Of a stretch of 64,000 nucleotides of DNA, positions 1 through 64,000 are shown one piece after another. The notes under the pieces were generated by a model. The model had not been told where the DNA came from, made no database searches, and worked only from the letters and a program-made list of their open reading frames with translations. How positions within the stretch are numbered: position 1 is the stretch's first letter; each line of letters begins with the position of its first letter. The position numbers were made by a program, and so were the translations under genes. The DNA is from Dendrobates tinctorius. Lineage: Eukaryota. The stretch spans positions 13,454,001 to 13,518,000 of the forward strand of contig NW_027361677.1 in the NCBI RefSeq assembly GCF_039654945.1. Direction: 5' to 3'.

Positions 1-330
1 ATTTTGTGGAATAACCATGATTTTTAATCACAGCTTTCATGCGTCTTGGCATGCTTTCCACCAGTCTTTCACACTGCTTCTGGCTCAAAAATTTTAAGCA
101 GTTCTTCTTTGTTTGATGGCTTGTGACGATCCATCTTCATCTTGATTACATTCCAAGGTTTTCAATGGGGTTCAGGTCGGGAGAATGGGCTGCCCATGAC
201 AGGGTTTTGGAGTGGTGGTCTCTTAATTTTTGCCAGAGCTGTATATCTTAAACTTCTCTCTACAGTTTCAGAATTTTTTTTTGAAGCTGGCAATTTTGCG
301 CCACAAATTTTATCCCAAATGAGTGTTCTT
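1..330 (-). mobile_element. Decayed Tc1-family transposase fragment (C-terminal part)
   Basis: Reverse complement of ~135-195 reads [16 protein letters not shown], the Tc1 catalytic-E motif. No intact ORF; the element runs off the window edge. Confidence 0.75.
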
Positions 331-597
331 TTTTTATTTTGATACTTTCCCTCTGAAGACACTATAGGTGGCCCATTTTGAGATAAGTATAATACCATCA
401 GCTCAGCTATCACATTAAAGAATGCTTTTGTCATACCGTAATCTTAGAGAGTAGCTATACTTTATTGTAATTTTTCAGAATAAGATGTCATGTCTATGTG
501 TACATGAGGAATAACAACATTTCTGGCCACTATATGTACTTTATTTTGCATTTTCAACCTTTTTCACCAGTTACCCTTCTGTAGGCAATTGTAATTG

Positions 598-757
598 ACT
601 CTGAGCTAGTGAGTGGAGACTAGCAGCTAGGATGACTCCTTTACACATTAACTCAGAGCTAGTGGGTGGAGACTAGCTGATAGGATGACTCCTTTACACA
701 TTAACTCAGAGCTAGTGGGTGGAGACTAGCTGCTAGGATGACTCCTTTACCCATTAA
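598..757. repeat. 53-bp tandem repeat x3
   Basis: ACTCAGAGCTAGTGGGTGGAGACTAGC...CCTTTACACATTA units start at 598, 651 and 704. Confidence 0.9.
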
Positions 758-1708
758 ACACAGACATGAATGATTCATTTTTTCTTCACCTAACGTAACA
801 CATAGAAAGAAGCAGTAACAGCGTGGAGGAAATTACACAGCACTACTGAGCAGTGCAGTTGTGAATCCATCTCTGGCAAAAGCTAACATTAAAAAGCTGC
901 AACACATTTTTTTAACTTGTGTCTGTCTTTGCTCTTCTCTCAATCTCCCCTTTCTATAGACTTCAATATGTTATGTAACCTAACACCTCATTGTGCTAAT
1001 GGTGTATTTTGACTTGTATGATACATATCTGAACTGTTTTTGAAGACATTGCTCATAAGTGGAGAAAGAAGCAGATTCCTCTGATAAGTTATATGACAAA
1101 ATTTCTTACATATGCTTGGACTGTTGAGTTATGCAATGTTTGTTGAAGGCACAGTGAACTTTTAAATGGAGTCAGCCCAGTATTGGACATAGAGGAGAGG
1201 ATTTCCAGTGGCTAAAATCAAAATCGGGTCCCTCTAATAATGTTGGCTTATTTCACTATACATCTCATTATTGTAGGCAACCATCCCAGCAATTGATACC
1301 TTTCCTAAGGTTCTTCAATACTTGATGACTTTACCCTCATTCAGCTAACAGCTGCCAGACAACTCTGATGGTGGTTTATCTGCTAAAAGAACACAACTAT
1401 ATGGCATTGAAATTCACCTTTTTCTCGCCAATATTATGTGTCAGTAGAGTGTCAGGACTCAGGAAGTCCAGAGACATATAATATAGTTGGCCAGTTCCCC
1501 CAAAATTAATGGGTTTGGTCAACATTACTTGGAAGTTGGGTACTTGCAACTATTGTCAATGAGTGTAGACCATGATATCTTGAATATATTATAGAGTCTT
1601 TTGAGCAATGACTGAATAGAGTTCAGATACTTTACACAAGAAATTCCTGGAATATCCTGGAGATCAGAAACTTGAGTGATTGACCAGTGTAGTTGAGTTT
1701 GTGCACAC

Positions 1709-1882
1709 CAGTGTTTCCAAACGCCAGTCCTCACGGCCCCCAACAGATCAGGTTTTCAGGAATTCCTCAGTATTGCATTGGTGATGAAATTATCATCAAG
1801 ACATCAGAAGCTGTGCAATACTAAAGAAACCTGAAAACAAGATCTGTCGGTGGACATGTGGAGTGGAGTTTGGGAAATATTG
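1709..1882. mobile_element. hAT-type MITE
   Basis: CAGTGTTTCCAAAC...GTTTGGGAAATATTG termini, internal inverted GTTTTCAGG/CCTGAAAAC, degenerate 8-bp TSD GTGCACAC/GTGTAGAC. Confidence 0.7.
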
Positions 1883-2016
1883 GTGTAGACCAACACCTAA
1901 TAGTGACTAACTAAACTAATATCTCTTGTTTTATTATTATGAACATTGGTTAGATATGTTTGTAATACTCTCCAAAATAGATGTCTCCAATTTAAGTGCA
2001 ATTCTAGACACAGTAC

Positions 2017-2270
2017 CTTATGGGACTTGAGATCGAATCGGGGTCTCGAGCGGTCACCTGGCCAATAACACCATTGATGGCAGCATTTTCATGAACTTCC
2101 AGAAGATAAGTAGGTGATGAAAACACCGGTGGCTCGTCTGCATCCTCCACTGTAACTTTGACTGTTGCGGTATCTTTGAAGGGGACCCCACTGATGAAAT
2201 GTGGATCAATATGAGTATTGACGGCTTCTACCTTCAGTATATAGGATTTTTTGCTCTCGAAGTCCAAAGG
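2017..2270 (-). CDS. CDH8: Type II cadherin coding exon (EC3/EC4), 254 bp
   Basis: Translates to PLDFESKKSYILKVEAVNTHIDPHFISGVPFKDTATVKVTVEDADEPPVFSSPTYLLEVHENAAINGVIGQVTARDPDSISSPIR. The segment PPVFSSPTYLLEVHENAA...VIGQVTARDPD matches CDH8 as I recall it rather than CDH11. AG at 2271-2272, GT at 2015-2016; 254-bp size is conserved. Confidence 0.93.
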
Positions 2271-4019
2271 CTGTTAAGAATGACAAAGATAAATGTCTCT
2301 TACTAATGACCACAGAGGCAAGAACAAATGAATTTAATGCTGATGGATGAAAGCTATGTTCATTTAAGCACATTGACTGAGTTTTAATGCAACCACAGTA
2401 TCGGCCATGTGCTTGCTCGGACCGAGCCTGTAAATTGTGCCGGCATTTATTGATATCTGTTTACGTTGCCTCCAAAGAAGTCAATCTTTTTTGTTCCCCA
2501 TCCTCTTTGCCTTTCTCTCTTGAGCTGGATATTGCAGAATGTTCTTAGTCTGCGGTTCGAGAGTTAGAATTGTCGCAACAGATAGACAGTAAAACTTTAT
2601 CAGTGATTACTCTACCGGCACATTGCTAAAATTCCTAATCAGTGACTCGCCAGTAAAAAATAATAAACGAGGTGATTTCTAATACAGCCTCGAGGTGCTA
2701 TAAATATTTTAGTATTTCTTAGACAATGCATAAAATACAAGGGAATACGTGAAGCCGCGGTAGTATTATGCATGGCAATAAGCCTTTATCTAGCACGTGC
2801 ATTATTTTTTAACACTTGAGCACTTTTTTTGTTTATTACTCCCTTAAAATCAATTTTAACGATAGCATTACTTGTGGGTTTCATCGTTTCTGCATTTTTA
2901 CAAGGAAATTCCAAAAATGCGTCGCTCAACGTTCTGACCGGATAGTGTAACATTGGTAGGTAGTAATGTCAACTTTTGCCTTCTATCGTTCTCTTTTCAC
3001 TTTAAACAGTTTTGCAAGTACATTTTATTTCCTTCCTTTTTTTAGTATCTACAGCTAATCTGTAGAAAACAGCTGATATCAGAAACAAGTGGAATTAAAA
3101 GTAGCTAATGGCATGTGCGCAGTTTAATGAGAAATGTCAATCTCTCATCAGCTGTCGCAATTTGACTCAAATCTTCTAATTTAGGAGGTTGACTCTGTCA
3201 AGAAAGTTTGCTTCAAAAATAGAAACATACTTGTTACATTTCGAAAAGACGTAGACAGGACAACGTATCAATCACCCTCCATCTCCATATGGCGACGGGG
3301 ATGGAAGTTGGCGCTATAACGTGAGCGACAAACTTACAGTAAATTAAGCATTGGCTCAAAACATGCAAATGGCTCCTTTTCATAGAATTTGATTTTAAAA
3401 ACTCTTTTGGAATTTCATAATATGAGAAAATTTTTGAAAGTTTCACTAAATTTTTCATGTTGTACTAAAATTGTAATGGCTGTAGAGTTGAAAAAACATG
3501 GTTGTGGAGACATTAGCAAAGTATTTGGCATCTTATTACTTTAGTCTCAGGCTTTATTCAGATGTCTGAATTTTGCACATGAGTGCTGTCCGTGATATAT
3601 GTGATATTCTATGGAGCCATTCATATGTCCAATTTTTGCCTGGGACTGAGAGATCATTGGAAAATATCGAAGACATGTCCGATTTTGGTATGTGGGACAG
3701 ATCAAAATCGGCGGTACAAGACAATGGATGCGTGAAAAAAATCGGGCTGCGCTGGGATGACAACCAAGTGTGGTCGAATTTCCATGGACTGTCCGAATGG
3801 AAAAATTGGAGAATTTGTTTTTTTTTCAATTCTCCATGAACAAGAAACTAGGATGACACTCGTACAACTCTGATCAGAGACAGATCAGAATATTCGGGAA
3901 GATTTTCTCATACGTGAAAAATATTGGATGTGTAATTGACATCTAAGAGCTTGTTTTCACTGGGGGCATGTACTTCTCTCTGTATGAGTTGCTAACCGAC
4001 AGCACCTTCTTGGACTTAA

Positions 4020-4344
4020 AGAGGTTGTCCAGTCTTGGGGTACAAGTCTACAGTAACCATATGTGACTGTAGGCTTGGGAATCCTAACAGTTAGAGCACT
4101 CCACACTGTCAGGATTCTCCGGTGCTGGTGTCAGAAGGGGGTGTCCATGTGACCGCAAATCTTTGACTTACATACATTCTGACTAGACTTGTCCAGCCTC
4201 GCTCAATTCACATGCATTGAGTGAAGCCACACACATCTATTTGGCACTTGTTCGCATGTATGCAAATAGCAAATCCTAACAGTGTGCACCGTTCGCTCAA
4301 ATACAGTGACTGCAGATTTGTTCCCCAAGGCCGGACAACCCCAT
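4020..4344. mobile_element. Kolobok/T2-family MITE
   Basis: TTAA|AGAGGTTGTCCAGTCTTGGGG ... CCCCAAGGCCGGACAACCCCAT|TTAA. Confidence 0.75.
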
Positions 4345-4572
4345 TTAAAAAAATTGAACACATTAGGTGCCAAATATATTGATTGCTAATATCTCTGCAA
4401 CAGAGGGGCAGAATTGAAAGCAAGCAAAATCTTTTTACTCCTCTCTGCAGCTACTATTACATCTTGTGACTAGTTCAAGGAGAACAATTTGGTGAAAAAT
4501 TCTCTTTAAATTGGCAAGATTGGGAAGTAGAAAGAGAATGTATGCAGCCCATGCATTCTACTAAAAGCTTAA

Positions 4573-5425
4573 AGAGTAATTACGGTATTTGAATTTTAAT
4601 GTCATGAATCTGATTCTTGATTTTGAAAAATTCTCAAGTCACTGGTAAAATCTGTATGCAGTGAAGACAGATTTTTACATTACTAAGATAGGAGATGATG
4701 AGCTACTACTCCTAACACTTTATGTAGATTGGAGGAAGATGATGAAGGTGGAGCTCTGCCTTTAGTGACTCCCTTCTTGCTCCTCCCCTTTACATTAAAG
4801 ATAATCTGTCACTAGGTTTTATCTGAGAGCAACATAATGTAGGGGCAGCCTGATCCCTAGGAAGTCACTTGCTCTGCAGCTTGCTATAGTTTCAGTACAA
4901 TCAGTGTTTTATCAACAGGAGATTATCACTGCAGGACTAGTCATCAAATGCCAGGCAGTCTAGTAAATCTGTATAATTCTGCCCCCCGCCACTGATTGGC
5001 AGAATTCTGACAATGTACAGTGTACACAGAAAGCTGTCATACATGGGTGTGGGCGGAGTCAAACAAGGATCAGCATTGTGAGCACGGCTACATCTACAAT
5101 AGAGAAAACATGGATTTTTTTTTTCAAAACTGCACCAAGCAGTACCATATATGATACCTCACTGTTATCAGGGTCTCTGCGCTTATATCATGCTTCTTTC
5201 AGATTCCATAGCAAAAATCTGTTGACAGATTCCCTTTAAATCTTACTAGCAGCCACTGTCCTCTCCTGTCTCAGTAAGAGTCACTGAATGCCGTTTTTAC
5301 CAGTCAATTGTGAACTTTGAAAATAAATGACGGCAAATTTCACTGATAAGATTCATTAGAAAGTTGCTTATTTTCACACATTCCCTTGATTTATGCAATA
5401 AAAAAAATATATTGACGATTACTCT
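4573..5425. mobile_element. Older Kolobok/T2-type MITE interrupted by a second MITE
   Basis: TTAA|AGAGTAAT ... ATTACTCT|TTAA, with internal inverted segments (CACTGGTAAAA/TTTTACCAGTC; TACTAAGATAGGAGA/TCTCCTGTCTCAGTA). Confidence 0.65.
4799..5235. mobile_element. Kolobok/T2-family MITE nested in the previous element
   Basis: TTAA|AGATAATCTGTCA ... TGACAGATTCCCT|TTAA. Confidence 0.75.
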
Positions 5426-5429
5426 TTAA

Positions 5430-8400
5430 CCCCTTCACTACCAAGGGTGGTTTGCACGTTAACTACCGGGCCAATTTTTACAATTCTGACCACTGTCCCT
5501 TTATGAGGTCATAACTCTGGAACGCTTCCATGGATCCCGGTGATTCTGACATTGTTTTCTCGTGACATATTGTACTTCATGATAGTGGTAAAATTGCATT
5601 CAAATAACTTGCGTTTATTTGTGAAAAAAACGGAAATTTGGCAAAAATTTTGAAAATTTCGCAATTTTCCAACTTTGAATTTTTATGCCCTTAAATCACA
5701 GCGATACGGCACACAAAAAACTTAATACATAACATTTCCCACATGTTTACTTTACATGAGCACAATTTTGGAACCAAAATTTTTTTTTGTTAGGAAGTTA
5801 TAAGTGTTAAAAATTGACCAGCGATTTCTCATTTTTGCAACACCATTTTATTTTTAGGGACCACTTCACATTTGAAGCCACTTTGAGGGGTCTATATGAT
5901 AGAAAATACCCAAAAGTGACACCATTCTAAAAAATGCACCCCTTAAGGTGCTTAAAACCACATTCAAGAAGTTTATTAACCCTTTAGGTGCGTCACAGGA
6001 ATTTTTTGAATATTAAAAAAAAAAATGAACATTTAACTTTTTTTCACAAAAAAAATACTTCAGGTTCAATTTTCTTTATTTTACCAAGGGTAACAGGAGA
6101 AATTGGACTGCAAAAATTATTGTGCAATTTGTCCTGAGTACGCTGATACCTGATATGTGGGGGGGAACCACTGTTTCGGCGCATGGCAGACCTCAGTAGG
6201 GAAGGAGCGCCGTTTGACTTTTTCAATGCAAAATTGGCTGGAATTCAGATCGGACGCCATGCCGCGTTTGGAGAGCCCCTGATGTACCTAAACACTAGAA
6301 ACCCCCCACAAATGACACCATTTTGGAAACTAGACCCCCCAAGGAACTTATCTAGATGTGTGGTGAGCACTTTGAACCCCCCAGTGCTTCACTGAAGTTT
6401 ATAACGTACAGCAGTACAATTAAAAAATCATATTTTTTCCACAAAAATGATCTTTTCACCCTCAATTCTTATTTTTCCAAAAGTAACAGGACCATAAAAG
6501 ATATTGTGCAATTTATCCTGAGTACGCTGATACCCCACATGTGGGGGTAAACCACTATTTGGGTGTATGGCAGAGCTCGGAAGGGAAGCAGCACCATTTG
6601 ACGTTTTTGGCTGGAATTGAGATCGGACACCATGTCGCGTTAGGAAAGCCCCTGATGTACCAAAACAGTAGAAACCCCCCACAAATGACACCATTTTGGA
6701 AACTAGACCCCCCAAGGAACTTATCTAGATGTGTGGTGAGCACTTTGAACCCCCCAGTGCTTCACTGAAGTTTATAACGTCCGGGCGTGAAAATAAAAAA
6801 ATCGTATTTTTTCTACAAACATGATCAATTAGTCCCCAATTTTTTTATTTTCCCAAGGGTAACAGGAGAAATTGGACCCCATAAGTTGTTGTCCAATTTG
6901 TCCTGAGTACGCTGATACCTCATATGTGGGAGAAAACTACTGTATGGGCACACATCAGGGCTCGGAAGGGAAGTAGTGACGTTTTGGAATGCAGACTTTG
7001 ATGGCATGGTCTGCGGGTGTCATGTTGCTTTTGGAGAGCCCCTGATGTACCTAAACAGTGGAAACTCCCCACAAGTGACCCCATTTTGGAAACTAGACCC
7101 CCTAATGAACTTATCTAGATGTGTGGTGAGCACTTTGAACCCCCCAGTGCTTCACAGAAGTTTATAACGACCGGGCGTGAAAATAAAAATATCGTATTTT
7201 TTCAACAAACATCATAATTTAGTCCCCAATTTTTTTATTTTCCCAAGGGTAACAGGAGAAATTGGACCCCATAAGTTGTTGTCCAATTTGTCCTGAGTAC
7301 GCTGATACCTCATATGTGGGAGAAAACTACTGTATGGGCACACGTCGGGGCTCGGAAGGGAAGTAGTGACGTTTTGGAATGCAGACTTTGATGGATTGGT
7401 CTGCGGGTGTCATGTGCGTTTGGAGAGCCCCTGATGTACCTAAACTATTGAAACTCCCCACAAGTGACCCCATTTTGGAAACTAGACCCCCCACGGAGCT
7501 TATCTAGATGTGTGGAGAGCACTTTGAACCCCCAAGTGCTTCACAGAAGTTTATAACGCCTGGGCGTGAAAATAAAAAAAACATTTTTTTCCGCAAAATT
7601 ATATTTTTGCCCCCAATTTTTTATTTTCCTAAGGGTAACAGGAGAAATTGGACCCCAAAAGTTGTTTTGTAATTTGTCCTGAGTAGGCTGATACCCTACA
7701 TGTGGGGGTAAAACACTGTTTGGGCGCACGGCAGAGCTTGGAAGGGAAGGAGCACCATTTGACTTTTTCAACGCAGAATTGGCTGGAACTGAGATCAGAC
7801 GCCATGTTGCCTTTGGAGAGCACCTGATGTGCCCAAACAGTGGAAACCCCCCAATTATAACTCCAACCCTAACCCTAACACACCCCTAACCCTAATCTGA
7901 GCCCTAGCCCTAACCCTAGCCCTAACCCTAGCCCTAACCCTACCCTAACCCTAACCCTAGCGGGAAAATGTAAATAAATACATTTTCTTTTAGTTTTATT
8001 ATTTTTCCCTAACTAAGGGGGTGATAACGGGGGGTTTGATTTACTATTTATGGCGGTTTTTATGTTTGTCGGCTGTCATACGCTAAAAGACGCTTTTTAT
8101 TGTAAAAGTAGTTTTTGCATCACCACATATTGAGAGCTATAATTTTTCCGTATTTTGACCCACCGAGTCATGTGAGGTCTTATTTTTTGTGGGACGAGTT
8201 GACGTTTTTATTGGTACCATTTTCGGGCACGTGACATTTTTTGATCGCTTTTTATTCCGATTTTTGGGACGCAGAATGAACAAAAACCAGCATTTCATTA
8301 ATTTCTTTTGGGGGGGTGCGTTTACACCGTTCCGCGTGCGGTAAAATTGATAAAGCGGTTTTATTCTTCGGGTCAGTACGGTTACAGCGATACCTCATTT

Positions 8401-9431
8401 AGGTCGTTTTTTTATGTTTTGTCAGTTTTTTGCAATGAAAACCATTTTATATAAAAAATAATTATTTTTGTATCGCTTTATTCTGCGAGCTATAACTTTT
8501 TTATTTTTTTGCGGATGATGCTGTATGGTGGCTCGTTTTTTGCGGGACAAGATGACGTTTTCAGCGGTACCATGGATATTTATATGTGTCTTTTTGATCG
8601 CGCGTTATTGCACTTTTTGTTCGGTGGTATGATAATAAATCATTATTTTTTGCTTCGTTTTTTATTTTTATTTTTTAAGGGGTTCGCTAAAGGGGTTAAC
8701 TAATGGGACAGTTTTATAGGGCAGGTCATTACGGACGCGGCGATACCAAATATGTGTACTTTTATTGTTTTTGGGTTTTTTTATTTTGAAAAAATGGATT
8801 TATTGGGGAATATTTTTTTTTTTTTTACTAATTTATTTAGCGATTTTTTTTTATTATTTTTAACACTTTTTTTTTTTTTTTTTTTTACTTTATTACCTTG
8901 TCCCAGGTGGGACATCACTGTCCTGTGACAGATCACTGATCTGTCACATCACAGATCACTGTGACAGATCAGCGATCTGTCACAGGCACTGCTGCAGACT
9001 TCCTCATGCCTGCGCTTTGCAGGCACTGAGGAAGCCAGCTTCCTCAGGCCCCCGAAGACCCCCGTCGCCATCTTGGATTCGGGGGCCTGGAGGAAAGGAG
9101 CCCCCCGCAGCAGCGCTGCACATTGCGCTGCCGTGGGGGGCTCAGGGAAGCACGGAGGGAGCCCCCTCCCTGCCGATGCTTCCCTTTAACCCCCGGTACA
9201 CCGCGATCGCGTTTGATCGCGGTGTGCAAGGGGTTAACGTATCAGGGGCGGTCCGTGACCGCCCCTGACACATTGTGCCGGGTGTCAGCTATGATAATTA
9301 GCTGACACCCGGCCGCGATCAGCGGCGCTCACCACGTGGGCGCCGCTGATCATGGTGACGTAATATTCCGTCCATGGTAATTAGGTCCATGGTCACATGG
9401 ACGGAATATTACGTCAATTGTAGGCAAGGGG
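5430..9431 (+). mobile_element. Non-autonomous piggyBac-like element, copy A (4.0 kb)
   Basis: TTAA at 5426-5429 and 9432-9435. Imperfect TIR CCCCTTCACTACCAA / reverse complement CCCCTTGCCTACAAT. Internal ~370-390-bp tandem units (4 copies of CCATTTTGGAAACTAGACCCC). No transposase ORF. Confidence 0.85.
7865..7960 (-). repeat. Interstitial telomere-like tract (CCCTAA/CCCTAG)n inside copy A
   Basis: Direct reading: AACCCTAACCCTAA...CCCTAGCCCTAACCCTAGCCCTAACCCTAG. Confidence 0.9.
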
Positions 9432-9444
9432 TTAATTATATTAA

Positions 9445-9985
9445 CCCCTTACCTACAAAGGACGTAATATTCCGTCCATGTGACCATGGACCTAACTACC
9501 ATGGATGGAATATTATGTCCCAGCGATCAGCGGCGCCCACGTGGTGAGCGCCGCTGATCGCGGCTGGGTGTCAGCTAATTATCATAGCTGACACCCGGCA
9601 CAATGTGTCAGGGGCGGTCATGGACCGCCCCCGACACGTTAACCCCTTGCACACCGCGATCAAACGCGATCGCGGTGTACCGGGGGTTAAAGGGAAGCAT
9701 CGGCAGGGAGGGGGCTCCCTCCGTGCTTCCCTGAGCCCCCCACGGCAGCGCAATGTGCAGCGCTGCCGCGGGGGACTCCTTTCCTCCTGGCCCCCGAATC
9801 CAAGATGGCGACGGGGGCCTTTGGGGGCCTGCAGGAAGCTGGCTTCCTCAGTGCCTGCAAAGCGCAGGCATGAGGAAGCCTTCTGCAGTGCCTGTGTCAG
9901 ATCGCTGATCTGTCACAGTGATCTGTGATGTGACAGATCAGCGATCTGTCACAGGACAGTGATGTCCCACCTGGGACAAGGTAAT

Positions 9986-10016
<31 letters not shown>

Positions 10017-13000
10017 TGTTAAAAATAATTTTAAAAAAATCGCTAAATAAATTAGTAAAAAAAAAAAAAAATATTCCCCAATAAATCCATTTTTTCAAAA
10101 TAAAAAAACCCAAAAACAATAAAAGTACACATATTTGGTATCGCCGCATCCGTAATGACCTGCCCTATAAAAATGTCCCATTAGTTAACCCCTTTAGCGA
10201 ACCCCTTAAAAAATAAAAATAAAAAACTAAGCAAAAAATAATGATTTATTATCATACCACCGAACAAAAAGTGCAATAACGCGCGATCAAAAAGACGCAT
10301 ATAAATATCCATGGTACCGCTGAAAACGTCATCTTGTCCCGCAAAAAACGAGCTGCCATACAGCATCATCCGCAAAAAAATAAAAAAGTTATAGCTCGCA
10401 GAATAAAGCGATACAAAAATAATCATTTTTTATATAAAATTGTTTTCATTGCAAAAAACCGACAAAACATAAAAAAAGACCTAAATGAGGTATCGCTGTA
10501 ACCGTACTGACCCGAAGAATAAAACCGCTTTATCAGTTTTATTGCACGCGGAACGGTGTAAACGCACCCCCCCAAAAGAAATTCATGAAACGCTGATTTT
10601 TGTTCATTCTGCATCACAAAAATCGAAATAATAAGCAATCAAAAAATGTCACGTGCCCGAAAATGGTACCAATAAAAACGTCAACTCGTCCCGCAAAAAA
10701 TAAGACCTCACATGACTTGGTGGGTCAAAATATGGAAATATTATAGCTCGCAATATGTGGTGATGCAAAAACTATTTTTACAATAAAAAGCGTCTTTTAG
10801 CGTGCGACAGCCGCCAAACATAAAAACCGCCATAAATCGTAAATCAAACCCCCCGTTATCACCCCCTTAGTTAGGGAAAAATAATAAAACTAAAAGAAAA
10901 TGTATTTATTTCCATTTTCCCGCTAGGGTTAGGGCTAGGGTTAGGGTTAGGGCTAGGGTTAGGGTTAGGGCTAGGGCTCAGATTAGGGTTAGGGGTGTGT
11001 TGAGGTTAGGGTTGGAGTTATAATTGGGGGGTTTCCACTGTTTGGGCACATCAGGTGCTCTCCAAAGGCAACATGGCGTCTGATCTCAATTCCAGCCAAT
11101 TCTGCGTTGAAAAAGTCAAATGGTGCTCCTTCCCTTCCAAGCTCTGCCATGCGCCCAAACAGTGTTTTACCCCCACATGTAGGGTATCAGCCTACTCAGG
11201 ACAAATTACAAAACAACTTTTGGGGTCCAATTTCTCCTGTTACCCTTAGGAAAATAAAAAATTGGGGGCAAAAATATAATTTTGCGGAAAAAAATGTTTT
11301 TTTTATTTTCACGCCCAGGCGTTATAAACTTCTGTGAAGCACTTGGGGGTTCAAAGTGCTCTCCACACATCTAGATAAGCTCCGTGGGGGGTCTAGTTTC
11401 CAAAATGGGGTCACTTGTGGGGAGTTTCAATAGTTTAGGTACATCAGGGGCTCTCCAAACGCACATGACACCCGCAGACCAATCCATCAAAGTCTGCATT
11501 CCAAAACGTCACTACTTCCCTTCCGAGCCCCGACGTGTGCCCATACAGTAGTTTTCTCCCACATATGAGGTATCAGCGTACTCAGGACAAATTGGACAAC
11601 AACTTTTGGGGTCCAATTTCTCTGTTACCCTTGGGAAAATAAAAAAATTGGGGACTAATTGATCATGTTTGTGGAAAAAATACAATTTTTTTATTTTCAT
11701 GCCTGGGCATTATAAACTTCTGTGAAGCCCTTGGGGGTTCAAAGTGCTCACCACACATCTAGATAAGTTCCTCAGGGGGTCTAGTTTCCAAAATGGGATC
11801 ATTTGTGGGGGGTTTCCACTGTTTAGGTACATTAGGGGCTCTCCAAAGGCAACATGACACCCACAGACCATTCCATCAAAGTCTGCATTCCAAAACGTCA
11901 CTACTTCCCTTCCGAGCCCCGACGTGTCCCCATACAGTAGTTTTCTCCCACATATGGGGTGTCAGCGTACTCAGGATAAATTGGACAACAACTTTTGGGG
12001 TCCAATTTCTCCTGTTACCCTTGGGAAAATAAAAAAATGGGGACTAAAAGATGATGTTTGTGGAAAAAATACGATTTTTTTATTTTCACGCCCGGACGTT
12101 ATAAACTTCAGTGAAGCACTGGGGGGTTCAAAGTGCTCACCACACATCTAGATAAGTTCCTTGGGGGGTCTAGTTTCCAAAATGGTGTCATTTGTGGGGG
12201 GTTTCTACTGTTTTGGTACATCAGGGGCTTTCCTAAAGCGACATGGTGTCCGATCTCAATTCCAGCCAAAAACGTCAAATGGCGCTGCTTCCCTTCCGAG
12301 CTCTGCCATGCGCCCAAATAGTGGTTTACACCCACATGTGGGGTATCAGCGTACTCAGGATAAATTGCACAATATCTTTTAGGGTCATGTTACTTTTGGA
12401 AAAATAAGTATTGAGGGTGAAAAGATCATTTTTGTGGAAAAAATATGATTTTTTAATTGTACTGCTGTACGTTATAAACTTCTGTGAAGCCCTTGGGGGT
12501 TCAAAGTTCTCACCACACATCTAGATAAGTTCCTTGGGGGGTCTAGATTCCAAAATGTTGTCATTTGTGGGGGGTTTCCACTGTTTTGGTACATCAGGGG
12601 TTTTCCAATCGCGACATGGTGTCCGATCTCAAATCTAGCCAAAAACGTCAAATGGCGCTGCTTCCCTTCCGAGCTGTGCTATGCGCCCAAATAGTCATTT
12701 ACACCCACATATGGGGTATCAGCGTACTGAGGACAAATTGCACAATAACTTTTAAGGTCCTGTTACCCTTGGAAAAATAAAAATTGGGGGTGAAAAGATC
12801 ATTTTTGTGGAAAAAATATGATTTTTTAATTGTACCGCTGTACGTTATAAACTTCTGTGAAGCCCTTGTGGGTTCAAAGTTCTCACCACATATCTAGATA
12901 AGTTCCTTGGGGGGTCTAGTTTCCAAAATGGGGTCAGTTGGGGGGTTTCCACTGTTTAGGTATATCAGGGGCTCTCCAAACGTGACATGGCGTCCGATCT

Positions 13001-13815
13001 GAATTCCAGCCAATTTTGCATTGAAAAAGTCAAACGGCGCTCCTTCCCTACTTAGGTCTGCCATGCGCCGAAACAGTGGTTCCCCCCCCACATATCAGGT
13101 ATCAGCGTACTCAGGACAAATTGCACAATAACTTTTGCAGTCCAATTTCTCCTGTTACCCTTGGTAAAATAAAGAAAATTGAACCTGAATTATTTTTTTT
13201 GTGAAGAAAAGTTAAATGTTCATTTTTTTTAATATTCAAAAAATTCCTGTGACACACCTAAAGGGTTAATAAACTTCTTGAATGTGGTTTTAAGCATCTT
13301 AAGGGGTGCAGTTTTTAGAATGGTGTCACTTTTGGGTATTTTCTATCATATAGACCCCTCAAAGTGGCTTCAAATGTGAAGTGGTCCCTAAAAATAAAAT
13401 GGTGTTGCAAAAATGAGAAATCGCTGGTCAATTTTTAACCCTTATAACTTCCTAACAAAAAAAAATTTTGGTTCCAAAATTGTGCTAATGTAAAGTAAAC
13501 ATGTGGGAAATGTTATGTATTAAGTTTTTTGTGTGCCGTATCACTGTGATTTAAGGGCATAAAAATTCAAAGTTGGAAAATGGCGAAATTTTCAAAATTT
13601 TCACCAAATTTCTGTTTTTTTCACAAATAAACGCAAGTTATTTGAATGCAATTTTACCACTAACATGAAGTACAATATGTCACGAGAAAACAATGTCAGA
13701 ATCACCGTGATCCATGGAAGCGTTCCAGAGTTATGACCTCATAAAGGTACAGTGGTCAGAATTGTAAAAATTGGCCCGGGAGTTAACGTGCAAACCACCC
13801 TTGGTAGTGAAGGGG
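9445..13815 (-). mobile_element. Non-autonomous piggyBac-like element, copy B (4.4 kb), inverted relative to copy A
   Basis: TTAA at 9441-9444 and 13816-13819. It is the reverse complement of copy A with scattered substitutions and one extra internal tandem unit (5 versus 4). Confidence 0.85.
10923..11013 (+). repeat. Interstitial telomere-like tract (TTAGGG/CTAGGG)n inside copy B
   Basis: Nine contiguous hexamers at 10923-10976 plus degenerate units. Confidence 0.9.
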
Positions 13816-14139
13816 TTAATTGGAATTGCATAATGTTCTGTATCCTCTGTGATAACATTTTAAGAGAATTTCACATGTGCCATCTTGTAAAAAGCCGATC
13901 ACAGTTTATTGTATGGTCTTCATTCTAGACAATGAGTCTATTCGAGGAATTAGCAGTGGCATTTTCAATGTTGTGGTCGGGATGGATGCTTTAGCCCTTG
14001 CAGCAATTATTTCCTTGTGCTGTACTTAAATAAATACGTTGAGGTCAAGGTACAAGTAATGTGGAGCCTTGGGCAGCAGCGTTACATTGTATCCTCTGTC
14101 TTCCTCATCCTCTTACAGTCAATAGTTACTTGCCTCTTA

Positions 14140-14577
14140 GGTCATGTTCACATGCGCCATTTTTGCTCATTTTTTTGCAGCCCACACCTGCTCTCTTGGC
14201 AGTAAAAAAAATGCATTTAGAAACCCTGTGTTTTAGCATTTTTGGAATTTTTTTGAGTGCGTATTACGTGTCCTTCGCCTATGATACGTTTAATAAAGCT
14301 CATTTTAGTCACCAAAAATACTTGTTGCGTTTTTTCTTAACATATTTTTCACTTTCGCATTGCTTAAAAAAAGCTTTAAAAATGCTGAAAAAATTGACAA
14401 GCTGTAGACGTAAAACACGCTGCAGTTCTCAAATTTAATCAGATAAATAAAGCAAGCGCGTGCCAGAGATTTATTAAACCTCATAGCTTTTGCTGGCGCT
14501 GTGAAAACTGGCTTTTACATTGCATTAAAAAAAACACAGGAAAAATGCATCAAAAATGCTGCATGTGAACATAGCCC
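14140..14577. mobile_element. PIF/Harbinger-type MITE
   Basis: TTA|GGTCATGTTCACATGC ... GCATGTGAACATAGCCC|TAA; TWA target and TIRs. Confidence 0.75.
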
Positions 14578-15075
14578 TAACAAATAAGTTGCGCTCTTAA
14601 CAGTGCCACACATTGTCCCTGAATGTCAACTATAGTGCCCGAGGTTAATACCAGCAGCACTGTGAACCTACACAGAATTCTATATTAAAGTGTGTGGTTT
14701 TAACAGTAGTATCTTCAGGAAGCAGCAATTCTTCTGATAATCTTGCAGGGGGTCTAAGAGGTAATGTTTCTCCTTGTTGAGAAGGAAAAACCAAGTCAGA
14801 GTGAGGAGACTTATAGGCCATATATGTTCCTCTGGGAAATTAAATATGCAAATTGTCTCTTCAGAGAGGAAGAGGACTAGAATTTGCTGCTTCCAATAGG
14901 TGGCACTAATATTCTATCCCTCTTTCTCACTGAAGAGGAAATTTGCATATTTAATTTCCCAGAGGAGCATGCATGGCATTTAGGTCTCCTCACTCTGACA
15001 TGTCATACTTGGCTTGACCCTCTCCACAAGGAGAAATGTTACTCTTTAGACCTCAGTTCGGAGCCTTTCACCTAG

Positions 15076-15155
15076 CCAAATCAGATCTTATATTTTGCAT
15101 TGAGGAGGGGCAACACCCCAAAACACAGTGTCTGGAAATTAAGATTCTGGTTTGG
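15076..15155 (+). ncRNA. Type I hammerhead ribozyme motif, degenerate (C3>U, G12>A)
   Basis: TTTGCA-[T]TGAGGA-GGGG-CAACA-CCCC-[A]AAAC-ACAGT-GTC-TGGAAA. Stem I extends outward as CCAAATCAGA-TCTTA / TAAGA-T-TCTGGTTTGG. Confidence 0.75.
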
Positions 15156-15209
15156 CTTTTATCCCTAGTCCTACTGCAAGGCTCGTTAAAGAGTCAATAT
15201 TGACTTTTA

Positions 15210-15481
15210 AGAGTCAGTGATAAGCAGTCATGAAGGAGCGCTTAGGAAGCAACCCAGGGGTGGACAGGATGTCAGGTCTCCATCGCAGCTCCAGTCGAGA
15301 ACCTCCGATGGAGGATGGGAGCAATGAGAAAATGGAAAACAGTCTTAGGAGCGCAGGAAAGAGATTAAGACAAGAGATAGGGTTAAGCCACAATGTGTTT
15401 CGACGGAGGAACGCATTGTGGTTTAACCCCATCTCTCGTCTGAGTCTCTTTCCTGCCCTCCTAAGACAGTTTTCCATTTTC
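15210..15481. mobile_element. Fold-back insertion with 16-bp target-site duplication, probably Penelope-like (PLE)-derived
   Basis: TCAATATTGACTTTTA at 15194-15209 and 15482-15497. Internal palindrome ~15325-15484 centred on ACAATGTGTTTCGAC..GGAACGCATTGTG, a remnant of GAAACGCGTT. Confidence 0.65.
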
Positions 15482-17289
15482 TCAATATTGACTTTTAGGA
15501 TTGCTGCTTCCAAAAAGTGGAGCTAGAGTTCTACTCCTCTTCCTCTATGACGAGGCTATTTGCATACAGGAATCTTGCAAGAAACATGTGTTCGTATCCT
15601 GTTAAATTCCAACTTTAGCTTGGGGCAGATTAAAGCTTTCTCCTCCTTAACCAATGGAGTAAGGTTTAGTTATTTATGTCCTTTTACAAATAAAGCAGAG
15701 GGGAGAGGCTCCTGGTGCAGCCAATTGTATAACAGTCAAGCAAAGACAGTGAGGAGGAGGAGGAGTAGGAGGAGAAGGAGGAGGGGTCATAACTGATTGG
15801 CTAAGACACAGAGAAGATTATTTTATATATGTTTGACAGCTCCAGTTGTAACACACACAATAGGATTAAAGAAAAGGAGAATAGAAGTAGTAGTGCTGGA
15901 ATACATTTTAATATATTTTTTATGTTTTGCGTTCCTTTAAGATATGATGAAATGGTAGTAGAAACTGTTTTATAAACTGCATATAACTTATTTTATAGTA
16001 GAAGACTTTTATAACTTTTTTCATAGTTAGATTCTACTTCATATTTGGAACATCCTTTAGATGCTTGCACATTATAGAATTCTAGAACATCATTTGTAAT
16101 TCCATCGAATGAAAAGGACACTCTATAATCCCAAACAGAGATGAGTAGCATAAGCCCCGGGGCCATACATGAAAGTCAGTGAGGCACTGACTCTTGACAT
16201 TTTTAATCAATTGTAATAGTAAATTGGAAATGATACTCTTTAGAGAGATGTAAGGTTTTCCTGCCAGCTTCTCAGTCACTGGCATAGAATAAAATTTTAT
16301 TTAGCGATACACAAAGGCACATTTAGTTGACGGGTTACTTTTGCAAAAACTAAAACAATTGTGACAAAATAAATAACAAAATAATACATTTGGTAGACTT
16401 CAATTTTTGGAGAGTTTACCCAACCCTTAGAATAGAGATGTTGATGTCTTGATGTCATTGATAAGAACTTATGAAACATCAAGACATTTTTGACTGCTTT
16501 TAGAAAAAAACAAGGCAACTGTAGAGAAAAAGTTCATTTTGGTGATAAGTTTTATTCTTCTTCAGGAGCACGTCTACTTTCTGCTTTGTCGGGGGGGCAG
16601 TGCATCCTGAAGATTGACAGCTCCGATCTGCAGCATGGTTGTGCTTATAGTCCAGACCATCTGATGCTGCTAGCATAGACCGCGTTGGAGAAGTTTCAAG
16701 GGTTCAAGGGGAGTAAAACTTTGGAAACTTCAGAGTTGCGTGAGACATGATGAGACTACAGGTTGGCTGGTAACCTTGGCCGTATACTGTAAAATAAAAA
16801 GTCTTGAGAACGAAAGGATAAGGAGTAAATTTCAAAGTTTCTTGTGTTTTCAAATTGCTTGCAATTTTGCCCGTTTATGAACTTGAGAAAACCCCTTTAA
16901 CTCTAAATTGAAGCAACATCATAAAATGTCCATATAATAGAAAACTATTGATGTGATTCCATTTTTGCAGAAAATGCAACTACATTGGAAGTCATCTATA
17001 TATTAGGGTTTTTATAAACTGATAGGAATTTTTTCACTTTTTTATAGGTTAAACATGGCGGAATGACCACTGTAACAATAAGTGACAGACTAAAAAGTAA
17101 GAAAAATCCATATGTTAACTACATGGACAAAAGTATTGTCACTAAGGATGAGCGAACTGGACCTGTGGAAGTTCGGGAAGTCTGGATTCTGTTACGAGAC
17201 CCAAAATTTATTCCAAAGTACGCTTTTGGTACCATAACTGTAACCGAACTTCAACTAGAACCCGAACCCGTTTCAATGGGGACCTCTCC

Positions 17290-18160
17290 TGCAATAGGAA
17301 CTCCTGCCATTAACAAATCCATTCAGGACATTTCTTCCATTCAAAATCTCCCCATCACCTGTGAGTGATATTATTGAGAAGTGGAAAGAAATGCAGAAAC
17401 TCCACCACGAAGTGGAGACCTCGTAATGTTACAGAGCAAAGGGCTGAGTGGTGAGAATGAGAGCGCAGAAAAGTCACCAATGCTCTGCTGACTCTAAACT
17501 GTAGACTCCATACCACCTCTGGTATAATATCAGCACAAACACTGTCTCTGTCAGGAGTTTCATAGCCGAGCAGCTGCATTCAGCCGTACATCACCAAGCA
17601 CAATGCTGAGTGTTGGATGGAGTGGTGTATACTGCCACCACTGGACTCTGGAGCAGTTCAAATGTGTTTTATGGAGTGATCGATCCCATGTCTCTATCTG
17701 GCATCTGTTGAACGAGTCTAGTTTGAATATCAAGAGAACGTTACCGGTCCTAATTGAATTCATTTCTGACATCTCTAAGGTTTGGTGGAAGGACGAAGAG
17801 GCATAATCATGTCAAACTGCTTTTAAGGTGTTGGCCCCTTAGTTTCAGTAAAGGAAAATCTTAAGACTTCAGTATACAGGACATTCTGGACAGGTATAGC
17901 TTCCAGCTTTGTGGGAACAGTTTGCGAAAGGACCTTTTCTATTCCAAGGGCACAAGGCAAAGCCCATGAAGACATAGTTGGGGGGAGTTGGTATGGAACA
18001 ACATGGTTGGCCGTACAGAGTACTGACCTCAACCCAATCCAACACCATTGGAATGAAGTAGAATTGAGATTGTGAGCCTGATCCTTTCCTCCAAGTTCAG
18101 GATCTGACCTCACAAATGCTCTTCTGGATGAATCCATACAAATTCCCACAGACCCCTTCA
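17290..18160 (+). mobile_element. Highly decayed Tc1/mariner transposase remnant
   Basis: Fragments read HWTLEQFKCVLWSD (~17640-17680) and DLNPIQHHWNE (~18025-18057); many frameshifts. Boundaries are approximate. Confidence 0.7.
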
Positions 18161-20472
18161 AAATACATTTTACTTAGGAGGTCTTTCATATTTGATAATA
18201 TTCTAGCTTCAATTTCTTCATTTCTTCATTTTTAATAAAAAACACACCATATAAAGGTAGAATTCTTTCTTGAACACAAGCTTGGGTGATGTGTATCAAG
18301 GTTTAAAGAAAATGGGAACTTGAAGTACAACAATACAAATCCCCACTGGGATTCTCATAAGAGAGTAAGTTAATGTGCTTTAATCCACCAAATTTTCAGG
18401 ATATTGCAGACTAGAGACAATGAGCTGTAAAATGCCAGAACTAATGAATATGCAAATATCAGGCTTACATGGAACACATTGCAGAATAAAGATATTAACT
18501 GTCTTACATAGTTCTTATTGAGCAAGTCTACACCTGTCATGTAATGAGATTGTATGATGCCGAGTTTGACATACTGTTATTTTGTTTAAAGGGATAAAAG
18601 TAAGTACCTTCCAGGAATTAGGAGAAAAAAAATCTTAATAAATATGCAAGTGATATTAATGAAGAATCCCACCCAAAACTTCAGCTTTTGTTTCATCCAA
18701 AGTTTTTTATTTATGATGTAAATTCTATTTTTTTTGCATATTTACAATGTTTCCCTACTCAATCAAGTTCCCTTAACTTCAAACAACAGTATATTGTTGA
18801 ATTTGATGCTGAATTTCTATTCGAAAAGAGCTAATTTGCATTACTTTATTATCCGGGATTAGAAATGAGCTTATACATTAGAGTGGCATTGAATTCTATT
18901 TTAATTTCTCAAAAATCTGCATTCTCCAAAATGCTGGTTTTTAGTAATTTAAAAAATATCTTCTCATGAATCAAATTTCATGGGAAAACTTATGCAAACA
19001 AGCGAATTTGAGTTTTGGCTGATCCGCTAATTTCTACCGGGGAACTATTGCCTGGCCTAAAGGACTCTCAAAGGCCTCCATATGAAGAAAACATGCTCTA
19101 TTGACCTTATTGAAATGGCCTCTTGCCCAACCAACTAGTACCGTCCTATGAAAAAGGTGAGTGTGACGGTATCTTCTTTGCTGTGAGTGATGGGTCAGCC
19201 ACCTTATGGGATCTGAAGTGTGCTGGACTGTCAGTTTTGTAAGTGACAGTCCAGTCATTCAATCTGTTGCTGGGGTGTGTTGGGCTGCTAGCATTTTAAT
19301 TGACAGCCCTGGTTCTCATTCTGGCCAGTATAGCGGGTGTTTACCCAGGTGTCTCCCATTTTTAGTGATTTGCTAACTATTTAACTGGCTGGCAGTGAGC
19401 AGTTCAGTGTCAGCTGTAGCTGAGCATTGTTTGCTGTGTTTAACTCTGTCTAATTGTGCCTTTCTCTGGTCTTGTTGCCAGACATAGAGTTTGTCGTGAC
19501 CATTCATGTGGATTATCCCTTCTGCTCTTAACAATCTCTGACAGCAGGTACCTGACCCCAGACTTGGCCTCTGACTCTCCATTTTCTTACTCCCTTGTCT
19601 TGATATTTCATACTGATATTTGACCCAGGACTGTAAGCTGACCATGCCTTTGCCTTGCCTCTCTGTAGAACGAGCTCAACTACTATCTCACGTTGAACCT
19701 CTTGACTACATTGGACCACACCTTGGCCATGAGAAGTGATTCAGCATCACAGTGCGATAAAGAACACCGAAACAGCTGTTTCTATAATTTGGAAGTCTCT
19801 TGTTTGATTTGAATTCTTAGTAGAGATGAGCAAATTCATATCAAATTCTTTTTACACAATATTTAATCAGCCACAGAAGGCTCACATAACCTTGTGTGCA
19901 GCTGAAAGCTTGAAGGGGCTGAATACAGTTTTGGAAGACATCAGAGTGTTAAATGAATTCCAATTTCAGGGCAAATAGAGTACTTGTAATTTGCCGCAAA
20001 TGTAATTTTTTTGAAAAAATTTGCAGAAGCTGGCGAATATCAATGTCAAAATATTCGCTCTTATCGAATCCTTAGTCATATGGCCCATGAAAGAGTTGAG
20101 CAATGGCTTACAAGTTTGTTACTTCCAATATTTGTCAATGGCAAGACAGCACGCTTTATAATTTGCTTGAACTCATCCATTCTTGTAACATGAGTGCATT
20201 GATGACAATTTTTAGGAACATGTAAAAATGAAACAATTTTGGGTTTGAAGGAACCCTACAATATTTTATACAGAACTGGTCTACCATGTTATCAAATTTG
20301 ATATTTTAATAGCCTGGACACTGATGCAATAATGGGCCTCTAAAACAATAGGATTCCTAAAAGGTCCTCAAAACCAATTAGAACTAGGGTCTATTTCTTG
20401 TAGGATAATGGACAATCAGCGCTTGAGTATGTGCGCACAGTCTTCTTGAAAAAACTCTTCAAATTCTTCTTA

Positions 20473-20882
20473 GGGTACGTTTCCACGTACCGTAATCACT
20501 GCGTTTTGGATGGAGCAGAAATCCCGCTCCACCCAAAGCCCCGCCCACTTCTGTATGCGCTGTGATTCCAGATGTGCTCATTGAACACATCCGGAATCAC
20601 TGCAGCGTATCCATAGTGTAGGCTGTTTACCTTGCGGAGACTGAGCGTCTCTGCAAGGTAAATAGGCATGCTGCGGTCTAAACAGACGCACCGCATGTCC
20701 GGTTTAGCCGGTGTGTCACCTGCATATTCAGAAGCACAGTGGAGACGGGATTTTATAAAATCCCCTCCACCATGCTGGAACATCTGGCCGCTGCGGATTA
20801 AATGCTGCGGCAGGACGCAGTGTTCATTCCGCAGCAAATCCGCAGCAAATACTGAATGTTTCCGCTACGTGAAAATATGCCC
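20473..20882. mobile_element. PIF/Harbinger-type MITE
   Basis: TTA|GGGTACGTTTCCACGT ... ACGTGAAAATATGCCC|TTA, perfect TTA TSD. Confidence 0.85.
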
Positions 20883-21214
20883 TTAGAAATGCAAACCTCC
20901 TCACAAACTTGGAGGCTGTGCTTCACTGCCTCTAAAAACGCTCAATAAGCAGACTCCATGTGTCTTTTGTGGAGTTTCAAATTGTTGATGAGTATTTTGG
21001 AGAGATTTCACTCAATTTCCAATACAAACTCTTCTAAACAAAACTCAGTTTTCGCAACTTAAAAAACTTTCTTGGCTTGATAGATGTGTTCCCTTTTACC
21101 TTTCCACAAATGTAATATATATTTTAAAGTTCACGTGATAGCAATTAGTTACATTTTTGTCATTTTTTACTTCTACTCCTGCACTGATTAGAAGCATTTC
21201 ACTTTCATATTACA

Positions 21215-22093
21215 ATGGTGCAGGGGTTAATCTGCTCAGCTGAGATCTCCTGGAAGCTTTCCTAAATTAAGGCTCTCAGCTGTGCACTGTTAGCCACTTC
21301 CATCTCCTATATAATCTGGGACCTGGCTAGAACTCATTAGAGATACATTATGCTGTATGGTTAGGAAATGGTTTGTGGTTGTTGTTGGAGAAGGAGTTCG
21401 GTGGATTTATCTGAGACTGTTGCTCGGTTTTAGTTGTGTGCTAATTCCCTTCATTCTCCTACTTTGGTTTTACCCCATTCTCCACTCCCCAAAATATATA
21501 AAAATGGAATGGGGAATGGTGGGGAATGGAAGAAGTCAGCTCACCATTTGCAGTCTCTTTCCAAGAATGAATTCCACGAATGGAGCTACCTGGGCTTGGG
21601 CATGCAAGTTCCAAAGAATGAAGAAAAAAAGGTACTCCAGTGTAGAAAAATGTAAAGTTTCATTTTATATTGGTATCTCTCTGGGATATATTTGTGGTCC
21701 ACATTGTGTCTGTTTTTATGAATTTTTTCCATTAAAGTCAAAGTTTTATATTTTTCTATGCTAGAGTACCTTTTTTCTTCATTCTCCACTCCCCAGTGCA
21801 TTCATCTGTTATATGTGTCAGGATATTTGTATGACTGGTATTTTCCTTTATCCCTGTTTGTATTACCTTGTTTGTCTGGTTGGTGTATGACCGTACACTA
21901 CTAGTCCCCTCTTCCCTGGGTTTGGGAAGGGTACAGGCAGAGGATAGACTCAGGAGCTATGGCAAGGTACGTGGCCCTTGCATCTTCACAATCAGAAGTA
22001 ATCCGGTGAACAGGGGCGATCTAAGGCGTACCTAGCGTTAGAGACAGGGAAGGAGCCTCTGGTCCCGGGATACCCGACAACAGAGTTGTGACA
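21215..22093. mobile_element. Probable degenerate solo LTR containing a ~300-bp insertion
   Basis: Ends in ...GTTGTGACA; has a TATA-like CTATATAA and a GC-richer body. Left boundary and TSD were not found. Confidence 0.4.
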
Positions 22094-23086
22094 CTTAATA
22101 GTATATCACAAAAAACAAATAAGCATAGATAACTCCTGACTGAGTATTAAAAAAATCACTTCACATGATAAGTCAAAGAAGGTAAGAGAGGTCCCACCTG
22201 CCAGCCATAAACCAGAATGGTGCCATTTCTGAAACCTATTGAGGCAGGCAGTCACACATGGTTTCCAAAGTGTTTAACAAATAAGAAAAAATAAAAAATC
22301 AGGATTCTTTTTTATCTAAAATCTGCTGATGAGAAAGAAATTAACTAATAATGATAAAATTATTGATACTTTAGTCACATTAACTAAAAGTACTTCTGTA
22401 AAATATTTTATTAAAAAAAATGAGACGTTGCTTTATTGGAGTCCATTTACCGTAATTACACCTGACAACGCACCAAACCAAATAGCTTGGGTTAGCTCTA
22501 GCTACATCTGTAAAAGTCATCGAGCTGTTGCACTATATTTCATTATACACATATTTTAATTAAATTTGCTTCAGGCCATTTAAAACCTGTATTCAACTAA
22601 AACGAGGCAGCAAGCGAGTCCTGTCCCTCAGTACTGCCTTGTGGATCTTCAGCGACAGCCCACCCGTAGCATTTTCTTCACTATCAGTCTGTTAGGACCC
22701 TTGAGGCATACTAGGAGATCACTTCAGAGTTAATTTATTCAACTACTACCCAAGCTGGCAAAGATCAATTATTTAATCTATGACGGCCAACCTCATAGAA
22801 GCCTCAGTGTCTGACAGAGAGCTCCGGAGAGTACGGTAACTGAATGATACTGAACTTTAGGAAATAATACAGAGGCTGAAGGCTTTGTTGGCAGGTTTCT
22901 CTTTGCTCAAATTTGTTTCTTTGATATACAAAATGCTCACTACTAATATTTATAAAAGTAGTTAATTATTCTTCTAAAAGGGTATGAGCCTAATAAATGT
23001 AATATATTCTTAATGGTTTACTCCGCCCCCCAAAAAAACAAGGATTATAGAACCCAGTTTTAAAGGTTCTTGATACTTGACTTCAC

Positions 23087-23453
23087 TTGGGTCTTGGGTT
23101 GGATCACGAGCGATTAGCAAGTTATTCCAGAACAATTTTAATAAACCACGAGCGTGAACCTGAGGAAGGCACAAATCCTGCAGCGAAACGCGGTATTTAT
23201 TTATTTAACATTTTTCAAATAAATTTCCCACTTTTTCTTTATATGCTTAATTGTCCGTCCTTGGGCTACTCGCCTACGACTTTTCCCAGTTGATCACCCG
23301 CCTCCAGTCTGGTTGGCTTCAGAGTGTTTATTTTCCCAGCCTTGTGCCTAAATAGTAGCACAACCTTAAAAGATTAGTGTTATACTATTTATCTGTCTTT
23401 AAGATTGCAAAGTTATTGCACCAGTGAGCATCTCGCTCTTTCTCTTTCATTTT
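23087..23453 (+). mobile_element. Short PLE-like insertion with a degenerate hammerhead-like motif
   Basis: CTGAGGA-AGGCACAAATCCTGCAGC-GAAAC-GCG-GTA at 23160-23195. Imperfect flanking direct repeat TGATACTTGACTTCAC / GGATATTTGACTTAAC. Confidence 0.5.
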
Positions 23454-24751
23454 GGATATTTGACTTAACCCAGAAGAATTGGGGATAACTTTCTAAACAA
23501 TAAAATCATTAGACGATAAGTTGCTAATCACTCAGGATCGGTGCTGGCACCACTAGCAATGCCAAAATCTGGAACCCCAAAATTTCCTAAATGTAGCAGA
23601 TGTGCACATGCTTGATCTCTTCTCCAGTCTTTGTCTATGTGACTTTCTGAGAAAAGCAATCACCGTACTCGGCTATTTTTTGCACTCATAGACAATGAAT
23701 GGAGCTACAAATTCCCATACTTAGGTTTTCTGATCTTAGGATTGCTGGGGTTCCCAGCAGTTTGACCCCCCCCCCAGCAATTAGCAAGGTATCCTGTATC
23801 CAAAAGATAAGGGATTACTTTTTTGGGTGGAAGGACCCTTTTAGCAATCTATACATAAACGAGTTTTAAAAACTAATTCTATGACCCACTTACATATTTC
23901 AGTTCCATCTGCTGCCCTGGCCTCGTATTTGGAAACCCATTGTTAAGACTTGCTTTTTACATTTTTTTTTTTTTAAACTCATCTGATCATTTTATTTTTT
24001 TCTTATCTTTTCTTATGTACAGCACTATGGAACCAATGGTGCTCCTAAAAATAAACAAATAATAATAATGTCTGATGAAGCTAATGTACTTACTTTGAAA
24101 ATACACACCAAAAAGTCTACATAATTCTTAAAGTAGCAATTTTATGAGTCCGCCTACAGCTTTGAAAATTAGGCAGAGAAACCTTCACAAAGGATTATAC
24201 AGCCATTGTTATATGGATTGCCAAAGTAAGTACACCAGCCTCATTAAGTCAAAGAGATCTACTTTATAATGTAAACAGTTTTTTGTATTGCGACTTCTTT
24301 TGATAGTCTCTTTAAAGGGGTTGTCCATTGAAAGCAAGCTATGCAAAACCTCTGCACGGGATCACTGGATGATCGGTGGAGGTCCGATCACAGGGACCTC
24401 CACCAATCGACCAAACAGAGAATTTTTTATTCCTGACTACATGCTTTTAGCTATATTATAAAATGAATTAGCAAGTAGGAAGCTATACTGCTGCTCGATT
24501 CATTCTCTATGGGGTTGCTGGGGAAAAAAAACATCATATTGCTTGATAGTCGAAAATGGAATGAATTGCATGGCGGTCAAGTGTTCGCGCTGCCGCTCCT
24601 TTCTAATGGAGATAAAATTGCTCCATTTTGCTGATTGCTCCGGTTCCCATTAGCCAGACCCGTACTCATAAATAATTTTCCATGGATAGGTAATAATTCA
24701 TATGAGATAAGTACTGACTTGACTTATAAAATGCCTATTTTTATATGAGAT

Positions 24752-26093
24752 GGAGTCTAAGGGGTAACAAGTGTCCTTATGAAGAGATTTACATGCCTGA
24801 CATTTCATTGTAAGGAGACATATAAGACATTCAATTCTGCTTTGGAAAATTAGATATGCAAGATGCCTCTTCAGAGAGAAAGATGACTTGAACTCTAGTG
24901 CCACCTATTGGAAGTAGCAATCCTACGAATCAGTATGAACCCTTTAACACACCTTGCCACATGACTTCGTATAAAAGTCACACCAGAGTTTCAACTTCCA
25001 GACACGAGTTTCAGAGTGTTGCCACTCCTGTTATGATTCGGTCACCTAGGAGAATAGCTGGGGAATAAGCTAGGCAACTAGAAAACCAGAAAGGTTGGTA
25101 ACTAAGCAGATTGCAGACCCCTAAAACTAACAACACAACTAGAATTAGCCGTGGGGCGTACCTATGATGCCCTAGATGCCTCGGCACAGTCAAAGAGTTA
25201 ACTAAGCCTAAAGCAAGAAAAGGGAAAGCTAAACTGCCCCGGAGCAGAACCCCAAAGGAATAGATAGCCCCCAAACATATATTGCCGGTGAGACAAGATG
25301 AGGCACAAACGCAGGCAGAAAATAGAGCAAGCAAATGATGGGGCCCAAACTGTCTAGATAGAACAGGACAGGAAAGATACTGTCTGCAATCACGCAAAAA
25401 CCCTAAGAAAAATCCAACACGTCTGATATGCAAAAATACTGAGGCCACACGACCTCTTCCCCACTAGATCAGCATTCTGGTGTGAACTGGACGCAAAGCA
25501 AAAGATACTGATATAACCGGGGACTAGCAATACTGAACAGACTGACATAAGCTGTGGCATATGGAACAGGGTCCAACACTGGTCCCAGCAGGGAACAATG
25601 CTGAACCCACACAGCAAAGCAGAAAGCAGAGAAAGGCAAAAACTGGATCAAATGCAAAAAGATTCCAGCAAACAAATAACTTATCTGAGCGATGCAGGAC
25701 CAAGCAGGGCGCAAGAAGACTTCAAAATGCACAGGAAGAAAACCAAATCAGCAACAACAACTGAGGGAAGTTTGCTCACTTAAATCTTCCCAGTCTGTAA
25801 CACCTGACCTCCAATCATCCTCTTCAGGTGATTGACTTCTGTCAACCCGATCAGCTCCATTACCCGCAGCAACCACCAGAGGGAGCCCAAACTCAGAAGT
25901 CAGTTCAAGAGTGTTCACAACACACTCCTCAGTGCAAATCAAGACTTCTGATTTGGCTGTATGAGAGACTACTGACTGGGGTGTAAGGAGTAACGTTTCC
26001 TCCTTGTGAAGAGTGACATGCCTGACATGTCAGTGCAAGGAGACTTATAGGTCATGTAATGCTTCTCTGAGAAATGAAACATACAAATTGCCT
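24752..26093 (-). mobile_element. Hammerhead-containing ~325-bp monomer repeat, copy 2 (~1.4 tandem units), split by a solo LTR
   Basis: TAAGG(G/A)GTAAC recurs at ~24759 and ~25984 (1225 bp minus 900-bp LTR+TSD = 325). Shares GCCACCTATTGGAAGTAGCAA and CTGATTTGGCT with copy 1. Reconstructed minus-strand motif: TTTGCA-CTGAGGA-GTGG-CAACA-CTCT-GAAAC-TCGT-GTC-TGGAA. Confidence 0.75.
25029..25922. mobile_element. Solo LTR (894 bp)
   Basis: TGTTATGA...TCACAACA inverted termini and a perfect 6-bp TSD CACTCC (25023-25028, 25923-25928). Confidence 0.85.
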
Positions 26094-27049
26094 AGGAGAT
26101 ACTTTCAAAAATTACTATTCCGTCATTCTAACATGTATTTTTAAATTACATTGATAAAATATATTTAGGATGTATGCAGTTTGTATTGTGAAAGCTGTTG
26201 TCAAGTGATGCTTCTGTCAATTATATAATACTAAGAAAAATAATTAGTTTCATGCTACAAGATCCAAGAACATTGTCTTTTACTCTAATTTTTGGGCCCG
26301 ATATTGTGTCAAAATCTGGAACTTGTGGTGCTTGGTTAGGCTTGTTACAACCAGTAGTTACACATTATCTTGACCTGAGCTGGTCACAATGTATGGACTT
26401 GTGATGGGAAATATTTTAGATTCCTGATTTACACAGTCTAATTTTTTAGAAGTCAAAAAGAACACAGATGAAGATCCCTCCATACTGGGAAACGTTGGCA
26501 CGTAGCCACATTTGGATAAGTAATAGGAAAAAGTGTTCCACTTTCAGAGATGACTGAAATGAGACTTCATCATGAACCTATTTCATTGATGGCCATCCAT
26601 CATCATTTTCTAATGCCACATCTTTTATTATAAAGCTGGAGTAAATGTGATGATACTCTTAATTGATTTTAAATCAAGGTTTTGCTAAAACTGTGTTTTG
26701 CATTCCGAAAGCTTGAAAATAATAAGAGTTGAAGAAGGTCATTGTTAATGAGGCTCATTTCTTCAAATTTCCTGATGTCAAGATCGCTAAACGACTGCTA
26801 CTTTCTGTTTTATTGGCATTGGGTTCTCTCTGCTTTACTATAAAATCTATTTCGAGGCAGTAAAATCAGTGATAACAGCTTGTCATAGGATATGTAGGCT
26901 GTTACTCACGCATTGGTCTTACATAGTCAAAATATTAAAGGACCAGTCCAGATACAGCTGATACTGTGTTATATCTAGTGCAGAGCCTGGGGGTGGTGTG
27001 TTATACAAGTGTTAAGAAAACATTAACGAGAAAATTGTTACATCCCGGC

Positions 27050-27337
27050 TAGTGATGAGCGAGTATACTCGTTGCTCGGGATTTCCCGAGCATGGTCGGG
27101 TGTCCTCCGAGTATTTTGGCGTGCTCGGAGATTTAGTTTTTGTCGTCTCAGCTGCATGATTTGTGACATGTAGACAGGCTGAATACATGTGGGAATTCCC
27201 TAACAAACAGGCAATCCCCACATGTATTCAAGCTGTCTAGCAGTCGCAAATCATGCAGCTGAGACGATGAACATATCTCCGAGCACTCCAAAATACTCGG
27301 AGGACACCCGAGCAACGAGTATACTCGCTCATCACTA
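27050..27337. mobile_element. hAT-type palindromic MITE
   Basis: TAGTGATGAGCGAGTATACTCGTTGCTCGGG ... CCCGAGCAACGAGTATACTCGCTCATCACTA; TSD ATCCCGGC/ATCCCGGT. Confidence 0.9.
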
Positions 27338-28476
27338 ATCCCGGTACATCCCCTCAGGCCTTCAACTAAGTTGAGCATCGGTTCTTCCCGGTATTTAATT
27401 TTGTTACTAGATTTTAGCGTTATCTCTGTACACATGTATCATGCTTAAAGGATATTTCTAAATAAAAAAAAATGTGCCTAAGCATTAACATTCAGGTAGT
27501 TGCGAACAACCTGCCTGTTTTGCCCAGAGCCAATCTCTGCCAACACAGAGCGGTCTACCGCTCCTGCCAGCAATTCAGCTGCTTCTCCTGAAATCACATC
27601 GACTGAGCTTTTTTTCTACTTCACTCTGATGACAGGACATAACTACCGATGTTATCATGTTATTACCTGTTCCCCACTGCCTAGCTGTGGAAAGCCAGCT
27701 TTCAATCACCATGAAGTCGGCAGTTAGAAGAAGAGCTGATCTGTTTGCATAGCGCAGCTGAATCACTGGCAGGAATGGTCTGTGATACTTCTGGTTCTCC
27801 AGGCAGTTGTCTCTGTTATCAACGAACTGCCTGTTAGTTTTTGGCACATAGTAAAAAAATAATCCTGGATAACCTCTTTAACGGATTGTCAACAAACTTT
27901 AATGAGTCAAAAAATGTGCCTTTGGTTGTCCTTGAATGGAAAAAAAAACCTCAGCAAAAACGAAAAAGAACATGTACTTACCTACTAGACCCTTGTCAAT
28001 CTTCGGTCTGCTATTGTGTCCATTGACACACCTATCTTAGCCAGTATAAAAAGCTAAGAGACTGTTCTTCTGGCGCAAGTAGACATGACTGCTGCAGTCA
28101 ATCAGTGACCTCTTTTTGGCTGTAGTGGACATCAGTTCAGAGTAGCGACAGCAATGTTGTAGATCAATAGGTATTTCTTCAGGGTTTTTTTTTTAACCGT
28201 AGATGACAACCTCTTTAACTTCATGTTATAAGTTTCCAAAATGTTTTTATAAAATTTCTTAACATTTTCAAGATATGCTAATTGCTAATAAAGCCCTCAG
28301 AAAGACTGCAAATGACATAAAAAAACTACTAAGAATGGACACAGATAAAAAAAAGTCTCCTGACAGAGTGTCATAAAATAATGTTTTTTTTGGTCAAAAT
28401 TGTTGTTATTGCCCCATAATTTGTTGAAGCAAGCTAAAAGGATAGCAAAGACATATTCATAGACTTGTCACAATAA

Positions 28477-28873
28477 GGCTTCTTTTACACTTACCGGGTT
28501 TTTTGTGGCCCGTTATTGCGGGCCTTTTTGCGGGCAATTTTCAATGTCTGCCGCAATAATGGACCGCAAAAAACGTGCGGATCGCCATTTCCAATACTAT
28601 AGAAAAGTATTGGAAAGAAAAAACGGCGTTCCGCAAAACTGGAAATTATGGAACACCATAACTTCCAGTTTTGCAGAAGTCATTAATTTTCTATGGGGGC
28701 AGTGTCCATAAGCCATGAAAAATATCGAGCAAACTCAATATTTTTTCAAGGCCGTATATACAGCCCTCATGGCCATACAGCACACGGCCCTTAGTAGAAT
28801 TTTTGGGGCCCGTTTTTGCGGTCCCATAGAAATGCATTGGGGCCGCAAAAATACGGTAAGTGTAAAAGAAGCT
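28477..28873. mobile_element. PIF/Harbinger-type MITE
   Basis: TAA|GGCTTCTTTTACACTTACCG ... CGGTAAGTGTAAAAGAAGCT|TCA. Confidence 0.8.
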
Positions 28874-29214
28874 TCACAATGGGAATTTTGATATCTCTAA
28901 TAGATATAAAACTGTGCTTAGACCCTGTTAACCAATAAGGATAAGGAAATTGGTTGAGGTGAATTGAAGTCACCTTGATATCGGCAAAACATTAATATTT
29001 GCCTGAATTCAGGCAAATCCCAGTTTCTTTGCTCTGAGTAGACCTCAGGCGATGTACATCATGAATTTATAATGTCACAACATTAGGAAACCATGACATG
29101 CTTCATGCAAGGCCCAGTCAACACATTTTGTGATGTACTGAAATAATGATAAAATCAAGTCATGATGTGTTTTGCCAGAGACCTACTCAGTCAGGTAGAA
29201 TTTTATCAGAGTGA

Positions 29215-30240
29215 AGAAAGAGGATATCTTTTGCTAGCAAGACATGGAAGAGGATATCATCTGCTAAGAAGACCAGGAAGACATACAAAGGATATCATCT
29301 GCTAGAAGGACCTGGAAGAAGTGGAAGGGGATATAGTCTACTAGGAAGACTAGACAGACTTAGAAGAGGATATCACCTGATAGGAAAACCAGAGAGATGT
29401 GGAAGAGGATAACATCTGCTGAGAAGACCTAGAAGATGGGGAAGAGAATATTATCTCTTAGGAAGACTATGTAGACATAGAAGAGGACAACATCTGCTAG
29501 GAAAACCAGGGAGACGTGGAAGAGGATAACATCTGCTGGGAAGACCAAGTAAATGTGAAAGAGGATATCATCTGCTACTAAGGCTATGCAGACATAGAAG
29601 AGGACAACATCTGCTAGGAAAACCAGGGAGACGTGAAAGAGGATAACATCTGCTGGGAAGACCAAGTAGATGTGAAAGAGGATATCATCTGCTACTAAGG
29701 CTATGCAGACATAGAAGAGGACAACATCTGCTAGGAAAACCAGGGAGACGTGGAAGAGGATAACATCTGCTGGGATGACCAAGTAGATGTGAAAGAGGAT
29801 ATCATCTGCTACTAAGGCTATGCAGACATAGAAGAGGACAACATCTGCTAGGAAAACCAGGGAGACGTTGAAGAGGATAACATCTGCTGGGAAGACCAAG
29901 GAGATGTGGAAGAGGATATCATCTGCTACTAAGGCTATGCAGACATAGAAGAGGACATCATATGCTAGGAAAAGCAGGGAGACGTGGAAGAGGATAACAT
30001 CTGCTGGAAAGACCAAGAAGATGTGGAAGAGGATATCATCTGCTAGTAAGACTATGCAGACAGAAGAGGATATCATCTGCTAGGAACACCAAAAAGACTT
30101 GGAAGAGGATATCATCTGCTAGGAAGACCAGGGAGATGTGAAAGAGTATATCACCTGCTAGAAACACCAGGAAGACATTGAAGAGGATTTAATCTTCCAA
30201 AAAGAACAGGAAAACATGGAAGAGGATATCATCTTTCATA
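29215..30240. repeat. 39-bp minisatellite with a 117-bp (3 x 39) higher-order repeat
   Basis: Unit AAGAGGA(T/C)A(T/A)CATCTGCT...; three variants alternate regularly over ~29480-30060. Confidence 0.9.
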
Positions 30241-31752
30241 AAAGCTAGAAATGAGCACATGAAGAAAATGATTATGCTGGGGGTTGTGCCAGCGAGACAG
30301 TTGATTGTAATTGTAAGCATACATTTTTAACCCCTACATCAGGGCCACAAAAGGCTCCAGAGCATAATAAGGCACATTAAATTCACATTGAATAAATTCA
30401 ACTAAAATCAAATTTCCTGGCCAAATGTAAGCGAAGGAACAAATTCGAACTTCAACAAATTTGCTTTTCATTGATAATAATCTTTATATATAAAAATGAG
30501 TGCATGTGTGTGTATCAAGCCACGCCCACTCCACATAGCCCCCCCATTCCACATAGCCCCCCCACTCCACATAGCCACACTCACTCCACACGCAAGGCCA
30601 TGTATAATAAATATCTAATATATATATACAAAAAATAAACATCTAATATATATATATATCTATATATTTCATTGGCACATCTTGAACACAACAGGTTATA
30701 CTGACTGTGTTGCCTATTGCAAGCTTTCATTTCCCCAGAGCTGTTTAAAAGATGAAAGCTGAGCGGTGATTGGTTGCTATGAGCAACAGTTTACCTTGTA
30801 GACAGTTGAGGTAACTGAGGCCTATTATTCTTATTATTTTGATGGTGTTATTGTCCTTCTGTAAAGCTGTAAATAGCACAATTTATTACCGTGCAGACAC
30901 AGACCACCCTCTGACACAGACTGCAGGGGGAGCCCAGAATCAGGAACTCCTTTGTCTGGCATGAAGCATCCTAATTAACTTAAAAATTCAAACACAGATT
31001 AAAAAAAGAAACATAAGATGGATTTCTCCAACCCAGGTACCATTTTCATCAGTGTAACAGCATCAACCTGACAATGCCTGGTTTGCTTTAAACTTATTTA
31101 AAGAGCTACAACTAATACCACTCTAAATTAGTCCTTTTTTACAATTTCTAACTAAATGGTATTACATTCAGGGGTGGAGCCGCCCTGAATTGCTCTGTGC
31201 TGTGGGGGCACTGTGCCTCCACCGTGTACAGACTATATACAGGAGGAGATGACATACAGGTATATACTATATACAGGAGGAGATGACATACAGGTATATA
31301 CTATATACATGAGGAGATGACACACAGGTATATACTATATACAGGAGGAGATGACATACAGGTATATACTACTTACAGGGGAGATGACATACAAGTATAT
31401 TCTATATACAGGAAAATATGACATACAGGTATATACAGAGGAGATGACACACCGGTATATGCTATATACAGAGGAGATGACACACAGTTATACACTATAC
31501 AAAGGGGAGATGACATACAGGTAAACACTATATACAGGAGGAGATGACCTACAAGTATATACTATATACAGGGGGAGATGACATACAGGTATATATTATA
31601 CACAGGGGAGATGGCATACAGGTACACATACTGTAAACAAGGGAGATGACACACAGGTGTATACAGGGGGAGATGACATAAAGGTATATAATGTAAACAG
31701 GGGAGATGACATACAGGTATATACTGTATACAAGGGAAATGACACAAAGGTA

Positions 31753-33360
31753 GAGTGGGGCAAAAAAGTATTTAGTCAGTCAGCAATAGTGCAAGTTCCA
31801 CCACTTAAAAAGATGAGAGGCGTCTGTAATTTACATCATAGGTAGACCTCAACTATGGGAGACAAACTGAGAAAAAAAAATCCAGAAAATCACATTGTCT
31901 GTTTTTTTTTTCATTTTATTTGCATATTATGGTGGAAAATAAGTATTTGGTCAGAAACAAAATTTCATCTCAATACTTTGTGATATATCCTTTGTTGGCA
32001 ATGACAGAGGTCAAACGTTTTCTGTAAGTCTTCACAAGGTTGCCACACACTGTTGTTGGTATGTTGGCCCATTCCTCCATGCAGATCTCCTCTAGAGCAG
32101 TGATGTTTTTGGCTTTTCGCTTGGCAACACGGACTTTCAACTCCCTCCAAAGGTTTTCTATAGGGTTGAGATCTGGAGATTGGCTAGGCCACTCCAGGAC
32201 CTTGAAATGCTTCTTACGAAGCCACTCCTTCGTTGCCCTGGCGGTGTGCTTTAGATCATTGTCATGTTGAAAGACCCAGCCACGTTTCATCATCAATGCC
32301 CTTGCTGATGGAAGGAGGTTTGCACTCAAAATCTCACGATACATGGCCCCATTCATTCTTTCATGTACCCGGATCAGTCGTCCTGGCCCCTTTGCAGAGA
32401 AACAGCCCCAAAGCATGATGTTTCCACCACCATGCTTTACAGTAGGTATGGTGTTTGATGGATGCAACTCAGTATTCTTTTTCCTCCAAACACGACAAGT
32501 TGTGTTTCTACCAAACAGTTCCAGTTTGGTTTCATCAGACCATAGGACATTCTCCCAAAACTCCTCTGGATCATCCAAATGCTCTCTAGCAAACTTCAGA
32601 CGGGCCCGGACATGTACAGGCTTAAGCAGTGGGACACGTCTGGCACTGCAGGATCTGAGTCCATGGTGGCGTAGTGTGTTACTTATGGTAGGCCTTGTTA
32701 CATTGGTCCCAGCTCTCTGCAGTTCATTCACTAGGTCCCCCCGCGTGGTTCTGGGATTTTTGCTCACCGTTCTTGTGATCATTCTGACCCCACGGGGTGG
32801 GATTTTGCGTGGAGCACCAGATTGAGGGAGATTATCAGTGGTCTTGTATGTCTTCCATTTTCTAATTATTGCTCCCACAGTTGATTTCTTCACTCCAAGC
32901 TGGTTGGCTATTGCAGATTCAGTCTTCCCAGCCTGGTGCAGGGCTACAATTTTGTTTCTGGTGTCCTTTGACAGCTCTTTGGTCTTCACCATAGTGGAGT
33001 TTGGAGTCAGACTGTTTGAGGGTGTGCACAGGTGTCTTTTTATACTGATAACAAGTTTAAACAGGTGCCATTACTACAGGTAATGAGTGGAAGACAGAGG
33101 AGCCTCTTAAAGAAGAAGTTACAGGTCTGTGAGAGCCAGAAATCTTGATTGCTTGTTTCTGACCAAATACTTATTTTCCACCATAATATGCAAATAAAAT
33201 GAAAAAAAAAACAGACAATGTGATTTTCTGGATTTTTTTTTCTCAGTTTGTCTCCCATAGTTGAGGTCTACCTATGATGTAAATTACAGACGCCTCTCAT
33301 CTTTTTAAGTGGTGGAACTTGCACTATTGCTGACTGACTAAATACTTTTTTGCCCCACTG
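31753..33360 (-). mobile_element. Full-length Tc1-family DNA transposon (1608 bp) with ~210-bp IR/DR-type TIRs
   Basis: TA|GAGTGGGGCAAAAAAGTATTTAGTCAG ... CTGACTAAATACTTTTTTGCCCCACTG|TA. Outer and inner direct repeats AAAAAGTATTTAGTCAG / AATAAGTATTTGGTCAG. Confidence 0.97.
31970..32992 (-). CDS. Tc1 transposase, DD34E, 340 aa, uninterrupted
   Basis: Paired-like HTH N-terminus, GAPRK linker, [23 protein letters not shown]; 34 residues between the second D and E (counted). Confidence 0.95.
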
Positions 33361-33975
33361 TATATACTGTATACAGGTATATACTGTATACAGGAGAGAT
33401 GACATACAGGTATATACTATATACAGTGGAGATGACATACAGGTAGATACTATATACAGGAGTAGAAGACATACTGGTATATACTATATACAGGAGGAGA
33501 TGGCACACAGGTATATACTGTATACAGGGGGAGCTGACAAAGGTATATACTGTATACTGGGGAGATGACATACAGGAACATACTGTATACAAGAGAGATG
33601 ACACAAAGGTGTATACTGTATACAGGTATATACTGTATACAGGAGAGATGACATACAGGTATATATTATAAACAGGAGGAGATGACACACAGGTATATAC
33701 TATATACAGGAGGATATGACATACAGATATATACTTTATACAGCAGAGATGACATACATGTATATACTGTATACAGGAGAGATGATATACAGGTATATAC
33801 TATATACCGTACAGTGGAGATGACATACAGGTATATACTGTATACAGGAGGAGATAACATACAGGTATATACTACATACAGGGGAGATGACATGCAAGTA
33901 TATTCTAGATACAGGAGGAGATGACATAGTTATATACTATATACAGGAGGAGATGACACACAGGTATATACTATA

Positions 33976-34853
33976 CTAGCTGAAGAGCCTGGCATTGCCC
34001 GAGCATAGTAACTAACTGTGGTTAGTTATAACAAATACTAATGATTATAATCCATCCTACAGCCCAGTGCCCATATACCCTTTATACATATCCTCCATCC
34101 CATAGTCCCGTGCCCATATACCCATCATATATATCCACCATCCCATTCTCCCATGCTCATATACCCATCATACATCCTCCATCCCATAGTCCTGAGCCCA
34201 TATACCCATCATACATATCTGCCATCCCATTCTCCCATGCTCATATATCCATCATACATCCTCCATCCCATAGTCCTGTGCCCATATACCCATCATACAT
34301 ATCCGCCATCCCTTAGTCCTGTGCCCATATACCCATCACACATTCTCCATCCCATAGTCCCATGCCCATATACCCATCATACATCCTCCATCCCATAGTC
34401 CTGAGCCCATATACCCATCATACATATCTGCCATCCCATTCTCCCATGCTCATATATCCATCATACATCCTCCATCCCATAGTCCTGTGCCCATATACCA
34501 ATCATACATATCCGCCATCCCTTAGTCCTGTGCCCATATACCCATCACACATTATCCATCCCATAGTTCCATGCCCATATACCCATTATGACATAATCTT
34601 CGCCATGGCAACCATTCTGACATCATCATCGCCATAGCGACCTATTATGACATCATCGTCTCCATGGCAACCATTATGACATAACCGTCACCATGCAACC
34701 TATTATGACATCTTCATCGCCATGGCAACTATTATGACATCATAGTTGCCATGGAAACCATTAAACAACATCATCATCGCCACTGCAACCACTATGACAT
34801 CATCGTCGATACACATACATACACACATACACTCAGCTTTGTATATATATAGA
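33976..34853 (-). mobile_element. Non-autonomous Helitron (inner, 878 bp) with internal ~40-bp and ~29-bp tandem repeats
   Basis: Minus strand starts TCTATATATATACAAAGCTGAGTG and ends in a hairpin plus CTAG. Inserted between A and T with no TSD: removing it restores the host unit CAGGTATATACTATA|TACAGGA. Confidence 0.88.
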
Positions 34854-36089
34854 TACAGGAGATGACACATAGGAATATACTATATACAGGAGGAGATGAC
34901 TCACAGATATACACTATATGCAGGAGAAGATGACATACAGCGACAATTTATGTGCAATATAATCATTATAATTTGCTATCACTAACCACAGTTAGTTACT
35001 ATACCCGGGCAATGCCGGGCTCTTCAGCTAGTGATAATATAAAATGATTTACTATAGAATGCACTTAAACATCAAATGGAATGGTGTACAAGGATGGGCG
35101 ATGAGTAAATATTTAATACCCACCCTTTGTACCCACAAGATGCTTAGCGGCCAAAACATAACACAAGGAAGTGTGACCTCTACATGCATTCTGCTACTTG
35201 AGCCTTATTTATATTGAACTATAGTACGACATTAATTAAAAGAAAAGGTGTTACGGAATGCTAAAATGAACATGTCTCCGAGCAGGTAATTATTAACTTA
35301 ATGATAGGAGTGCCTCGGTTAAACCTTTGTGAAAGTAGCAAAAACACAAGGAATAATTTATTGAGCTTGATAGATTGCAGACTACCATGTATTCCTATTG
35401 AATATCAACCAGGGAAGGTCCTTTGTTTTAACCTGACTGTGTAATGATCCTTCTGCAGTGATTTAGGGAATGTGTATGCTTACTAACCTTCTGTAGCCTA
35501 CAGCTCCTTTCCTGGACCGCTAGATTTATGTTCTTGGTTTATCTCTCCAGGTATACAGCTCCTCTTTCTCTGATAGTGTTTTGCAGCTCTCCAGATTGTG
35601 TTTGTATACACACGGTACGTCTAATGATAAGACCGGCCAATGGAAAGAGAGGTTACCCCTGCAATTTCAATTTTGAATGTCCAGTCTATCAGTAATCATA
35701 GAAGCAATATGAAATATTCATAGAAAAATAAATTATGCAAATCATTTATGTAGATCAATAGAAGAAACTTCTTATTCTTCGAGTCCATTCCATTAATCTA
35801 TATAAGACTTTATATACGGTATTATGGGCATTGAGTCATATTTTTTTTTTTTAAAGCAGTTCTTTTCTTTTGTCACAGACTTTACAATAAAAGAGTGTTC
35901 CCATCTTAGTAATTTATGACGTGTCCACAGGAGATGCCATAAAAGTCTGAGAGACGTGATCTGCACTTGTGTCCTCTGACCTCACATGGAAGCGACTTGA
36001 AAAAATTAAATTGCCTTTCTGTTCACAGCAAATTATTCAACAGACAGAACCCCATTCTAGATACAGATGTGGGTCCTAGAGGTATCAAT

Positions 36090-37110
36090 CAGATATTTAT
36101 AGGTGGGCCTTCATCTATCAGACGTTTAGAGGTAGGTCCGCATCTCTCATACATTTAGAGCTGGACCCGCATCTATCAGACATTTAGCAGTGGGCCTGCA
36201 TCTATAAGACACTTATAGGTGGGCCTACAACTATCAGACATTTAAAGGTAGGTCCACATCAGTCAAATATTAAGAGGTAGGTCTGCATCTATCAGACATT
36301 AAGAGGTAGGACTGCATCTGTCAGACACATACAGGTGGGCCTTCATCTATCAGATGTTAAGAGGTAGGTCCACATCTATCATACATTTAGAGCTGGACAC
36401 TCATCTATCAGACATTTAGTGGTGGGCCTTCATCTATCACACATTTAGAAGTAGGTCTGCATCTGTCAGACACATACAGGTGGGCCTTCATCTATCAGAT
36501 GTTAAGAGGTAGGTCCACATCTATCATACATTTAGAGCTGGACGCTCATCTATCAGACATTTAGTGGTGGGCCTTCATCTATCACACATTTAGAAGTAGG
36601 TCCGCATCTTTCAGACATTTAGAGGTGAGCACACATCTATCAGACATTTAGCAGTGGGCCTGCATCTATCAGACACTTATAGGTGGGCCTACAACTATCA
36701 GACATTTAAAAGTAGGTCTGCATCTGTCAAATATTAAGAGGTAGGTCTGCATCTATCAAACATTAAGAGGTAGGTCTGCATCTATCAGATATTTAAAGGT
36801 AGGTCTGCATATATCAAACATTTAGTGGTGGGTCTTCATCTATCAGACACTTAAAGTTAGATCCGCATCTATCAGATATTAAGATGTAGGTCTGCATCTA
36901 TCAGACAGTTAAAGGTGGGTCTGCATGTATCAATCATTTAGAGGTAGGCCTGCATCTATCAGACATTTAGAGGTGGGTCCGTGTCTGTCAGACTTTTATA
37001 GGTAGGTCCATATGTATCAAACATTTAAAGGTAGGTCTGCATCTCTTAGACATTTAGAGGTAGGAGCACATCTATCGGACATTTAGAGGTAGGTCCACAT
37101 CTATCAGACA
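36090..37110. repeat. 29-bp minisatellite (CATCTATCAGACATTTAGAGGTAGGTCYG)n
   Basis: About 35 degenerate units, including a recent ~145-bp block duplication near 36315-36605. Confidence 0.9.
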
Positions 37111-37962
37111 TATCTATTCAATTTGCCATAAATACATTATGCAAGATGAGAATACCTCTTTAAAAAATTTTCACGACCCAACCTTGACATCAGGTAATTG
37201 CTATCATTTAAGAGACTGTTGTCACCTGATTGAAGTAGATCACAGTAAACAGGAAGAACTTGAGAGGCACGATTCTTACAAAACCACCATAACCCCTTTA
37301 TTCTACAAAGTAATGGAGGTCCTATATTTATAAATGCAATAAATGTAGCAGGAAACCCTTTAAGTCTTATGCTGGTACTAACATAAGTACTGTAGTCCAT
37401 GTACATGATTATCGGAGGTCCATTGTTTCACACCATTAACAGTCCAGTGAATGGAACAGCATGAATCCATCATAATAGAATATGGCTAAGGTAAACTGAG
37501 TTCTACAAAGAGAAGAATCAGGGCCAGCTCTAGATGTATGTGGGTTTCTGGTTGACAGTCATAATGGCGCTGCTGTTGACTTTACAACATGTTAAGATGT
37601 GCTCACTGCTCACCCTTACCTTTCCAAAAACTTTTTTATAGACTCATGTTTTAATAATACCTATTCAATTCGATACATTATCACAATATGCTAGCAAAAT
37701 CCATTTCAACCTGCAACTCATACTACATTCATTATGTGGCTGCATATAGACATATATTATAAACTAGAAATTATGCAAATTGGTCCTGGGGCCACATTAT
37801 TAGTCTGCTGTTGCCTAAAGGGAACCGTTTCTTACTTGACAACATCCCCGACACCTCTTTTGATTAGCTGGCCATGCGTGACATCATAGTTGCAGAATAT
37901 TGCACATGTGACATTGCGCCAGTCAGAATAATCAAAAGAAAAGTCGTTTATGCATGAAGTTA

Positions 37963-38145
37963 GGCCGGGATCACACATGTGAGAAACTCGGACGAGTCTT
38001 GCATCTTGATACCCGGCACTGCCACCAGCACTCGGATCAGAGCGTGCGGCTGCATAGAAATACATGCAGCCACACGCTCCGATCTCGAGTGCCGGGTATA
38101 AAGATGCGAGACTCGTCCAAGTCTCTCGCATGTGTGATCCCGGCC
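37963..38145. mobile_element. PIF/Harbinger-type MITE (183 bp hairpin)
   Basis: TTA|GGCCGGGATCACACATG ... CATGTGTGATCCCGGCC|TTA. Confidence 0.9.
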
Positions 38146-39362
38146 TTAGGAAGTAGCTCAAGGGCTCTCTTCCAATGGCCACAGATTACCGACCTGGCTG
38201 CTGGCCCAGATCCTGCAAATCAACTTGCACCATCTCTAGTTTACATATATATTGGGAGAGATATCTTGAAATTTTATTTTTTTAAACCTGTTCATCTTGC
38301 GTCTCACATCTTAGGGAGTCACACACTGGGCCCAAAGGTGAAGGGGGCCCACCGAAGCCAGCCAGCGCATATTTCAACTGTATGTGTGTCCTGCTGGGTC
38401 CTGTACGACAATACATGCTGCCAGCTAATCGGAGGCTAGCAGCTGATGTCAGCATGCAAGACACTGGCTGCGCATGGAAGTAATGTAATGCGCTGCCTGT
38501 CACTTGCACGCTGAAGTAAGCTAATGACTTCTGCGCCGACTGCAGAAGAGGACACCACTCTTCGTGGGAATGTAACCATGCGCGTGGGATATATATCAGA
38601 ATGAGGGACATGTATACCAGGGTGTGTCCAGGAAGAAGGACATATATACCTGAAAGGGACCTGTGGTGGAGGACATATTTACAATGGGATGAGCCCAGGA
38701 TGAAAGTCAAATATACCAAGATGGGGACATATATACAAGGAAAGGGCCCAGGGTGGAGGACATATATACCAGGATGTGGGACATTTTAACATGAAGGGGT
38801 TCAGGATGATGGATATATATACCAAGATGAAGGATTTATACAATGATGTTCCCAGGATGGAGGACATACAAACCTGGAAGGATCCATTACTACATAAAGG
38901 TTGAGCAGGAGCAACACATACATCCTTACAGGATTTAAAATGCTACAAGAGCCCATACATCTTACCAAAATGCAGGGGTAATCCAGTTCAAATTTTGAAC
39001 CAGGGCCCATCAGACTCTAGTTATGCCAGTGATCTTGGGATATATTAAACCAAGCAGAACGATAAGAAAGGACACATCACTATTATGCTTATCCAGATCG
39101 CCATGGACTCCTCAAGCTTAATGGGCCACTGCTTTGGTCTTGCCTAACCAACCTGTTGCTAATGTTGGCCCACTTAGGTTAAATTTATTAGAACTTTGGG
39201 TTTCATTATCCAAAATCATAAGACCTTGAAAAGTACATTTGGTGATAATTTATTATTACCGTATGTTTATTACATTCAACTCGTAATTAAAAAAATATGT
39301 ATATACTTGAGATTCACCATAAATATTTTATCTGTATATAATAATGTTTATAGACACGCTAC

Positions 39363-39550
39363 CTTTCGTAGGCGGAGGACACCATCCTGCGTCTGGGAGT
39401 CTGTCGTGATTTCAAACATGTCCCTCCCATCACCATCAATTATGTCAAATGACGATTTAGCATTGTCTCCAATGTCTCGGTCGTTTGCCCTCACTCTTCC
39501 AACTGGATCACCAATAGCAATGTCTTCTGGGATTGCAAACTGATACTGAC
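39363..39550 (-). CDS. CDH8: Type II cadherin coding exon (first part of EC3), 188 bp; not called in the ORF track
   Basis: Manual translation gives (S)QYQFAIPEDIAIGDPVGRVRANDRDIGDNAKSSFDIIDGDGRDMFEITTDSQTQDGVLRLRK. AG at 39551-39552 and GT at 39361-39362. Phase is compatible with both neighbouring exons and the 188-bp size is conserved in type II cadherins. Confidence 0.93.
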
Positions 39551-40199
39551 CTTACAAAGAAGGGAGAGAAAACATTACAATTAAAGTTAATGCAATCAGT
39601 TCCTCACATTAGCTCTGCCTCTAATTAATGGAGCTTCTCAAACGTGAGTTTTAACCTACTGAGATAAATTGGATCAGAGGTGAAATTATTGAACGCATTA
39701 AATGGCCCTCAACCATTTCTGATAAGAGGAGGACCATTTTCTATGAAAACCAGGCTGCTGCTGAAATCAGATGGAGAGCTGGGACCAGGCGAAAGTGTGA
39801 AAAAATAGCAGTACAGTCTTAGTAAGAAAAGAAAGCTCAGACAGTCGAGCAGATTAAAAATTGCTGGAGTTCCAAGCTGGGCGAAAAATACTGAGATCAA
39901 GCGAGCTGGGCATGAGCTGCTAATTGTCAGCGCCATGTATAGTGCAAGCGGCCAAGTTTAGAGGCTAAACATAATTACCAGAAAGACTGCTGATTGTTTT
40001 GCTGAGTAGCAAATCATTTGAGTTAATCCATGATGGGGAATAACCACAGGAGGAACATGGCAAGCAAGAAATGACATATTGCTGACCCACTATTTCACTG
40101 CTTGCTTATGTTTAAAGTTTGAGCATCGTAACCACCAACAGCCAAAAGGATGGCGTTAGGGGCAGGCAAACTAAGCATTTGCCTAGGGCCCCACTCCCC

Positions 40200-40954
40200 T
40201 GGTTTAGGAGGCAATAGCATGATTCAGTGATCTGGGCTAGCTTAAAAAAAGTGTTTACAAGCTTCATAGAAAACAGCTTGTAAGCACTGCGCATGTTCAG
40301 TTGTCTAGCATCGATGTTCGGTCTCCAAGCTAATGAGCTGTATATAATAGTGTTAATATCTCAAGAACTGTTGAAAATTTTAATAAGCTGCAAATTGCAA
40401 AATCGCTTCTATTTCCAAGCACTGCCCATTTATGAAGACGGGAACAACCGATTAATTTCTTAAAATAGTAAACACTTTCAAAATTTTCATTGTGTTTTCT
40501 TTACTTAAAAATGTTCATGTTTTTCAAAACAATATTTCACACCAGTAAAGTATCATTAGCAATAGAAAATGCTGAAAAATCTGAAAATGATCTCTTCTAC
40601 TAGAAGAGCTTTCTAGACGGCGTTTGGTATATAGTAATCTTAAGGGAAAGACCAAATGTAAATATCTGTTTTCCACGCTTCCATTGATCAGCCCAGATGT
40701 AGATTTACTGGGCCAGGCTTGCTGTTCTTTCTTCATTTCCTTGGCACGGATAATCAATATAGAATGCTGCTGCCAGATGCCTTCGCCTATTTAACCTTTG
40801 CCTAAATAATAGTTACTTATGCGTATCGAATCTTATTCTTCTTGAATTAACTTAAAAGAAACTTTTTGAAACCTTGGAAGCAAATTCATAAATATTTTGA
40901 TTGTTTCTGATAAATAAAAGGTTTCTGGTTGCTCCGTTTATCCGGTTATGATTT
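40200..40954 (+). repeat. Local duplicate of 44287-45052 flanked by a 54-bp direct repeat
   Basis: Co-linear similarity from GGTTTA..GCATGATTCAGTGATCTGGGCTAGC to GGTTTCTGGTTG..GATTTA. AAGGATGGCGTTAGGGGC...CCACTCCCC occurs at 40146-40199 and 40955-41008. Confidence 0.9.
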
Positions 40955-41059
40955 AAGGATGGCGTTAGGGGCAGGCAAACTAGGCATTTGCCTAGGGCCC
41001 CACTCCCCCAGGGATGCTAATAGCAGCACATCACGTGGCCGTTATGTAGCCTTTGCCTA

Positions 41060-41530
41060 TGTTAAAACCACCAGAGTCTGTACTTAACTTGAATCAGTAT
41101 ATTGCAATCACTAAGAGTCTTTACCTATATTGTAACTATCAAGTCTGTATCTATATTGTATCCACCTAGAGATTGTATTGTTTTTATGTCTATTGTTACC
41201 ACAAAGAGTCTGTACCAATATTGTAACCATTTAGAGAAAGCTAATGCCTACTTTATATCAACCTGTATTGCAATCATCAGGAGCCGGCACCCATATTACA
41301 AAGCGAGACTGTACCTATATTGCAACCACTAGGAGTATTTATCTATATTGCAACCACTAAGTGTCTGCACCTATATTGCAACCATCAACAATCCATATCT
41401 ATTTTTCAAACAATAAGAGTCTGAACCTATATTGCAACCACTAAGAGTTGGCACCTACCGTAGATTGCAACCACCAAGAATCTGCACCTAAACCCTCTAA
41501 AAGTCTTGACCTATATTGACAATCACCAAG
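41060..41530. repeat. Degenerate ~28-bp minisatellite (CTATATTGCAACCACTAAGAGTCTGTAC)
   Basis: Recurrent TATTG(C/T)AAC(C/T)A units. Confidence 0.75.
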
Positions 41531-41734
41531 AACTGTGCCTTCAAGTAAAATCATTAAAAGTTTTTGGAGTAATTATTTTTTCACCTGAATATGTGAGCGT
41601 TCCAGCGTTGATGTGCCATTCAGCTGTGGAGATAACCTTCATCTATAACCTTGAAATTCATTTCTCTCCCATTCCTTGCTTTTGGCACCTTTAGTCATCA
41701 TCTGTATTTTACTGTGCTCTCATCAGTATGTAAG

Positions 41735-41985
41735 GAAACGGAAACAAATGGGTTAACCTGCGCTGCCGTCAAAGGATGAGAAGACAGAAATGCAAAATAT
41801 ACGGTTTATTAGTCAACGGGTTTCAAAGTTTCAAATATCTTCATCAGGACAAACCGTCGTGTCCTGATGAAGACGTTTGAAACTTTGAAACGCGTGCCGT
41901 TGACTAATAACCACACACCTTGGATTTCTGTCTTCTCATCATCCTTTGATGGCATTACAGGTTTACCCATTTATTTCCGTTTTTT
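41735..41985. mobile_element. Inverted-repeat PLE-like element with two divergent minimal hammerhead-like motifs
   Basis: Plus strand GTC-CTGATGA-AGACGTTTGAAACTTT-GAAAC-GCGTGCC-GTT-GAC (41861-41904). Minus strand GTC-CTGATGA-AGATATTTGAAACTTT-GAAAC-CC-GTT-GAC (41812-41850). Arms are ~120 bp. Confidence 0.7.
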
Positions 41986-43419
41986 TAATGATTCCTGCAG
42001 CAGCCTAAACTTTTTTTCAGGGGTTGTGAGCACACAACCTGGCCAAGTGAGAACAATTATGCACGTCTATCCAATCTTACACCAAGGTAAGACCATATTG
42101 CTCTTTTTTGTCCTTTCTAGTTTCTCTACCTCATCAGTATGTTCTATGACACAGATGTACTACGACCCAGGTCTTCATCCCAGGAGCCCGATGCGAGATT
42201 TAACAGCAGCATGTTAATTAAGCAGCTGGTAAATACAAGATTCAGCTGCCATCCTCAACATGCACATAACTTCGTCTATAGGTTCACGGGAATTCTTTGC
42301 CATAAAATCACAATAGCCGTAAAGTATATTCCTAACGATTGCACTTTTTATCCACCCTTATGGTATAATTGTTACACTATGCCTTCTTTACGCTGACTAT
42401 GTAGGCTTCTCTTCTTTTTCTTTGGTTATTTTCCTGTTTGTTCAATATGTTGCACTCATGAGTTGTGTTTTCTTTGCATTTACAATCATGCAATGTCTTC
42501 TGACAAAATCCAATTACCAAGCATGCACCGATGCCCTCTGGCACGCTCCTTACATGACTGAATAATGGCCTATGTTTTCCGAAAACCCTTTAATGCACTG
42601 ATGGAGCAATCACCTCCCCCTTCCTCAGTTCTCCTAAATCTCTCTGCAGAACCTAATTAAAGATTGGGTGTATATTCTGCGTGAAATTTTTGCGCTGTCC
42701 AATTAAGAAAGATTTAGTGTTCTCCTAAAACTTGTATTTCAGAGTTGACTAGGAGTCGGCTTGACTTTGCCATCTAATAATAGAACATCTGGAGATAAAG
42801 TGCAAACAAGCTTCTTAAGACCGCTAAGAACACAAGACGAGACGCGCAGCAACCCCCAACTGTGAGCAACTCAATTCTATGGGTAAAAGTATCTGACTTG
42901 GCTACAAGACTAAACCCAGCGTGAAGATCATTGATGCCTAATATTAAAAAACCTCTGAGATAATTAGAGAGTGGGAACTTTAATTTGGAGCCATTAGACA
43001 CTATTAATATATTTGATAATGAACAGTATGGCAGCTTATTTGCATGTGTTATTCTGTTTTGACCAAGATGTGTTACAAAGCAAAGTAAAGAATAATTTCA
43101 CATTTGCCGATTCATTCATTCATTCTTCTGCCGGTGCAATTAAAATATAAGAATTCTTCTACGAATTCTAGTCTTTAAAGAGAAAAAAACTAGTCAAAAT
43201 AATCTTTTGGTTGCCAGTAAAACGCAACACAGGTGAAATATACAGTCATCATTCCTAAAATTCAAGTGTTCAATTGAAAGTGTTAGCCCCCTTTGACACT
43301 GCTCATATGTTTCTGATTTTGGAAATCTGACACTTCAATCTAGGATAAGGGCCACGAAAATCATGAAAATTAGTCACAGAAATTTCTGTAGATAATGTAA
43401 GTGGTAAGTGGGTCTCTAC

Positions 43420-43731
43420 TAGTGATGGGCGAGTAGCATCGTTGCTCGGGTCTTCCCGAGCATTCTCGGGTGGTCTCCGAGTATTGTGGCATGCTCAGAG
43501 ATTTAGTTTTCATGGCCTCAGCAGTATGATTTGCGACTGCTAGACAGCTTGAACACATGTGTGGAATGCCTGCCTGTAAGGGAATTCCCACATGTATTCA
43601 GCTTGTCTACAAGTCGCAAATCATGCAGCTGAGACGACGAAAACTAAATCTCCGAGCACGCCAAAAATACTCGGAGATCACCCAAGCATGCTCGGGGAGA
43701 CCTGAGCAACAATGCTACTCGCCCAACACTA
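43420..43731. mobile_element. hAT-type palindromic MITE, same family as 27050-27337
   Basis: TAGTGATGGGCGAGTAGCAT ... ATGCTACTCGCCCAACACTA, with a shared internal sequence. Confidence 0.88.
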
Positions 43732-44093
43732 GTCTGAGCTCTTTGAAGCCTAGGTCCTCAACCAGTGGTATGTCTATCCAAGGAATTTATATATATAAAA
43801 AAACTTACTTCTCACCCCTCACTTGGTGTGGTCTTTTTTTGTCCTTTCTCATTGAAGTGAGCACATACTCTTGTGTTTTTTTTCTCCTCTATCACCCTCT
43901 CGTCTTATTCGCTCTGTTCTCTTTACAGTTTTATTTCCTTAAAAAGTTGGGCAGAATCAATAGAAGACTTACAGCCACACTGATATTTTATTAGCCCTTC
44001 TTCTTCATTCTATCAATCAGTAGGATTCACGGTCATTGGACTTCGAAAGACCAAAAAGTGCTCATCTATCCTAGAGTAACAATATGCCATTAA

Positions 44094-44537
44094 AGGATTA
44101 TTTCCATCTTTGTAGCTGGTTATTGTTAGATAGTGCTTGTAAAAACAATCACTTTTACAATTTACTGCCGGTTAAAATTCACAGCCATTCTTGAGATATT
44201 AACACATTTCTTTTGCTTGCAACTTGTAGTCTATGAAACCGACCACCGCTTCTGTCAAGCTTGTATGTACTGTGATAAAACCCGCCAGGTTTAAGAGGCA
44301 ACTGCATGATTCAGTGATCTGGGCTAGCTTAAAAAAGCATTGACAAGCTTCTTAGAAAACAGCTTGTTAGCACTGCGCATGTTCAGTTGTCTAGCATCGA
44401 TGTTCGGTCTCCAAGCTAATGAGCTGTAAACAAAAGTGTTAATATCTCAAGGACGGTTGAAAATATTAATAAGCTGCAAATTGCAAAATCGCTTTTATTT
44501 CCAAGCACTGCCCATTTATGAAGATGGGAACAACCAT
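44094..44537. mobile_element. Kolobok/T2-family MITE
   Basis: TTAA|AGGATTATTTCCATCTT ... AAGATGGGAACAACCAT|TTAA; internal inverted TTGAGATATTAACAC/GTGTTAATATCTCAA. Confidence 0.75.
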
Positions 44538-46597
44538 TTAATTTCTTAAAAATAGTAAACACTTTCGAGATTTTCATTGTGTTTTCTTTACTTAAAAATG
44601 TTCATGTTCTTCAAAACAATATTTCATACCAGTAAAGTATCATTAGCAATAGAAAATGCTGAAAAATATGAAAATGATCTCTTCTACTAGAAGAGCTTTC
44701 AAGACGGCGCTTACGCTCGTTTGGTATATAGTAATCATAAGGGAAAGACCAAATGTAAATATCTGTTTTCTACGCTTCCATTATTCAGCCCAGATGTAGA
44801 TTTACTGGGCCAGGCTCGCTGTTCTTTCTTCATTTCCTTGGCAAAGATAATCAATATAGAATGCTGCTGCCAGACGCCTTCGCCTTTTTCACCTTTGCCT
44901 AGATAATAGCTACTTATGCGTATCCAATCTTATTCTTCTTGGATTAACATAAAAGAAACTTGCTGAAACCTTGGAAGCAAATTCATAAATATTTTGATTG
45001 TTTCTGCTAAATAAAAGGTTTCTGGTTGATCCATTATTCCGGTTCCGATTTACTCTTAGAGAAGTCTGTACAGTCTGGTCGTGCAGTTTGTCACTTTTCC
45101 GCCTCCTTTCCCACCACCTGTAGAGTAGCCGCCGGGGTTGGGACTAGAAGTGACCGAATCTGTTTAACCCAAATCAAATTCCTTATGAATTTCCTCTAAA
45201 TTTTTGATAATGGCGAAACCAACATTTTTGGGACTGGATATATGTAAATCCAGAAAAAGTGGTGGCCAGCAGAATAAAGAGTCAGATGACGGTCTTTGAT
45301 AGGGAAGAATGATGTGCTTTTGTTTTTCACTCCTCCCCTCCCGTCCATTAAGTAAACTTTGGGGTTTGGAAAAAGTAGACAAAATATATGGCAATGAGGT
45401 CACTATGGATTTGGACCAATTTTACTCAAACTAGATGGAATCCGATGGCCAAATCGAGCGGACCTTCGTGAAACGAATATCAGGACAGTCGCTCATCTCT
45501 AGTTGGGGCTAAAACATGACTGCAGAATAAAAGTACACAAATGATCTGCAACCTGACCATGTAGTCATATGGACTTGACCAGGAGCTGCATACACTAACT
45601 CACAGGATATATTTTCACAAGACTTTTTGGAAAATTGCTTCACTTTTTAAGCATAAATGGATTAGAGAAGATTGAACCTGGCTTTTATTGCGCTATAGCT
45701 GTACTCAGATGTCTCGGAAAGTCTTTTAGACAATGAATTGAGCTGTGGTGTGCATGCTTGACCACAACTGGGGCACTTCAACATCAACTGATCTGCAGTT
45801 CAATTTGGAAACATGGAATCACATTTTAAGTCATACTCCTTTCCAAACAATTCCAAACTGTTTTGCCACACCTCGAACTGTTGTCGAATCAGTCGAAAAC
45901 ATATAATAAATGCAAAGCAAGACATTAAAAGCAGTTTTTATTTCAACGCAAAGGTTGTTTCCAGGCTAGCACAAATTTTTAACAAGCACTGTAGCATTCC
46001 AGAATGTTGAGGGTTCAGGCAACAGGTTGCAATTTGGTGCGCTCGGCGCAGCGTCAAAAGGACGCATGCGCCGCCAAACGCATACCTGCGCAAGGCCTGC
46101 ATCTCCAGTACTAAAGATAGGGGACGCAGGACGCATGCAGCGTCATGCGTCCGTAGGCGGAGCTACCAGCGGAGGAGCGGCAGGGGGCGGGGCTTAGCGG
46201 TGGCCATGCGCAGCCCAACGCTGCGGCCGTAAACGCTAATGTGAAGCTAGCCTAAGACTAGGGTCACACAACTGTATTTTCTCTCATCCAAGAAAATTAG
46301 TCTGATTTTGCAGTCGTAAACGCTAATGTGAAACTAGCCTTACAGCGTGTAATATGCACGCTGTCAGGATTTGACTCTTCCTGCCAGTTTTAACATTCAT
46401 CTCAAGGCGATTTTTCCAATTTGCAGTCTCGTGCAATGTAGCTTCTCTTTCTGCTTCTCTTAAATTGTATACTTGTGGCCATGCAATCTCTGAAACTAAT
46501 AAGAGAAATCTTTACAGTGCGTATATTACACACTGATAGTTTTCGACATGCTACATAATTTGCAGAAAATTTGCTCTGATATGGAAAATCACCTTAA

Positions 46598-47163
46598 AGG
46601 GAATCTGTCACCCCATTTTCGGCCTATAATCTGTGGCCACCGCCATCAGGGGCTTATCTACAGCATTCTGTTATGCTGTAGATAAGCCCCCGATGTAATC
46701 TGAAAGAGAAGAGAAATAAGTTATATTATACTTATCCTCGCATCAGGTTGCGGTCCAATCCGGCGCCTCCCATCTTCTTGAGATGACGTCCTCCTTCTTA
46801 CTTCTGCCACGGCTCCGGCGCAGGCGTACTTTCTCTATCCTGATGAGGCACTGGACCTCTCTCACCCCTCCCGGCGCCTGCGCACTGCAGTACTTTAGTC
46901 TGCATTCAACAGGGCATAGAAAGTACACCTGCACCAGAGTCGCGCAGAAATAAGAAGGAGGACGTCATCTCTAAAAGATGGGAGGCGCCAGACCTGACCA
47001 CGACACCCACTGCCCCTGCCCCCCCATGAGTATAATCTAACTTGTTTTTCTTATCTTTCAGGTTACATTGGGGGCTTATCTACAGCATTACAGAATGCTG
47101 TAGATAAGCCCCTGATGGCGGTGGCCGCAGCTTATAGGCCGAAAATGGGGTGACAGATTCCCT
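46598..47163. mobile_element. Young Kolobok/T2-family MITE with long TIRs
   Basis: TTAA|AGGGAATCTGTCACCCCATTTTCGGCCTATAA ... TTATAGGCCGAAAATGGGGTGACAGATTCCCT|TTAA; more than 100 bp of near-perfect TIR. Confidence 0.92.
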
Positions 47164-47220
47164 TTAACTCAATTCATGTAGCTTAATAAATGATAAAATG
47201 AAAGCATAATTAATGAAAAT

Positions 47221-50200
47221 TAGTGTTGAGCATTCCGATACTGCAATATCGGGTATCGGCCGATATTCGCGGTATCTGAGTTCCGATACTTTTGGAATAT
47301 CTAAAACCGGAATTGGAAGTTCCCATAAAGCAATGAGCCAGTTTGATTTTATTCAGCCAATGAGGAATCCTAAGAAGTGTGGGCACATCCTGTTATGCAT
47401 GTTAGGCATGTTAACTAATGGCATGGCTGTGATTGGCTGCTGAAATGATGTCATAATGCACTATAAAAGACGCCGCCGCCATTTTGTGTTCACTCTGCTG
47501 TGAATTTACTTAGGGACAGGATGCTGCTGTTCTGACTCTGAGGGACAGTGTGACCTAGCGATTTGCTTTACTTTATTGTGCTTTACCCAGGCTACTTTAG
47601 CAACCGCTGTGTGAGAAGCTTTCTTTTGCCTTGCAGCGCTGTTCACGGCTGTCTGTGAGGTCTCTATGTGTGAGTGCAGCTCACGCTGTAGTGTGTTCTG
47701 CAGCCACCTCAGGTTGTAGTCCACTCAGCGTGCGTCACTGCCTCATACATTGTCCTTTTTTGCATTAGTGCTGCTCAATTTTCCAGATTTCTCCTATTAG
47801 TGTGGCTCCATCCGTATCCAGCTAGAATATTTGCAAATACTATATAGGAGTAGATAGAGGAGCCTTTCTGCTGGCTTGTGCCCTGCTGCCCCAGCCAGAT
47901 TAGTATTAGCCTATTTTTGGAGTCTCGTCTATTGCATTGTAGGTTACCTTCCTGCATTGTAATAGCTAGAAAAAGTTTGTGATACTATCGGTTTTACATC
48001 TTTGGGCACATCCAGTGTCTTTTTGTGAAAAAAAAAAAAAATTAATAAACTTCACCAAACACTCCACTTTACAGTTATGTAGGCCACATTAGCTCATATT
48101 AAAGTCTAGTCCACACTTTATAAAATTAGTGTTTCTTATACCTGTTAGCAGCTATTCAGGAATAAGCACACTAAGCCCTTAGTACTTTTCTGCCTATCTT
48201 TATCAGTCTACCAAGATGAAGAAGGCAGGGAGTAAGGCTCGTGGGCGTGGAGTAATTCCACCCACAGCATCACGCTCCCTGTCATCCTCACACTCCCAGG
48301 TCAGTCTACAGCCATCGGTAGCACAGGCATGGGAGAAAAGGCGCCTATACTCGGCAAACCACCCCTGAGCACAGGCTCTGAATGCTGGCATTGCAAAACT
48401 ACTGTCCCTTGAAATGCTCTCTTTCAGGCTGGTGGAGACTGACACCTTCCGTAACTTCATGGCATCGGCAGTCCCACAATACAACGTGCCCAGCCACTTT
48501 TATTTCAGCAGGCAAGCCGTCCCTGTCCTGCAAAAGCATGTGGAGGGAAAAATTAAACATGCGCTACTAAACGCCATCAGTAGCAAGGTCCACCTGACCA
48601 CCGATGCGTGGACCAGTAACCATGGACAGTGACGATATCTTTCCCTCACTGCCCATAGAGTAAATGTTGTGGAGCTGGGTACAGATCTTGAGAGTGGCGC
48701 TGTACGTATTCTGCCAACTCCAAGGATTGCAGAAATCCAGTCTGTGCACATTGACTCCTCCTAATACTGCAGTTCCTCTGAATTAGCGCTGCAGGAGCCG
48801 TCACAGTCTACCTCCATATGGACCCGTGACGGCTTAACTGTTACGACCGATATGAGCACAGCCATGGCCAAACGTCATCAGGCCATATTGAAATTAATTT
48901 CTTTGGGAAATCGAAGCCACACAGTGCAGGAGCTCTGGAATGCCATCAAGCAGGAGAGCAACATGTGGTTTGTGCCAGCGAATCTCCAGCCAGGTATGGT
49001 AGCGTTTGACAATGGCCGAAATCTGGTGGCAGCTCTAGGCCTAGGCAACCTCACTCACATCCCATGTCTGGCACATGTGCTCAACTTTATCGGGCAGAGT
49101 TTTTTGAGGGACTATCCGGATCTTGATGCACTGCTGCACAAGGTCCGCATAGAGTGCGCTCACTTGCGGCGTTCCAGCATGGTAAGATCGCACATTGCAG
49201 CTCTGCAGCGCCGATTCCGCCTTCCGGAACATCGCATCATATGTGACCTACCCACCAGGTGGAATTCAACGTTACATATGTTGGAGAGGTTGTGTGAGCA
49301 ACAGGCAGCAGTAATGGAGTACCAGCTGCATCAGGCGCAAACAAGTCGCACTGCGCGCCGTTCACACTTCACCACCACTGAGTGAGCCTCTATGAAGGAC
49401 ATCTGCCACGCTTTGCGTGCCTTCGATGATTTCACGTGGATGGTGAGTGCAGATGATGCACTAGTCAGCTTGACTATCCCCCTTATCTGCCTGCTTGAAA
49501 AAACACTGCAAGCACTTGGGGAGAAGGTTGTGGAAGAGGTGGAGGATGAGGAGTCACAAATGCCATCTGCTTCTGGACAGTCTGCGCAACATGGTTCCTC
49601 ACAAAGGCCTAAGCAGGGGACACTTTGTGAGGAGGATGAGGAGGAGTCAATGGAGGAGGAAGACATCTGTCCAGAGGAGGGAGGTACACAATGCTCTAGT
49701 AGTCAGTATGTAGAGCGAGGGTGGGGTGATGCAGAGCAGACAGAGATGACGCCTCAAGCAGGGGACAGCGTTTCTTGGCCAGTTGGCAGTCTGCAGCACA
49801 TGGTTGATTTCATGCTGCAGTGCCTGAGAAACGACCGCCGCATCGCCCACATTCTCAACACGGCTGATTATTGGGTGTACACCCTCCTAGATCCTCGCTA
49901 CCGGGACAACTTACAAAGCCTCATAACACCGTTGAACCGGGAGCGCAAAATGCGGGAGTACCAAGACACACTGGTGCATTCCATCATGTTCTCCATTCCA
50001 CCCGAGAGCAGTGCTGCTAGTGCTTTACAAAGCAGCTCAGTGCATCGAAGCAGTGGAGGAAGCTCTGCACAAAGAGGGAGCAGAAGCAGCGCCTCAGCAC
50101 ATGTCAAGACCAGTATGGCCCAAATGTGGCAAAGTTTTGTGTCCCCGCCACAAATGTCTACACCATCACAGACGGCTCCAGTCAGCAGGAGGCAACGTTT

Positions 50201-51996
50201 CCGTCAGATGGTGACAGACTACATGTCTTGCCCTCTCAGTGTTCTCCCACACGGTTCTTCCCCCTTCAAATTTTGTGTCTCTAAGCTGGATACATGGCCA
50301 GAGCTTAGCCAGTATGCATTGGAGGTGCTGGCTTGCCCTGCTGCTAGTATATTATCGGAACGCGTCTTTAGTGCCGCAGGTGGTGTACTAACAGACCGTC
50401 GCATGCGACTATCCTCCGATAACGTTGACCGGCTTACTTTTCTGAAAATGAACAAGGCCTGGATCTCGCGGGAATTTGCCAGTCCTCTTCCAGATTAAAT
50501 AATTGGTTGGCAACAGTATCCAGGTCTCCTGTTGTGTTCATGTTTCTACCACCTGAACTGTAATCCCTGGGCTCCAACACCGCCAGTTGCTGCTCAGCAG
50601 TGCCGTCTGCACAGTCAGCACTTGCTCCTGTGTTATTGGGGTTCAGTAACGTCAGCTGATCCCCTGCTGTGTGTCCAGAAATTTCTCCTGCTCCGACCAC
50701 ACTCACACTACTACAGATATTAAACTTGCTCCAATTAGGCCTCTAGCTACACTCTGTTTCTCCTGTAATCCCTGGGCTCCAACACCGCCAGTTGCTGCTC
50801 AGAAGTTCTGTCTGCACAGTCAACACATGCTCCAGTGTTATTGGGGTTCAGTAACATCAGCTGATCCCCTGCTGTGTGTCCGGCAATTTCGCCTGCTCTG
50901 TCCACACTCACACTACTACAGATATTAAATTTGCTCCAATTAGGCCTCTGGCTACACTCTGTTTCTACTGCAATCCCTGGGCTCCAACACCGCCAGTTGC
51001 TGCTCAGAAGTGTCTTTGGCACAGGTACTCCCTCCTGCCCAGCCTGGTTCCAGCACGCCAGCTGTTTCCGGGTAGTGTCAACGTCACTTTGCCTCCAATA
51101 CGTTGTCCTGTCATGTTGCGGTCGGGTTAGCCGACTCTATGGTGCCTGCAGTTTAGGCGCTTCCTATGTGGGCTGCGGGATCTGGCAATGAAGGCTGGTT
51201 CCGTAGTGCCAATAAGACAAGCTCCCCCTGTAGGACTATGGGTTTCGGTAACTCCGGCCGGCTCACAGCCTTGCAACTTTTTTTCATGTGTACCTTCTGC
51301 TGCCTATGTGAGTTACAGTACCATTAGCTGGTTCTTTGGAAGTCAATCTTGAATATGTCCCCCTGGGTTCCAGTAATGTCAGCTGGTTCCAGGCAGAGCC
51401 TTTGGCTTGGGTGCCTCCTTCTTGGTATCCGAGTTCCACCAACGTCTGCTGGTCCTTGGTAGTACTTTCTGGCACAGGTACCTCCTGCTTAGTATCCCGG
51501 TTCCAGTACCATCAGCTGGTCCTCAGTAGTTCCATTGGCTCTTGTACCTTTGGCTACCCATCCATGTTCCAGTACCGTCAGCTGGTTCTCAGCAGTTCCT
51601 CAGCCTTCTTGTACCTTCTGCTACATTTCCAAGTTCAAGCTTTTTGAAATGGTTTTTGGTAATCACTCTTGATCTCCCTGACAACGACCCTGAAGACCAC
51701 CCCGACGAAGACGACGAAACGTCTTAAAAGAAAAAATTAATTCCTGCTATTCTTTTTGATTGGGCTAAACCTCTATGCCTTTAATGTCTCCTCCACCTCT
51801 CCCAATACATTCTACATTATTCTTAGTTGTTTTCCTTCATGTAGAATAAACCTACAAGGAAAGTAAGGGTTTATTTTCATTCCGATATTTGTGTCCCATT
51901 GACTTGCATTGGTTTCGGAATCGGTGATATCCGATATTTTTGGGGTATCGGTCCGATCTGATATTTCCCGATATCGGAAGGCTTCGCTCAACACTA
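47221..51996 (+). mobile_element. hAT-superfamily DNA transposon (4.8 kb), decayed
   Basis: TIR TAGTGTTGAGC...GCTCAACACTA, subterminal CCGATA repeats, degenerate 8-bp TSD, internal transposase pseudogene and a 205-bp tandem repeat at ~50558-51008. Confidence 0.92.
48216..50498 (+). pseudogene. hAT transposase pseudogene (one frame, four premature stops, no BED finger seen)
   Basis: Motifs LTTDAWTS, FDNGRN, CLAHVLN, PTRWNST and CPAASILSERVFSAAG. In-frame stops at 48366, 48630, 48762 and 49383. Confidence 0.9.
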
Positions 51997-52039
51997 ATGT
52001 AATATTAAATACATAAGATTACAAATGTAATAATAATAA

Positions 52040-52420
52040 TAATATTATGATTTTTTGTACTATTTCAACCTCCATACTATTATTATTTTTGCACACTTAT
52101 TATACATTTTATATATTTTTATACTGTTTTTTGCACAATTATACATTTTATACATTTTTTATATTATTGCTTTTGCACAATTATATGTTTTATATATTTT
52201 TATATTTTTTTGCACAATTATTAGCATACATTTTATATATTTTTACACAATTATTTTTATACATTGCTTTTTTCACAATTATACATTTTATACATTTTTT
52301 ATATGGTCTTCGCACAATTATTATTACACGTTGTATATATTTTTTATATTGTTTTTGCACAATTGTTATTATACATTTTATATATATTTTTTATGTTGTT
52401 GTGTATTATTATTTCTATAT
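52040..52420. repeat. AT-rich degenerate tandem repeat (TTTTGCACAATTATACATTTTATA...)
   Basis: Repeated TTTT(G)CACAATTAT units. Confidence 0.8.
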
Positions 52421-53061
52421 GTTAGAGTAATACCAGTTTTATCCTGCTATGATCGAAGCGACATCATGCAGAGCTCTGAGACTAATTTACACTTCACTGC
52501 ATCTCGCTTTGTATACGTTTTGTTTATTCTCTTTTGGGATAAACTAATTTGAAATCATACAAGGATTTTACACAGTTTCTGAAGATAGTGCGCAATTTAC
52601 TCCATAGAAATATCTGGGTAATGTATCTTGCAAACTAATGGATTAAAATAGCCCCAGTGGATCCGGGCTATTTAATAGGAATGTTCAATGTGCTTTTAGG
52701 TAAACACTACAATTTCTTGTGAAATGGCTATAAAGCGAATTTCTCGAGAGCTTGTAAGAATAGAACAAGTTCATCTTTTTTTTTATTTTTAAAACCCGAG
52801 AGGGGAGCGTAGACTCACAATTTAATCATAAATTCACATTGCTGTCCGCACAGAATCAACAAGCTGACGGATTCTATTCTATCGCATGTAATAGGAGAAC
52901 TGTTTGTAGGGGGGGTGAGCAATCCCATCTCTGTTTCCCTGATCTCTTTCATTTAATTAAATATATAACATTTTTTTCTTTATTATATCTTTATTTTTAG
53001 AAATAGGAGATGAAAATTGAGAGAAAACAGATTTCATTTGGTGTTCAATAATTTTAGACAT

Positions 53062-53871
53062 ATCCCTTAATTTGTTGGTAAACCCGTTTGTTACACCATG
53101 ACACCCATAAAGGGGTGAACAGAAAAGCACAACTTCAGAAAAAAAATATTTAAAATGTCATTATATTAAATACATAAATAACAAAATAATTACACAAAAA
53201 AGGTAACCTCCGATGAGAGAGACACAATCTAAGGCTACGGACCCCTTTAAATGTACTAATTATGAAGCACAATAAATGAAATTATCAAAATTTCCATCTA
53301 TATATGTATAAGACAAAGTCTATTCCAATCCAAGAAGACTTCTCTGATAAGATTTAATGTGCACCTAAGTCACGTATATACATGGAGCCTGGCAAAATCC
53401 ATAGGTCATACATTACTATACAAAGAAAGTGCAACAATGCTACGCACAATATATAGTGATATGTGATTGAAATAGAACAAACACCTTATCATATACTCAC
53501 ATGTGTGAGGTCTGTGCCATGTCCCTCCACCCCGATGCGCGTTTCGTCCACACTTCTTCAGGGGGCATGTCAGGGAAGAGGGACATCTGACTTTTAAACT
53601 ATCCTCCTACCAATAGAGTGCTCTACGTGACATCACATGTCTTCTTTGAATATGCCCCTGTAATACGGCGCGCCACATCATTCCACCGCTACCCCGGAAA
53701 TGATGCATCATCTCCGGCATGTGAGACCCAAACACGCAGGTAGCCATGGTACCAGGCACGTGAGTGTCAGCTCACTCTTTATTGCCGGTGATGTCAGAGT
53801 CTGGAAGCTGATGGATCTGACCAGCGCGCTCCACTAGGGCTATTCAAATCCTGAACAAAAACGTAATATAT
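53062..53871 (-). mobile_element. ~810-bp PLE-like insertion with a minimal hammerhead-like motif, between ~92-bp direct repeats
   Basis: Minus strand CCCC-CTGAAGA-AGTGTGGAC-GAAAC-GCGC-ATC-GGGG at 53530-53565. Direct repeats at 52970-53061 and 53872-53964. Confidence 0.6.
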
Positions 53872-56301
53872 ATTTTTTTCTTTGTTATATCTTTTATTTT
53901 TAGAAATAAGAGATGAAAATTGATAGAAAACAGATTTCATTTGGGGTTCTATAATTTTAGACATTACTTAACTGTTCAGAATCTGAAGAATTTGGAAATA
54001 CCTGGACAAAATAGTATATTTTTATTGACAAACAGAAATCTTGAAGCTATAGATCTACCTTTCCTTACCTTCCCTTTTGGCTTGATATTCCCAATAAAAG
54101 AAACACGAGGTGAATAGTAATGAAAAAACCCAACATGATTTTTGCGCTACTCTGTTGGGGGATAGCTATGCTATATGTGCCTTTGTATAGATGTCAGATG
54201 GCTGTATAAATCGGTCCAAGATTGGAGCTCAGTGCATGGATTGGCTGGCTGCTCTCCTGACCTAAGTGTGACAACTTCATAGAAATACATGAACCTGTCA
54301 TGCATGGGTCAATAGAACCGCCGGCCAATCCGTTCACTGCTTTTCAATCTCAGACCGATATTATACGGCTATCTGACTGCGCCCTAAAGATGAGCAAATA
54401 AATTTGAGTGGTAATGAATTCTACTTAATTTTACAAAAATTTGAATTTACCAAATATCTGAATTTTTGTAATTCGCTTCTAATAGGATTTCAGCCAAATG
54501 GTGGCCAAGGGCTACAATTTTCATGAAAATGTTAAAAAAATTCTTACACTCACCTCTCCATCCTCTATGTTACCTGCCCGTTTTTTGCTGCTTCTTTAGA
54601 TCGCCAATCTCGCACTTAAATCCCTGGTGCCTCACATACGGCTGGATCTTCTGGCTTTGATGAAGACCCTGGAGGATTCTACACAAGCGAGCAAAAAGTC
54701 GTGGCCTTATGACATCAAGGCGTGCTCAAAAACCTTTGCAAACACTTGATCAGATCCCTGCTAGGCCTCCTCAAAGCCGGAAGTCCAGATCCATCACGAG
54801 AACATGGGATTTCAGAGTGAGCGTTGGCGTTCTGAAGACGTTGCGAAGAGTGAACGGGTGGTGGTGAGAAGCAGAGGGTCAACAAAGGTAAAGATAAGAT
54901 GAGTTTAAGGATCTGTTTTTTATTTTTTACATCTATTTTGGTTAATAAGAACATTCAATTTATGGGGAAAGCAAATGAAACGTTCAGGGAAAAGGCACGC
55001 AGATGGGCAAATTCGGATTTTACGTGATCAGTTCATCTCAAGACTATTTCCTATAGTATATCCTATTCACTACATATTGTTTGTTTTGGACATGCAGTGA
55101 CTCACTTCATACTTCTCAACTTTATACCAATTGTCATTATACACTAACTGGCTGTCAGGGATGCCACAGATGCTAGCGGAAAATAAATGCACCACTATTA
55201 AAATACATTTACCAGCATTTGTGTATTTCTCAGTGGAATTCCACAGACTGTAATGTATTTTTCTTGTGTCCTGTTGTTTTCCAACTCTCACTGTAGGGCA
55301 CAAATTTCGATGCAAAATACAAGAAGAAATATTTATGTGCAATGGATTTATGTAGCGAGGGTCCTTTTTCCAAAAAAAATCAATCCTCGTTATTTTCTTT
55401 GCGAACAAAATATTGAAGACAATCTATGCTGGAAACAGAACCATTTTAACCCGACCCAGCAAGATACAGATTGGAGTCCTGGTGGGAAGAATAGAATTTG
55501 CGCTAGAGATCATTAGTTTATTGTAGATAACATGGTTCTGTTTCTAGTATCGCACATTTTCTATTGTTTGTTATCGAAAATGATTTGGTTGGTAAATAGG
55601 CAAATAGTAAATTAATATATTTTTTTTTTTAGTAGACACTATACACCCAAAAAAATGGAAACTGTTATAAAAACTGGCATAGGCTTTCGTAAATAGTGAA
55701 GAGCGAGCATGCTAAGATAAGATGTTGACCGAGCATGCTCGTGTGCTAATTGAGTATCTTCAGCATGCGCTAAAACTAGATTCGAGTCCCCGCGTCTGAA
55801 TGTCTCACGGCTGTTCGACAGCCACAACATATGCAGTGATTGCCTGTTTGTTAGTTAATCCCGGCATGTGCTGTGACTGTCAAACAACTGCGAGACATTC
55901 GGCAGTGGTGGCTTGAACATAGTATTTGAGCACTCTATTAGCACACAAGCATGCTTGGATAAGACCTTATCCAAGTATGCTCAATTATCACAAGTTATTA
56001 ATCATTAGGGAGCATAACAGTGCATTTACGCTGGATGATTATTTATAAACCAACATTTGTAGGAACGTTCTTGGTCCTCTAATTGGCCGCTAAAAACAAG
56101 CTCCCATTCATTCTACGAATGAGCTAACTGCTTATTCGTCGGGTGAAAAGGCGCAAATAAAAATCTTGCTCTCGGCAGATCACCATCCACAGGACATGTG
56201 CTGCCGAAAGCAATGACATGTGTATGTGCACATAATGGTCTATTACCAATCTTTCTATGTGCATTGAAAATGCCGTCGGCTTGTCTAAGCAAGGTATTAA
56301 G

Positions 56302-58564
56302 TAGTGTTGAGCATTCCGAAACTGCAAATATCGGGTATCGGCCGATATTCACTGTATCGGAATTCCGATACCGAGTACCGATATTTTTACAATATCGAAT
56401 ACCGGAATCGGAAGTTCCCATAATGCAATGAGTCAGTGTTGTGGCTGTGATTGGCTGCTGAAATGATGTCATCATGATGTGCGGTCTGTGCGGGCCTGCC
56501 GGGGGTCTGTGTGGGCCTGCTGTGGGTCTGTACGGGCCTGCCGGGGGTCTGTGCGGGTCTGCCGGGGTCTGTGCGGCCCTGCCGGTGGTTGTGTGTGTGT
56601 GTGCAGGCATCGTCCGATGGAACTACAAGTCCCATCGGGCTGTGCCTGCTACAATGACAGTGATTGACACATTAGCCAATGATGGGACAGTAGTAGTCCC
56701 ATCATCCGGTTAATGTGTTGAATGTAAAGAAAAAAAAAAACATACATATTACATACATACTACATATACACTACATTCATACAACATACATACATACTAC
56801 ATACATACTTCATATATACTACATTCATACAACATACATACATACTACATATATACTACATTCATACAGCATACATACATACTACATACATACTACATAT
56901 ATACTATATTCATACAGCATACATACTGCAGTACATATATACTACATTCATAAAGCATACATACATACTACATACATACTACATATATACTACATTCATA
57001 CAACATACATACTACATACATACTACATATATACAACATTCATACAGCATACATACTACATAATACATACATACTACATATATACTACATTCATACAACA
57101 TACATACATACTACATATATACTACATTCATACAACATGCATACATACTACATACATACAACATACATACTACATACAATACATTCATACAATACATACA
57201 TATAGACATACAGTACATATAACATAGAGTACATACTCACCATCACTTGTCACTTTGATCCCCGAAGCCAGTGTCATCTCACTGTAAAAAATATTAAAAT
57301 AACAAACAACCGATATACTCCCTGATCCGCAGAAATCCACGAGTGTCCCATGACGATCTCCTGAAGTGCATCACTGAGAGGTTACTATAGTTCACTGGTC
57401 TCACTTTATGGCAAAAGCTGCATGGGAACTTTCTCACACAGCAATGCCAAAAGTGAAACTAGGAACTATTTTTTTACAGTGCGGAAGGATACCTAGCTCC
57501 TGTCATTGTATTCCTGGGGCCCCTAGAGAGCGGTCGCATCAGCTGATGCTGCTGTTCTCCACAGGAGATCGTCGTGGGACACTCGTGGATTTCTGCGGAT
57601 CAGGGAGTATATTGCTTGTTTGTTATTTTAATATTTTTTACAGATGACACTGGCTTCGGGGATCAAAGTGACAAGTGATGGTGAGTATGTACTCTATGTT
57701 GTATGTACTGTATGTCTATATGTATGTATTGTATGAATGTATTGTATGTAGTATGTATGATGTATGTCTGTAGCATGTTTTATGTATGTTGTATGTATGT
57801 AGTATGTATGTAGTATGTTGTATGAATGTAGTATGTTTGTAGTATGTAGTATGTATGTATGTTGTATGAATATAGTATATATGAAGTATGTATGTATGTT
57901 GTATGAATGTAGTATATATGTAGTATGTATGTTGTATGAAAGTAGTATATATGTAGTATGTATGTAGTATGTAGTATGTATGTATGTATGTTGTATGAAT
58001 GTAGTATATATGTAGTATGTATGTTTTTTTTACATTCAACACAGCCGGATGATGGGACTACTACTGTCCCATCATTGGCTAATGTGTCAATCACTGTCAT
58101 TGTAGCAGGCATAACCCGATGGGACTTGTAGTCCCATCGGACGATGCCTGCACACACACAACCCCTGGCAGGCCCGCACAGACCCCTGGCAGGCCCGCAC
58201 AGACCCCCGGCAGGCCCGCACAGACCCCCGGCAGGCCCGCACAGACCCCCGGCAGCCCGCACAGACCCCCGGCAGGCCCGTACAGGCCCCCGGCAGGCCC
58301 ACACAGCCCTCCGAGAGGCCCGTACAGACCCCGCCCGCACACACAGACATGCACATTGTCCGCCCATGCACCGCCCACACTCTTCCCCCCTCCTGAACTG
58401 GATGTGCAAGTAAAGAAAGGGTTTTTTTTAATTCCGATATTTGTGCCCCATTGACTTGCATGGGTTTCCGGTATCGGAATCGGCAATACCCGATACTTTT
58501 TGGGTATCGTCCGATCCAATCCGATCTGATACTTCACGATATCAGATGGTATCTCTCAACACTA
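56302..58564. mobile_element. Non-autonomous hAT derivative (2263 bp) with ~800-bp internal inverted arms
   Basis: TAGTGTTGAG...CTCAACACTA with perfect 8-bp TSD GTATTAAG. Arms ~56482-57361 and ~57563-58330 contain 21-bp GC repeats and (TACA/CATA)n. Ends are shared with 47221-51996. Confidence 0.93.
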
Positions 58565-59940
58565 GTATTAAGCAACCATCTACCGGCAACTCTGTAGCTG
58601 ATCGACAATCATTTAATTGTTGCCATTGATCAATGTGAACAAACCTTAAGGGCTCAGTCAGATGACCATATAACATTGACGACAATCTCATCGCAATGCT
58701 TGGATTGTCTGTTGGCTTTTCTGACCAAATCATGTCAGCCTGTATTTCTATGCAGCTGCCTTGCTTGGGCCATCTGAGCCGATGACCAGTCCTAGCATTG
58801 CGAAGTGTTGATGAATAATTTCTAAAAATCCTAATTTGAGTCCAAAAGTGTTTTGGGTCCGTCAACAGATGTCTACAATCTCAGCTTCACTCCTGTGTAA
58901 TCTTTTTATTCTACAGAAAAAAATACTGGTACACAACAAAAGTATAATTTAGCTTACTTCTTGTTAGTTATTTGCATGCGGAAAGGATAAGTGACAAGTT
59001 GTTGATCGTTGGAGATCCAACAATTGAGATCCCCATTGATTTTGGGAATGGGTCTCTGAATTGCCATGGCCTAAAGGAGCTCGATTCCACTGTCTATGAC
59101 ATGTCGGAGTACTGTATGCATCAATCTCCAAAAGACCCCAAAGACAATGACGTGCATGTGTATTTATGGCAATTTTTAGCATTTTTCGAGATTACGGTTG
59201 GTGACCAAGTTGACAGACCTTTAGTGATCGTCAAGGTATCACCTCAATAAGGTTTTAACTTGACATATGGACAAAAAATCTTTAAAAAGTTTATAAATTG
59301 GAAAGTTACATTTTCTTTTCAAACTTCTCTAAAGTTTAGTGTTTTTTTTTTTCCTTTTTTAATGTTATCCTAAAATTAGAGTTGCTTAGTGAAATGTCAC
59401 AATATCTCTATTTTTTGGTATTTCCACCGAAAAGAAATTCATTCGGCTGAGAGTCTTCTAACATGAGCGAATACATAGCCAATTCACCTTGAACTGATCA
59501 TTCGAAAGCAATTTTTGATATCCAGTGTTTTTGTCATTCAATATAAAACCAGCCGCTTTGAATTACATGGTAAAGGGCCTGAACACTTCAGATATGGAAA
59601 TGCTTTCCATCTTGAAAATGTTAATATTTGTTGTACAAAGGACTATTTGCACAGACCCTGCAGCATTTATCTTACCCCAAAGTAATATTTAAAATGCCTG
59701 CATCCTTTGTCTTCCAAAGATATTGCATATTTATAATGGAACCGAAGTGGAAATATCAAAGTAATAATACGACCAAGAAACTCTGGCTCTGCTTGTCTAT
59801 AAGATTGGATGGCTAAGTCGTGTGCTTTTCAGAACTAAGTGTGTTTTAATGCAAATATTATGAGTATGCAATTAGATCAAATGTGATGAAAAGTGGAAAA
59901 CTAAAATTTAAGATTCTGCTGCTAAAAACAAATTTTTTAA

Positions 59941-60359
59941 AGAAGCACTCCCCCCAAAATTTTTATCCTTTTAATATATTGCTGTCATCATATTATATAG
60001 CACTGCACACTTACAATTGCTCATTTTGCCTTTTGCCCGGCTAATTATTCTCTTTTCCATTAGGTCTATGACATCACATGATCAAAAACTGACTAGCTGT
60101 GTCCTTCTTACATCTATGTAGAAACATGAGTCAACACTGCAAAAGTCCCTGGCAGAGGAGAGAAGAAAACAGCAGAGTCAAAAGTTGAAGAAGGGGATGA
60201 CTCGTGCAGGGACAAGAGACTTCCTGTTTCTACACAAAGCAGAGGAAAGAAAAGAAAGGGTAGAAAGGCAAAATGAGCAATTGTTAGTACACAATGCTTT
60301 ATAATATGATGACTTCAATAAATATTAAGAGGATAAAAACTTTGATGGGAGCTGTGTTT
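59941..60359. mobile_element. Kolobok/T2-family MITE
   Basis: TTAA|AGAAGCACTCCC ... GGGAGCTGTGTTT|TTAA; inverted ACAATTGCTCATTTTGCCTT/AAGGCAAAATGAGCAATTGT. Confidence 0.75.
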
Positions 60360-60596
60360 TTAAAAAATCTACCGAAAAACTCCAACAGTTTTGAATCTTG
60401 AAAACAGAAAAAAAGTACTAGAAGCACTTAATTAATTCTGATAATCAATTGTATAATAGACCAAATAATGCATTCATATAAACAAATCGAAGATGATACA
60501 ATAAAACGAAAGAACTCAGCACTCAAGGGTATGCAGATGAAAAAGAAAATTGACTTATCCGTGCAATCAAATAGTTAAACAAACCAAAAAAATTCC

Positions 60597-61328
60597 TATA
60601 GAATGGGAGGAATAGGGCTAAGTGACAGCACATGTGAAAAAGACTTGGGTATACTAATAGATCACAGACTGAATATGAGTCAACAGTGTGATGCAGCAGC
60701 AAAAAAGGCAAATGCAATTCTAGGATGTATTAACAGAAGCATACAGTCTAGATCACGTGAAGTCATTATTTCCCTCTACTCCTCTTTGGTCAGACCTCAT
60801 CTGGAATATTGTGTCCAGTTTTGGGCACCACATTTTAAAAAAGACATCAACAAACTGGAGCAAGTTCAGAAAAGAGCGACCAGAATGGTGACCGGTCTGC
60901 AAACCCTGTCTTATGAGGAAAGGTTGCAGGATTTGGGAATGTTTAGTTTGCAAAAGAGAAGACTGAGAGGAGACTTAATAGCTGTCTACAAATATCTAAA
61001 GGGCTGTCACATTGTAGAAGGATCAACTTTATTCTCATTTGCACAAGGAAAGACTAGAAGCAATGGGATGAAACTGAATGGGAAGAGACACAGATTAGAT
61101 ATTAGAAAAAACTTTTTGACAGTTAGAGTGATCAATGAGTGGAACAGGCTGCCACGAGAAGTGGTGAGTTCTCCTTCAATGGAAGTCTTCAAACAGAGGC
61201 TGGACAGACATCTGACTGGGATGATTTAGCGAATCCTGCTTTGAGCAGGGGGTTGGACCAGATGGCCCAGGAGGTCCCTTCCAACTCTACGATTCTATGA
61301 TTCTATGATTCTATGATTCTATTCTATG
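60597..61328 (+). mobile_element. 5'-truncated CR1 LINE (ORF2 C-terminus, 3' UTR and (ATTCTATG)n tail)
   Basis: Open 208-aa frame with EKDLGILID, LVRPHLEYCVQFWAP, RRLRGDLIAVYKYL and WNRLPREVV. 3' UTR GGGGTTGGAC..GATG..GAGGTCCCTTCCAAC followed by octamer repeats. Confidence 0.96.
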
Positions 61329-61526
61329 ACGTTTCAGTCCTATCTCTGGACCTTCATCAGAAAGATGAAGCTTGCTGTGGAGATATAGGCTAGAAATAGT
61401 AGTGGAGCGCTATGTGATTGCGAAAACCTCCAGAAACAGCAGTCCCAGTCCCACAGCTATTTGCATCTTTCTGATGAAGGCCCAGAGATAAGATCGAAAC
61501 GTCAAATTTGTTTTATTTAACTATTG
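61327..61526. mobile_element. Inverted-repeat PLE-like element with two hammerhead-like motifs; left arm split by the CR1
   Basis: Plus strand TTT-CTGATGA-AGGCCCAGAGATAAGATC-GAAAC-GTC-AAA (61468-61506). Minus strand TTT-CTGATGA-A-GGTCC-AGAGATA-GGACT-GAAAC-GTC-A (61327-61363). The rest of the left arm (AATAGTTAAACAAAC) lies at ~60570-60594. Confidence 0.7.
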
Positions 61527-62148
61527 GTGTTATTAAACTTATAAGGGAAGACTGCACGTTCCATAATTAACTCAAAGACATAACTTTATTATTAAGATAT
61601 CAAAGCATTTAAAACATGTATGTAGAGACGGTTTTATGAGTATCAATAAAGAAATGAGTGGATATATTTAATTTAATCCAATGGATCAAAATATATCTAA
61701 AAATGGCTTCAAAATACAGCAAGCGTAGCGTTACAGGACTGATTAAAATAGATATATGATAATAGAATAGGGGGAAGATAATTTCCCTAAATATAGTTAA
61801 CCTTCCTAACATAGAAATTCCATTCTGCATTATCACTGTGTCATCAATTAAGAGAGGTAGATATGTAGGGGAAAAGTGCTTAGTTTATAAAATAGTTATT
61901 CATAAAAAGTGTTTTGGCTTGATAATGAAAAATTAATCCAATTAAGTGCAATAATAATTATGCAAAAAGTGATTGCAAAGTGCAAACTCAGGGCTACATA
62001 TAATGTACTGCATACAATGGCATAAATGACTATGTCTCCCTCATAAGCATGTTATAAATGAGCCCACTCTGATGCATCTACATAAGAGACCACACAGGGC
62101 AAAAAAAAGAAGCAGTGAACAAAATAAGATTGGAAAGTAAAACCCATC

Positions 62149-62184
62149 ACCTCATACATGTTTCGCCATCGCTTCATCAGGGGG
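62149..62184 (-). ncRNA. Degenerate minimal hammerhead-like motif in a probable PLE-derived repeat
   Basis: CCCC-CTGATGA-AGCGATGGC-GAAAC-AT-GTA-TGAGG; core intact, stem I decayed. Confidence 0.5.
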
Positions 62185-62947
62185 CATATACTATTGAATT
62201 GCACAAATATATCAAATCTCTATTTCATCTGCACAAACTTCAGTGCCGAGTACTTTCACTTTATTGGGCGTACTCAGACAGGCGTATTTCTGGTTCGAGG
62301 ATGGCATCGCAATCCTTGGACTGGCCGTCGGCCATCCTAAGCTGAGCGTAAGATCTGCATAGAAATTTATGCTGCCACGCTCACGTCAGGAAAGCCAACG
62401 GCCAGTCCGAGGATTGCGATGTGATCTTCATGTGAGTAATACGCCTGTCTGAGTGCGCCCTTATATTGTGGACCCTTACTCGTGCACCACTGTAACACAG
62501 AGTGATGTATACTATTGATGACACTCACAGGCATACTCTGACCCGTGGACAGCACTCTAAAGAGAAGAGTAAGCTGACCAGATACAACAGTTTGTTGGAA
62601 AAGATTCAATATAACTTGTATTTCATGAATTCATATGGTGTTTACATACGTATAAGTCCAGTGGATGGTCACATTCACACAGAACTGTCAGTCAATGAGT
62701 AGGACCGCCCACTGGACCCATAGGCATGCAACAAAAAAGATTTCAAAGAATAAAATGCAAGTTTTACGTAAACCTTTTCTACAAAAATATATATCACAGT
62801 CTGTATTAAAAAAATATTAACAGTCTATAATTGGTAACTCTTTTGACCAGATTGTCTAAAATGGAAAACCCCTTGAAGAACATTAATAAACCAGGAATTT
62901 AAAAAAAGTCATTAATCGGAAAGCACTAGAAAATAAGCTGCACTTAC

Positions 62948-63115
62948 TCATTGCAAACTTTGGAGGATTATCATTGACGTCAGTCAGGGTGACTGTTACG
63001 GTAGTAGTTCCAGAAAGTCCACCCATGTGACCACCCATGTCCTTGGCTTGAATGACAACAAGGTATTCTTCTCTGGCTTCTCTGTCCATGTTGGAAAGGG
63101 CTGTCTTTATGATTG
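62948..63115 (-). CDS. CDH8: Type II cadherin coding exon (end of EC2), 168 bp; most 5' exon in the window
   Basis: Translates to (A)[55 protein letters not shown] with the cadherin DRE and DVNDNPP motifs. AG acceptor at 63116-63117 after a pyrimidine tract, GTAAGT donor starting at 62947. The 168-bp size matches the conserved type II cadherin exon. Confidence 0.93.
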
Positions 63116-64000
63116 CTAGGAGAAGGAGGAAAAAAAGTGAAAGTTTGAGCAATGTTATAGAAATTTCTTGGCTTTAGTCCTAGTGTCCTGTTTATGAAAA
63201 CTTTCAACGAGCAAGAAAGTAAAACCCAGTGGGGCAGATTTATGAATACTGGTCTAAATTCAGACAGCAAAAACTTCAGTGGCACAAGATGTGTGATAAA
63301 TCTGGTATCTTATTAGATATGCTATGTCACTGCTTGGCTGGCTTAATTTACACCAGTTTTGTGCACCTAAATAATGGCATACACCATTATTAAGTCTACC
63401 GCATTTTACGACTCCACTTAGTCATGAATTCTTTTTAGACTCTTACCAAACTTTCCACTAACTTATAAAAAGGGCTAAAACGCATAATAAATATGGTGCA
63501 CAGCATTCATGTCAGTTTTGCTTACTTTGAGACTGTTTTTTGACACATTTTGGTTACATATCTTCTTTAATATTTCTAGTTTGAAACAGAAAATATGCAT
63601 TTCATAGATTTCTGTACCATTGAGATTTATGATACATTCCTAGATTCCTTGTTTTCCGCAACAGCAATCTATAAAATGTACTGCAATGAAATATAGCAAT
63701 ATACTAAATGTGATATAAACACACACACACACACATACATATATAATGTGCCCTACCTATCCAGATTCAACACAAATTGGCTGCTGCATTCCTTTCTTCT
63801 GCTTTTATACAGGCTATGCTTGTCACTCCTGATTGGCTGTGCTGTACTATATTTTGCTCAACAAAAGAAACAGCGGACGGCACTGCTGTTACCATACTTG
63901 TGCTAGTGGTCTGTGGCTGGCAGGAAAGTTACACCGAATCTCCCGGGTGCTTGACCTCGTAGTAATCAATCTTGTATTCTATGTAGATGAAAGGTCGCAC

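What the first reader, a model, noticed from the sequence alone, without database searches (positions are those of the whole stretch)
5426..13819. 8.4-kb near-perfect palindrome formed by two inverted 4-kb piggyBac-like elements only 13 bp apart
Seen: 5430-9431 and 9445-13815 are reverse complements (about 3 mismatches in the first ~120 bp checked), joined by TTAA-TTATA-TTAA. Each has its own TTAA pair, so the empty site reconstructs as ACTCT-TTAA-TTATA-TTAA-TTGG. The copies differ by substitutions and by one internal ~370-bp unit, which argues for two insertions (local hopping or homing) rather than an assembly fold-back. Established: long closely spaced inverted repeats are unstable and depleted in genomes. 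Inference: in the cadherin pre-mRNA this would fold into ~4 kb of dsRNA (possible ADAR or Dicer substrate), and in DNA it could be a cruciform/fragile site.
Basis: partly seen in the sequence, partly recalled or inferred. Interest (0 to 1): 0.75.

Follow-up and report, generated by a model that had tools for sequence, protein, structure and literature searches.

The report
Inverted transposon pair forms long palindrome
Two copies of an abundant non-coding, TTAA-inserting (piggyBac-type) frog transposon sit tail to tail, 5 bases apart, in a cadherin intron; together they make an imperfect (96.6% matching) 8.4-kb palindrome whose origin looks ordinary but which is unusually long and tight.

Summary
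Element A (5426-9435) and element B (9441-13819, inverted) are complete copies of one non-coding family. Each is bounded by TTAA, and the inner TTAAs are separated by TTATA. The arms match at 96.6% (136 substitutions, 10 small indels, one 371-bp satellite unit), so "near-perfect" overstates it.

The substitution pattern, the unique non-matching flanks and the absence of Ns argue against a fold-back or haplotype artefact.

The best reading is two separate integrations into neighbouring TTAAs. The palindrome stops exactly at the outer TTAAs, which rules out a break-and-copy inverted duplication. A 636-bp stretch with only 3 differences suggests copying between the arms.

Local hopping or homing is not shown. 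13% of TTAAs in this window have a second TTAA within 13 bp, and earlier unchecked notes from this scan call the family very abundant, so chance adjacency is plausible.

The pair lies in a minus-strand cadherin intron and folds into a continuous hairpin in silico. Editing, small RNAs and fragility are untested.

The scan has noted this family on other DNA of this genome, and this same stretch twice.

The parts
5426..5429 (.). Outer left TTAA (target-site copy of element A)
   Evidence: Read directly. The flank before it is unique in the window.
5430..9431 (+). Element A, a 4002-bp non-autonomous piggyBac-type element. Its outer end begins CCCCTTCACTACC and its inner end finishes GTAGGCAAGGGG.
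   Evidence: No ORF exceeds 95 aa and the ORFs have no Pfam hit.
6067..7853 (+). Satellite array inside A, ~380-390-bp unit, 4.6 copies
   Evidence: Tandem Repeats Finder and monomer identity matrix.
7273..7728 (+). 456-bp stretch of A identical to B 11150-11605. It lies in a 636-bp region (7220-7855) with only 3 differences between the arms.
   Evidence: The expected longest identical run is ~134 bp; the chance of a 456-bp run is about 6e-6.
7865..7959 (+). Degenerate (AACCCT)n telomere-like tract in A
8900..9431 (+). GC-rich (about 62%) chain of about ten local hairpins at the inner end of A; its mirror is in B at about 9445-9976.
   Evidence: DNA fold -211.6 kcal/mol, z -24; composition profile.
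9432..9444 (.). Centre: TTAA-TTATA-TTAA. The palindrome leaves a 3-nt TAT at 9437-9439.
   Evidence: (pair I8)
9445..13815 (-). Element B, 4371 bp, the same family in inverted orientation
10924..11013 (+). Degenerate (TAGGGT)n telomere-like tract in B
11025..13179 (-). Satellite array inside B, 5.6 copies. The extra unit B2 is at about 12416-12790 by monomer register; the global alignment puts the gap at about 12587-12957.
   Evidence: B2 is 87-90% identical to its neighbours, so it is not a fresh duplication.
13816..13819 (.). Outer right TTAA
   Evidence: The flank after it is unique and is not complementary to the left flank.
2007..2273 (-). Open frame holding a cadherin-domain exon downstream of the pair in gene orientation
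   Evidence: Pfam PF00028, E 7.7e-07; among solved structures it also matches cadherin-8 (E 3.3e-22), the top hit being CELSR1.
39351..39551 (-). Open frame holding a cadherin-domain exon upstream of the pair in gene orientation
   Evidence: Pfam PF00028, E 2.4e-09

Best explanation
Two copies of one non-autonomous, TTAA-specific (piggyBac-type) transposon family integrated in two separate events. They went into two TTAA sites 5 bp apart in an AT-rich spot of a cadherin intron, in opposite orientation with their hairpin-rich 'right' ends facing each other. The two copies most likely already differed when the second arrived, so the locus was never a perfect palindrome. Since then the arms have decayed like ordinary vertebrate DNA, their satellite arrays have changed unit number or content, and at least one stretch has probably been copied from one arm to the other. 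The structure does no known job. It is a passive 8.4-kb quasi-palindrome that is predicted to form a long intramolecular duplex in the pre-mRNA and to be a hairpin or cruciform risk during replication. Shown: anatomy, divergence pattern, intron position, folding potential. Inferred: order and independence of the insertions, gene conversion, RNA and DNA consequences.
For: There are four intact TTAAs and four complete ends. The self-complementarity stops exactly at the outer TTAAs, and the flanks are unique and not complementary to each other. This is what transposase-made junctions give and what break-and-copy mechanisms do not. The differences between the arms look like germline decay, not read error: 136 substitutions against 10 small indels, 77 transitions and 59 transversions, 34 CpG-type transitions, and CpG observed/expected of 0.70-0.75. 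The window holds no Ns. Monomers pair up in order between the arms (A1=B1 95.9%, A2=B3 96.7%, A3=B4 92.3%, A4=B5 99.7%, A5=B6 99.2%), and the extra unit B2 is old, at 87-90% to its neighbours. TTAA occurs 5.9 times per kb here and 13% of TTAAs have a second one within 4-13 bp, so a double target is commonplace. The element has no coding capacity and matches no known RNA family. Yeast data show that tight inverted repeats lose much of their fragility with a few percent divergence (PMC10164571). That favours survival of a pair that started out diverged.
Against: No other family copy could be fetched. It is therefore untested whether the arms are each other's closest relatives, which would point to a local hop, or whether other copies carry the same centre, which would point to a composite. 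The chance expectation depends on a copy number I could not measure. Under uniform TTAA targeting, about N squared times d divided by G adjacent pairs are expected. Taking d = 13 bp and a genome of several Gb, N would have to be about 1e5 before a few such pairs are expected genome-wide.
Confidence: 0.55

Rival explanations
1. Local hop or homing. One copy, for example after replication, was excised from the sister chromatid and reinserted in the next TTAA, or it was drawn to transposase bound at the resident right end. The arms were identical at birth and have since diverged by 3.4%.
For: The arms share the same order of diverged satellite monomers. They are 96.6% alike overall, with a 636-bp stretch at 99.5%. 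An earlier, unchecked first-reader note (s1-382974) reports another same-family insertion 28 bp inside a right end elsewhere in this genome. The inner ends carry a dense hairpin cluster with a 20-nt palindromic motif that could bind transposase.
Against: piggyBac shows only weak local hopping in experiments (PMC3064801; mixed results in PMC6169391). A perfect 8-kb palindrome with a 3-nt centre would be in the most fragile class (PMC10164571), yet the centre is fully intact with both ends and both TTAAs. Divergence is very uneven, from 0.5% to 7.7% per monomer. No enrichment test was possible.
Confidence: 0.2
2. Single insertion of a composite. The two copies became adjacent elsewhere, and the whole 8.4 kb then moved as one foldback-like unit using its two identical outer ends. 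The central TTAA-TTATA-TTAA would be carried cargo, and the empty site here would be ACTCT-TTAA-TTGG.
For: The outer boundaries are a correct TTAA pair around two proper ends. Nothing in the window distinguishes this from two insertions. In unrelated metagenome contigs, a small element with the same 22-nt end occurs as a dimer with a related spacer in two contigs, so dimers of such elements can be repeated units.
Against: Both outer ends are the same ('left') end. For the Trichoplusia ni piggyBac, a left/left pair is inactive for excision and integration with the native transposase (PMC7351741). No second copy of the composite was seen, but only 64 kb could be searched.
Confidence: 0.1
3. Assembly artefact: a fold-back chimeric read, or a false join of two haplotypes that each carry one insertion.
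For: Palindromic chimeras are a known long-read artefact, and no reads could be examined.
Against: The arms differ by 136 substitutions with a CpG-decay signature and by a whole satellite unit, and indels are few. The junction is an exact transposon-end/TTAA structure, not an arbitrary break. The two flanks are different unique sequences that continue the same intron. The window holds no Ns.
Confidence: 0.07
4. Inverted duplication of a single insertion by hairpin-capped break repair or replication template switching.
For: Such mechanisms do make large palindromes with short centres (PMC7999016).
Against: The duplication would have to start and stop exactly at the transposon's TTAAs on both sides. 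Here the flanks beyond the outer TTAAs are not complementary, and the centre keeps two full ends.
Confidence: 0.03

Closest known systems
Non-autonomous piggyBac-superfamily elements (for example human MER85/MER75 and frog TxpB-related elements; recalled from my own knowledge, with general features from PMC5381638)
   Same: TTAA target copies at every end, short imperfect terminal inverted repeats that start with CCC and end with GGG, unlike subterminal regions at the two ends, and no transposase gene.
   Different: About 4 kb long, with cargo: a ~380-bp satellite array, a telomere-like tract and a 530-bp hairpin cluster. The partner transposase was not identified here.
Closely spaced inverted Alu pairs (fragile in yeast, depleted in the human genome; main ADAR substrates in introns)
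   Same: Two copies of one mobile-element family in inverted orientation within the critical spacer range (12 bp or less) and identity range (94% or more), inside an intron (PMC10164571 for the fragility parameters; the ADAR role is from my own knowledge).
   Different: The arms are about 4 kb instead of 0.3 kb. The copies are DNA transposons with exact TTAA junctions. No breakage, editing or depletion was measured here.
Maize 'double Ds' and Drosophila Foldback elements (own knowledge)
   Same: Transposon-derived structures with long inverted arms that can break chromosomes or move as a unit.
   Different: Double Ds is one copy inserted inside another. Foldback arms are built of internal repeats and belong to one element. 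Here two complete elements lie side by side, and mobility of the pair is unproven and disfavoured by its like outer ends.
Arm-to-arm gene conversion in large palindromes (for example the human Y-chromosome palindromes P1-P8; PMC7999016)
   Same: A long stretch (456 bp identical, 636 bp with 3 differences) far less diverged than the rest of the arms.
   Different: Here most of the arm is not homogenised (3.4% divergence overall), so any conversion is sporadic. A mosaic origin of the two copies is an alternative.

Membership tests
piggyBac superfamily (non-autonomous member) | Integration at TTAA with TTAA duplicated at both ends | tested here: met
   All four junctions read TTAA. Because TTAA is obligatory, the duplication cannot be told from chance flanks.
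piggyBac superfamily (non-autonomous member) | Short terminal inverted repeats starting with C (typically CCC...GGG), with unlike subterminal repeats at the two ends | tested here: met
   The ends begin CCCCTT[C/G][A/C]CTAC[C/A]A, matching at 11 of 14 positions between left and right. The right end has a 20-nt palindromic motif pair that the left end lacks. Criteria are from PMC5381638.
piggyBac superfamily (non-autonomous member) | DDD (RNase H-like) piggyBac transposase encoded or supplied in trans | tested here: not met
   No ORF over 107 aa, and no Pfam hit on eight ORFs. The element is therefore non-autonomous. A partner is only suggested by unchecked earlier notes of intact piggyBac copies in this genome.
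piggyBac superfamily (non-autonomous member) | Mobilisation and precise excision by a piggyBac transposase | not testable with these tools
   This needs an excision assay or empty orthologous sites. No related genomes were reachable.
Fragile long inverted repeat (Alu-IR class) | Arms of hundreds of bp or more, a spacer of about 12 bp or less, and arm identity of about 94% or more | tested here: met
   4-kb arms, a 3-nt unpaired centre (13 bp between element bodies) and 96.6% identity. Thresholds are from PMC10164571.
Fragile long inverted repeat (Alu-IR class) | Observed breakage, deletion or rearrangement at the centre | tested here: not met
   The centre is intact, with both ends and both TTAAs complete. 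Population or somatic data are not available.
Intronic inverted-repeat dsRNA (ADAR or Dicer substrate) | Both arms lie in one transcript and can pair | tested here: met
   Cadherin exons on the minus strand lie on both sides. The central 797 nt folds as one hairpin, -871.8 kcal/mol, z -67.
Intronic inverted-repeat dsRNA (ADAR or Dicer substrate) | A-to-I editing or small RNAs from the arms | not testable with these tools
Composite or foldback-type mobile unit | Further genomic copies of the whole pair with the same centre | not testable with these tools
   Only this window could be searched: no other copy. The public collections searched hold no copies of this frog's 4-kb element or flank.

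The most novel reading that the evidence does not exclude
The family's hairpin-rich right end makes the adjoining TTAA a preferred landing site for further copies, either through easily unpaired or bent target DNA or through transposase held on the resident end. If so, tail-to-tail and near-end self-insertions would be systematically enriched, and this frog genome would tolerate kilobase-scale, almost spacerless palindromes for long periods. Alternatively, the palindromic pair is itself a mobile foldback-like unit.
Probability: 0.15. Interest if true: 0.6.

Novelty: new member of a known kind. Interest (0 to 1): 0.35.

Why it matters
Kilobase inverted repeats with a spacer of a few bases are among the most break-prone DNA motifs in yeast, bacteria and mouse transgenes, and short versions are depleted from the human genome. 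A natural 2 x 4-kb example at 96.6% identity, with an intact centre, in a transcribed vertebrate intron has three uses. It is a test case for how a giant, transposon-laden genome tolerates such structures. It allows a check for arm-to-arm gene conversion outside sex chromosomes. It also allows a test of whether very long intronic duplexes are edited or diced. In itself the locus is explained by ordinary transposition and changes no current view.

Tried and rejected

2. Other family copies through spurious ORF products. The 107-aa ORF in the element and a 125-aa ORF 240 bp right of the pair found nothing in the protein collection. No other frog contigs, and no orthologous empty site, were reachable.

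3. DNA pattern scans.
- The left end in metagenome contigs gave 8 contigs that share only the terminal 22-25 nt, as part of a ~105-bp TTAA-flanked miniature element. They show no other likeness to the window and come from a different eukaryote with an intact LINE ORF2. They are useless as an outgroup.
- A 26-nt right-end motif found nothing in viral or prokaryotic genome contigs.

4. Paralogous empty site. The flanks are unique in the window.

5. Known RNA families and protein domains in the element: none.

6. Rejected mechanisms.
- End-joining of two excised elements would leave a single TTAA, not TTAA-TTATA-TTAA.
- A break-induced inverted duplication would not stop at the outer TTAAs.
- A false haplotype duplication would be direct, not inverted, would duplicate the flanks, and usually carries a gap.
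Full report
**Observation**

The window has no Ns. The inverted-repeat search returns a co-linear series of inverted matches across the whole of 5426-13819. Reading the three junctions gives this layout:
- left flank ...ACTCT
- TTAA 5426-5429
- element A body 5430-9431
- TTAA 9432-9435
- TTATA 9436-9440
- TTAA 9441-9444
- element B body 9445-13815, in reverse orientation
- TTAA 13816-13819
- right flank TTGG...

The self-complementarity runs one base past each inner TTAA, so only TAT is unpaired at the centre (pair I8).

A global alignment of A with the reverse complement of B has 3999 aligned columns, 136 mismatches (96.6% identity), 10 indels of 1-5 bp and one 371-bp gap. Both end motifs occur only at these places in the 64 kb, with 0 expected by chance.

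"Near-perfect" is an overstatement.

**Anatomy of one element**

From the outer to the inner end, each element has:
- a short imperfect terminal repeat, CCCCTT..CTAC.A, matching at 11 of 14 positions between the two ends;
- about 640 bp of AT-rich unique sequence;
- a satellite array with a 373-390-bp unit, 4.6 copies in A and 5.6 in B, whose units are only 78-92% alike within an arm;
- a degenerate telomere-type hexamer tract of about 16 units;
- about 950 bp of AT-rich sequence;
- a 530-bp, about 62% GC chain of about ten local hairpins ending at the inner terminal repeat. This chain includes a pair of 20-nt palindromic motifs next to the end.

No ORF exceeds 107 aa. Eight ORFs have no Pfam match, and no Rfam family matches.

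TTAA at all ends, CCC...GGG termini and unlike subterminal regions are the piggyBac hallmarks (PMC5381638). The missing transposase makes this a non-autonomous member. Earlier notes of this scan, which I did not check, describe the same modular family as very abundant in this poison-frog-like genome and report intact piggyBac copies elsewhere in it.

**Real or artefact**

The indirect evidence is nevertheless strong:
- The arms differ mainly by substitutions (136, against 10 small indels).
- Transitions and transversions number 77 and 59, and 34 differences are CpG-type transitions.
- CpG observed/expected is 0.70-0.75, the signature of methylated germline DNA rather than read error.
- The arms differ by a whole satellite unit that is itself old, at 87-90% to its neighbours.
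- The centre is an exact transposon-end/TTAA structure, not an arbitrary break.
- The two flanks are different, unique sequences.

A fold-back chimera or a false haplotype duplication does not predict any of these. I put an artefact at about 7%.

**How it arose**

The palindrome ends exactly at the outer TTAAs, and the sequences beyond them are not complementary. That excludes hairpin-capped break repair or template-switch duplication of a single insertion. The centre is not a single TTAA, which excludes ligation of two excised elements. Transposase-made junctions remain. They allow three readings:
- (a) two independent integrations into neighbouring TTAAs;
- (b) a local hop or homing event that made two initially identical arms;
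- (c) one integration of a pre-formed composite using its two outer ends.

It changes the predicted empty site to ACTCT-TTAA-TTGG. It is disfavoured by analogy: the native Trichoplusia ni piggyBac transposase cannot mobilise a left/left end pair (PMC7351741). It cannot be excluded from 64 kb.

Between (a) and (b), four points bear on the choice:
- Double TTAA targets are common here (5.9 TTAA per kb; 13% have a second one within 4-13 bp).
- piggyBac shows weak local hopping (PMC3064801).
- A perfect 8-kb palindrome with a 3-nt centre would sit in the most fragile class. In yeast, going from 100% to 94% identity cuts rearrangements about 15-fold, and widening the spacer from 12 to 20 bp cuts inverted-repeat-induced recombination about 40-fold (PMC10164571). 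Yet this centre is completely intact.
- Divergence between matching monomers ranges from 0.3% to 7.7%.

I therefore favour (a), with copies that already differed at the time of the second insertion. The preference is moderate.

Under uniform TTAA use, about N squared times d divided by G adjacent pairs are expected. With d = 13 bp and a genome of several Gb (my assumption), that is about 0.2 pairs for 1e4 copies and about 20 for 1e5 copies. Chance therefore suffices only if the family is truly very abundant, and I could not measure the copy number.

**Exchange between and within arms**

The longest identical run is 456 bp (7273-7728 = 11150-11605), against about 134 bp expected; the probability is about 6e-6. 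The surrounding 636 bp (monomers A4/A5 = B5/B6) holds 3 differences where about 22 are expected. Copying from arm to arm after juxtaposition is the simplest explanation. A mosaic ancestry of the two source copies is the alternative.

In contrast, A3 and B4 are only 92.3% alike. At 20 of their 31 differences A3 agrees with the neighbouring A4, against 7 for B4. This points to non-clocklike change inside the arrays.

**Setting and predicted consequences**

Open frames with Pfam cadherin-domain matches lie on the minus strand at 62886-63173 (below Pfam's gathering score), 39351-39551 and 2007-2273. Among solved structures the last one also matches cadherin-8, although the top hit is CELSR1. I searched the exons one at a time by reference and made no joined model. 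The pair therefore lies in an intron of about 37 kb and would be transcribed as one RNA.

The central 797 nt folds into a single near-continuous hairpin of -871.8 kcal/mol, against -330 kcal/mol for shuffled sequences (z -67). As DNA, the central 201 nt gives -103 kcal/mol (z -27). Local hairpins in each inner end offer a competing fold.

Editing, dicing, effects on splicing and DNA fragility are predictions only.

**Comparison and novelty**

The locus behaves like the well-known class of closely spaced inverted mobile-element pairs, such as inverted Alu pairs, and its arms belong to a known superfamily. The unusual features are the arm length, the 3-nt centre, the intact junctions and the hint of arm-to-arm conversion. 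I rate it a new member of a known kind and of moderate interest.

This scan noted the family before on other DNA of this genome, and noted this very stretch twice.

Noticed in passing
window 7865-7959 and 10924-11013: Because the two elements are inverted, their telomere-type hexamer tracts read CCCTAA-like on the left and TTAGGG-like on the right of a 3.1-kb core, so the G-rich strand points outward on both sides. This is a by-product of the inversion, and another first-stage note (s1-362370) covers it.
   Followed up: partly
window 8900-9431 (mirror at about 9445-9976): The inner 530 bp of each element is a GC-rich chain of about ten near-perfect local hairpins (DNA fold z -24). It includes a pair of 20-nt palindromic motifs next to the terminal repeat, which is a candidate transposase-binding region.
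   Followed up: partly
L001-L008 (metagenome contigs OFHQ01009270.1, OFER01014532.1, OFEN01000181.1 and others): A ~105-bp TTAA-flanked miniature element in unrelated eukaryotic DNA shares the exact 22-25-nt outer end of the frog element and nothing else. In L002 (914-1130) and L004 (437-659) it occurs as a direct dimer with a related 13-17-bp spacer. L007 also carries an intact LINE ORF2 (endonuclease plus reverse transcriptase, 933 aa). The source organism is unknown.
   Followed up: partly
window 6926-7175 versus 11700-11950 (monomers A3/B4): This matching monomer pair is only 92.3% alike, and the differences are lopsided (20 against 7 when a neighbouring monomer is used as reference). This suggests exchange within the array in one arm.
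   Followed up: partly
I did not examine it.
   Followed up: no
window 9412-9464: The two inner terminal repeats differ at 3 of their first 20 bases. The version in B is closer to the outer-end sequence (14 of 18 positions) than the version in A (12 of 18). Which is ancestral cannot be told without other copies.
   Followed up: no

Follow-up and report, generated by a model that had tools for sequence, protein, structure and literature searches.

Metazoan non-LTR retrozymes have been described as non-coding units of 150-450 bp arranged head-to-tail, which carry type I hammerheads, have a GC content below 50% and are flanked by target duplications that exceed 4 bp. Their transcripts occur as linear and circular monomers; LTR retrozymes have target duplications of 4 bp (PMC7229834). 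The canonical type I hammerhead of metazoans has 6 bp in helix I, 4 bp in helix II and a short helix III with a palindromic centre, and it is thought to cleave as a dimer (PMC4209133; PMC7229834). For newt satellite 2, an snRNA-type promoter is reported in the accounts that refer to the original work (Coats et al. 1994, as cited in PMC2220036; PMC7229834). Insertions of Penelope-like elements bear a characteristic signature, in which a partial tandem stands next to an inverted 5'-truncated copy and the 3' ends are precise (PMC8557442), and one Penelope reverse transcriptase (RT) has been shown in vitro to start at internal RNA sites (PMC11167929). In frogs, a 2011 study reported repeat-associated hammerheads in Xenopus (PMC3088659), and in 2014 about 9,000 minimal ones were reported in X. 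tropicalis (PMC4209133). Most recently, 57 Xenopus non-LTR retrozyme families related to the terminal repeats of Penelope elements (pLTRs) were described, the mean amphibian consensus being 316 bp (Li, Clavereau and Pollet 2026 preprint, 10.64898/2026.07.22.740005).

Here we analyze a repeat in a stretch of 64,000 nucleotides from the frog Dendrobates tinctorius (the whole stretch is referred to as the window). The original prediction of a frog retrozyme-like repeat at this place holds: the repeat is a decayed, non-coding, hammerhead-bearing unit of ~330 bp of the non-LTR retrozyme kind, as indicated by the family data on core position C3 and on head-to-tail copies. The accompanying suggestion that retrozymes of this kind are probably poorly annotated is contradicted by the Xenopus hammerheads published in 2011 and 2014 and by the 57 families of the 2026 preprint. 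The kind is already described in frogs and salamanders, and the copy studied here (copy 1) is a clean but ordinary example of it. It matters little alone; its use is as a worked example of the traits of Penelope-like mobilisation.

Anatomy of the insertion

Copy 1 is a single insertion that spans window positions 14749-15570. It consists of an inverted 5'-truncated piece, a full unit of 329 bp that is split close to its end, and the first 66 bp of a next unit (Table 1). The window has no N stretches.

Table 1. Coordinates of the features in the window; q denotes positions within the repeat unit.
Feature	Position	Strand	Basis or remark
Left target-site duplication copy, AATCTTGCAGG	14738..14748	.	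9 nt exact, 10/11 nt against 15571-15581
Right target-site duplication copy, AATCTTGCAAG	15571..15581	.	pairs with 14738-14748
Inverted, 5'-truncated piece, reverse complement of unit 28 to ~171	14749..14883	-	inverted repeats, blastn, alignment
One full non-coding unit, q1-329, 329 bp, GC 42%	14884..15212	+	repeat search, blastn, alignment
Octamer ATTTGCAT, q58-65	14941..14948	+	directly 5' of the family 3' end q66
Type I hammerhead layout, extended helix I	15074..15157	+	core 15100-15132; sequence, fold, descriptor scan
Secondary insertion, 288 bp (269-bp body 15213-15481 and one 19-bp duplication copy)	15213..15500	.	
Next-unit start, q1-66, ending at the family 3' terminus ...ATTTGCATA, with 4 extra bases CAGG	15501..15570	+	repeat family, blastn, alignment
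Second, independent decayed copy (copy 2)	24751..26093	-	blastn, alignment

The insertion is flanked by a target-site duplication of 9-11 bp, whose consensus over 14738-14748 and 15571-15581 is AATCTTGCA[G/A]G. Among 5000 random pairs of 30-nt windows of the sequence, 20 shared at least 9 nt, which gives the duplication a p of ~0.004. The bounds first proposed for the element were 14748-15546; it begins at 14749 and ends at 15570, and the flanking duplication had been overlooked.

The segment 14884-14949 recurs at 15501-15566, that is, with a spacing of 617. Once the 288-bp secondary insertion is subtracted the period is 329, as had been predicted, and a blastn search with 14884-15212 agrees. 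The secondary insertion is bordered by a 19-bp direct repeat (15194-15212 and 15482-15500, 18/19 identical) and carries 75-nt inverted arms of its own (15325-15399 and 15410-15484). It is private to copy 1, since other contigs of the family go from 15209 directly to the unit start.

An inverted partial copy had also been predicted at one end of the element; it is present at 14749-14883 and its own 3' end is directed outward. In the alignment it is 83% identical to the direct unit (K2P 0.20). Copy 1 differs from the family majority at about 1 position in 10, with ~10% substitutions per arm. Both the distance between the arm and the unit and the divergence from the family majority indicate that the insertion is old.

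The open reading frames in the unit are all short and unconserved. One of 61 aa runs across the hammerhead motif and is not conserved in copy 2, and a protein search with this frame gave no candidate.

The family in sequencing runs of the same organism

We mapped the assembled contigs of four runs from the same organism (X1, X5, X8 and X22) to positions 14600-15720 at a likeness of at least 80%. From the DNA run X1, 11,547 contigs matched, with a depth of 10^3-10^5 over the unit versus 4-5 on the flanks, which are thus single copy. A 523-nt contig from another sample (X5) spans the left junction with 4 differences, so that more than one individual carries the insertion. In X22, a run labelled as RNA by guess and in which DNA may be present, 140 family contigs, carrying no end, strand or circle information, fall within the element, and the flanks have none.

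Two groups of contigs bear on the arrangement of the family. At least 94 contigs of X1 join the unit end (15209) straight to the unit start, several of them with joints from 15209 to 14884-14886; head-to-tail copies without the 288-bp insertion therefore exist. In addition, 401 family contigs part from the window sequence exactly at 14882, the inversion joint, and proceed from there as plain unit, which argues that the inverted arm is private to the copy 1 insertion. The expectation that intact tandem copies would occur elsewhere was borne out in part. Head-to-tail copies that are better preserved than copy 1 do occur, as seen from the junction contigs and from the C3 base, whose share of the depth is at least 96% in each of the four runs; an intact core is seen for C3 only.

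A candidate Penelope-like route of mobilisation

We read 14749-15570 as a single old, non-coding non-LTR retrozyme insertion, built from a 329-bp repeat with one type I hammerhead per unit, and give this reading a probability of about 0.78. At the DNA level it shows what is described for retrozymes: a unit of 329 bp with a GC content of 42%, no coding capacity, head-to-tail junctions (in at least 94 contigs) and a duplication of 9-11 bp. The target duplication, the inverted 5' piece, the partial tandem and the common 3' end are compatible with Penelope-like mobilisation. Our best reading is a non-autonomous insertion probably made by a Penelope-like enzyme; the copying enzyme we infer by analogy with the insertions of such elements.

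No RT or GIY-YIG endonuclease ORF was found in the element or in the window, where ORFs of at least 150 aa match only Tc1/mariner and hAT domains; the element is thus non-autonomous at best. The 30-40 bp "tail" of Penelope elements was not recognised in the element, and its 3' ends are ~105 nt apart. We also considered L1-type twin priming as the origin of the inverted piece and rejected it. In RNA coordinates the inverted piece (q28 to ~171) does not adjoin the point where the direct piece begins, and poly(A) is absent; on these grounds a Penelope-type signature fits it better.

For active members of the family, a series of steps can be outlined after the published retrozyme and Penelope model, with transcription, cleavage, circles and the copying enzyme all taken as postulates. 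Head-to-tail units would be transcribed, and two hammerheads could pair via their near-palindromic helix III (ACAC-A-GUGU) and cleave after GUC, releasing monomers of ~329 nt that a host RNA ligase may circularise. A Penelope-like reverse transcriptase/endonuclease would then nick the target, and cDNA would begin inside the RNA, mostly at q66 after ATTTGCATA. Copying beyond one unit length would produce the partial tandem. Finally, the 5' side would be resolved as the inverted truncated piece, leaving the target duplication of 9-11 bp.

Alternatively, the structure could be an isolated pLTR left behind by an autonomous Penelope-like element, instead of belonging to a non-autonomous retrozyme family of its own. 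In Xenopus, retrozymes are homologous to pLTRs, and 24 of the 57 families match Penelope termini (10.64898/2026.07.22.740005), and the insertion architecture is identical for both (PMC8557442). Nonetheless, we consider such a remnant unlikely. Between its target duplications the insertion is whole and has no coding part, the window is devoid of RT and GIY-YIG ORFs, and the junction contigs of the family (at least 94) link the unit end to a unit start and not to an ORF. In addition, the hammerhead is of the canonical 6-bp/4-bp design, in contrast to the minimal type that is usual in metazoan Penelope elements (PMC4209133).

The hammerhead layout and the decay of its core

The motif that had been read from the DNA is found as written on the plus strand at 15094-15138: UUUGCA; UUGAGGA; GGGG, CAACA, CCCC; AAAA; C-ACAGU-G; UC; UGGAAA. 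Helix II (GGGG/CCCC) is closed by the loop CAACA, helix III (ACAC-A-GUGU) is closed, with U16.1 and H17 in GUC, and helix I is open. The GUC ends at 15132, and the predicted cleavage site lies between 15132 and 15133. In a dimer, the ACAC-A-GUGU of helix III can form 8 intermolecular pairs. The extended, bulged stem I that had been proposed is found as well, 15074-15099 pairing with 15133-15157; the fold of 15060-15170 has a z of -3.0. When folded as a circle, the plus-strand monomer does better than shuffled sequences (z -2.9); the minus strand does not (z -0.8).

Compared with the core strands CUGANGA and GAAA, copy 1 has UUGAGGA and AAAA, and copy 2 has CUGAGGA and GAAA. The core lesions of copy 1 are a U at 15100 (C3) and an A at 15120 (G12), both at invariant positions. 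Its helix I has 5/6 pairs, the pair 1.3-2.3 being G-G (G at 15135). With C3 changed to U, G12 to A, a helix I pair broken and the later 288-bp insertion, copy 1 is predicted to be catalytically dead.

Copy 2 is composed of q53-224 (26093 to 25925), an 895-bp insertion (25030-25924), q220-329 (25029 to 24921) and q1 to ~171 (24920 to 24751), and is ~74-76% identical to copy 1. The 895-bp insertion sits in helix II with a duplication of 4-5 bp. Helix II has decayed to GTGG/CTCT, and the core strings CTGAGGA and GAAAC are kept. In agreement with the original prediction, the second copy thus has a period of ~325 bp and keeps, at the homologous place, the C3 and G12 that are mutated in copy 1. The further claim that both window copies are likely dead also stands, copy 1 having U3 and A12, and copy 2 a decayed helix II that is split by 895 bp.

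At C11.1-G12 the alignment has the dinucleotide CA for copy 1 and TG for copy 2. Since both are one-step transition products of CG, and other ancestors need two changes in one copy, we infer that the ancestral dinucleotide was a CpG. A hypermutable CpG at this place would account for the G not being near-fixed among old copies of the family. The two copies illustrate the decay of a hammerhead core at its one CpG (C11.1-G12).

In the contigs of the family, the change T>C at 15100, which restores C3, makes up 97% of the depth in X1, 96% in X5, and 100% in both X8 and X22. At 15135, G>C (97% of X1 depth) turns helix I into a perfect 6-bp helix, UUUGCA/UGCAAA. One pair covaries: the fold partners 15089 (T>C) and 15141 (A>G) are U-A in copy 1, and both the family and copy 2 have C-G there. 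Judged from these bases, the family majority is predicted to repair the lesions of copy 1, and among the positions listed an intact family core is seen at C3.

We asked how often such a layout arises by chance using a hammerhead descriptor (4-bp helix II, closed helix III, at least 5/6 helix I pairs, at most 2 core mismatches). The site at 15094-15138 is its sole match within the window. Shuffled windows gave 0.20 matches per window with up to 2 mismatches, 0.02 with up to 1, and none with 0. The motif in a single copy is thus weakly above chance, which is suggestive but short of significance; it is the data on the family that make the case. Neither copy matched Rfam Hammerhead_1 (RF00163), either at the gathering score on the window or, with E <=10, on stretches of 13 kb and 161 nt. 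Viral, metagenome and genome contigs gave no match to the core pattern in exact or degenerate form, and a literature search for the helix II string had none either.

The expectation of 0.2 per window at two core mismatches, together with the lack of an Rfam match at any threshold, would suit an accidental likeness to a hammerhead in an ordinary non-autonomous repeat that never encoded a ribozyme. We regard this as very unlikely. The family majority restores C3 (in four runs) and the sixth pair of helix I, which are changes that a functional hammerhead needs, and the chance expectation drops to 0.02 when one core mismatch at most is allowed. Moreover, both core strings are kept in copy 2, and the CA/TG difference indicates an ancestral CG at C11.1-G12.

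Below threshold, the Rfam matches were of the hairpin type only and were produced by the inverted arms. A foldback or MITE-type DNA transposon with 14751-14883 and 14911-15052 as terminal inverted repeats, which the arms (92-130 nt, 78-86% complementary, 27-nt spacer) and a hairpin-type match to the plant miRNA precursor model MIR807 (61.5 bits, well below the 113-bit cut-off) might call to mind, is rejected as highly improbable, because the arms are adjacent and not terminal, the element extends 520 bp more on one side only, with the duplication enclosing the whole, the 401 family contigs that depart at 14882 as plain unit make the hairpin private to copy 1, and copy 2 has no inverted arm.

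Insertion ends and the octamer

The octamer ATTTGCAT, predicted ~150 bp upstream of the hammerhead core, is present 152 bp ahead of it. Further occurrences at 14846-14853 (minus strand) and 15558-15565 mean that all three unit pieces of copy 1 contain it; in copy 2, every unit carries a version that differs by one mismatch. In the window there are 15 occurrences of the octamer, versus 3.6 expected.

The ends of the family contigs are clustered. At least 134 contigs of X1 end at 14845, which is q66 in the inverted arm, and the sequences beyond are mutually unlike and AT-rich; contigs of X5 and X8 also end at 15566. This clustering indicates that q66, just after ATTTGCATA, is the common 3' end of the family insertions, including copy 1. 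A possible second end lies at ~q171 (...TTAGAC(C/T)CC), where the inverted arm stops on its outward side and copy 2 stops at its 3' side (two cases only). The two 3' ends, q66 and ~q171, are ~105 nt apart.

By analogy with the snRNA-type promoter of newt satellite 2, the octamer may possibly act as a promoter; it may just as well take part in RT initiation. The non-random ends raise the tentative idea, which we hold to be possible but not probable, that these retrozymes carry two defined internal RT start sites, of the kind demonstrated in vitro for a Penelope element, and that the octamer is part of the start signal, instead of or besides being a promoter. This reading depends on q66 (in most copies) and ~q171 holding genome-wide. 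If true, it would provide genomic evidence directly naming the enzyme that moves frog retrozymes, and the clustered insertion ends could become a genome-wide test of where the RT starts on retrozyme RNA.

Comparison with known systems

The hammerhead of the family agrees with the canonical metazoan type I design (PMC4209133) in all its helices, with 6 bp in helix I (in the family), 4 bp in helix II and a short palindromic helix III. The order of the helices, the core strings and the open helix I are also those of Rfam Hammerhead_1 (RF00163). The copies in the window depart from that model by the two core substitutions of copy 1 and by the 895 bp that split copy 2, and neither matches it.

Newt satellite 2 likewise has a unit of ~330 bp, a type I hammerhead that requires a dimer and an octamer in the unit, a likeness of layout only. 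Unlike satellite 2, the frog element forms short, dispersed insertions flanked by target duplications and does not occur only in long arrays; its octamer, in turn, stands at the 3' end of the insertion and is common in the window (15 versus 3.6 expected).

With Penelope-like insertions the locus shares the partial tandem, the adjacent inverted 5'-truncated piece, the precise common 3' end, a pointer to internal RT initiation, and the heterogeneous AT-rich flanks of the family. It differs from them in having no RT/endonuclease ORF and no recognisable 30-40 bp tail, in the ~105 nt between its two 3' ends, and in a hammerhead that is canonical and not minimal.

The non-LTR retrozymes of amphibians, namely Rtz331 and Rtz353 of the axolotl and the Xenopus families, also come close. 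The difference is that copy 1, known here from DNA, is predicted to be catalytically dead (U3, A12). Those elements likewise have a non-coding unit of ~330 bp with one type I hammerhead each, a weak palindromic helix III suited to dimeric cleavage and a head-to-tail arrangement (PMC7229834; 10.64898/2026.07.22.740005). Likened by description, they also share with the family a GC content below 50%, a target duplication longer than 4 bp and a very high copy number.

Repeats and motifs around the retrozyme copies

Transposons are abundant in this region; the window includes an apparently intact Tc1/mariner transposase gene and an open reading frame (ORF) with a hAT domain. Microsatellites are reportedly preferred as targets by some Penelope-like clades. 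The retrozyme insertion studied here lies near a (GAG)n microsatellite, outside the repeat itself.

Features in and around the two retrozyme copies (window positions)
Feature	Position	Strand	Description
Tc1/mariner transposase ORF	31970-32992	-	340 aa, apparently intact; HTH_Tnp_Tc3_2, HTH_SB, DDE_3
ORF	49392-50498	+	368 aa; hAT dimerisation domain
(GAG)n microsatellite	15751-15784		170 bp downstream of the retrozyme insertion
Inverted arms inside the 288-bp insertion	15325-15399 and 15410-15484		75 nt each, 10 nt between
895-bp insertion	25030-25924		Non-coding; within helix II of the hammerhead of the second copy

Counting both ATTTGCAT and its complement, the window holds 15 instances of the octamer that precedes the common 3' end of the retrozyme family; base composition predicts 3.6, and only three of the 15 fall in the retrozyme copy. 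The inverted arm of this copy and its direct unit form a hairpin (14807-14987) that matched the model of the plant MIR807 precursor at 61.5 bits (cut-off 113); this match is an artefact caused by the long inverted repeat. If transcribed, the hairpin could be a source of small RNAs.

Later insertions in the two copies

The 895-bp insertion in the second, decayed retrozyme copy looks like a solo LTR, judging from its termini (TG...CA) and the 4-5 bp duplication. On the minus strand it is bordered by CTGAGGAG on one side and TGGCAAC on the other. No further copy was found elsewhere in the window, and its longest ORF had no Pfam match.

The 288-bp insertion near the end of the unit in the first copy (15194-15500 region) belongs to a high-copy family, with a depth of 5,000-38,000 in a set of DNA contigs from the same organism (run X1). 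We recognised no ribozyme motif in it, and the Rfam search yielded only sub-threshold hairpin matches. The duplication flanking it is unusually long (19 bp). Its layout resembles that of the retrozyme insertion: both consist of an inverted piece and a direct piece, with a long duplication. Instead of being a MITE, the 288-bp insertion may thus be a further non-autonomous element that arose by reverse transcription.
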